Source: a virus (taxonomy: Duplodnaviria; Caudoviricetes). From it: a stretch of 44,180 nucleotides of DNA. The notes under the pieces were generated by a model. It ran no database searches. It had not been told where the DNA came from and saw only the letters and a list, made by a program, of their open reading frames with translations. Location: positions 1 to 44,180 of the IMG/VR virus record IMGVR_UViG_3300025676_000033; one strand, 5' to 3'. Shown here in pieces: positions 1 through 44,180 of this stretch; position 1 is the first letter of the stretch; every line of letters begins with the position of its first letter. Position numbers and translations under genes: made by a program.

Positions 1-1
1 G

Positions 2-874
2 AAGAATAGTGATTTAATATATGATGCTACGTGGTTTTTAGATGGAGTGTTATCTGAGTTTATACAAAGAGCTAAGAACATGAAAGGTTTTGATAATGCT
101 GTTAGATCAGCTGAGAAAGGTAGAGCGCTAGGCCTTGGGGTATTAGGTTGGCATACGTTGCTTCAGCAAAAAGGTATTGCTTTTGAAGGATTACTTGCAT
201 TTTTTAAAACAAGAGAAATATTTTCTCAGTTAAAATTAGAAACTGAAAGGGCTAGTAGAGACTTAGCCGATGTATATGGTGAACCATTATGGTGTGTAGG
301 TACAGGAATGCGAAACACACACTTAAGAGCCGTAGCACCAACAGTATCAAATAGTAAATTATCTGGTAATGTATCACCAGGAATTGAACCCTGGGCTGCT
401 AATGTATTTACAGAGCAATCTGCTAAAGGTACATTTATAAGAAAGAATTTAGAATTAAAAAAATTGTTTAAAAAAATAGGTATAGATAATCAAAAGACTT
501 GGGATAAAGTCTTAAAAGATAAAGGATCTATACAGGGTATAAAAAAATTAGATGGTTACTATTACGATAATACTGGCAAGCTTACTCAGGAAGAAGGCGG
601 CGAGCCGGTTAAAAATGTTTTCAAAACGTTTAAGGAAATAAATCAACTAGAATTAGTTAATCAGGCAGGTATAAGACAAACTTATGTCGATCAATCTGTA
701 AGTTTAAATCTTGCGTTTCCATCACAGGCTGAACCTAGATGGATTAATAAAGTTCATATGGAAGCTTGGAAGCGAGGAATTAAAACTTTATATTATATGA
801 GAACAGAGAGTGTTCTCAGAGGCGATATTGCAGCGGAGGCAATGAATCCAGACTGCTTAAGTTGCGATGGTTAG
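2..874 (+). CDS. nrdA: Ribonucleotide reductase alpha subunit, class I (5'-truncated by window)
   Basis: Frame is open from position 2. Motifs: GRALGLGVLG, AVAPTVSNS, PGIEP, DQSVSLNL, GIKTLYYMR (tyrosine dyad) and C-terminal CLSCDG (CxxC). Confidence 0.95.
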   Translation, partial: KNSDLIYDATWFLDGVLSEFIQRAKNMKGFDNAVRSAEKGRALGLGVLGWHTLLQQKGIAFEGLLAFFKTREIFSQLKLETERASRDLADVYGEPLWCVGTGMRNTHLRAVAPTVSNSKLSGNVSPGIEPWAANVFTEQSAKGTFIRKNLELKKLFKKIGIDNQKTWDKVLKDKGSIQGIKKLDGYYYDNTGKLTQEEGGEPVKNVFKTFKEINQLELVNQAGIRQTYVDQSVSLNLAFPSQAEPRWINKVHMEAWKRGIKTLYYMRTESVLRGDIAAEAMNPDCLSCDG

Positions 875-1061
875 TTTTGTTTTGTTTATAAATATGAAGG
901 GAATCTAAGTTTGGGTTCCCTTTGTATTTTATAGTATTCCAAGGCCAAGTTTTATCTAACTTATTTACAACTGTAGATTTTATAGTGTAACACGAAACAA
1001 ATGTTAAAACAAGTAAAGCTAATAAAAGTCTTTTATATAATGCTATACATTGCTTTTCCAT
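816..1061 (-). CDS. Small lipoprotein (possible spanin/lysis accessory)
   Basis: KR + hydrophobic stretch + lipobox-like FVS|C. Lies directly after the endolysin. Its 3' end overlaps nrdA antisense. Confidence 0.5.
   Translation of the reverse strand: MEKQCIALYKRLLLALLVLTFVSCYTIKSTVVNKLDKTWPWNTIKYKGNPNLDSLHIYKQNKTNHRNLSSLDSLPPLQYRL
897..930 (+). terminator. Rho-independent terminator after nrdA
   Basis: AAGGGAATCTA-AGTT-TGGGTTCCCTT stem, with G-U pairs possible only on the + transcript, followed by TGTATTTT. Confidence 0.7.
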
Positions 1062-1494
1062 TGACTCTTGTGGCTTTTAAACATCTATTTCTATTTTGTT
1101 CTTCAGATACATAACTTATATGTACCCAATCAGGGTTTTTATCTGTACCAAATTCCCAAATCATTTGATCAAAGTTTAAGTTTTCTTTTATATATTCATA
1201 CATCTCAGCGTTAGTCTTGTATCTAAATGTATCATCAATATCCATAGCTCTACCTTCACAATGCTGTGATCTAGAACTTCCACCTATAGCTTTATTCAAA
1301 GCAACAGATCTATAAAAAGAATTAATTTTTATTGGTCCACCAACCCATTCTCTTAATGGTTCAAATATATTATGTGCAACCCCATTCATATTAGTTATCT
1401 CATAAAGCCCTGGTGTATTATCTATATCTAATCTCATCGCTGTATTAGATTTAGTAGCTTCTCTGTATGATATATGTTCACTAATCCTTTCCAT
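1033..1494 (-). CDS. Peptidase M15A-family endolysin (Zn D-Ala-D-Ala peptidase fold)
   Basis: INSFYRSVALNKAIGG, SQHCEGRAMD and WVHISY motifs. The likely start is MERISEH at 1494, just after the giant gene's stop, rather than 1638. Confidence 0.9.
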   Translation of the reverse strand: MERISEHISYREATKSNTAMRLDIDNTPGLYEITNMNGVAHNIFEPLREWVGGPIKINSFYRSVALNKAIGGSSRSQHCEGRAMDIDDTFRYKTNAEMYEYIKENLNFDQMIWEFGTDKNPDWVHISYVSEEQNRNRCLKATRVNGKAMYSII

Positions 1495-1495
1495 A

Positions 1496-4400
1496 TTAAT
1501 TTTTTCTAGGTTTATTCGCTCTTGGTTTATTTTTTTTAGGTTTTTGAACATAATCAGTATCTTTTGCGTCTTCAAACGGAATATTAACCTCCCATTTACT
1601 CCAACCAAGTGACAATGCCATTCTTTGCCACATTTCATTTTCTTTATCTGAAGCGGCTTTTATGTTATTAATTTTCCTTAGAACTCTATCAGCTGGTAAG
1701 TTAATACCAAAAGAAAGTGCATCTGCTGCGGCTAATACAGCAGGATTTTCCGTATCAAGACCCATTTCTTTCATTTTCTTAAGATTTTGTTTATATGTAA
1801 ACCTATCTTTCATATCAAATAATTGTCTTGTCTTCCTACCAATAGGCGGCGACATATTAAATATTTCTTCAATTGCTTTCTCATCAAAACCCTCTCTTTC
1901 AACAATTTTCATTATTGTATTTTTTACAGTAGCTAGTAATGCCCCAAATACACCGGTACCTCTTAATACAGAATCAGCCATACCGTTCATCACTCTTATT
2001 TTTCTGGTTTTTTCTCTTTTCTCTTCTTTGTCATTTTCCGGCTCATCAAATAAAATAGCAAATAAAGCTTGTTGCATGGAGTGGAATATAACATTTTGAA
2101 TAATTAAATAATTAGATATTTTCATAACATTAGTTTTCCAATCACCTCTTCCGTTTTTTAAATCTAAGAATGCTTTTTTTATTTGTCTGTTGTACTGCAT
2201 TGGGGTATTTTGAAAAGCTAATATAAGCCTTCCTCCAAACCCAGCCTGTTCTTGCGATATTTTTTCAGGTCTACCTGATTGTTGTGTGTCTTCTGCAATT
2301 TCACGCATGTCTTCAAAAGCTTGATCAAAAGCGTCTTGGTCAGACAACCCGTCTTTTTTGTATTTAGCCTCTCTGTTACTTAAAAACGAGGATCCTCCAA
2401 AAGCAATAGCAAAACTATCAGCCATTTGTGTAGGCCAAAACCCTCTCTTTAATATTGTAGCTATTACTGCTCTTGTTGGATTTTTAGAATTTGAAGCAGC
2501 AGACGCTATTTCTTGTTCGTTAACATCTGTTCTTAAACCTGCTCTTCTTTGTTTTAAATAATCTGAAAAGAATATTTTATTAAAGTAACCCCAAAATTTT
2601 GGTTGGTTCTTAAATGCTTTTGCCGCAGCTATAGGGTTGTTGTCTCCTAGGTTAATAAAGTTTACCGATGATATTGTTTGAAGTAAAGCTGATCTAGTGT
2701 GAATAAACATCGTATTACCAATAGCATTATTTACCCAATCAAGTATTCCAGTACCTTGCTCATCTAATTGGAAACTCCTATTTCTACCTGTACCAATTCT
2801 ATAAAAAGAACTTTCTAATGCTTCAACAAAACTATTACCATAAATACCTCTTACTTTGTTTACATTTACCCCAGATAATTTACCATGATATTTATCAAAT
2901 TTTCCGAACACCACATTTACATTATCAAAGAATGGCTGGAATATTTCAGCTCTAGTTACCTCATTAGTATGTTCTAATAAATCAGTTGTAAGAGTCCCTG
3001 ATACCCAATCTTCATTTGGTTCTGGATATTTTTTATCATCCCTAAAATACGCTTCCTCAATAGCGTCAGTAAATTCTAATGAATCAAAATTTTGTCTGAC
3101 CCACTTATTTACTTTTTCTTGTTCAGGACCAGGTTTTGTTCTTTTCTTTGTACCTGTGAATTCATCCATACCTGGAACAACATACCCTCTTTTAGTCCAA
3201 AGATGTACTCTAATAGCTTGTTCTACTGTATAACCATCTATAACTTCTGCTGTTAAATCAATTTTTTGTTCACCCATTAAAACTTTCGCTTCTTGTAAAG
3301 TTTTATGTGATTTAATTTGGTGTGCTTCAAATTCTAAATTAGCTCTTGTTAAAGGCCTTGTAAAAGTTTCTTTAATCCATTTTAAATCTGCATTTCCTTG
3401 TTCTTTTTTACCAGCAAACTGATATAATAAACCTAATAAATCTTCAGCTGAATTTCGCATAAAAAGTTGGAACTTATCTGATTTAAAACCTTCTATTTTA
3501 GCTTTTGCTATTGAAATTCTTTCTTTTGCTGGAATACCTTTAGTCCTTTCTATCATTTCATTAAGCTCGGTGCTATTATTTGTTTTACTAAATTTAGTTT
3601 CACTAAAAATAGGTGTAGTTTTTATACCTGCTTTTTTAAGCCTAACTCTACTATCATCACTGGGTTGTAAATCTTTAGGCGTTTCGGTAGTGTCCATCTT
3701 ACTTTTCCATTTTTTATCAATCAAATCAACATAGCTCCTATTTAATACACCTTCCATATTTTTTTCGAGTTTATTTAAATTACCATCTTTTTCATAAACA
3801 TCTAATAAAGCTTCTATTTGTGTTCTTAAATTCTTAATAGTTAAAGTATGTTCATATGTAATACCTGAAATAACTTTATTTTTATTTTTTTTATCACGTT
3901 TAAGTGTGCCGTCTTTATTACGTTTAACTTCTAGATTAGTTTCGATGTCTCTTAATTTACCCGCTAATCTTAATATAGAGTCACTATATTCACCTAGAAT
4001 CATTAATAAATCTTTAGCCCCTTGTATATCTCCTGTAGCGGCTATCCTGCTTACTTCTCTAACGACAGCATTAGCTGAATCTTTAGATTGTTTATCTATA
4101 TCATACCTATTATCATTTAAATTTGATAAAAAATCATCAACAGTCTTATACTTTTTAGCTAAATATTTTCCGTTTATAGTAGAGGGTCTTGTATCAGCTA
4201 AGGGTCTAAATGAAGTTTTTGTACCATCTTTAGCATAATGAACTATACTTGTTTTATTACCCACTTTTTCTACATCAAAACCATTCTCTTTTAGTCCGAG
4301 TGGCTTATTTAAATAATTAAACGCCTGTTCATTACTACTTCCAGTTATCTTTTTTAAATGTTCATTGTTAATATAAGAAGGTAATATGTGTTTAATAAAA

Positions 4401-7400
4401 TCTTTAGTAGCTTGTAATTTAGTCCTACCTTTAAGCCCTTTAATTCTAGTGATTTCAGAATCAATAATTTTTTGCCCAGCATTTGTAAATAATACACGAT
4501 CGCTTTTTTCTACTGCTGATTCTATTTTTTCTTTGGTTATACTTTTAGCGCTAGTAAAAGTCTCTTCAAGAACTTTTTTAATTATATCTTTTTCATCTTT
4601 TGTTTCAAAAAGATTTTGCGCTGCTTTTATACCAGCTTTTAAAGCTTTCCCAAAATTATTTGTTGCTTTTAAAGTAGTACTTAGTGTTTGCATAAACACC
4701 TTAATAGCTTGTACTATTATTTCAGGTAGACCTAGCCTTGCGTATAACTCACCATTATTTTTTTGCAAGTTATTTAAGTAATCTATTCCTCTGTCAAGTT
4801 TTTCAACAATAACATCAAGGAAATTATCAGGTACCGCTTGACCCTCAATTTCTTGAATATCCCTAAACTTCTGCATTATTGTTTTATCTTTAACAACTTC
4901 TAATGCTGCATCGGCGGATAATTCATTAATTAAAGTTTCTAATAACGATGTTCTTCTATCACTTAATGTGTTACTTGCTATTTCAATATTAGTAAGTTGT
5001 ACTTCTTCTCCTTTTACTATAACTGTGTCCCCAATTCTTTTACCTATATATCGAGTTCCATCAATTTCATTTTCCCCTAATGTTTCTCCTTTTTTTGGTT
5101 TTACAATTCTATATGTTTTTACATCTCCATTTTTATCTTTAATAGTTATTTTTCCTGCTACAGTTGCAATTACATTAGGATTAGGATTAGTAAAATAATC
5201 TACAAAATCTTTTCTATCTATGTTTAAATATTCAAATTCCCCTTTACCTTCTTTAGTTTCTTCTCTTTTTTGCTGACCAGATTCTTTTAAAACAGGTTTA
5301 CGCAGCATGTCATATTTTTTATTAATAACACTAGCTGGTAATTGATCTAATATAGCTTTGAAATGTTTAATAACAAAAGGTTTAAACTTATCTATTCCTT
5401 TTTTACGATCTATTTTTGTAAAACTTCTAACAAAAGGCATTAATTCAGCTATATTATTTTTACTAAATACTTTAACAAAATTCTTATTAGTTACCGCTGG
5501 TAATTTTGTACCGAATGTTTTAGCTACAGCATCGATAAAAATATCAGCAAATGTCTTAGGAACTTTTTTACCATCTTTATCGACTTTAAATTCCCCTTCT
5601 ATTGCTTCTTTATCAAAATCTAATTTTTTCGTAAACAATTTTTTCTTTACACTTTCTTTGCCTTTTTCAATTTCAGGTTGTTCAATAGTTTGTTTTGTTT
5701 CGTCTACATCTTTTGAAATATCAAGGCCCACTTTATTTGCCTCACCTATTACTTTAACCTCTATTAAAGACATTCTTTTTCCTGTAGCATCAAATCTATT
5801 TAATTTTTGCATTAAATACCCATGTAATGTACTTTCACCGCCTTTTATCTTTGAAGGGTCATATTTTTGTACTAAATTTAATACCTGATTTGTAAGCGTA
5901 TTTTCTATTATATCCCTTTTCTTCTCTTCCGCTTCTTTTTTGTCCATGGTTTTAAAAGCTTTGAAGTATTTATTATTAACTAAACCTGTAACTAAAGGTC
6001 GTATAGATTCCTGAACACTAAACCAAGCATCCTTTGTATCTTTTATTTTATTTAATTGCGAGTTTAAATCTGTAAATTCTTTAGTTTTACCTTTGCCTTC
6101 CTGGGCAAGTTCTTTAAGTTTCGCTGTAAGGGTATTATCTTTATCAGCAAGTTCTTTAAGCGCGTCTTTACTTTTTAAAGATTTAATAGTTTTAAGCTGT
6201 TCAGCTGTAAGGGTATTATATGATTCGTTTATAGTTTTACTAAATTTAGTACTAGGTGCTTCTTCATCTTCATCTTTAAGGGTAGTTGTTTTACCTTCAT
6301 CTTCGGGTTTTGCTATACCTAAAACATCTTCAAACTTTATAGGTTTTTTTCCAAAATGTGCTTCTTTATTAAAATCTTTTATAAAATTAAAAACAGCTTC
6401 TTGGTCTGTTTCTTTAAATTTAAAATTATCAGGTAATAATTTATTTACAAATCTTCTTATTGTATTTAAAGAACTTGTTTTAATAGCTTGCCCATCAGCT
6501 ATAATATCTGACATAGCGTTCATTGCTTCTTCCCAATAAGCATCTTCTTTTAATGTTTTACCCTTTTCATCTTTCATTACCTCCCTTGTTTTTGGGTCTC
6601 TTTTCACATAACTTTGGTCGATTCTATGTTTAACTAACGTATATAAATCTTTATCATTTTCTTCCAAATAATCTAATAAATCCATACCCGCTTGCTTAAG
6701 GCCCGCTTCACTGCCATATTTTTTCTTAGCTATACTATGTAATACTTCATGAGCAAATATCCCGGTTCTACCATTTTTTATTGCATTTGGCATATGTACT
6801 ATTATATTATCTCCAGTATTACTAGCTTCATAAATCCCATTTTTAATATCTGCTCTTGCCTTTGTTTCAGCTATCCGCAATAATTCTTCCATTGATGGAG
6901 GTTTTCCACCTTCTTCTAATATTTGTTTTTTCAAGGATTCAGCTATTGATTCCATAACCCCGTGGGTTTTCATTAAACCTATTGTTTCTTCTATGGTTTC
7001 TCCTTTGTATATATTTAAATCTTCTCCTCTTGTAGTAGCATAGGTTCTAGCGTTTCTCTCACCTTCTTCAATTTTTCTCCTATAACTTTTTTCAATATAA
7101 AGCTCTACTGCTTTATCTTGTATTTCTTTTTCTGAAAATCTTTTATATTTTTCAGCACCTTTTCTTAAAGCTTTTTTAGCTTCTTCATAATACCCTTGCT
7201 TTACACTATTATTAAGTCCTCCCCATTGGTCAAGAAGATTAAGTGCAGTATTATTAGACATTCTCATGCTATACATACTATTCCCCATCTCCCAGTCTTT
7301 TCGTATATTATCATTAATTGCTAAATCTTGATTTTCTTTTAATATACTAGGGTCTGTTAATATATTCTCTCTTTTTTCTTTTAAGGCTTCATATTGTTGC

Positions 7401-9925
7401 CCAAGTTCTTTTTCAGCAGCTTCTAATTGTTGAGGTGATAAATTCTTATCATGCATTAACGCATTATACCTTTCCCCAATTTTACGTAATTCTCTGTTTA
7501 TCCCCCCTATTTCATATGCCTGTTGAATACTTATATCGCCATTATCTAATTTAGCAATTATGTCATTTGTAATATTTTCTTTTTCTTGGGTTAGTTCTGC
7601 AATTAATGTTTGTACTTCAGGACTTTGATTAGGCATTTTTATATTACCATCAGGAATATTTTGTAAAGATGTTATACCAGTTAATTCTCTTAATTGAATA
7701 ACTATTTCTCTCATTCTTCTATCTTCTGCTCTAGTGGCTAATTCACTTGATATAGTATGCTTTATTGCTCTACCCCCAGCTACACTCGTAATTCCAGCTC
7801 CCATTAAAGCCCCTTGTGCAAATGATTCTAAACTGTCTTCAAAAATATTTTTATCTTCCCCTAAAATATATATATCCCCAAAATTTTGAGCAATTGTGGT
7901 ACCAAATTCTGAACCTCCTTCTACTGTAATACCTTTAAAAAGTTGTTTTCCGGCAAATTCAAAGCCTTCTTTTACAGTTGCTGGGGGTAAAGATCTTATT
8001 GCTGCCCTAGCCCCTTTTATTAATGACATTGTACCTAGTCTTTCAAATACTACTTCAGATACTCCATATAATGCCTGTAAACTTAACTGTTCCCAATTTG
8101 ATATTTTAAGAATTTTAGAATCTTCATCCATTTGATTTTCAAGCTCAACTTTTCTAATCATATCCATATCAGGGTTTTCTACTAATTCTTTTTTATTTAC
8201 AATCATTCTTTCAGCTGCATTCTTTTGTTTAATTGCTACATCTGTTCCAGCAGAACCCCATCCAGATAATGCAAATAAAGGTAATGCAGCAGGCCCAGTA
8301 AAAGCCATTGCTAAAGATGGTATTAAATTAGTAGTAGAACTAGCGGTCCATCTGCCAAGATCACTAAGAGTTTTTATTTCATCAACCCCAATTGATCTTT
8401 GATAAGATTCTGTTTCTACATTCATTCTTTCGCGCATAGTAATTATACCTGTTGATTCATCAAGCGCTTTATTTCTTTGTTCAGGGGTTAATGACCACTT
8501 AGATACGGCATGAACAGCAGCAGCAGGTTGGCCAAATCCTGTAAGTTGTCCTATTTGTAATATAGAGTATGCTATATCTGTACCTAAAGATTTAAAAGAT
8601 GTGCCTAACTGTTGTAATCTTCTATAATTAGATCCAAAATCTTTTATTGCTATTGGCAAAAATTCTGTTTCTTTTAACTCTCTTTGTAAAATAATTTGTT
8701 GTTCTTGTAATCTGTTGGATTCTTCTATAAAGGCTAGTTGAAGTTCTTTTACTTCCTTATATAGTTCGTATGAAGTTGGATTATCTTTATAATCCTGTAT
8801 TCTTTTTTCTAATGTATCAGTTTTTTTTACATGCTCATCAACATCTGTTTCAAATTTTTTTCTTGTTTTATCTACCTCGTTTTTCTCTGACCAAAGTACA
8901 GCATGCATCTTATTTCTTTCTTCTTGAGATAAGTCATACGAATAATCCCTCGCTACTTCATCATACTTCTTCCATTTTTTTTCATGCCTCATTTCCTCGT
9001 ATTCTTCTTCTGTAAAATCCGGTATAACACCACCTTCCTTAAATTTTTTATAACGCTCCTCTTCCTTTTCATCTTTAAAAACAAGTTGCTTTGAAACTGC
9101 TTTTTTTGCCGCTTCTAATTCGTTTGTTAATTGTTCATCAGTCATAAATCCTACCCTTTCTTTCTGTTCTAATTCTATTATAGAATTTTCACGATCTACA
9201 TAGTGCTCGAATTTTTCAAACACATCAAACATTATTTGCTCATTAGTAAGTCCCGAAGCAGGCACCGTTGCTTTGTTTTTAAAATCATTTACCATTTCCA
9301 TGGTTTCGCCATCAGCGAGAGCGCTATCTAAATAACCCTTATCACCATAGGTTGCTAAAAAAGAATTTAAAATCCTTGCGTTCTCTTCTCTTTGCTCAGG
9401 AGTAGTTTTCTTCCCAGTCATTAGCTTCCCTGATCTAGGTAGATATTGTTCCTCACCATGTACAAATTTCCCCTCAAAAGTAGGCTCCTCCCCTATGAGT
9501 ACTTCTATACCATTTTGAAAAACCCCACTTTCTTTTATATATCCCCCATAAGTAGCAAGGAGTCCATTAAGTTCCTTTGCAACTTCTTCTTCATTTTCTG
9601 AGAATAAATCAGCAGTTACAAATTTTTGTGATTCCGATAAAGTATCTTCCGATAGTAAATCCGTATCTGTTGCACTTACTTCCGGTGTTACATCTGCAAC
9701 CGTCTGACCTGCAACACCCCCCTTCTTTCCCACCGCTTCCAAGTCGAGTGTAGGTTTTTTCTGTGGCTCTAGCTCTGGCTCTGGCTCTGGCTCAGGGACT
9801 TGATCTTTAAGAGTTACCCCATATTTTGCTAAGTACTCTTCAACGGTTATACCTTTTTCAAAAGCAGCGTCCTCAACCTGAGCTCTTGAAAATTCATTAC
9901 CATTGTGTATATAGATTTCTTCCAT
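1496..9925 (-). CDS. Giant (2809 aa) internal virion/ejection protein, polyvalent (zincin, sigma-2-like, Gre-CTD-like, helical C-terminus)
   Basis: Last of three ejection-type genes. Contains coiled coils, Gly/Ala hydrophobic helices, FAHEVLH...EEAM, KYDPSK, and TYRIV...IGKRIGD. The C-terminal helical region (RLILAFQNTPMQY) is typical of large phage DNA-transfer proteins. Confidence 0.8.
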   Translation of the reverse strand: MEEIYIHNGNEFSRAQVEDAAFEKGITVEEYLAKYGVTLKDQVPEPEPEPELEPQKKPTLDLEAVGKKGGVAGQTVADVTPEVSATDTDLLSEDTLSESQKFVTADLFSENEEEVAKELNGLLATYGGYIKESGVFQNGIEVLIGEEPTFEGKFVHGEEQYLPRSGKLMTGKKTTPEQREENARILNSFLATYGDKGYLDSALADGETMEMVNDFKNKATVPASGLTNEQIMFDVFEKFEHYVDRENSIIELEQKERVGFMTDEQLTNELEAAKKAVSKQLVFKDEKEEERYKKFKEGGVIPDFTEEEYEEMRHEKKWKKYDEVARDYSYDLSQEERNKMHAVLWSEKNEVDKTRKKFETDVDEHVKKTDTLEKRIQDYKDNPTSYELYKEVKELQLAFIEESNRLQEQQIILQRELKETEFLPIAIKDFGSNYRRLQQLGTSFKSLGTDIAYSILQIGQLTGFGQPAAAVHAVSKWSLTPEQRNKALDESTGIITMRERMNVETESYQRSIGVDEIKTLSDLGRWTASSTTNLIPSLAMAFTGPAALPLFALSGWGSAGTDVAIKQKNAAERMIVNKKELVENPDMDMIRKVELENQMDEDSKILKISNWEQLSLQALYGVSEVVFERLGTMSLIKGARAAIRSLPPATVKEGFEFAGKQLFKGITVEGGSEFGTTIAQNFGDIYILGEDKNIFEDSLESFAQGALMGAGITSVAGGRAIKHTISSELATRAEDRRMREIVIQLRELTGITSLQNIPDGNIKMPNQSPEVQTLIAELTQEKENITNDIIAKLDNGDISIQQAYEIGGINRELRKIGERYNALMHDKNLSPQQLEAAEKELGQQYEALKEKRENILTDPSILKENQDLAINDNIRKDWEMGNSMYSMRMSNNTALNLLDQWGGLNNSVKQGYYEEAKKALRKGAEKYKRFSEKEIQDKAVELYIEKSYRRKIEEGERNARTYATTRGEDLNIYKGETIEETIGLMKTHGVMESIAESLKKQILEEGGKPPSMEELLRIAETKARADIKNGIYEASNTGDNIIVHMPNAIKNGRTGIFAHEVLHSIAKKKYGSEAGLKQAGMDLLDYLEENDKDLYTLVKHRIDQSYVKRDPKTREVMKDEKGKTLKEDAYWEEAMNAMSDIIADGQAIKTSSLNTIRRFVNKLLPDNFKFKETDQEAVFNFIKDFNKEAHFGKKPIKFEDVLGIAKPEDEGKTTTLKDEDEEAPSTKFSKTINESYNTLTAEQLKTIKSLKSKDALKELADKDNTLTAKLKELAQEGKGKTKEFTDLNSQLNKIKDTKDAWFSVQESIRPLVTGLVNNKYFKAFKTMDKKEAEEKKRDIIENTLTNQVLNLVQKYDPSKIKGGESTLHGYLMQKLNRFDATGKRMSLIEVKVIGEANKVGLDISKDVDETKQTIEQPEIEKGKESVKKKLFTKKLDFDKEAIEGEFKVDKDGKKVPKTFADIFIDAVAKTFGTKLPAVTNKNFVKVFSKNNIAELMPFVRSFTKIDRKKGIDKFKPFVIKHFKAILDQLPASVINKKYDMLRKPVLKESGQQKREETKEGKGEFEYLNIDRKDFVDYFTNPNPNVIATVAGKITIKDKNGDVKTYRIVKPKKGETLGENEIDGTRYIGKRIGDTVIVKGEEVQLTNIEIASNTLSDRRTSLLETLINELSADAALEVVKDKTIMQKFRDIQEIEGQAVPDNFLDVIVEKLDRGIDYLNNLQKNNGELYARLGLPEIIVQAIKVFMQTLSTTLKATNNFGKALKAGIKAAQNLFETKDEKDIIKKVLEETFTSAKSITKEKIESAVEKSDRVLFTNAGQKIIDSEITRIKGLKGRTKLQATKDFIKHILPSYINNEHLKKITGSSNEQAFNYLNKPLGLKENGFDVEKVGNKTSIVHYAKDGTKTSFRPLADTRPSTINGKYLAKKYKTVDDFLSNLNDNRYDIDKQSKDSANAVVREVSRIAATGDIQGAKDLLMILGEYSDSILRLAGKLRDIETNLEVKRNKDGTLKRDKKNKNKVISGITYEHTLTIKNLRTQIEALLDVYEKDGNLNKLEKNMEGVLNRSYVDLIDKKWKSKMDTTETPKDLQPSDDSRVRLKKAGIKTTPIFSETKFSKTNNSTELNEMIERTKGIPAKERISIAKAKIEGFKSDKFQLFMRNSAEDLLGLLYQFAGKKEQGNADLKWIKETFTRPLTRANLEFEAHQIKSHKTLQEAKVLMGEQKIDLTAEVIDGYTVEQAIRVHLWTKRGYVVPGMDEFTGTKKRTKPGPEQEKVNKWVRQNFDSLEFTDAIEEAYFRDDKKYPEPNEDWVSGTLTTDLLEHTNEVTRAEIFQPFFDNVNVVFGKFDKYHGKLSGVNVNKVRGIYGNSFVEALESSFYRIGTGRNRSFQLDEQGTGILDWVNNAIGNTMFIHTRSALLQTISSVNFINLGDNNPIAAAKAFKNQPKFWGYFNKIFFSDYLKQRRAGLRTDVNEQEIASAASNSKNPTRAVIATILKRGFWPTQMADSFAIAFGGSSFLSNREAKYKKDGLSDQDAFDQAFEDMREIAEDTQQSGRPEKISQEQAGFGGRLILAFQNTPMQYNRQIKKAFLDLKNGRGDWKTNVMKISNYLIIQNVIFHSMQQALFAILFDEPENDKEEKREKTRKIRVMNGMADSVLRGTGVFGALLATVKNTIMKIVEREGFDEKAIEEIFNMSPPIGRKTRQLFDMKDRFTYKQNLKKMKEMGLDTENPAVLAAADALSFGINLPADRVLRKINNIKAASDKENEMWQRMALSLGWSKWEVNIPFEDAKDTDYVQKPKKNKPRANKPRKN
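9764..9796. repeat. 6-bp tandem repeat (CTGGCT)n encoding a PEPEPEPELEP linker
   Basis: ggctctagctctggctctggctctggctcagg is visible directly in the sequence. Confidence 0.85.
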
Positions 9926-9963
9926 AATGCTTTATTAAATTTATTTTTTTATTGTTATTAATT

Positions 9964-11832
9964 TTAAGGTAATTTAGCTTCTTCCCAAGGCAAAGCTGCT
10001 TTTTTTAGCCAATTTGTATAATATTGTACAGCTTTCTCTGATTCTTCACTTAAAAAGTCCATTTCACTAAATTTGTATCCTTTCCAGAATTTTACATTAT
10101 CAAATTCCATTCCTGCAAAAGCTGGGTCGTTTTCGATTATTCTCGTAAGTATATCCCTCTTCTTATCGTTTATTATTCCCGGGGGAGCATTAACCGGAAT
10201 ATTAACTTCACCCATCGATATATCAGTTGCAGTTGAGACATCAGCATCACCTAAAGTCCCCCATACCGCGTCTTTTGTCTTCAAAACATCTTTCATATGT
10301 GGAAAATTATTAATTATTGTAGTTTTCATTTCATTATACGACGCCATATTAGCAAGCGCAGGATCTCTGTTTAAAGTATTATCAATCATTTTTATTATTG
10401 TAGGTAAATAATTAATTGTTTCTAAATTACGTTTCTTATTCTCTTGAATATCTGTTAAATTTGTAGTTAAACCTTCTTGGAATGTTGGCGCTTTATCCCA
10501 TGAATTATATGCTTTATTTGTTCTACCATATGTTTGATTTGCATAGAAATTTTTAAATGAATCTTTACTTAAAATCCTATCAAATTCACGCATTACATTT
10601 ATATTATCTTTTTCCTGTTCCCATCCATCTTCCCAGGTATTAAAACTACCAATTACTCTTATAAGCTCTTCTACATTATCGGGGATTCCGTCTTCATCCC
10701 CATCTGCTGTACTTTTATATTGGTCTGGATTTTGTGATACTATTTCCATTGCTATATCATAATATTCATCTTCAGGTGCACCTATAACTATAATATCTTG
10801 AAATTGTTTCCATTTTTCATATGAATTTCCTGGATTCAATTTTAACCATTCTTTTGCATATTCTTTCCTCATTCTATTATAATTCCCCATGCTTCTTTCT
10901 TGGCGAGTTTCTTTTCCTGTCCTCTTGACTCCTGTAGAATAATCATCCTTTACCGTACTTGTAAAATATGGCGGTGGTTTTGAGGCCTCTATAAAATCAG
11001 GATTTTTTTGTAATTCTTCATTTATAACGGTTTGTGTTTTTTTATAATCCTCATTCTCATAATTAAACTCTTCATCCCAATCATTAAAAAAATCTATATC
11101 TTTTAATTCTGTTAAAGTATATTCATATTCCAGAAATTTTCCATCATCATCTTTTTTTGTATCATCTGTCCATGATACTATAGGTTGTAATCCATTACTA
11201 CCGCCTAGGCTAAATTTTAAATCATAACCATCTTTATCTTCTAATTCATGTGCAAGACTTGCTGCCTTAAAATTACCATCTTTTAAACCTTTTGTATAAT
11301 TATCTAATAAATGCCCACGGCTTTTATCTCTTAACCTAGTTTTAAATGTATCTAAAACCTGTAAAGCTGGTTTATAGGTGCCTATAGCTACATTATATGA
11401 ATCTTCAATTACTTGTGCATCGTCTCTTGTAATTAACCCATCTCTTATTTGTTGTGGTAAAGCAGATACCCCATCTCGCATCCTTTGTAATTCACTATAT
11501 ACTTTACTAGTTACATCCCCACCTTCGCTACCTTCTGTTTGTGCATTTAATGTTTTTAATCTATCTATAACCTCTGCATAGTCTCGGTCTTTTCTGCCTT
11601 GGCTTTTAGCTTTCCATTTTATAGAATCTCTTTCTAATTCTAATTCTAATTCTTTCTCTCTTTTTTCTCTTTTCTTCTCTAAAGCTACACCTATACCGGC
11701 AAATGTTTTATATGTACTTGCCTCTGCTGCTGCAAAGTTTCGCATATATAAATCCCCATAGTTTTGTGTTCTAATTATCGGCTGCTGCTGATACAGCGGT
11801 GTTGGAGTTGTTGTAAATTTTGGTAATGCCAT
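9964..11832 (-). CDS. Putative internal virion (ejection) protein, 622 aa
   Basis: Sits between the pilot-like protein and the giant protein. Charged helical N-terminus and a DGDEDGIPD motif. Confidence 0.6.
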   Translation of the reverse strand: MALPKFTTTPTPLYQQQPIIRTQNYGDLYMRNFAAAEASTYKTFAGIGVALEKKREKREKELELELERDSIKWKAKSQGRKDRDYAEVIDRLKTLNAQTEGSEGGDVTSKVYSELQRMRDGVSALPQQIRDGLITRDDAQVIEDSYNVAIGTYKPALQVLDTFKTRLRDKSRGHLLDNYTKGLKDGNFKAASLAHELEDKDGYDLKFSLGGSNGLQPIVSWTDDTKKDDDGKFLEYEYTLTELKDIDFFNDWDEEFNYENEDYKKTQTVINEELQKNPDFIEASKPPPYFTSTVKDDYSTGVKRTGKETRQERSMGNYNRMRKEYAKEWLKLNPGNSYEKWKQFQDIIVIGAPEDEYYDIAMEIVSQNPDQYKSTADGDEDGIPDNVEELIRVIGSFNTWEDGWEQEKDNINVMREFDRILSKDSFKNFYANQTYGRTNKAYNSWDKAPTFQEGLTTNLTDIQENKKRNLETINYLPTIIKMIDNTLNRDPALANMASYNEMKTTIINNFPHMKDVLKTKDAVWGTLGDADVSTATDISMGEVNIPVNAPPGIINDKKRDILTRIIENDPAFAGMEFDNVKFWKGYKFSEMDFLSEESEKAVQYYTNWLKKAALPWEEAKLP

Positions 11833-11847
11833 TGTTTTAATTATTTT

Positions 11848-13692
11848 TTAATTAGGTCCAAGTTCTGGTTTTTGCGCGATAAGAAATTTGCTAAAGTCTG
11901 ATGACGACCCTGTAGCTGCGCTTGTAGCTGCTTTTGTTGGTACTGCCGATACTACCGCAGATGCAACCCCACCTATTGCCCCTACTAATGCGCCTTGTCT
12001 TTGTGCTTTTGCGGCAATTTTACTAGCTTCTAAATCAGCTGAAGTTTGTACAGCTTGGGTTGCCATGTTATGTAATCTATTAAGCCTATTTTGTTCACGA
12101 GTTTCAGCAACTCTAAATTGATATTCTCTAGCCATTGAATCAGCCTCTTGAAGCCTTTGCTGCTCATTAAACCTAGCACTTTGAATCCTAATTGCTTCGT
12201 TATAATCCATATCTTGTAGCCTTTGTGCTTCGTTAAATTCAGCGTTTTGTAATCTAAGAGATTCACCTTGTTGCAGTTCTTGTTCTCTTAATCTATCTGA
12301 AATTCCTAGACCTTGCATTCTTTGGCCTTCAGAAACAGCTAAACCTCTTAATGCTCGCCCTTCGTCTACTTCTAATTGTCTTAAACTTCTCCCTTCTTCT
12401 AATCCTAATTGTCTTAATGTTCGGCCTTCAGTTAATTTTGTTTCATCTATTCTACGACCCTCTGTTTGTCTTAAACTTTCTAATCTTAATTTTTCTGTTA
12501 AAGAAATATTTTGAAGTCTTTGAGACTCACTCATTCTTATTTGCTCTATTTGTTGTTGTCCCTCTGCTCTTGCTTGAACATTACGAGTTTCTTGCTGTTC
12601 TATAGTAGCCGCAATCCCAAGTTTACTTTGAAGTGCTGCTTGTGCAATTGCTGTAGCACCACCCGCGCCGGCTCCCGTAGCTCTAATTGTTGACAGTGTA
12701 TTAGCAAGTGCTTGATCTGATTGTTGTGCTTTTAAGTCAGCCGCTTGTGTGGCTACTTGCAAATTTGCATATGGGTTAGATGCTAATATACTAGAGTCTG
12801 TAGCTAACCCTGAGTAGTCTTGTGCCCCTTGTCTAAGATCAGCAACTCTACCACTTAAGTCTTCCATACCTGTTGTTAAGTCTCCAAATCTTTTTGATAA
12901 ATCTTCTTGGTCACTTAAGTCTACTCCTAATTCAGCAGTGCCTCTAAACATATCACTTCTATCTTTTAATAAACCAGTTCTATCTTGATATATATCACTT
13001 ACATCTTCTAATACAGCACTTAAATCTTGTATGTTAGCATAAGGGTTTACTATATTACTACCTTTATACATTTGCGCAAATTTAGGGTTTCCGGCCATTG
13101 CCGCCACAGACTTTGGTAATTGCTTATAAAATTTACTACCAGCCGCAGTATTTGGATCTGGAAATATTGGTTTATCATCTTCTGATCTAGGTAAGCCTTG
13201 GGTGTATTTCATAAATTCTTTATTTGCTGTTAACTTTTTTTGTACACTACGAGTTATAGCGGCTTCATTAAATATCATGTTTCCAGCTGGATCAAATTTT
13301 ATTTCATTCCTTGGTGCACCAAGCCCACTATCATCATCCCCATAAAAACCTGCAGGATTTTTATAAGGATTCAATCCTTGAAAACCACCTCCGCCATAGT
13401 TACCAGTAGTATAAATTCCCCCACCTTCACGGCTTCTCATTATTCCAGCTGATCCTGGCTGAGGTCCCATCATATCATTAGTATATCCAGGGATATTATC
13501 ACTATCCCCAAACCCTGGAACAAAACTTCTTCTTTCTCTTGCAGCTAACTCTGCATTTTTAAGATTCGCTTGATCTGCTGCTTTATTACTAGCTTTATTA
13601 GCTTTTAGCTCAGCTTTTCTTGCGCTTCCGTATTTAATGCCCCCTGCAATAGCAGTTAGCCCTACACCTATACCTGTTACTAAAAAACTCAT
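11848..13692 (-). CDS. Putative DNA pilot/ejection protein with heptad and hendecad repeats
   Basis: Hydrophobic Gly-rich N-terminus, TGAGAGGATAIAQAA segment, Q/R/E-rich coiled-coil repeats and a hydrophobic GALVGAIGGVASAVV near the C-terminus. Confidence 0.7.
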   Translation of the reverse strand: MSFLVTGIGVGLTAIAGGIKYGSARKAELKANKASNKAADQANLKNAELAARERRSFVPGFGDSDNIPGYTNDMMGPQPGSAGIMRSREGGGIYTTGNYGGGGFQGLNPYKNPAGFYGDDDSGLGAPRNEIKFDPAGNMIFNEAAITRSVQKKLTANKEFMKYTQGLPRSEDDKPIFPDPNTAAGSKFYKQLPKSVAAMAGNPKFAQMYKGSNIVNPYANIQDLSAVLEDVSDIYQDRTGLLKDRSDMFRGTAELGVDLSDQEDLSKRFGDLTTGMEDLSGRVADLRQGAQDYSGLATDSSILASNPYANLQVATQAADLKAQQSDQALANTLSTIRATGAGAGGATAIAQAALQSKLGIAATIEQQETRNVQARAEGQQQIEQIRMSESQRLQNISLTEKLRLESLRQTEGRRIDETKLTEGRTLRQLGLEEGRSLRQLEVDEGRALRGLAVSEGQRMQGLGISDRLREQELQQGESLRLQNAEFNEAQRLQDMDYNEAIRIQSARFNEQQRLQEADSMAREYQFRVAETREQNRLNRLHNMATQAVQTSADLEASKIAAKAQRQGALVGAIGGVASAVVSAVPTKAATSAATGSSSDFSKFLIAQKPELGPN

Positions 13693-13699
13693 ATTATTA

Positions 13700-14170
13700 T
13701 TATTTAATGTTAAACTTCTTTTTTATTTCTTTTAAATTATCAATACTTATTTTTGGATCATTAAAATCCTTAGCTATAATCTTTTCTTCTATTTTATCAA
13801 TATCCTTTAGATCTGTTGCATGTACTGTAACCCATGTAACATCACTATGAATATATATTATTCTTTTAGTCCCTGGCTTTGTTATATCATAATATGGTGC
13901 CTTTATTCTTTTTGGACCATCTTCTGTTAAAATTGAGCACTCACCTTTCATAAGAAAAAACGGATGTTCTTCTTTATGTATTTTAGTAATTAAAATTTGA
14001 CCTGCAGGTGTATTTATTTCTCTTATATAATAACCATTTGCAAAAGTATGTTTTAATGGATTGTATTTATCTAATTCTTCACCAACTAAAGCTCCTTCTG
14101 TATTTTTTATTTGTTCTTCAAACTCAACTATAGCATTTCTATATTCAATTGTTTTTTTTACTAATTCCAT
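13700..14170 (-). CDS. Cupin-fold protein
   Basis: HTFANGYYIREI, KIHKEEHPFFLMKG, PGTKR and WVTVH match a His-liganded cupin pattern. Confidence 0.7.
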   Translation of the reverse strand: MELVKKTIEYRNAIVEFEEQIKNTEGALVGEELDKYNPLKHTFANGYYIREINTPAGQILITKIHKEEHPFFLMKGECSILTEDGPKRIKAPYYDITKPGTKRIIYIHSDVTWVTVHATDLKDIDKIEEKIIAKDFNDPKISIDNLKEIKKKFNIK

Positions 14171-15898
14171 TTAATTTGTTAATAGTTCGTAATCACTGGA
14201 TACTGCAAATAATTCTTTTTGTGCTGTATCCAATGTTTTTAATTTTACTTTATTAAAGAATCCTTTTACCCCAGATATTACTTCCCCTGATGCTATTTCG
14301 TTTCTTTTTGGTGCAGTTTCATTTATAATATTAGAATAATATTTATTATTTTTTTTCTTAAATCCTGATACAAGTAAGTCTTGCCAAATATTTTCGACAG
14401 CTGCACTTGTTATATTATAAACTGAAATTGGTGCTCCTGTATCTGTATCTGTTTCAATAGAATCTACAGCCCAACCAGTATCCCCTTCATAATTTATTGT
14501 TTTAAAATATTTTGATACAGAAGGAGGATTATTAAATATTATATCTATAGTAGATTCTGCAGTAGACGCCCCATAGAATGAATTTCTATTAGTATCTAAA
14601 TCATAATGTTTATATAAATCATTTATACCATATGTATAAAAGTTTGCATCAATACTTCCTCCGAATTCTGGTTTATAACTATAAAATGATGACCACCCAT
14701 TTATATCTTCATCAAATGTTACAGTTTTATATCCTCCCGCATAATCTCTTAAATATACAGTTATTACATCTCCAGTTAAAGGTGTTTGAGTTAATGTTAC
14801 AACCCCTGTGCTTGTGTTATATGTATATTCAGTCCCTGCTGTTAAAGCTGTTGTCGCACTAAAGTTTTGTTGAAAAACTTCTATTTGCGATATATTTGTT
14901 GGGTCTGGTAAACTAATTGTTGCAAAATCACTATCCACATAACTAAATGCTAGCGAGAATGTACTAGTACTTCCGTTGCATGCAAATGTATTTTTTATTT
15001 CGTCCTCTTGAAGAGATAAAATATATTTTTTCCTGTTATTATCCCATATTCCTATAACAGAATCAGTTAATTTAAGATTTGTTTTAAACCAATCTCTCAT
15101 ACCAAAATTTGATATTTCTGTTATACCATCTCTTGATAGTCTAAGAACAGCCCCATTATTTTTATCTACAAAATATTTTCTTCCAGCATGTACTGCAAAA
15201 CTTTCCGGATTTTTACTAATACCATAATTACCTTGATAAGCGACAACTTCTCCTAATACTTGATTAGACGCAGTAACATTTGTCTCTCCTTCTGCTGTAT
15301 ATATTATATCTTTATCTATAAGTATATTATGTGTTTTATTTTCTTGGAAAATAACCATATTATTATCCTCCGCATATAATTTTTGTATTGATCCAAATGA
15401 TGAATCAATTGATTTTGTATTTGGAATAGAAGGGTTAAATTGATTTATTTCATTTACCCTTGTTCTTCCATTATATATACCTGAATATATAAGTGATGCT
15501 TCTCTTGTTTCAGGAGTATATTCGCTATCAGTTATAGCTGCTCTTACCCCGAAATCTATAGTTTTACCATTATACGCCCCTTTTATCCTAGACTCCTCTA
15601 CATGCCAATTTTTAACTACTACTAATATCGAACTAACAGAAGCTGCAGGTGCAGATGCAAAAGTAATTATTCTTGTTTTATTTGAATAAACATAAAGAGA
15701 AGCTGCTTTAAGTACATTGTCAAAATATACTTGAAAGTCTGATTCTGAGTTTGGTATAGCATATATAGTATCACCACTACTCTCTGCAATAGTAAATGCA
15801 GTAGTGCTATCATTACCTGCCCCTACTACTTGATGAATAGTCTCTCCATTCTTTATTAAGAAGGTATTAAAGTATTTGATTTCCAGCGTTACTGCCAT
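14171..15898 (-). CDS. Tail nozzle/stabilisation protein, C-terminal part
   Basis: GSIQKLY, GNYGISKNPESFA, YFVDKNNGAVLRLSRDGITEIS and GWSSFYSY suggest a beta-propeller-like tail tubular protein. Two inserted ~75-aa modules. Confidence 0.7.
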   Translation of the reverse strand: MAVTLEIKYFNTFLIKNGETIHQVVGAGNDSTTAFTIAESSGDTIYAIPNSESDFQVYFDNVLKAASLYVYSNKTRIITFASAPAASVSSILVVVKNWHVEESRIKGAYNGKTIDFGVRAAITDSEYTPETREASLIYSGIYNGRTRVNEINQFNPSIPNTKSIDSSFGSIQKLYAEDNNMVIFQENKTHNILIDKDIIYTAEGETNVTASNQVLGEVVAYQGNYGISKNPESFAVHAGRKYFVDKNNGAVLRLSRDGITEISNFGMRDWFKTNLKLTDSVIGIWDNNRKKYILSLQEDEIKNTFACNGSTSTFSLAFSYVDSDFATISLPDPTNISQIEVFQQNFSATTALTAGTEYTYNTSTGVVTLTQTPLTGDVITVYLRDYAGGYKTVTFDEDINGWSSFYSYKPEFGGSIDANFYTYGINDLYKHYDLDTNRNSFYGASTAESTIDIIFNNPPSVSKYFKTINYEGDTGWAVDSIETDTDTGAPISVYNITSAAVENIWQDLLVSGFKKKNNKYYSNIINETAPKRNEIASGEVISGVKGFFNKVKLKTLDTAQKELFAVSSDYELLTN

Positions 15899-15928
15899 AT
15901 TATTATTATTACGTTTATTATTTAAATA

Positions 15929-18900
15929 TTAACTCGATACATTACTAAATCTTATAGCACTAAATGTTTGAGCTGTTCCCCCAGTCGGAGTAGCAGTAAG
16001 ATTTATTTCTGTAATACCTATTGTTGTCGAATATGTGTTTCCTGAAACGGTATTTGTGCCGTTACCTGTAAACTGAAGTGTAAACGTCTCGGTACCTGTA
16101 TTTGAATTAAGAGTTACACTTGAGCCTGAAGAAATACTGTTGTTTCTTACATTGCTGCTAACTAGTGATACCGCTATAGCTGTAGAGGTAGTGTTGTCTT
16201 TCTGCACGGTTATTGTTACATTTGTTGTTTCTCCACTTGTTCCGTTTATTGATAATCCTGTATATACATATTGTTGAGCAGGAGATATTGTAACCCCATT
16301 TATTGAAAGTGCTGTTACTCTTGGCGTGCCCCCCTCATTAGCAACCAATTCGGGATATAAATTAACATATGATCTAAGTCCATCTGGTGCGTTTGCTTGA
16401 ATAGTTGATGCTGGCAGTAAAGTTAAGACAGTATCTCCTACACTTAAAGCTGGTGCTGGAATATTAAAAGTAGCTGTTGAATGTCCTCCTGTAATATAAA
16501 TATTTCCTTCTGTACTCCCGCTTCCATGATTTATTGTTGGTACTCCTCCAAACTTATATCCTGATGAAGAGGTTAAAGTTATAGTATTTCCTCCTGTTGC
16601 AAAAGCGGTATTGCCAGTTCCAAATTGATCTCCTGTTGAGCCAAACCCTGTATTTATATATGTAGGGCTTACTGTATAACCAGCCCCGCTAACCCCTTTA
16701 ACAAAATAAGCATCAGTTGCAGAAACATAAGTTGTATTTACATTTACAGCAAACGAGTAGTTTATATTTCCTCCTACCGATTGATTTGGGTAAGTACCGC
16801 TAAAGCTAACTGTTATTGCATTACCTGAACCCTCTGCTGTAACAAGTGTAAAAGGACTAGTATTACTTATTGTAGATATATTTGTTGTTGCACTTAAATT
16901 AGTAGAACTATGAGTATACGTAAATACCATTTGACCACTAAATGCACTTCCTATATCTCCAACAGCATATGTTAAAGTTCTAGAGCTTACATCTACTGAT
17001 ACTCCCTCAGCTAAAGAATTCCCTGTATTAACCATTGTAAGAGTTGCGTTTTGTGCACAAGCTGCTACTTCTAATGCTACTGTTGCTGATACAAACGCAC
17101 TTCCTTTTACCACCACTGATGTTGATGCTGTACTTCCAGCTATACTTCCATCTACTGTTGCTTTTTCATTATATGCTGCTACTACTATATTGCCCGCCGA
17201 CGTTGTTCCAGTTATATCATTACAAGATCCTTGTCCTGTTAATCTCAATATATATCCACTTACTATCGACGCGGTTACAAGCGATGTTGTTGGCGTATTA
17301 TCTGTTATTTCAAAAAACCTACCATTTGTAAAATAATTCCTTAAATCAATATCTGAAGAACTTGTAATTACAGTTGACTGTGTTGGTATACTACCAAGTG
17401 TTAATGTAGGAAGAACACTCGGTTGAACAATATTATATGTAAAATCTGCTGCGCTTGAATTTGTAAAAGTAGCTCCGGGCGTTATATTTAGTGTTAATGC
17501 TCTTAATGTAGCATTTGTAACAGTTGAAATATTAGTTGACGCTCCGTCTGTAAGTGCGTTGCCTGATAACGCAACACTATTTAATGTAGGAGTTGCTAAA
17601 GATCCTTCTGTAAATACACCATCGTGTGCTATAGAAAATCCTGAAGGAATTGCATGATCTGCTATAGTGTATGCTACTGAGGCAGCCGCTGCTGGTTGTG
17701 TAACTGTTCTTACTGCTGTATACAAATATGCTGTTGAAGCTGAATTACTATATCCACTTGTTGGTATTTGTATTCTTATTGTATTATTATTAGCCGCATA
17801 TGTATCAGCATCTCCTGTTGTTTGTCCAAGTGTTACTGAAACCGTGGCTGTTGTGCTTGAATTTGCCGCTACACTTGTAGGAGCAATAGCTACAGCTGGT
17901 GAATTCCCAGCAACTATTGTAATATTCCCGGCTGCATTTACACTCATACTACCTGTCCAATCTGAAACTTGGAATAAACCTAAAGCAGGCGTTGTAACCT
18001 GTATTGGCCCTTGTATTCCTGTATCAACTGAATTTGTTGCATAAGCCCATACATAATATAATGTATTTATAGTTGCATCACTTTTTGTTGTTGTATATAC
18101 CCCTGTACCACCGTCTCCTACTTCTACACCTGTTGCGTTTGCATATACATTTGTTGTTCCTATTTTAAATCCTTTTTCTGATACCGCTGCACCCCCGGTA
18201 GCGCTTATGGTTGCTGAAACTGTAAATGTTGCAGCTGAACTAGATGTTGATGTAGTTGACGTTAATGATAAATCTGAAAATAAAGGAACTGTTGTACTTC
18301 CAGGGGTATCTTCTTGTGTTGCAGTAGTAGATATTATAATATTTTGGCCTGCATTAGTATATCCATTTGGCGCTGTTATAGTTAATTGTGCTGTTCTAGT
18401 TGTATCTGCACTAACTACTGGGTAATCATATCCTACTGTTTGACTAGCGTCTGTGGTCGCATTAACATAATTAACAGATTGTAATGAGCCTACATTAATA
18501 GTAGGCGCTGTAATTGTACCATTTTGAGCTACTGCAAAATTAGAAACCGTTACATCCGATGAACTAAAAACCCCTGTTTCCAATGCATTAAGCTCATTAA
18601 TTAATCCAGAAGTAGAAGTTTCATAATATATATTTATTGTACTCTCTGTTGGTTTTGTTTCAAACACTGCTAAATCTATTGCTTTACCTCTTTTTATATA
18701 AGATGTAACGCCTAATGCTGGTAACGAAGTATTATCAGAACCAGTATCATCTGTAAATAACATTCTAACTCCATATGCGTTTGATATACTAGATGAAATA
18801 CTATAAGGAGGCAACTGTGCTATTAAATGATTACTTTCTCTTTGATAAAACGGTCCCCCTGCATCATCATACACAGATGAAGACCTTTTATATTCTTGTA

Positions 18901-21298
18901 TTGTATTTATTTTTATAGAATCAAAATCAGATAGCTTTCCAATACCAACTATAGATATTTCATCACCTGATGAAAGAGCTTGTATTCTTTTTTCAGTATC
19001 AAATGAAATTGTTTTTGCTATTTGACCTGAAGACGCATCTGTAACTTCACCAAATCCATAATATGAATCAGAATCATGTACCTTATTAAAGGTTAACTGA
19101 GTAATTTCTAAAAATCCAATATCAGCTACTTGTGTTAAATCAGGGAATGTCATAGACCAAACATATTGTTTTTTTCTTGCACCAAGAGATACTGTAGTTA
19201 AAGAGCTTGTTAAGGTACTGCTGCTAGTAACTGTACTGTCACAAGCAAGATATTTAAAACTTTTTGCAGAACTAGCGTGTCTATTAAATATCATATATTG
19301 ATTACATGAATATACCATAGCATCTGTAGTAGTAGTTGTACCTCCTGTTTCTGCGCTTCTTTTACCCTCTGTTGTAGTTGTAGTCGTATAAAACGAAGTA
19401 TTAACTACTTTAGGGTATAATATTGTATCTGACCTAGCAATTGATGAATCCCCTGATACAGTTTCCATTAATCTAGGTACTTTATTTATATTATCTCCAA
19501 ATAATGTTATATAAGAATTATTGTCAATTATCGACGCCCCTGGGGTATAAACATTATAATATTCTTGTTCTAATTGTTTTACAACTACTCTATATGAATA
19601 CCATCCGTAAGGATTATATGTTGCATAAATACCACTATTTAATTCATTTGAGTATACATCGTCATCTGGTATTAACTTTCCGCTTTGTGCATTAAAAGTT
19701 ATTTTTAAATTATCCCCTACCCAACTATTAAATTCACTTGCCGTTCCTCTTGCTGGTACGGTTATTATAGAGTTCGATGCTGTAGAGGGTAAAATAACAG
19801 GTGATTGTCTACCAAATATATCTGCTAAAACAATCCCTACTTGATAAGTTCTTCTTTGCTTTAAAGAACTATCAGGATATTCATGATTTGCTAATACTAC
19901 AGTAATTGCCGCCCCGTTTGCAGGTGCGCTATTAAACGTTATTATACCTGTTGTTCCATCATACGCATAATTAGTAGAAGCTAATAAAACATCATTAATA
20001 TATATAATAAATTGGTTTGTATTAGTAGGGGCTATATTGCTGCTTCCTTTTGTTGGAGATTTTAACGTTAATGTAAATGTTGTATCACTACCATCTCCTG
20101 TAAAAGTTTGAGTACTTTTTGCTCCATATGATACATTGTAATCTAAAGTAGGTACTGTCGTGTTTTGTGAATAGTTCCCAAATACTAATCTATTTCCAAC
20201 AATATCTAATGCTTTTGCTTTTGTAGGTACATTATCAAAAACTCTTGTTATTTGATCTTCAGGTAAAGTTTCTTGAGGAGTATCTGAATTATATGTATAT
20301 GTATAAAATGTTGAAGTAATACTCGCATCTGTTAATGTTTTAGTTTCAACTATTCTTGCAGCGGTACTATCTGATTCTTTTATTATAATTTCAACTTCTT
20401 TTATTTCAAAATCCCCATTTGGATTTATACTTGGTAATTCAATACCTAATATAATTTTATTTATATTATTTACCATTCCATCTAACTCTGATGACTCATA
20501 TGCTTTTATTTCAGACTCTTCTCCAAATATACCATAATCAGAACCTGTTTTATATGAATGTTGAAAAGCTATTTGTGTAAATGGAGCTAATACAGAATAT
20601 TCATTATCATTAAATTTATATCTATATGAAAATCTTACAAATTCTTCTTGTATATAGTCATTATTTAAAGAGGCATCATTACTCATTGTAGATGTTCCAG
20701 CTATATCATTATCTGTCATGAATACAACAGGGGTATATGGAGCATATTTAGCAAGACTTATTTTAAGTTCATTATTATAAAAATCCGTATCACTTATTGC
20801 TTTTACTACGTTTATTCTTCTAGGTTGATTTTTATTATCTGTCCAAAATAACAGGTCATCAATCATAGCTATTCCTGTAATTTTATATTTTTTACTAAAT
20901 TTTAAAAATCTTCCTGTAACAATTGCTTTAGCTGTTTCATAAGTAGCGCTAGAAGGATCAGCATCATAATAATAAATAGCATGGGATCGTGGTTGAGTTG
21001 TTCCTGAATCTATATACCAATCATTTGCATATAAATCATTATTATCTGTAACAAACCAATATATACGTTTATTTTTTTCATCAAAATATGTTCCTATTAC
21101 GTCTATATCTGTTGATAACCCTAAAGTAGTATGTGCTATTGTATTACCCGCTGCATTTTGAACAACACCAACATTTCCACCATCAGGTTTTAATATCTCA
21201 ATATTTTGCGCATCTCTATACTCTCCCTCTGGCAATAATCTGTCATCAAGGTCTTTATTCATTTTCCCCGAAAGGAAAGTATTTTTGATTTCAGGCAT
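15929..21298 (-). CDS. Tail nozzle/stabilisation protein, N-terminal part, with long S/T-rich extension
   Basis: N-terminal FLSGKMNKDLDDRL, LFWTDNKNQPRRIN, GNRLVFGNY and RTYQVGIVLADIFGRQSPV. The C-terminal ~850 aa is S/T/A/G-rich and beta-sandwich-like. Confidence 0.75.
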   Translation of the reverse strand: MPEIKNTFLSGKMNKDLDDRLLPEGEYRDAQNIEILKPDGGNVGVVQNAAGNTIAHTTLGLSTDIDVIGTYFDEKNKRIYWFVTDNNDLYANDWYIDSGTTQPRSHAIYYYDADPSSATYETAKAIVTGRFLKFSKKYKITGIAMIDDLLFWTDNKNQPRRINVVKAISDTDFYNNELKISLAKYAPYTPVVFMTDNDIAGTSTMSNDASLNNDYIQEEFVRFSYRYKFNDNEYSVLAPFTQIAFQHSYKTGSDYGIFGEESEIKAYESSELDGMVNNINKIILGIELPSINPNGDFEIKEVEIIIKESDSTAARIVETKTLTDASITSTFYTYTYNSDTPQETLPEDQITRVFDNVPTKAKALDIVGNRLVFGNYSQNTTVPTLDYNVSYGAKSTQTFTGDGSDTTFTLTLKSPTKGSSNIAPTNTNQFIIYINDVLLASTNYAYDGTTGIITFNSAPANGAAITVVLANHEYPDSSLKQRRTYQVGIVLADIFGRQSPVILPSTASNSIITVPARGTASEFNSWVGDNLKITFNAQSGKLIPDDDVYSNELNSGIYATYNPYGWYSYRVVVKQLEQEYYNVYTPGASIIDNNSYITLFGDNINKVPRLMETVSGDSSIARSDTILYPKVVNTSFYTTTTTTEGKRSAETGGTTTTTDAMVYSCNQYMIFNRHASSAKSFKYLACDSTVTSSSTLTSSLTTVSLGARKKQYVWSMTFPDLTQVADIGFLEITQLTFNKVHDSDSYYGFGEVTDASSGQIAKTISFDTEKRIQALSSGDEISIVGIGKLSDFDSIKINTIQEYKRSSSVYDDAGGPFYQRESNHLIAQLPPYSISSSISNAYGVRMLFTDDTGSDNTSLPALGVTSYIKRGKAIDLAVFETKPTESTINIYYETSTSGLINELNALETGVFSSSDVTVSNFAVAQNGTITAPTINVGSLQSVNYVNATTDASQTVGYDYPVVSADTTRTAQLTITAPNGYTNAGQNIIISTTATQEDTPGSTTVPLFSDLSLTSTTSTSSSAATFTVSATISATGGAAVSEKGFKIGTTNVYANATGVEVGDGGTGVYTTTKSDATINTLYYVWAYATNSVDTGIQGPIQVTTPALGLFQVSDWTGSMSVNAAGNITIVAGNSPAVAIAPTSVAANSSTTATVSVTLGQTTGDADTYAANNNTIRIQIPTSGYSNSASTAYLYTAVRTVTQPAAAASVAYTIADHAIPSGFSIAHDGVFTEGSLATPTLNSVALSGNALTDGASTNISTVTNATLRALTLNITPGATFTNSSAADFTYNIVQPSVLPTLTLGSIPTQSTVITSSSDIDLRNYFTNGRFFEITDNTPTTSLVTASIVSGYILRLTGQGSCNDITGTTSAGNIVVAAYNEKATVDGSIAGSTASTSVVVKGSAFVSATVALEVAACAQNATLTMVNTGNSLAEGVSVDVSSRTLTYAVGDIGSAFSGQMVFTYTHSSTNLSATTNISTISNTSPFTLVTAEGSGNAITVSFSGTYPNQSVGGNINYSFAVNVNTTYVSATDAYFVKGVSGAGYTVSPTYINTGFGSTGDQFGTGNTAFATGGNTITLTSSSGYKFGGVPTINHGSGSTEGNIYITGGHSTATFNIPAPALSVGDTVLTLLPASTIQANAPDGLRSYVNLYPELVANEGGTPRVTALSINGVTISPAQQYVYTGLSINGTSGETTNVTITVQKDNTTSTAIAVSLVSSNVRNNSISSGSSVTLNSNTGTETFTLQFTGNGTNTVSGNTYSTTIGITEINLTATPTGGTAQTFSAIRFSNVSS

Positions 21299-21302
21299 TT
21301 AA

Positions 21303-22412
21303 TTAATGTTTTATCTGTTTAGTTTTGCCCCTCATTATTTGAGTAAGTTCATTTAATTTTATATTAGATAATCTCAATTTAGCATTACGCATTGCTGCTC
21401 TTCTTTCTCTTTTATATCTATTAACAACATATTCAGGTATATTTGCTTTAGAGGTAAGTATTGCATATGCAATATGTTTGTATAAAGCTTCTTCAGCCAT
21501 TTTATGTACTTGCATTTCTGCATCTGTTCCTAAACCATCAGATACATAGTGTAGAGTTAATATTTTTCCTGAAAGATTACTGCTAAACCCAAATTTACCA
21601 TTTGCTTCGTCCTGTACAAAAACCCCGTTTACTTGTAAATGTTGTGGATCACTTCCATATCTTTTACCATATCCTATAATACTATCACTATAATCTGAAT
21701 TTGCAGTAAAATAATCGTTTGAGCTAGAGGAACCCAATGCGGCGTTGGTTTCAATACCTTCAAAATTATCTACTGTTGTAGAATTAGATGATAATAATAA
21801 TGAATTATCGTTATCATATAAATATTCGGCATCCGTGTCTTGTAATGCTGCTTTTGAGGGTCTAGAAGTATGGGTTGTAGGATAAATTATTCTTTCAAGC
21901 CCATTGTCGTCTATCCATGATAACTTAACATAATTTACATAATCTTGCGGTATAGGCACTACTAAAGTAGTGGGAATTTCTTGTTCAAATATTTTTTCTA
22001 CTCTAGTTATATCATAACTAAATTCTTGGATTGCTCTTTTCGCGTGAAACAATACATCTTGCCTAGAAACATTATTTATAATTTTTCCATCTCCAACATA
22101 ACCCACTAAAAAGTTATTTATTACATCTACTAACGCTATATACCTATAATTACCTGTATTAGGCGTTTCTAACTGAACTTTTATAATTACACCATCAGCA
22201 GGTGCTGTAGCAAATGTTATTACACCTGTACTAGAACTATAACTACTAACACCATCATCATCTTGTTCTAAACCATCATAATAAACTCTGAATTTAGTTG
22301 CTGCTGTTGGCAGCGGAGTAAAAGTTAATGTGAAAGTTGTATCACTCCCATCACCAGTGAAAAGCTGATGCCCCTCATAATATTCTCTTTCGCTTTGTGT
22401 TATTAGTGCCAT
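21303..22412 (-). CDS. Tail ring/adaptor structural protein with N-terminal inserted module
   Basis: Downstream of capsid genes. VPIPQDYVNYVKLSW, LHYVSDG and RNAKLRLSN are typical of podoviral adaptor-like proteins. Confidence 0.65.
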   Translation of the reverse strand: MALITQSEREYYEGHQLFTGDGSDTTFTLTFTPLPTAATKFRVYYDGLEQDDDGVSSYSSSTGVITFATAPADGVIIKVQLETPNTGNYRYIALVDVINNFLVGYVGDGKIINNVSRQDVLFHAKRAIQEFSYDITRVEKIFEQEIPTTLVVPIPQDYVNYVKLSWIDDNGLERIIYPTTHTSRPSKAALQDTDAEYLYDNDNSLLLSSNSTTVDNFEGIETNAALGSSSSNDYFTANSDYSDSIIGYGKRYGSDPQHLQVNGVFVQDEANGKFGFSSNLSGKILTLHYVSDGLGTDAEMQVHKMAEEALYKHIAYAILTSKANIPEYVVNRYKRERRAAMRNAKLRLSNIKLNELTQIMRGKTKQIKH

Positions 22413-22415
22413 TTA

Positions 22416-23117
22416 TTAAGTATTTTCTTGATTAATTTTTTGAACCTCTTCTTGTTTAGCTACTTGTATTATATTAGGGTCTTTTAAAATTATCCCTGAA
22501 TAAGCTAATATTTTTATTACTAAGGGCACTTCTTCGGAATCATGTAATTGAAAATTAATTGAAGAACCACTTGCGTATGCCATGTCCCCATATGTTGCTC
22601 CAGTTGTAAATGCCCAAGTTGGATCTGTTGGTTTAAAAATATAATCTAGTGTTGCAGAAGATATGGTTGTAGGAAATATATTTATATTTGCACCTTGTTT
22701 ATAATATATTGGGTATGAGGTTGTTGGTGCTGTAAGTTTGGAAGAATTAATTTGGGGTAAATCTGATTTTTGTATTTCTTGTACTTCTAAACCCCTAGTA
22801 CTTGTGGAAATCATTATACATTTATAAAAATTTGAAGGAACCGCTGCAATACCACTTGAAAAGGTTAAAGTCGAAGATGTAGAAAATACATCAATCTTTT
22901 CTTTAATTGCTTTTGCAAGATTTGCATATTCATCATTTATTGAACCTGTTTTATTCCTAGTTAAATAACGATTATAGTCAAAAAAAGCCTTTTCAAATAA
23001 ATCGAGCTGTGCCATTCTAGCTAATCTATTATATTGGTCAGGCGTCATGAATCCTCGTTGTTCTCTATTAGTAAGAGATAAAACGGTTCTATATACTGTA
23101 TTTACATTTATGGCCAT
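22416..23117 (-). CDS. Tail adaptor/ring protein (head-tail connector)
   Basis: VYRTVLSLTNREQRGFMTPDQYN, DYIFKPTDPTW and FQLHDSEE; position after the capsid module. Confidence 0.65.
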   Translation of the reverse strand: MAINVNTVYRTVLSLTNREQRGFMTPDQYNRLARMAQLDLFEKAFFDYNRYLTRNKTGSINDEYANLAKAIKEKIDVFSTSSTLTFSSGIAAVPSNFYKCIMISTSTRGLEVQEIQKSDLPQINSSKLTAPTTSYPIYYKQGANINIFPTTISSATLDYIFKPTDPTWAFTTGATYGDMAYASGSSINFQLHDSEEVPLVIKILAYSGIILKDPNIIQVAKQEEVQKINQENT

Positions 23118-23131
23118 ATTATTTTTTTATT

Positions 23132-23162
23132 ATAGCCTTGGCCCAATTAAGGGCCGTGACTA
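23132..23162. other. Intergenic GC hairpin without a U-tract on the coding strand
   Basis: GGCCC-AATTAA-GGGCC core stem, extended by TAGCC/GACTA. Confidence 0.55.
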
Positions 23163-23169
23163 TTATTGA

Positions 23170-24033
23170 TTATTTTAATCTTTTTTCAACAGCTGAATAA
23201 ATTTCAACACCTTCATCGGTTTTGAAAAATACTGTTAAAGCAGAATATGGATTTTCTTCATAAGGGACTGTCATTAATTTTCTATTAGTAGTTCCCCAAG
23301 TAAAGGTCCTTTGATCTGCAGAAAGTTTAATTATTCCCGCTTCAACGGCTCTTATACCCATATTTCTAATATTGATGTTTTCGTCATTCGCTAATTCTAA
23401 GAACAACTGTGGGTCTTTCTTAGCAAGCTTAATTAAATCGCGTTTAAGCTCCTTAGAACTCATCTTAGATGCTTTATTTCCGACCTCAGTACGTACGATT
23501 GCCTCAATATGGTCAATTTCCATGTCCATAGCGACGTTTAAAGCATCAACTTCTAATGTCATCATATCTAGTTCATCTTTAGCATTTGCTTCAGGATCAA
23601 ACTCATTAAATAAGTTTCCTCTTTGAGGATGATATAATGATAATAACTTTTGTAGGGTTTGTTTTGCTTTAGGTACTTTTAGTGTACCATCAACAAATGT
23701 TATGTGCTCTAATTTAGCATCTCCTTTAAACTCATCAACAAAAGGGGTTTTTTGATTAGTAGTATATTTTAATTCTCGTTCATATCCTTTTTCTTCATCA
23801 AAATAGAATATACCGGAACTTTTTATAGTATATGTCAAAGGGGATAATCCATCTTTGAGTGCATATAACCTATCTTTCATTGCCCAACCAGAGTTCGGTT
23901 CTGGTAATGGCATTTCTTTTACAGTTTTTTTAGTCACTAGTTCTTTAACAGCAACTTCTTCTGTAAATGTTTCTTGTATTGGTGCTGATTTAACAGCACT
24001 TTGTGCCCTTTGGGCAGATTTATTTTTTTTCAT
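23170..24033 (-). CDS. Conserved phage structural/head-associated protein
   Basis: 287-aa ORF directly after the MCP, with a low-complexity K/E/P N-terminus and a helical C-terminus. Confidence 0.6.
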   Translation of the reverse strand: MKKNKSAQRAQSAVKSAPIQETFTEEVAVKELVTKKTVKEMPLPEPNSGWAMKDRLYALKDGLSPLTYTIKSSGIFYFDEEKGYERELKYTTNQKTPFVDEFKGDAKLEHITFVDGTLKVPKAKQTLQKLLSLYHPQRGNLFNEFDPEANAKDELDMMTLEVDALNVAMDMEIDHIEAIVRTEVGNKASKMSSKELKRDLIKLAKKDPQLFLELANDENINIRNMGIRAVEAGIIKLSADQRTFTWGTTNRKLMTVPYEENPYSALTVFFKTDEGVEIYSAVEKRLK

Positions 24034-24054
24034 GATATAATATAATATAAGTTA

Positions 24055-24098
24055 ATAAAAAGTAAAGCTAAGGCGCTGTTACCGCGCCCTGCTCTACT
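24055..24098 (-). terminator. Rho-independent terminator after major capsid gene
   Basis: Minus strand AGTAGAGC-AGGGCGC-GGTAACA-GCGCCTTA-GCTTTACT followed by TTTATT. Confidence 0.8.
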
Positions 24099-24109
24099 GT
24101 AAAAAAGTA

Positions 24110-25558
24110 TTAAGAAGTCAATAACATAAAGTTGTTAGCACCTTGTGTAATTAGACATCTTTCAGTTAGGTAATGAACTTCCATCGCATCTAGGTCAGAA
24201 GTGATGTTTCCACCAACTGAACCAGTTGTCCAAGATTTCAGCTTCCTGTCATCAGCTTCAGAAGCTCTATATCTTACGTGTAAGAAAGGTCTTTTAATGT
24301 TTTTACCAAGAATTTGGTCATAAACAGTAGATGTACCAGCCGGTACTACTACACCTCTTACGTCGTCTTCAATAATTCCTCTTGTTGAGCCATCATTTAA
24401 GTATTTCCAGTCAGTTTTATAGAAGTCATAAGAACCTCTTCTAAATCCAGAAAATCCTAAGTTAAGTGCCATATCTTCACTATTTGAGAATACACCATAA
24501 GATGTACCACCCGCACCGTAAGAATTTTGCGTTGCAAGCATATCGTCAATTGCTAAAGATACGTTTCTGTTAATAAATAACATATTTTCTTCGATCGCCC
24601 CTTGAGCATCAAATTTCTTAAGAATGTTATCAAACGAACCTAAGTCATCTGTAGCTGAAGTACCTGCGATACCAGTGGTAATGTGACCTCTTGCAGTTAT
24701 TGCTGCAAAAAGACCCTGTGTACCTGCAGTATCAGCTGATCCAGCTGTACCAAGTTGTGAGTCTACGCCACCAGCTGCTGCTGCTAGTTCACCCTCAATC
24801 ATTGCCATTTCACAATTATCCTCGAATCTTTGTCTCGTGTCACCTTCAGCTTTTAAATACCATAGGTAACCTGTTTGTCCTGCTTCCCCTGTTACTTCAA
24901 CCCAACCAATTTGAGAAGCGTCAGATCCTGATACTTCATATTTATCTTTAATGATAATTGGTTTGTTAGTTAAAGAAGCGAAAGAAGGCTGTACCGCGTT
25001 AGACATTCCTGAAGTTCCTTTCTTAAATTCAGAACCATAAACGAAAAAGTCACACGTGTTTGATGCACTATCATCAGTGGTATCGAATCCAGACACTGCA
25101 CCAACCGTTGCAGCTCCTGTATAAGGAATTGCAGTACATGTTGTGTTGTCGGACGCAACCGCAGAGATGTAACACTTAATTACTGTAGGAGAAGTTTGGT
25201 TATCGCTTAATACGATTGTTTGCCCTACTCTTACGGCATGTGTGCCACTTGATGCGATTGTAATTACACCGGTGTTAGCTACTGCTGCACCTTTGTAATG
25301 TAAATGTAATCTACCTTGCTCAGACCAAACTACTTGGTCAGAAGTCATAGGCATTTCAGCGCCTACTAATCTTAGGAAAGAAGCTACGGATCTGTTTCCA
25401 AATACTTCAACTTCTTTCTCATATAAATCTGGTAGGTATTGTTGAGACCAGTCATTAGAACCACCTGTAAAAGATAGGTAGTTAGAAGACAAAGTCTGTT
25501 TAGCCGGTGCAGGTGTTGAATTTAGACTGCCTCCGGCTGTTGGAGTTATTGCTGCCAT
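24110..25558 (-). CDS. Major capsid protein
   Basis: 482 aa after the scaffold. QQYLPDLYEKEVEVFGNR, WSEQGRLH and GFSGFRRGSYDFYK motifs. Codon use looks like a highly expressed gene, and a terminator follows. Confidence 0.85.
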   Translation of the reverse strand: MAAITPTAGGSLNSTPAPAKQTLSSNYLSFTGGSNDWSQQYLPDLYEKEVEVFGNRSVASFLRLVGAEMPMTSDQVVWSEQGRLHLHYKGAAVANTGVITIASSGTHAVRVGQTIVLSDNQTSPTVIKCYISAVASDNTTCTAIPYTGAATVGAVSGFDTTDDSASNTCDFFVYGSEFKKGTSGMSNAVQPSFASLTNKPIIIKDKYEVSGSDASQIGWVEVTGEAGQTGYLWYLKAEGDTRQRFEDNCEMAMIEGELAAAAGGVDSQLGTAGSADTAGTQGLFAAITARGHITTGIAGTSATDDLGSFDNILKKFDAQGAIEENMLFINRNVSLAIDDMLATQNSYGAGGTSYGVFSNSEDMALNLGFSGFRRGSYDFYKTDWKYLNDGSTRGIIEDDVRGVVVPAGTSTVYDQILGKNIKRPFLHVRYRASEADDRKLKSWTTGSVGGNITSDLDAMEVHYLTERCLITQGANNFMLLTS

Positions 25559-25586
25559 TATTTATAAATTTTTTAAATTATTATTT

Positions 25587-26720
25587 TTATTTTTTATCTC
25601 TTAATTTGATACGTAGCTTAGAGCTATCGTCTCCGCTAATTGCTCGCACTTTTATACCACCAGCTTCAACATAACCAGTACTAGTCTGTCTCGGGTCCAT
25701 GTTTATATTTTTGGACTCTGATGAGACTTCTTTAATGGCTTCTGTTTTACCTAATTGATAAAAATGATTTGCGATTTTATCAGCATTTTGAGCGGCAAAT
25801 AATGCTTTATGATAACCATACCCATCGGTAAGATAATTATTTTCATCAAGGTAACCACCTATAACGTTCATAAGATCTGATTGGGTATCTTTAACTTTTG
25901 TTGCATCATTTACTTTAAACCTGAATTTTTTATCATCAATATTAAAATCAAAACCTTTGAATTCTTGATCGAAAACTTCATTTGTCTTTTGTTTAAAGTT
26001 TTTTTCCGCGCTCTCTTTAGATTGAGCAAAAGACTCTTGCTCAATATTGTGTCTATTAAAAAAGTCTACAGCTTTTTGCTGTTCAGCTGATAAATTGTCA
26101 GTTGTTCTTACTTCTTTATAGTATTTTTCTTTTTGGCCTTCTAAATGATTTTTAGCTTTTGCTAATTCTTCTTTATATGCCAATTTTTTTCTTTTTATAT
26201 CTGTAGGATCATCCATATCATCATCATAAGAAAATTTATCTTCAATTATAAAATTTATTTCATCTGATGATAAATGTGATTTAGTAGTATTATAAAATTC
26301 TCTTAAAAGATTATCATCATTTAATTCTGAATAATTTTTATTAAGTTTTACATAATCATCCATTGATCCCCCTGTTTCATTTATAAAATTAACAAGTTCA
26401 GGTATTCCTTCTGGAATATTTATTTCTGGTTGTACTTGCTCTTTTATAGGTTCAGGAATTTTTTCTTCAGCTTTAGGTTTTTCTTTTGTTGGTTCTTCCT
26501 TAATTTCTTCAATTATAGGTTCTTCCTTTGTAGATTCCTTAGCTGTTTCTTCTATTACAGGAGTTTCCTCAGTAGTATCTTCTTTAGGTTCTCTTAGGTC
26601 TACTTTAGTTATAGACTCATCACCTATATCAGCACCCATTTTTTTGAGTGCTTTCGTTTCTTTTTCAGCAGCAGAGGGATTTTCTTCCTCTACTACATTT
26701 ACTTGTGTTTCTTCTGACAT
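25587..26720 (-). CDS. Capsid scaffolding protein
   Basis: Acidic E/P/K-rich N-terminus, coiled coil, ANHFYQLGK and a basic C-terminus; directly upstream of the MCP. Confidence 0.75.
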   Translation of the reverse strand: MSEETQVNVVEEENPSAAEKETKALKKMGADIGDESITKVDLREPKEDTTEETPVIEETAKESTKEEPIIEEIKEEPTKEKPKAEEKIPEPIKEQVQPEINIPEGIPELVNFINETGGSMDDYVKLNKNYSELNDDNLLREFYNTTKSHLSSDEINFIIEDKFSYDDDMDDPTDIKRKKLAYKEELAKAKNHLEGQKEKYYKEVRTTDNLSAEQQKAVDFFNRHNIEQESFAQSKESAEKNFKQKTNEVFDQEFKGFDFNIDDKKFRFKVNDATKVKDTQSDLMNVIGGYLDENNYLTDGYGYHKALFAAQNADKIANHFYQLGKTEAIKEVSSESKNINMDPRQTSTGYVEAGGIKVRAISGDDSSKLRIKLRDKK

Positions 26721-26738
26721 AATATAATATAATTATTT

Positions 26739-26775
26739 GTATTCTTTTGTAAGGGTAAGAATACTATAAACCCTT
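26739..26775 (-). promoter_or_regulatory. Predicted H-type RNA pseudoknot in the scaffold 5' leader
   Basis: mRNA AAGGGU-UUAUA-GUAUUCUU-ACCCUU-ACAA-AAGAAUAC forms two interleaved perfect stems of 6 bp and 8 bp. Confidence 0.6.
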
Positions 26776-26778
26776 TAA

Positions 26779-27096
26779 TTATATACCTTGATAAGCTACT
26801 ATAGTTCCTGAAGCTACATCAATTTCAGTCCAACGACCATAAATTGTTACTCCTTTTGGAAATGTTACACTATCAACTACTACCCCTGCAGCTCCGGCAC
26901 CAATGCCTTCGGTATTTATATATGTTGTTGCACTTTCTGCAACTAATCCGCTTGCACTATCAAAGACTGTATCTGTAAGGATTGTTATTGCTATCCATAC
27001 ATTTCCAGAAGTTGGAGTTATTGCAGCAGAACTTGCTGTTGTATACGCTGAACCGTTTATACTAGCGGTCCAATCATTTTTTACTACTTTGCTCAT
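26779..27096 (-). CDS. Small beta-rich virion protein (possible decoration protein)
   Basis: 105 aa, A/T/G/V-rich, with FPKGVTIYGRW; lies in the head module. Confidence 0.55.
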   Translation of the reverse strand: MSKVVKNDWTASINGSAYTTASSAAITPTSGNVWIAITILTDTVFDSASGLVAESATTYINTEGIGAGAAGVVVDSVTFPKGVTIYGRWTEIDVASGTIVAYQGI

Positions 27097-27121
27097 TGTT
27101 TGATTATTTATTAATTGTTAT

Positions 27122-27688
27122 TTATTTTTTCTTATTTTTTCTTTCTTGTCGTCTTTGCCAACGATTACCTTTTCTTTCTGCTGCTGCAGGAGTTATGGGT
27201 CTTACTTCTTCTCTAGAACTACTTCTTCCTACTGATGCCGAAGAGCCTATATTCCCTAATCTAAACCCTGCTGATTTAGAAACACCTTTTCTCACATGTT
27301 TCAGAAGTTCGTTATCTTCAACAGCCTTAAACTTTGATTTTTGTTTTGTAAAAGATGTAGAAAAACTTAACCCCCCTATTTTATCAGTTTTATTTTTTCT
27401 TTTAGAAGACAGTCTAAGGGTAGAAACATTACTAGGGTCATTCTTTGGAAATTCCTTTGAAGCTTGCTCTCGTGAAAATGATTTTTGATCAAATTCATTT
27501 AACTGCTTTCTTTTGCTTTTATTGCCCTTTGATATATTAAGACGTCCATGTGCTTCAGCCCATGATATAGATTCTTCTTTTCCCCCTAATTTACCTATTG
27601 TATCTACTTGCTTTTCATTAAAAACAGTTGGCGTATTAGGTTGATCATCCGTAATACCCTCACGCATTTTCCTTAGTTTATATGACAT
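27122..27688 (-). CDS. Basic low-complexity hypothetical protein
   Basis: 188-aa K/R/S-rich ORF filling the gap after the portal, on the operon strand. Confidence 0.55.
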   Translation of the reverse strand: MSYKLRKMREGITDDQPNTPTVFNEKQVDTIGKLGGKEESISWAEAHGRLNISKGNKSKRKQLNEFDQKSFSREQASKEFPKNDPSNVSTLRLSSKRKNKTDKIGGLSFSTSFTKQKSKFKAVEDNELLKHVRKGVSKSAGFRLGNIGSSASVGRSSSREEVRPITPAAAERKGNRWQRRQERKNKKK

Positions 27689-27713
27689 TGTGTTTATTTT
27701 AATTGTTTATTTA

Positions 27714-30137
27714 TTATCTTGGTTCAAATTGCTCTAAACCAAATCCTCCTAAACTATCAAATCCTGCTGATTCAAAATTCTTTGGGGGGGTATTATTTTT
27801 TCTTTGCTCTATTAATTCAGATTGTTGAGAAGCTTGTATTTTAGTTCTACCATCTTTCCTGTCTTCTTTATACTTCTCTTTATCATTAATTACATTTAAA
27901 TCCATTTCTTTAAGCTTTACGTTTAATTGGAACTCATGAAGCATAAGCTCTTTCTTAATTGCAGCTTCTCTTTCCATCTTCTTAATATCAAACTCTACTT
28001 GTGCTTGGTTCATTTTAACTTTATTTTCAGTCATAATTTGGTTTTTCTGAATATCTGCTGCGGCTGCTGCTTGAGCTGCTTCTGCATTAGACTTAGATTG
28101 TAATTCCATATTCCTGGCAGAAATAGCTTGATCTTCTTCCATTTTTTTCCTTCTTCTAAGTTTTAATAACTGATTTGCTAATTTAAGATTTTTAACATCT
28201 CGTATATCGATTGCATCTTCTAATTTAACTTGATCCTTAGATAAAGACATTTGTATATTATTTTCTAATAGTTGTTTTTCTTCGTCATCGGGGGCAATTT
28301 CCAGAAATATACCAAAATCATGCAAATGTAATTTACTTACTTCTTTTAAGGAAGCAACATTAAATCTGCCCAGTGAATTTATAAAAGCATTTTTTGTATT
28401 AGCAAACTCTAAAACATCAGATATTCTAAGTGATATAGCTTCAGCTGTTTTTAATGATAGATATAAACCGGATTGTAATACATGTCTTGTAGCAGTATTT
28501 GAATTTGCAGCAGCTAGTTTCTCTAAACCCACCAACGCGTTTGGGTCAGGTTTTGAACCATCCCTTGCCTCATTTAATCCTGTAACATCTCTCATCCCCT
28601 GTAAATAATAGTTGTAAGCCGTAATAAGACTTTGTATTTTTGCACCACCACTACCGGTTTGTAATTCTTGTATTGGTACTCTACCATTATTAAATTCCCC
28701 ATCTTGTGTCATAGAACGGCCTATAACAGAACCTGTTTGGAAATACATATTTAAAGCTTCTTGAGGATTATAATTTGTACCATTACCTAAATCTACTTCT
28801 GCAATTCCATCTGCATCTAAAAATACACCGTCTGGTACCATTCTTGCTAATACTTGTTGTAATTTAAGATGAGTCAATTGAATCATATCAGCAAATGTTG
28901 TCATTCTACTTACAAGCGACTCAAGTCTTCCTTTATACATTCTAGGTGCCACTATATTATATGACATTTGTACTTTAGTGGTGTCTGATTTTGGCCTTGT
29001 CATGTTTTCAGCAAGCTTCCACTCTAATATATTCTCGCTACCAATAATTTTAGCTCCAGAATATAATACTTCTATTGCTCTATCTACTTTTTCAAATCTA
29101 GCTTTTTGATCTTTTGGAGGATTAAAATTATCATCTTTTTTAATTGCTTTTTTACCACCAGATGTTGTTTCTTTAATTTTATATGTTTGGTTTTTATATG
29201 ATTTATATTCAAAATATAATACATATACAAATCCATCATCACCACCATCTAATGCACCATAAGATTTATTATATAACATACGCCCAGAACCATGGCCATT
29301 ATCTTCTATGTTTTTTATTTCTTCATCAGAAATATTTGGAAATTGTTTTTTAAGTTCAACTATACTAATTTTTCTAATTTCACCCACATAATATAAATCA
29401 TCAAAATATGGTGATTCTGTAAATGAATATATTATATCAGTTGGATCTACATAATTTATTGTTATTCCCTCTGATTTATTAAACCCATTTTTAACACATC
29501 CTATACCTAGCACAGTAATATCATAATCTAATCTTCTTTTTGTTAAATCAAATTTATTTTTATCTAATACGTTTGATATAGCTTCTTCTTGTGCAATTTC
29601 TATTCCTTGTTTATAGTCAAGTTGCATGTGTACTGATAATTCTGTATCATCAGCTGGTAATTTTGAAGGGTCAGATTTATATAAACTAATACCTAATTGC
29701 TTGTCAACATTTTCTATAAAACTTTTTGAATTCATATCAGATATAATATTATCCATATAACCAGCTCTTTGTTCAACTGAAACAGGATCTTGTGAATAAG
29801 CTTTTACATCATACATTCTTCCTGCAATACCATTTACTACAATATCTACAAATTTTGGAATTATCGGTACTGGTTTCCAATCAATATTTAGATATGATAA
29901 ATCACCGTTTATAGATAATTCGTCTTTATATTTTTGTATTGATTGTTCTCCCCTCGCATATAATCTTAATCGATGAAAATTTTCACGGTTCGACTGATAC
30001 CTAGAGGTTCCTGAATCTTGCTTAAACCACTCTGACTCTATTGCCATTCCGATTTTCGCACCGTATTCTTGACTTGATTTTTCTGAGTTAGATACTGACT
30101 GACTCGGGAATAATCCTTTTGGATGTGATGTTGCCAT
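27714..30137 (-). CDS. Portal protein
   Basis: 807 aa directly after TerL. LRLYARGEQ, WKPVPIIPKFVDIVVNG, RDVTGLNEARDG and a C-terminal coiled coil. Confidence 0.85.
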   Translation of the reverse strand: MATSHPKGLFPSQSVSNSEKSSQEYGAKIGMAIESEWFKQDSGTSRYQSNRENFHRLRLYARGEQSIQKYKDELSINGDLSYLNIDWKPVPIIPKFVDIVVNGIAGRMYDVKAYSQDPVSVEQRAGYMDNIISDMNSKSFIENVDKQLGISLYKSDPSKLPADDTELSVHMQLDYKQGIEIAQEEAISNVLDKNKFDLTKRRLDYDITVLGIGCVKNGFNKSEGITINYVDPTDIIYSFTESPYFDDLYYVGEIRKISIVELKKQFPNISDEEIKNIEDNGHGSGRMLYNKSYGALDGGDDGFVYVLYFEYKSYKNQTYKIKETTSGGKKAIKKDDNFNPPKDQKARFEKVDRAIEVLYSGAKIIGSENILEWKLAENMTRPKSDTTKVQMSYNIVAPRMYKGRLESLVSRMTTFADMIQLTHLKLQQVLARMVPDGVFLDADGIAEVDLGNGTNYNPQEALNMYFQTGSVIGRSMTQDGEFNNGRVPIQELQTGSGGAKIQSLITAYNYYLQGMRDVTGLNEARDGSKPDPNALVGLEKLAAANSNTATRHVLQSGLYLSLKTAEAISLRISDVLEFANTKNAFINSLGRFNVASLKEVSKLHLHDFGIFLEIAPDDEEKQLLENNIQMSLSKDQVKLEDAIDIRDVKNLKLANQLLKLRRRKKMEEDQAISARNMELQSKSNAEAAQAAAAADIQKNQIMTENKVKMNQAQVEFDIKKMEREAAIKKELMLHEFQLNVKLKEMDLNVINDKEKYKEDRKDGRTKIQASQQSELIEQRKNNTPPKNFESAGFDSLGGFGLEQFEPR

Positions 30138-32357
30138 TTATTTTAATATTTTGGATAAATTACCTTTATTATTGTACTTCTTAAATTCAAATTCTAATTT
30201 TTTTGTTGTTCTAGCTATAGCGGGGTTATATAGGTTTTTATTGCATGCCATAATTGCTAAACCTGAGCTAATTGCCGCATCAAACTTTGTTCTTTTATTT
30301 ATATCAAACAAAGCCCAATCATTTAATGTACGATCAAAATAAAGATCTCCATAGTTATTATCTTCTTTTAATCCTACATATCTATCTATATATGATTCAA
30401 TAGCCGCTGCGTGTGCTTGTCTTATATCTTCAGATGAATTAGGTATACCCCCTACTTCCCTTTCCGCTACGGATAATTTATTATATATTTTATCCGGTCT
30501 GTTTATTGAATAACCCCTATACCCTCTTCTTTTTAAATAATATAAAAGCCTAGGTTTATTATTTTCTGCTAATAGTGGCATTCCATAAAATACTAATGCC
30601 ATTAATACATCTTCAAAAAACATTTCCGCTGTTGGTGGTCTTGATACATATTCAAGAAAAAAACTATTAGAAGGGGCTTCATCTAAGCTAAACTTAGTCA
30701 ATCCATGCAATGCTCCTTTAGATCCTTGACCATCTGTCGTTCCGGATATATCGTAACTATCACATCCAAAAGCCCCTAAGTGTTCATTTCCTGGAGTTTT
30801 TCTACCTCTATTATTTATTACAATGTTTTGCATTTGTACCGGTGGAATCCAAGAAATATTAAATCTTCCTTTTAATTCCGGCATAAATATAACCTTGCTA
30901 TCTTTTATACCATTTTCCCATTGGAAATTACCTTTAGACACAAAGCCTGAACTTTTTAAATCGTTATTGTAATCTATTTGCTCGTATATCTTTTGTAAAT
31001 TAAATATACTGTTTTTTGTTTCATCTCTAAAAGCATGTTCCTCTGTTCTTGGAAATTGTCTATAGAGTTCGTTTAATGCGTCTTGATCGCTTTTAAGTCC
31101 ATCAACCTCATTCTGCCAATGCTCTATAACCCCAATATCGATTTTATCGCCTTGAGGTCCTTCGGATGCCTCCCTTGGTGTTTCGAAAACAGGTAATCCA
31201 TAAGAATCAATGAATCCCTCGTAGTTCCATTCCATAGGTATGAACAAACTATATAATCCAGAGCCAGTCTGTCCATTGCGGTTTCTTTTTGTAACGTCTG
31301 AGCCATTATATAATTTTTTAAAGTTATCACCACCTTTGTCTAAAGAGTTTGAGGTGGATCCCATCATACATTTTCCTATAATCCTGCTTCCTAATCTCAA
31401 CGTTGTTTTTGTAACACGCCAATTGTTTAATATATTATCTGGTCTTTCCCATTTACCAGATTCATCGTGAACAAGTAATTTTAACTTTTCACCATCATAT
31501 GAGTTGTCCCCTGTGTTTTTCCAGTCTATCGTTGTATCGAGCCCGTCGAGGTCTTTCCCTTTGGAGGCGTTGGTTGTACTGGTGATGGACTTCCTTGTGA
31601 GTTTGGATGCTGGGACACGGTAGGCAAGCTCTGTCTTGGGACGGTCCATCCCGTCTTGTATTGGCTTAAAGAAGAATGGGTAGTGTAATGAAATTGGGAC
31701 GACCTTGTCGGTAAACATCTTCTTTGCATCGCTACCAGTCTTCGATAAGATTCCGAATCTAGCATCTGAAGTGAGTGTAGCTTGATTAACTGTCTCGCTG
31801 CTTGACATGAAACTAAACCCCGACCGTCTATTCTTAAGGTAGCATATTCCATAGCATCTTGTATCTGCCTTGCATGCCTCCCAGAAAATAAAGAATAATC
31901 TGTTTGCTTCTCGAAAGTCTGGCTTCCCAACATCAATCTTGGACCACTGCAAGTAATTGTAATGAGAGCCAGTAATATAAGTATCAACCCCCTTATTACG
32001 GAACCAATACCCTTCTTCCCTTCTTGTAAATTCTCTATTAATGTATACATGCCATGTTTCTTTAAATTGAGCAGGGTATGTTTCCCAGTCAAATATTGTT
32101 TTTATATTTTTTAATTCTCTAGGATATTCATGAGGTGTCCATTTATTATGTTTGCTATACACTTCTTTTACTTCCGGTAATGCAATCTTTAAATTTTGTA
32201 TTTCATATACTTCACCAATCCTACCAGTCTTGCTTATAACAATCACATCATGTTCTTTGTTATAACCATATTCCCAAGCTTTCTTTTTATTCAACCTATG
32301 TATTGTTGTTCGCTTAATAGGTTCAATAATCTTATATAATGTTTGTTGATAACCCAT
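30138..32357 (-). CDS. terL: Terminase large subunit
   Basis: Walker A-like LKNRRSGFS, Walker B LLVHDESGK, MMGST coupling motif, nuclease FGCDSYD, ENNK and FDAAISSG. Confidence 0.92.
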   Translation of the reverse strand: MGYQQTLYKIIEPIKRTTIHRLNKKKAWEYGYNKEHDVIVISKTGRIGEVYEIQNLKIALPEVKEVYSKHNKWTPHEYPRELKNIKTIFDWETYPAQFKETWHVYINREFTRREEGYWFRNKGVDTYITGSHYNYLQWSKIDVGKPDFREANRLFFIFWEACKADTRCYGICYLKNRRSGFSFMSSSETVNQATLTSDARFGILSKTGSDAKKMFTDKVVPISLHYPFFFKPIQDGMDRPKTELAYRVPASKLTRKSITSTTNASKGKDLDGLDTTIDWKNTGDNSYDGEKLKLLVHDESGKWERPDNILNNWRVTKTTLRLGSRIIGKCMMGSTSNSLDKGGDNFKKLYNGSDVTKRNRNGQTGSGLYSLFIPMEWNYEGFIDSYGLPVFETPREASEGPQGDKIDIGVIEHWQNEVDGLKSDQDALNELYRQFPRTEEHAFRDETKNSIFNLQKIYEQIDYNNDLKSSGFVSKGNFQWENGIKDSKVIFMPELKGRFNISWIPPVQMQNIVINNRGRKTPGNEHLGAFGCDSYDISGTTDGQGSKGALHGLTKFSLDEAPSNSFFLEYVSRPPTAEMFFEDVLMALVFYGMPLLAENNKPRLLYYLKRRGYRGYSINRPDKIYNKLSVAEREVGGIPNSSEDIRQAHAAAIESYIDRYVGLKEDNNYGDLYFDRTLNDWALFDINKRTKFDAAISSGLAIMACNKNLYNPAIARTTKKLEFEFKKYNNKGNLSKILK
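31526..32050 (-). CDS. Candidate overprinted gene in the +1 frame of terL (lipoprotein-like, Pro/Ser/Gln-rich tail)
   Basis: Stop-free for 188 codons from TTG 32092 (ATG at 32050). Local GC is ~52% at 31501-31680. Signal-like segment RGLILILLALITIT|C. Confidence 0.4.
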   Translation of the reverse strand: MYTLIENLQEGKKGIGSVIRGLILILLALITITCSGPRLMLGSQTFEKQTDYSLFSGRHARQIQDAMEYATLRIDGRGLVSCQAARQLIKLHSLQMLDSESYRRLVAMQRRCLPTRSSQFHYTTHSSLSQYKTGWTVPRQSLPTVSQHPNSQGSPSPVQPTPPKGKTSTGSIQR

Positions 32358-32629
32358 TATTTAGATCTTTTTTCAGCAAACCCACTAAATGCTTTTGTTT
32401 CATCTTGTATAGGTTTGTTTTCTAAAATAGCTTGTTCTTGTTCAATTCTATTTAAAATCTCGAGAGCATCGAATATAGCTAACTTTTTTGTAGCAGCTGC
32501 ATTTTTTAATCTATCCGCAGACACATCATCATCAGTTTCTACAATTGGTTCTTTTGCTACTTTTACTAATTCATCAACAGCTTTATAACCAGCTTGGATT
32601 ATACTCTCTTTCTTCTTTTTTATATTCAT
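32357..32629 (-). CDS. Putative terminase small subunit / packaging accessory
   Basis: 90-aa helical protein coupled to terL by a TAATG overlap. Confidence 0.5.
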   Translation of the reverse strand: MNIKKKKESIIQAGYKAVDELVKVAKEPIVETDDDVSADRLKNAAATKKLAIFDALEILNRIEQEQAILENKPIQDETKAFSGFAEKRSK

Positions 32630-33170
32630 ATTTAATTGAAATTTCCTTTGTCATTACCCTGTATAATCTTTCACCGTTTATTATAAATTCGTATTCACTA
32701 TCCGGGGTAAAACCTATCTTCTCACCTATTGTTAATAAACCTGAATCATCGGTGTGCTTAACAATACCCATTAAAGGTTTTTCTTTATTAGTAGAGAACT
32801 TATCCTCGCTCGCTAATGGTTTTATAAAACAGTAGCCTTGATTTGCTTTCCAGATGCCTTCGTGTTTATAAAGGAAGATTTGATCGAGTTCACAAAAATA
32901 TAGATTATCTTTAAAATAACTTTTGCTGTTTTTTTCAATACCTCTAACGTCATGCCAACGGCGAAATATGTTATGATGCACATAAAGCTCAGTGCCTCTA
33001 GTAAAATGCTTGCCATCTATTATTGGTGTTTCATGTATTACAGCTTCACGACTTACAAATTTATGATCAGTTATACCAGAATTTAATATTAATTCTGTAC
33101 CATTGACCTTTTTAATATTGTCGTATCTTTCTTTTTTTGGTGTTATTAAAAAAGTATGTATTGGTTTCAT
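32583..33170 (-). CDS. GroES-like co-chaperonin (tandem GroES-like domains)
   Basis: YCFIKPL...MGIVKH...IGEKIGF...EYEFIINGERLYRV resembles the GroES beta-barrel. A similar pattern occurs in the N-terminal half. Confidence 0.6.
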   Translation of the reverse strand: MKPIHTFLITPKKERYDNIKKVNGTELILNSGITDHKFVSREAVIHETPIIDGKHFTRGTELYVHHNIFRRWHDVRGIEKNSKSYFKDNLYFCELDQIFLYKHEGIWKANQGYCFIKPLASEDKFSTNKEKPLMGIVKHTDDSGLLTIGEKIGFTPDSEYEFIINGERLYRVMTKEISIKYEYKKEEREYNPSWL

Positions 33171-33391
33171 TAGTATTCAAGATTATATTCTACAGATATT
33201 CCCATGTTTTTATTAAAATCTTTCCATGGTAATACATCATTGTTCTTTTTAATGTATATGCAGAATTTATTCTCTTCTTCTAATATATCACATATAGTGT
33301 GCCCTCCATAAACTTCTTGGCCTACAGCATAATGCATAGCGTCGGTTTTATAGTCCTTCCCAACACTAATCTTTCTTATCAGCTTGCTCAT
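33170..33391 (-). CDS. Conserved hypothetical phage protein
   Basis: 73 aa, IRKISVGKDYKTDAMHYAVGQEVYGGH; coupled to its neighbours. Confidence 0.65.
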   Translation of the reverse strand: MSKLIRKISVGKDYKTDAMHYAVGQEVYGGHTICDILEEENKFCIYIKKNNDVLPWKDFNKNMGISVEYNLEY

Positions 33392-33632
33392 CTGCCTCTT
33401 TTATTTCTGTAATATCACCACCCTTTATATCTATACTAACATGCCCATATTTATCTTTTAATTCTCCTTGCATATCGCGTAAATTTAGTTTAGCCACACT
33501 ATAAGATTGTAGTAAATTATTTTTTTCTACTTCTGAAGCACCTATTTTATATTGTAAATCAGTAAGTATACTTATTTTGGCTTGCAAATCCCCAAGCTCT
33601 TTATCTGTTATTTTCTTTGTTTTTTTACTCAT
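33366..33632 (-). CDS. Small coiled-coil hypothetical protein
   Basis: 88-aa heptad pattern ending in LKDKYGHVSIDIKGGDI. Confidence 0.6.
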   Translation of the reverse strand: MSKKTKKITDKELGDLQAKISILTDLQYKIGASEVEKNNLLQSYSVAKLNLRDMQGELKDKYGHVSIDIKGGDITEIKEADEQADKKD

Positions 33633-33664
33633 AATTTATTTATTTAATTTAATTTAACTTAATT

Positions 33665-36600
33665 TTAACTGTGAACATATGTCCCACTAGATGTAAATTT
33701 TAATATTGTATCGCTTCCTGATGTTGTTACAGTAGGGCTACCTGTTGTTGAACCTGAATATTCAGATGTCAGTAATCTTAATATTACTACTCCTGAACCT
33801 CCTGCTCCTGATGTACCTTGAGCACCACCCCCACCACTACCGGTATTTGCTGTACCAGCTGTAGCAGTTGTTGTACTTCCAGCACCTCCACCACCAGAGC
33901 CTCCAGAACCAGCGGTTCCTCCACCTCCTCCTCCTCCACCTCCGGCGTAGGTTGCAGAACTTCCTGTAATACTTATAGCTAATCCTGCTCCACCTGCTCC
34001 ACCTGCACTTGAACTACTATTTGAACCAGCCGCAGAAGCACCTCCACCTCCACCACCGTTGTAAGTAGATTCTCCTATTCCTTGCCCACCATCAAAACCT
34101 TGATTAGCTGTTCCGCCACCACCAGCTTGACTACCGTGAGCTCCACCTCCTCCTGAACCTCCATCTCTACCAGTCTGATTCCGTCCACCTCCACCACCTC
34201 CAGTTGAAGTGATGGTTGTTAATCCTGTTGCTGCTATAGAAGAGTCTCCTCCATCATTTCCATATCCGTCCAAACTACTGACAGCTGTGCCCCCATCGCC
34301 AACAGTAATTGTATATGTTCCTGCTGCTAAAGTTATATCGCTTTCTGCTACTGCACCACCACCGGATGTAGAACCATAAGAAGTTCTTAAACCACCAGCT
34401 CCACCTCCACCTCCTGAACGATCATCATCTCTACCACCAGAAGCACCACCTGCAATTACAAGCCAGCTCATTATACCAGTTTGGTTTATTTTGAATGCCA
34501 TATATATATAAGTACTTCCTGATACATTTGTATTACCTCCCGCTTGAGCTAATGTAAATCCATCACTATCAAATGATGTTGTGTATGCACTTTCATCTGC
34601 TTCAGCACCAGTTGTATCTGCTCTTAAATTTACACCTACACCTCTTACAGAATCACATATTACCCAACCATTAGAACTACCCCCTGTTGCTCTTTTTATC
34701 ATTAACCAGTCAGGTTGAAATCCAAGTCCCGTTATACTATTCGTTGTCCCTGTTCCAGTATAACTTCCAATCTTACTATATCCTGATACTGAATGGAAAC
34801 AGTAAGATATATAATCACCTCCGCTTACATTTGTACTTTCGCTTGTACCTGTGTTTTGATATATTACTGTAGCTGATGGTCTCACATAATAAGGGTGATT
34901 TGCACTTGATACACTATTTTGTTCTGAACTTGTTAAATTTAAATACAACCAATTAGGGTATGTAGAATGACTTAAACTTAAATCTTTATGATACACACTC
35001 CAGTTGTTAGTAGAATCTAATCTTTTAGAAATTATCATTTCAGGTGCTGCTGAAAGTCCGTGAGGAACTTGTTTACCTGATACACCATCACCTTCATATT
35101 TTACAATAGAGAATCCTGCATTGGCGTTTGCACTAATTATAGTTTCTCCTGGAGCACCGAAAGTTAAATCATCATTGTCAGCCGCAGTTTCCTCATATAA
35201 AGCTGTTACATTTTCTTGTATTAATGCCGCATCATAAAATCTTAATTGGTCAATTTGCCCTGTAAAATCTGGTGTACCTCTATCTGTTCCAAGAGCTTTA
35301 GATGTAAAAGATATTGAATCGTAAGTAGGGAAAGTACCAACATTAACACCATCAACATAAGCTTTAGTATCTGTAGGAGTAAAGTTAAACACAATATGAT
35401 GCCAAGTATTTTCTGTTATAAGACCTGCTGCTGTTGTATTGCTTTTAAAAGTACCAGCGTATTTAGTCAATAATAATAATTTACCATCTCCATACAATAC
35501 TGGTCTAAAATAATTGTTAGCATCTATCCAAGCAGAATATAACGAATAAGCTGTAGCAGATGTACCTGCACCCATATCTGTAGCTTTCAGCCAAAAAGAC
35601 ATAGAAAAAGTTGAACCGTGTAAACTATTGTTAAAATTTATTTCACTGCTATTACTTTCAACAAAAACTGCAGCTTTATTAAACTTTCCAGTTGTATAAG
35701 TTATGTTTGAAGTCGTACCATTGTAATTACCTCTAACATCATTTGCATTGTCCTCAAATTTATATACTGCTCTTGCATTACCACCAAATAGTGTAGGTTC
35801 GTTATCATCAGCTTTCCACGCCCAAGCAACTAAAGCATCACCATTTCCATTATGTGCATTTCCCAAACCTAAAGAAAATCCATCACTATCAAAAGAAGTT
35901 AAACCTGCAGTCCCTGCTCCTGTTTTTGCCGCAGTAGTATCAGTTTCTAAATAATAATTTGGGCCCCATATATTATCAATTATTCTATTTCCTACTACAT
36001 CAGTTCTATTTTTCAGCCAAACCAAATTAGGTTTAAATCCTAAACCTGTAATACTTTGTGTACCACCATTACCAGTATAAGTTTTTACTGCAAAACTATC
36101 TGCAAGTGTTGGTGCTTCTGTGTCAGGGTCTGCAGCAAATGCCATATAGATATAAGGACTTCCCGAAGTATTCCAATCAGCATAATCATCTTTTATTTGA
36201 AATCCATTAGCTAAAAAATCAACACCATTTAAATCAGAAGCTTCAGAATTTAATCCTTGTGCCATTAAATATTTTAATCTTGGATTACTTGGGTCTCTTG
36301 CATTATCTATCATAACCCAAGCACTTGCAGAATCTGTTCTTTTGAACATTAAAAAAGCAGGTTCGAACCCAGTTTCTACAATCGGGCCGTTATCTGAACC
36401 ATTACCTGTGTATGAGCCAAACTTTGAAAACCCATCAATACCTGCGAAAAAATAACCAACATAAGTGTTGCCACTTAAATAACCATTACCCCCTGCTGCA
36501 GTATTAAAATAATATTTTGTAGTATCAGGTGCAGTTCCAAATACATCAGATGAACTTCCTGCAGCACTTTGTTCTAAAGATAAATAGCCATTAAAATCTT

Positions 36601-37135
36601 TGTGTCTTACAATCCAAGAATTAGTACCATCTAAATTTTTTACCAGTAACATATCAGGTGCAACTCCCAGTCCGTGACCTATACTTGCTGATGAGCCATT
36701 ACCGTCCCAAGTAGCTATTGAAAACCCTGCATCTGTGTTTGCTTGTACTGTACTTGTAATCGTTCCATCAGTATTGCTGCTTGTAGTTCCTCCGTTTGCT
36801 TTAAAACACCAAGCTACATACGTGTCGTTAGTATCATTAACAGATTGTTGTGCACCTAAATTAAATCCTGTAGATGTAAAAGCTGTTAACCCTGTGCTTT
36901 CTGTATCTTCTGCATATTGTAGTGATGAGTATAATATTTTTGTTGCTCCCCTTGTGCTATCTAAAAGTCTATGATGATTATTAGCATTTCTTTGCTTAAT
37001 CCATACAAAATCTGGCTTAAACCCTACGTTGATACTTTGAGTTCCACCATTACCTGTATAAGTAACTACCTTAAAGTTTTCACTCGCTACAAATGGAGCG
37101 GGTTGAGAAGACATTAATCTTTTATTTAAACTCAT
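33665..37135 (-). CDS. Tail fibre tip/adhesin: YTGNG/FKPDFVWIK repeats + LamG-like domain + glycine-rich C-terminal domain
   Basis: Repeated YTGNG and GF.PD..WIK.R motifs. LamG-like FSMSFW...WHHIVF...YVDG...GQIDQLRFY. C-terminal GGSGVVILR Gly-rich domain. Confidence 0.8.
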   Translation of the reverse strand: MSLNKRLMSSQPAPFVASENFKVVTYTGNGGTQSINVGFKPDFVWIKQRNANNHHRLLDSTRGATKILYSSLQYAEDTESTGLTAFTSTGFNLGAQQSVNDTNDTYVAWCFKANGGTTSSNTDGTITSTVQANTDAGFSIATWDGNGSSASIGHGLGVAPDMLLVKNLDGTNSWIVRHKDFNGYLSLEQSAAGSSSDVFGTAPDTTKYYFNTAAGGNGYLSGNTYVGYFFAGIDGFSKFGSYTGNGSDNGPIVETGFEPAFLMFKRTDSASAWVMIDNARDPSNPRLKYLMAQGLNSEASDLNGVDFLANGFQIKDDYADWNTSGSPYIYMAFAADPDTEAPTLADSFAVKTYTGNGGTQSITGLGFKPNLVWLKNRTDVVGNRIIDNIWGPNYYLETDTTAAKTGAGTAGLTSFDSDGFSLGLGNAHNGNGDALVAWAWKADDNEPTLFGGNARAVYKFEDNANDVRGNYNGTTSNITYTTGKFNKAAVFVESNSSEINFNNSLHGSTFSMSFWLKATDMGAGTSATAYSLYSAWIDANNYFRPVLYGDGKLLLLTKYAGTFKSNTTAAGLITENTWHHIVFNFTPTDTKAYVDGVNVGTFPTYDSISFTSKALGTDRGTPDFTGQIDQLRFYDAALIQENVTALYEETAADNDDLTFGAPGETIISANANAGFSIVKYEGDGVSGKQVPHGLSAAPEMIISKRLDSTNNWSVYHKDLSLSHSTYPNWLYLNLTSSEQNSVSSANHPYYVRPSATVIYQNTGTSESTNVSGGDYISYCFHSVSGYSKIGSYTGTGTTNSITGLGFQPDWLMIKRATGGSSNGWVICDSVRGVGVNLRADTTGAEADESAYTTSFDSDGFTLAQAGGNTNVSGSTYIYMAFKINQTGIMSWLVIAGGASGGRDDDRSGGGGGAGGLRTSYGSTSGGGAVAESDITLAAGTYTITVGDGGTAVSSLDGYGNDGGDSSIAATGLTTITSTGGGGGGRNQTGRDGGSGGGGAHGSQAGGGGTANQGFDGGQGIGESTYNGGGGGGASAAGSNSSSSAGGAGGAGLAISITGSSATYAGGGGGGGGGTAGSGGSGGGGAGSTTTATAGTANTGSGGGGAQGTSGAGGSGVVILRLLTSEYSGSTTGSPTVTTSGSDTILKFTSSGTYVHS

Positions 37136-37139
37136 TTAA

Positions 37140-37619
37140 TTAAATATTAGGAAAATCGTATAATACTACTTCTTTTTTTTCTGGTAAAGCATTTATTTCT
37201 GTTTCAACAGTTGCTGATTGTGTTCTTAAACTTGTTCTTGCTGTTTGCACATCACTTGGAATTGCATCGTTGTTATCTGTTTTTCTAATAACATACCAAT
37301 CCGTTTCAGCTAATTTAGAATTGACTATTGATTTAAAATGGTTTATTCTTCTTGTTTTTAATTCACCTAAAGTTTCAGTCCATGTTTTATCAACTAAATC
37401 TTTTCTAAATACAGTGTTTGGTGAATCAAAATATATTTCGCCCAGTGTATGAACTCTTTCATCATAGTCATCACTTATTACAACATCAAACATTCCTGCA
37501 TTCTTTAACTTTTCTGCTGACATTTTGGTTGCATTCATATGCACACCTGTAGAAGAGTGAAAAGAATCTGGCACTGAAGCGTATACTTTTATTTTTCCGT
37601 TATTATTTACTGCTTTCAT
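37140..37619 (-). CDS. Tail fibre assembly chaperone-like protein
   Basis: LAETDWYVIRK...RTSLR motif resembles tail-fibre chaperones; lies between fibre genes. Confidence 0.65.
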   Translation of the reverse strand: MKAVNNNGKIKVYASVPDSFHSSTGVHMNATKMSAEKLKNAGMFDVVISDDYDERVHTLGEIYFDSPNTVFRKDLVDKTWTETLGELKTRRINHFKSIVNSKLAETDWYVIRKTDNNDAIPSDVQTARTSLRTQSATVETEINALPEKKEVVLYDFPNI

Positions 37620-37629
37620 ATATTATTTA

Positions 37630-38925
37630 TTATGGTGTTGTATCTGACGCTATAGGCGCAACTGAATAGTAGAATATTTCACTTGAAGCATCATCTGCAA
37701 CAACAATCTGTATTAAATTAGTTGTAGAGCCGTCGTAATTAACTGTTCCTATTTTATTAAATGTAGCGCCTGACATTGCAAGTGTTAACGCGTAGTTACC
37801 CGCAACTATAAGATCGACTACCTGCCCTTGTTTAGGGTTTGTTATTGTAAAGGTAGCATCCCCATTCATGGTCGCTGTAAAAGTTGTAGCAGTTGCAAAA
37901 TCTAATGTTTGATTTGTTCCTGTACCTTTAGCAACTAATGTTGTATATCTTGGTTCTAATTTAGCGTGCGTAACATTATCATCAACTATAGAAGCGGTTA
38001 CTACTGCATTCGCTGCTAACTCATCTGCTCCCACTGCGTCATCAGCTAAATGCGCATTATCAATTGAGCCGTCTGTATAATGCTCTGAATCAATTGCATT
38101 ATCAGCAATTTTAGCTCCTGTAATCGCGTCTGCAGCTATATATGTAGAGGCAATTGCCGTTCCTTGCCAAACACCAGTACTGATTGTACCAACGCCTGTT
38201 ATATTTGTTTGTGATGCTGTACTTAACGTTCCAACAAAAGCGGTTGATGTAATCGATGTAGCGCCTGTTATAACACCAGCATCTACACTAATTGTACCAT
38301 CTAATAATATTACTGAACCTGCTGCTGGTTCTAAGTTAATAGCTCCTCCGGAATCTAACGTTATTGTTGAACCAATTGCCTCAAAAGTTCCATCTGCTGT
38401 AATTGTAATATTAGCAGCTGCGGCTGCGGCATCTGTTGTTGTTATATCTAATGTACCATTTGTACCAGCTGTTAATGTTGCTGTATCACTTGCAGAACCA
38501 GTCATTGTTATGACTTTACCATTTATAGCAACATCATCTACTGTTAAAGCAGTTAATGTCCCAAGTGATGTAATATTAGTTTGTGCTGCCGCTAATGTTG
38601 CTGCTCCACCTGCCGCTAAAGTAACATCACCGCTTATATTACCAAATATTGCATCTTCTAAATTAGAAGCTGTCATTGATTTAAGATTACCTGAATCTGA
38701 TGTATCTGATAGTATTACAAGATCGTCTTGTGCAAAGTCAGTTATAGCCGCTGCAAGTGAATCACCATCAAGCTTATCCATATCTATAGCTGCTCCAGAT
38801 GCTATTGATGCATTAACTACTGCGTTTGCCGCTAACTCATCTGCACCTACCGCGTCGTCTGCAAGCTTTGCTTGTGTTATTGAATTATCCGCTAATACGT
38901 TAGCTGTTACTTTTGTTGTTGCCAT
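37630..38925 (-). CDS. Tail fibre protein (shaft repeats)
   Basis: 10-aa (I/L)A.DA(V/I)T.AK repeats, SEHYTDGSID and GVWQGTAIA; C-terminal domain paralogous to that of 40270..43653. Confidence 0.75.
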   Translation of the reverse strand: MATTKVTANVLADNSITQAKLADDAVGADELAANAVVNASIASGAAIDMDKLDGDSLAAAITDFAQDDLVILSDTSDSGNLKSMTASNLEDAIFGNISGDVTLAAGGAATLAAAQTNITSLGTLTALTVDDVAINGKVITMTGSASDTATLTAGTNGTLDITTTDAAAAAANITITADGTFEAIGSTITLDSGGAINLEPAAGSVILLDGTISVDAGVITGATSITSTAFVGTLSTASQTNITGVGTISTGVWQGTAIASTYIAADAITGAKIADNAIDSEHYTDGSIDNAHLADDAVGADELAANAVVTASIVDDNVTHAKLEPRYTTLVAKGTGTNQTLDFATATTFTATMNGDATFTITNPKQGQVVDLIVAGNYALTLAMSGATFNKIGTVNYDGSTTNLIQIVVADDASSEIFYYSVAPIASDTTP

Positions 38926-38936
38926 TTATTAATTAT

Positions 38937-39311
38937 TTATACTGTTAATTCAACTACTTTCCATTCTTGGTTTTCTTCATTCCAAGCATATATTTTATCT
39001 TCTGATGCATCTTCAGGATATGGTATTGGTGCTTCCCACTTATAATCTTCATCTAATAACCAACTTGCAAATGGTTGTGGTGCATAAAAAGCATCGTTTT
39101 CACTATCCCAAGTATAACCTACTCCTGCAAAATTATATCTAATGTTTCCATTATAAGATGTTTGAACCCAATTTCTGTGACCATATAGTCCTTCACAAAA
39201 ATCTATACCTTTTGATTCAGATTCTTGATCACCATCTAATAATTCATTATTATGTATTACAATTACTTTTGTTACTATATTATTTTCATTTATTTCTGCG
39301 AAATGTGCCAT
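38937..39311 (-). CDS. Small fibre-associated protein (MAHFAE... type)
   Basis: MAHFAEI, WVQTSYNGNIRYNFAGVGYTWD and WEAPIPYP. This type commonly follows Gly-rich tail genes. Confidence 0.7.
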   Translation of the reverse strand: MAHFAEINENNIVTKVIVIHNNELLDGDQESESKGIDFCEGLYGHRNWVQTSYNGNIRYNFAGVGYTWDSENDAFYAPQPFASWLLDEDYKWEAPIPYPEDASEDKIYAWNEENQEWKVVELTV

Positions 39312-39331
39312 ATTAATTATTTTTTTAGTTA

Positions 39332-40270
39332 TTACGCATGTACGTATGTACCACTACCTGTAAATTTTAATATCGTATCACTACCTGATGTTGTCACCGT
39401 AGGGCTTCCAGTTGTTGTTCCTGTATATAAATCTGTCGGCATTCTTAATATAACAACACCAGAGCCCCCTGATCCTGCGGTTCCAGCACTTGTTCCACCA
39501 CCACCACCACCGCCAGCTGCTCCTGTGTTAGCTGTACCTGATGAAGCGTTACCTCCAGCAGCACCACCTGTTGATCCTGATGTCATATTTGATGTTCCTC
39601 CAGCACCCCCTGTTGTAGCACCACCCCCACCACCACCAGCGTAGGTAACAGAAGAACCAGTTATTGTATTTGTAATAGCATTACCTCCAGCACCTCCATT
39701 TGCATTTGAAATATTTGCACCTATTCCTCCAGCACCACCACCACCAGCACTTGACCTCGCTGTAGCAGAACTTCCAGTATTACCTGAAGCATAACCTTGA
39801 CCAGTTGTACCTGCACTAAATACATTGCCACCAGCTGAATCTGTTGCATAAGCACCACCAGAACCATAAGTCCCATTTCCACCATTTCCGGGACCACCTA
39901 ATCTTGAACCTGCTCTACCTCCTTTTAAAGATGTGATGGTAGTAATATTTGTTCCTGCTAAAGATGTATCATTCCCATCATTACCTGTTGCGTAAAATCC
40001 AGTATTTGTTGGAGCTGTTGCACCTGCCCCTATTGTAACAGTAATTGTGCCTTCAAAATTTGTGATATCAGTTTCTGCACCTGCACCACCTCCTGAATTA
40101 CTGTATGACGACCTAAACCCACCTGCACCACCTCCTGCTCCACCAATACCTCCGTGACCGTCAGCATAACCACCTGATCCTGATCCTCCTCCTGCAATTA
40201 CTAGCCAGTCCATTGTTACTGGCGATACACCTGCTGCTAATGCTCCGAAATTTATACCTTGTCCAAACAT
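39332..40270 (-). CDS. Glycine-rich tail fibre tip protein
   Basis: Likely start MFGQGINF at 40270 (TAATG overlap with the upstream stop). WLVIAGGG...GGSGVVILR domain. Confidence 0.8.
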   Translation of the reverse strand: MFGQGINFGALAAGVSPVTMDWLVIAGGGSGSGGYADGHGGIGGAGGGAGGFRSSYSNSGGGAGAETDITNFEGTITVTIGAGATAPTNTGFYATGNDGNDTSLAGTNITTITSLKGGRAGSRLGGPGNGGNGTYGSGGAYATDSAGGNVFSAGTTGQGYASGNTGSSATARSSAGGGGAGGIGANISNANGGAGGNAITNTITGSSVTYAGGGGGGATTGGAGGTSNMTSGSTGGAAGGNASSGTANTGAAGGGGGGGTSAGTAGSGGSGVVILRMPTDLYTGTTTGSPTVTTSGSDTILKFTGSGTYVHA

Positions 40271-43200
40271 TAACTTGCTATTTGATTTATTGCATACCAA
40301 AACTCTGTAGCAGCAACACATGTTATTGAAATTAAATTCTTTTTACTTGAAGTGTCATCATAATCACCTGCTATTTTATTAAATGTACCTGAACTACCAC
40401 CTACTTGAAAAGCTAAAGTTCTACTTCCTCCTGATCCAGTCATTATTACTGTTTTAGTAACACCAATTTTTGGGTTTGTTATATTTAATGTTGTATTTGC
40501 ATTTGGTGTAAGTGTAAATACTTGTGCTGCATCGAAATCTACAGCCACTGTACTTGCTGCACTTAAAGCATCAACCGTTGTAAATTCATCATCAATTTTT
40601 TCATAGTTCACTGCATTATCTGCAATATGTGCTGTATCTATAGAGCCATCTGCATAGTGTTCTGAGTCTATCGCATCATCTGCTATTTTTGCTCCTGTAA
40701 CTGCATCAGCATTTATTTTCGCTGTAGTTACTGCGTTATCAGCTATTTCTGCTGCAACTATAGTACCATCTGCAATCTTAGCCGCTGTAATTGATCCATC
40801 TGCTAAATGAGCAGTATCAATACTACCGTCAGTATAGTGTTCTGAGTCTAATGCGTCATCTGCTATTTTTGCTCCTGTAATTGCGTCTGCAGCAATTTTC
40901 CCAGTTGTTACATTTAAATCTGCTATGTGAGCAGTATCAATTGAACCATCAGTATAATGCTCAGAGTTAATTGCGTTGTCTGCAATCTTAGCTCCAGTTA
41001 TTGCGTCTGCTGCAATATATGTACTTGCTATAGCTGTTCCCTGCCAAACTCCGGTTCCAATTGTTCCCACGGTAGCAATACTCGAATGTCCCGCAACAGG
41101 GCTATAAATAGAACCTATAGCAGTACCACCAATTGTAATTGCATCAGCCTCTACAGTTCCATCAAAATATGCGTCTTTAAATTCTAAAGCATCAGTTCCT
41201 AAATCAACTATTGCGTTTGTTCCAGGAGTAAGTGCTCCGTCAGTTAATATCAATTGCTTTTCATTTCCAGCATAGAAGTTTATAGTATCAGCTGTTTCGA
41301 AATCAATCTTAGTTTGGTCATCTTCTCCTATTTTAATATCTGTAGCTAATAATGAAGTAATACCTGTTTGAGCTGCATCTATATTAATAACAGAACTTGC
41401 CGCTGTTAATCCTGTTCCAGCAAATAATGTTGCAACATCTGCAATAGCTTCTTTAGCATGTGTTCCTGTTGCTCCTCCATCTAAGAATAAGATATAATCT
41501 CCATTTGCAATTGCTGCTTCTCCTGCCTCTGTTAAATCTACATTAAATGTTACACTTCCTGTAGCTCCACTAACATCCATTAATGTTCCAGCTACTGCTG
41601 CTTGTACCATATCACTATTACTAACGCTTATCATATGATATGCTTCAACTTTAGAGCCATTTGGCACATTAGTATCAAAAGTCAATGTAGTTCCTGATAC
41701 CGCATATGTATTGTGATGTTGAAAAACACCATCCATATATACAAGTAAATTATTTTCACTAGTACAAGTTGTACTTAATGTATAAGCCGTTGTACTCCCG
41801 TTCCCAGTATATTCATCTACTTCAACTGTATTAGCCCCAGCATTTATTGTTATTGTGTCAGTACTTGCGTTAGTAGTTATAGTTGTTCCTGTTCCTGCTA
41901 CAAGTGTTAATGTATCTGCTATTCCGTCTGCTACTACATCAGATTGTCCTGATACTGATATTGTTTTAAATACATCTCCACCAGCAAGTCCCCAAGTTAA
42001 ATTTCCAGAACCATCTGTCTTAAGTGCAGTGCCACTTGCACCATCAGCGGAAGGTAATACCCATATTTGATCTGCTGATAAAGCCGGAGCTTCGAATCCA
42101 ACATAGTTAGCTGCTTCATAAAATCTTAATTCTTTATTTGATCCATCTAACGAAAGATTATCATTAATAGTAACTGCTCCATTAACATCCAATCCGGTTA
42201 ATGTTCCAAGTGAAGTAATATTAGTTTGTGCTGCGGTAGTTACTGTAGCTGCAGTACCAGATGTATTACCTGTTACATTACCTGTTACATTACCCTCTAT
42301 ATTTGCTACTAAAGTATCTACTGCATATCCTGTACCACTTGTATTAACCGTTGTAGTTGGTGCAGCTTGCAGACTTTTAAATAATTTCCATTTACCACTA
42401 TCACTTGCATCTCTAAATAATCCTGCATATAAATCCTGTGAACCAGATGTATCATATAATCCATATAATCCTAAATCCACAGCATCTGAAGAATTATTAC
42501 CACTTCCTACAATTATAAGCGGATCTTCTACACTCAGCGTTGCTGTATTTACAGTAGTTGTATCCCCTGATACTGTTAAATCACCTGTTATTGATAAATT
42601 TCCACCTACTGTAACATTACCTGTTGTAGTAACAGTATCTATATATGAATCTTTAAAGTATAAACTAGAAGTTCCTAAATCAACATCACTATCTGTAGTT
42701 GGTTTTAAAACCCCGTCATCTAATTGTATTTGTGATGTTCCATCAATATCAAAAATTATACTATTATCAGTACTAAAATCTATATTTGCATGTGAGGAAC
42801 CATATCCTACGACAAGACTTGAATTTAATATAGATGTTTGTGAGGTTAATGTAGTGTCTATGTATGCTGTATCAATAGCAGTACCTTGCCATACACCCGT
42901 TGCAATAGTACCAAGTATTGTAATACCAGTACTTGAACCAACATCTAAGTGAGTAGCACTTCCGCTGCCATCAGCAATTACTATATAACCATCAGTTTCT
43001 CCACTTAATCCAGTACCACCATAATCTATTCCTACTAGACTAGCTTGCCAAGTACCTGTAGTAATTGTACCAACACCTGTAATTTGTGTTTGTGATGCGT
43101 CTATACCTATAACTGAATTAGACGCCGTTAATCCTGTTCCTGCGAATAATGTAGCTATATCAGCTAATGCATCTTTTTTAGTTTCAGAAGAAGCCGATGC

Positions 43201-43653
43201 ATCTAAGAAAAGCAAATAATCACCATTAGCTATAGCGCTTTCTGTTGCAGTCCAAGTAGGAGTTGCAATACTAGGCGATGTTAATGTTTTGTTTGTTAAG
43301 GTATCAGTTGTTGCTCTACCTACTAAAGTGTCTGAAGATGTTGGTAAAGTAATTGTACCTGAATTTGATATTGTTGAAATTACAGGTGTTGTAAGAGTTT
43401 TATTAGTAAGTGTTTGTGTACCGGTTAATGTTACAACTGTACTGTCTATTGTAAGAGTTGCTGCCCCTGATGTCGCACCACCTGATAATCCTGTTCCTGC
43501 AATAACTGCAGTTATATCAGCTCCCTCTAAAAGAGCGGTTTTTATAGCAGACATTGTGTACCTTTTGGTTGTACCATCTGCTGCATTAACTCCTAATAAA
43601 CTGTCTGTATCAGTTATACTGGAATCTAGCGAATACGAATCTATTTTAGGCAT
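40270..43653 (-). CDS. Long tail fibre protein
   Basis: TQTLTNKTLT repeats, AGTGL motifs, IADDAI..EHY.DGSIDTAH repeats; T/G/A/S/D-rich. Confidence 0.8.
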   Translation of the reverse strand: MPKIDSYSLDSSITDTDSLLGVNAADGTTKRYTMSAIKTALLEGADITAVIAGTGLSGGATSGAATLTIDSTVVTLTGTQTLTNKTLTTPVISTISNSGTITLPTSSDTLVGRATTDTLTNKTLTSPSIATPTWTATESAIANGDYLLFLDASASSETKKDALADIATLFAGTGLTASNSVIGIDASQTQITGVGTITTGTWQASLVGIDYGGTGLSGETDGYIVIADGSGSATHLDVGSSTGITILGTIATGVWQGTAIDTAYIDTTLTSQTSILNSSLVVGYGSSHANIDFSTDNSIIFDIDGTSQIQLDDGVLKPTTDSDVDLGTSSLYFKDSYIDTVTTTGNVTVGGNLSITGDLTVSGDTTTVNTATLSVEDPLIIVGSGNNSSDAVDLGLYGLYDTSGSQDLYAGLFRDASDSGKWKLFKSLQAAPTTTVNTSGTGYAVDTLVANIEGNVTGNVTGNTSGTAATVTTAAQTNITSLGTLTGLDVNGAVTINDNLSLDGSNKELRFYEAANYVGFEAPALSADQIWVLPSADGASGTALKTDGSGNLTWGLAGGDVFKTISVSGQSDVVADGIADTLTLVAGTGTTITTNASTDTITINAGANTVEVDEYTGNGSTTAYTLSTTCTSENNLLVYMDGVFQHHNTYAVSGTTLTFDTNVPNGSKVEAYHMISVSNSDMVQAAVAGTLMDVSGATGSVTFNVDLTEAGEAAIANGDYILFLDGGATGTHAKEAIADVATLFAGTGLTAASSVINIDAAQTGITSLLATDIKIGEDDQTKIDFETADTINFYAGNEKQLILTDGALTPGTNAIVDLGTDALEFKDAYFDGTVEADAITIGGTAIGSIYSPVAGHSSIATVGTIGTGVWQGTAIASTYIAADAITGAKIADNAINSEHYTDGSIDTAHIADLNVTTGKIAADAITGAKIADDALDSEHYTDGSIDTAHLADGSITAAKIADGTIVAAEIADNAVTTAKINADAVTGAKIADDAIDSEHYADGSIDTAHIADNAVNYEKIDDEFTTVDALSAASTVAVDFDAAQVFTLTPNANTTLNITNPKIGVTKTVIMTGSGGSRTLAFQVGGSSGTFNKIAGDYDDTSSKKNLISITCVAATEFWYAINQIAS
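40590..41030 (-). repeat. Tandem 10/30-aa shaft repeats (IAADAITGAKIADNAINSEHYTDGSIDTAH)
   Basis: Three EHY.DGSIDTAH units plus further 10-aa units. A related copy lies at ~38030-38170. Confidence 0.85.
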
Positions 43654-43656
43654 TGT

Positions 43657-44115
43657 TTATTTGTTTTGTATTGTTTTAAATTTTTCTGCACCACGTGAGC
43701 CAAAGTAGGCTACATAAACAGTGATAAGTAATGATTTTAATAAATCAACCCATCCCCCATCAACTTCAAAGTCTAATCCGGTGGAGTCTATAAATATTAA
43801 TAAGACCATTGAAATAGTTAAGAAAACTAATGTTAATGGCCTTGTGTTTTTCGAAAGCCAGGAATCAGATCTCATATCCGCTTGCCATCTTTTTGATACT
43901 TCTTGCATTTCTACAGTATCTTGATGTAGCAGGGCTAATGCTTTTTCCTTGTCTTCAGCTGGTAGTGTGGGATCTTTCTTAATTAAATTTTTAACTAAGC
44001 CAAGTACACCTTTATCTGGCAAAACTTCACCGAGACTACCGATTATATTAGATCCAGCACCTGCTAAAAATTTACCAACCGCTGTGTCTTTTAATTTCTT
44101 TTTATTTTTTGACAT
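43657..44115 (-). CDS. Holin, 3TM (GTA-holin-like) family
   Basis: RWQADMRSDSWLSKNTRPL followed by TM helices and YFGSRGAEK. Confidence 0.8.
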   Translation of the reverse strand: MSKNKKKLKDTAVGKFLAGAGSNIIGSLGEVLPDKGVLGLVKNLIKKDPTLPAEDKEKALALLHQDTVEMQEVSKRWQADMRSDSWLSKNTRPLTLVFLTISMVLLIFIDSTGLDFEVDGGWVDLLKSLLITVYVAYFGSRGAEKFKTIQNK

Positions 44116-44179
44116 TTGCTTTTCTTCCGGCTCTTTTGCCTTTAAGTGATTTTGGTAAATCTTCTAATTGATTACCAAC
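44102..44179 (-). CDS. 3' end of an upstream gene (truncated by window)
   Basis: Open frame reading VGNQLEDLPKSLKGKRAGRKANVKK*, overlapping the holin start. Confidence 0.55.
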   Translation of the reverse strand, partial: VGNQLEDLPKSLKGKRAGRKANVKK

Positions 44180-44180
44180 C

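Follow-up and report, generated by a model that had tools for sequence, protein, structure and literature searches.

A selected +1 reading frame with a lipoprotein-like leader inside the large terminase gene of a marine phage clade

Hidden and accessory lipoprotein genes of phages

Small viruses and the Rz/Rz1 pair provide the best-documented cases of overprinting, which is shown here by population-scale selection tests inside terL, one of the most conserved genes of tailed phages. The window is the whole stretch of DNA analysed, a linear phage record of 44,180 bases that is 73% complete and carries its structural genes on the minus strand. Two frames hidden in its terL, both in +1 relative to it, are here called ORF1 and ORF2 (Table 1). 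According to the available text of PMC6139136, Rz1 of lambda and 18.7 of T7 are lipoprotein genes embedded in +1 within the late genes Rz and 18.5, which is also the layout of ORF1. The host gene of Rz1 encodes its partner i-spanin, whereas that of ORF1 encodes the terminase, and unlike Rz1, ORF1 has a mature part of 141 aa with free sequence and Thr in position -1, and about one relative in four has lost it. The likeness to nested o-spanins put forward in the preliminary description of this DNA therefore holds as an analogy only, the more so as a separate, canonical lipoprotein is encoded at 816-1061. ORF1 is not embedded in, overlapping or beside an i-spanin gene as an o-spanin gene would be, and has no C-terminal transmembrane segment as a u-spanin would.

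In T7, two short ORFs, genes 19.2 and 19.3 (DUF5477 and DUF5466), lie wholly inside terL and both in the +1 frame, as here; the T7 RefSeq coordinates are 37370-39130 for gene 19, 38016-38273 for 19.2 and 38553-38726 for 19.3. Their products of 85 and 57 aa both lack a leader comparable to that of ORF1, and hhalign comparison of ORF1 and ORF2 with them revealed no homology (probabilities of 0.3 and 0.1). Since the terL families are distant, the T7 genes are considered to be of independent origin. Both are annotated as hypothetical, with a lysis role suggested in the accessible part of PMC8365609, and the PhageMaP preprint does not mention them. If the wider proposition considered below, that this clade twice built genes inside terL, is true, the +1 frames of terL would, together with 19.2 and 19.3, constitute a recurrent nursery for late genes.

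The Llp protein of T5, a small lipoprotein made early, sits on the inner leaflet of the outer membrane (available text of 10.64898/2026.03.26.714494). Like Llp, the ORF1 product is predicted to be an accessory, periplasm-facing phage lipoprotein, and the two are without sequence similarity. Unlike ORF1, Llp is presumably encoded by a free-standing gene. Unusual codon usage, weak purifying selection, predicted disorder and a distribution limited to one clade mark viral genes born de novo by overprinting (PMC3494269, in its available part). ORF1 shares the general traits of overprinted genes, the host frame here being the conserved ATPase of the tailed-phage packaging motor. ORF1 had no family match in Pfam or PHROGs, no sequence likeness to any family and no usable match in the ESM Atlas, and searches of open-access papers gave none on these terL +1 frames.

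The cultured flavobacterial phages of Pachyviridae, Pervagoviridae and Elemovirus have the same terL family and the same GroES-terL-portal gene order, whereas their TerL is only 30-46% identical and neither overprinted frame is present. Because the nearest cultured relatives, likewise with 30-46% TerL identity, infect Flavobacterium, Cellulophaga, Tenacibaculum and Maribacter, we infer a host among the Bacteroidota. The available text of PMC8776804 names spanins only in other families of flavobacterial phages. Annotation of lysis genes in flavobacterial phages is poor, perhaps in part because some of their envelope proteins are hidden.

Table 1. Positions of terL, its internal frames and the lysis-related genes in the window
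Feature	Position	Strand	Remarks
terL, terminase large subunit, 739 aa	30138..32357	-	phrog_6681, E 4e-159; ancestral host gene
ORF1, +1 frame of terL, 174 aa	31526..32050	-	ATG 32050 as likely start; stop-free from 32101 on
ORF1 leader, 33 aa, basic n-region and hydrophobic region	31952..32050	-	predicted type II signal peptide
ORF1 Cys, predicted lipidation site, Thr at -1, Ser-Gly at +2/+3	31949..31951	-	selected
About 23 moderately constrained residues after Cys	31880..31948	-	no acidic surface-export signal
ORF1 tail	31526..31879	-	length kept, sequence free, S/T/P-shifted; source of GC patch
ORF2, +1 frame of terL, 60 aa, small, without signal peptide	31124..31306	-	likely second overprinted gene
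Holin	43657..44115	-	phrog_3427, E 4e-19
Endolysin, peptidase M15	1033..1638	-	at one end of the record
Lipoprotein-like gene, 81 aa, canonical lipobox	816..1061	-	overlaps endolysin 3' end; better-placed spanin candidate

The terL gene and stop codons in its +1 frame

IMG/VR contains about 15,000 stretches that match the terL family. A Pfam search with the terL product gave no match and a PDB sequence search with TerL nothing useful; what we take to be the Walker A and Walker B motifs lie at about codons 172-181 and 294-302. The gene is flanked by the portal gene, which comes next after it, and by a 90-aa gene directly upstream (32357-32629, minus strand), which from its position only may be the small terminase subunit. 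A GroES-like gene (32583-33170, minus strand, phrog_13932) is also found upstream. TerL is a standard phylogenetic marker, and the overlap biases its codon signal and possibly its amino-acid signal. GTDB bins with terL relatives are often Flavobacteriales, yet many are of unrelated taxa. Bins assigned to many unrelated bacteria and archaea contain members of the family (L507-L573), suggesting that mis-binning of phage contigs into MAGs is frequent.

An ORF of 188 aa running from a TTG (31526-32092, minus strand) in the +1 frame of terL is present as first described. Its stop-free run of 191 codons covers terL codons 85-275, the second-longest off-frame run on the same strand in 20 large genes of the record being 85 codons, and resampling of synonymous codons gave 10.2 expected stops over the run and a probability of 1.8e-8 for none. 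The high GC content reported earlier for 31501-31680 was recovered (0.517), but the background is 0.339 for the whole record, 34% and not the roughly 30% that was given. The codon shift in terL was likewise recovered, with GC3 of 0.51 inside the overlap and 0.19 outside. This GC step is a visible marker by which more such hidden genes may be found.

Conservation of the frame was assessed mainly in the record and 80 IMG/VR relatives whose TerL is 71-87% identical to that of the record. The +1 frame is without stops over terL codons 110-250 in 58 of the 81, mostly with raised GC3, while 23 are broken by 1-10 stops each and mostly have GC3 at background. The pooled ratio of observed to expected stops over these codons was 0.18-0.25 in the +1 frame and 0.79-1.38 in the +2, -1 and -2 frames. 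Frame -3 also dips (0.33 at codons 110-139 and 0.44 at 251-290), which is attributed to shared Leu codons. Among 75 dereplicated sequences, six near-duplicates having been dropped, xTA within the ORF1 overlap was found at 93/699 sites before a purine, where a stop results, and at 450/765 sites before a pyrimidine; outside the overlap the corresponding counts were 1417/2234 (0.63) and 856/1314 (0.65). A-ending codons are lost only where a stop would arise, and there is therefore no general GC shift.

The two halves of the frame go together, since of 56 sequences with an open 5' half 52 also had an open 3' half, against 3 of the 19 others. When 120 loci were fetched for each of two 21-nt variants around the Cys and short and duplicate loci were dropped, the downstream frame was open in 54/69 loci of the Cys type and in 1/70 of the AT-rich variant. 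In a GTDB set independent of the main set, with 47 of 67 loci usable, ORF1 was open in 23/32 loci at TerL identities of at least 68% and in 0/15 at 66% or below, and the frame is missing from all six annotated phage records (0/6). Because the distant relatives are without the frame, birth by overprinting within one clade is favoured. At least 11 switches between open and broken were counted on a tree of the TerL C-terminus; the phylogenetically independent pairs, about 4:0 with a median p of 0.125, were too few for significance. The pattern points to a single origin by overprinting with later repeated loss or recombination. A profile of ORF1 gave 138 matches, of which the eight inspected comprised six terL-frame products and two unrelated repeats, with no free-standing homologue among them; the remainder had no genomic context. 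Hundreds of natural alleles, in which each of the hidden genes is variously retained, shortened or lost, make gene birth and the recoding of the host gene directly studiable. Four relatives (L007, L046, L057 and L021) have stops at terL codon 189, 223 or 243 and none in 107-185; the first three retain leader and Cys, and all four are possible intermediates of loss.

The preliminary description had named +1 stops in close homologues, together with unsuppressed synonymous variation, as counting against a gene. Stops do occur, in the 23 broken sequences, and synonymous variation is suppressed over the leader only and is free over the tail, being 0.324 over terL codons 160-250 against 0.229 in the control. 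This freedom, the reality of the GC3 step and the fact that some terL residues force Cys, Gly or Trp in the +1 frame are all in line with a frame that is a by-product of a GC-rich recombined segment, of RNA structure or of the hydrophobic bias of +1 frames. Such an origin is nonetheless very improbable and largely refuted by the restriction of xTA loss to stop-making sites, by T at fourfold sites of 0.74 in the leader and 0.29 in the tail of the same ORF, and by the compensation among start codons given below. RNA structure did not explain the GC patch, as its fold z-score of -0.41 is nothing unusual, and a recently shared recombined segment is unlikely because third positions are only 46% identical among open frames, which is near saturation. 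The homologue tests thus strongly support the overprinted gene with a lipoprotein-like leader that was proposed, and ORF1 is almost certainly a real gene. Its translation is predicted, and it is the compensating start codons that point to it; marine RNA runs contain only small shares of the stretch, as contigs, and show neither expression nor frame.

Start, leader and tail of ORF1

The originally proposed start, TTG 32092, is not conserved, as stops at terL codon 95, 97 or 105 are found in many relatives. The likely start is ATG 32050, at terL codon 102. In a set of 185 sequences dereplicated from 320 partly motif-chosen loci, comprising 87 open frames, ATG stood at codon 102 in 47 of the 60 open frames lacking the codon-105 stop and in 1 of the 27 that have it, and 23 of these 27 have ATG at 106-114; for broken frames the same three figures, in order, were 8/41, 14/50 and 24/50. 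ATG 32050 is preceded by G at -3, a base that 26 ordinary genes of the record all lack there (0/26), and expression of ORF1 is for this reason probably low. The weak start context would also suit programmed frameshifting from TerL into +1, giving a membrane-tethered TerL fragment, as would the TerL/+1 chimeras among database proteins (P0009, P0021, P0024 and P0084). Frameshifting is very unlikely, however, as the chimeras change frame at varied sites and both ways, which is what sequencing indels would produce, and the placement of ATG tracks the codon-105 stop.

The basic residues, the hydrophobic stretch and the Cys at its end were all confirmed as described and make up the architecture of a lipoprotein. 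Residues were counted in an unbiased set of 52 open and 17 broken frames. Leu at terL codons 125, 128 and 130, which overlies Thr/Ser codons of terL, was found in 50, 51 and 51 of the open frames and in 11, 4 and 8 of the broken ones, and the mean hydropathy of the leader was 2.70 and 1.55, respectively. The NN/NS ratio of the leader was 0.10 (interval 0-0.33), the intervals of other regions being too wide to use. The Cys was present in 50/52 open and 3/17 broken frames, Thr at -1 in 50/52 and 4/17, and Ser at +2 in 45/52 and 4/17. Among 53 database matches with a readable motif the Cys is residue 34 in 17 and residue 30 in 14.

The record reads T-I-T-C and does not match the lipobox consensus [LVI][ASTVI][GAS]C; deviations from it are documented, Thr at -1 not being among those described in the available text of PMC6139136. 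The invariant Tyr of terL permits only Thr or Ile at -1 of ORF1. An uncleaved anchor or a lipoprotein retained in the inner membrane, acting like an antiholin in lysis timing with the Cys used for a disulfide, would accommodate the non-consensus Thr and the long leader of 29-33 residues, and the phage has a holin. It is improbable, given that selection keeps the Cys precisely where the hydrophobic stretch ends, with Ser/Asn-Gly coming next, as is typical of lipoproteins, and that no link between ORF1 and any holin type was seen in 34 contigs. Judged by these sequence features, ORF1 probably encodes a lipoprotein. Positions +2 to +7 after the Cys are without D or E in open and in broken frames alike, so that the surface-lipoprotein signal of Bacteroidetes is missing. 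As surface export of Bacteroidetes lipoproteins needs acidic residues after the Cys (PMC5080379, available part), the ORF1 lipoprotein would face the periplasm.

The last 60 residues of ORF1 are 60% P/S/Q/T, in agreement with the Pro/Ser/Gln-rich end noted before. Frames with intact leader reached at least 110 residues past the Cys in 102 of 110 cases, in a partly motif-biased set with 230 usable of 467 loci. Selection keeps the start codon, the hydrophobic stretch, Thr-Cys-Ser-Gly and a tail of at least about 110-115 residues, and leaves the sequence of the tail free. Tail composition moves from I/L/V/F/M to S/T/P, and it is this shift that produces the GC patch. The basic character of the tail is not selected, since its net charge is 7.5 in open and 7.3 in broken frames. 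No second membrane segment was found over codons 137-250 of the 87 open frames, where the maximum 19-residue hydropathy was 1.22, nor over the whole mature part of ORF1 in the record, with a maximum of 0.63. The tail is predicted to be mostly unfolded, the AlphaFold model of ORF1 being of low confidence (mean pLDDT 48).

Further GC-rich patches, with a maximum of 0.54, occur at 33665-34500 and 39300-40200 within Gly-rich tail-fibre-like genes and probably reflect amino-acid composition.

ORF2, other envelope genes and a possible role

The second ORF reported in the same frame (31124-31333) is present, with its likely start moved to ATG 31306. In the record alone the case is weak (P 0.008), about 1.3 stops being expected per sequence. 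Across relatives ORF2 is bimodal, with stop-making xTA at 28/201 against 246/426. In a typing set of 158 sequences dereplicated from 400 loci, a single codon separated types of which 104/112 and 31/46 were open, and by a ten-site score 96/96 high scorers and 27/49 low scorers were open. Over ORF2 the TerL residues vary (Ser/Arg, Arg/Ala, Phe/Tyr, Ser/Ala/Thr and TCT/AGT serine) with substitutions at the wobble positions of the +1 frame, whose residues stay the same or similar. Silent-site transitions were 0.172 against 0.293, the typing motif lying within this span. A hairpin in the ORF2 region of the record (z -1.12) is not conserved, and ORF2-type sequences (n=47, mean z 0.24) share one consensus fold with the others (n=23, mean z -0.01). 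The frame and residues of ORF2 thus look to be kept by protein-level selection and not by RNA structure, and ORF2 is likely a real gene, although the case is weaker than that for ORF1. ORF1 and ORF2 are associated yet separable, 65 sequences having both, 14 ORF1 only, 26 ORF2 only and 35 neither, and ORF2 is missing in 14 distant relatives of the GTDB set. No match to ORF2 was found in Pfam or PHROGs, by tblastn against GenBank phages, or by Foldseek at E<=0.001 with an AlphaFold model of low confidence (pLDDT 62).

The reading we tentatively prefer, as a possibility and no stronger, is that ORF1 encodes a selected, overprinted, lipid-anchored and periplasm-facing protein with a long flexible tail, a non-essential helper in envelope breakage at lysis. 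Born by overprinting within one clade of marine phages, ORF1 would be translated from the late terL message at its weak internal start, and the product would be exported, lipidated at Cys34 and sorted to the inner face of the outer membrane. There the protein may help to break the host envelope at lysis and, in the most speculative step, its tail may act as a length-dependent tether in the periplasm. ORF2, likewise in +1 and farther downstream, would be another small gene, separable from ORF1. A role as an accessory lysis or envelope lipoprotein is itself a best guess, somewhat more tentative still; in its favour are the place of ORF1 in a late gene, a layout like that of Rz1 and selection for tail length. 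The lack of an adjacent i-spanin and of a C-terminal membrane segment, the frequent loss and the other lipoprotein gene by the endolysin speak against it, as does a membrane-plus-coil family, described below, that could supply an i-spanin yet comes with an exported partner of its own.

Alternatively, the ORF1 lipoprotein might act in exclusion by blocking a receptor or entry step from the periplasm, thereby preventing superinfection or loss of progeny on debris. The patchy, repeatedly lost distribution, the predicted periplasmic orientation shared with Llp and the short constrained stretch after the Cys, which could be a binding element, are all compatible with this. Llp is however made shortly after infection, whereas ORF1 lies within a late packaging gene; exclusion also leaves unexplained a selected tail of at least 110 residues with free sequence and gains no support from likeness to any family, and is considered unlikely. 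The wider proposition that this abundant marine clade twice built terL-internal genes, one for a lipid-anchored tether, dependent on length and not on sequence, that disrupts the flavobacterial envelope without being a classical spanin, and one for a small cytoplasmic protein from the same message that could tune packaging or lysis, is a long shot.

The holin and M15 endolysin genes lie at opposite ends of the record. The 81-aa lipoprotein gene starts inside the 3' end of the endolysin gene and overlaps a gene on the opposite strand (47-874); its product had no family match and no tblastn match in GenBank phages. Genes that might replace ORF1 were sought in 34 contigs (17 intact and 17 broken, 58-100% complete) with a simple ORF caller and our own lipobox rule, the ORF1-intact status of one contig (G028) being taken from the source search. 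The 81-aa gene was found in seven of the 34, the record and six other ORF1-intact contigs, all near the subclade of the record. No gene family tracked the loss of ORF1, the enriched families following clade and completeness. Mutual exclusion of ORF1 and a free-standing lipoprotein was considered and rejected, as such a lipoprotein is carried by 5/10 intact contigs (at least 73% complete) and 5/8 broken ones (at least 75% complete).

A gene of about 96 aa encoding a membrane segment plus coiled coil is conserved in one contig (G004, L418:517-807) and 17 others. It is usually directly followed by a gene for an exported protein of 104-147 aa with a cleavable-type signal, and has this partner of its own in both ORF1-intact and ORF1-broken genomes. 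The pair resembles an envelope module of two genes, neither of them encoding a lipoprotein; the first could be an i-spanin gene and in this phage probably lies beyond the end of the record. An exported family of 346-408 aa without Pfam or PHROG match (L406:9430-10656 in G001; also in G002, G008-G011, G022 and G023) comes with a lipobox in three genomes, while in the other five its signal peptide is of the ordinary type. G001, an in-clade case of ORF1 loss with ORF2 kept, also encodes a singleton lipoprotein of 145 aa with a Tyr/Trp/Pro-rich low-complexity tail (L406:11104-11541).
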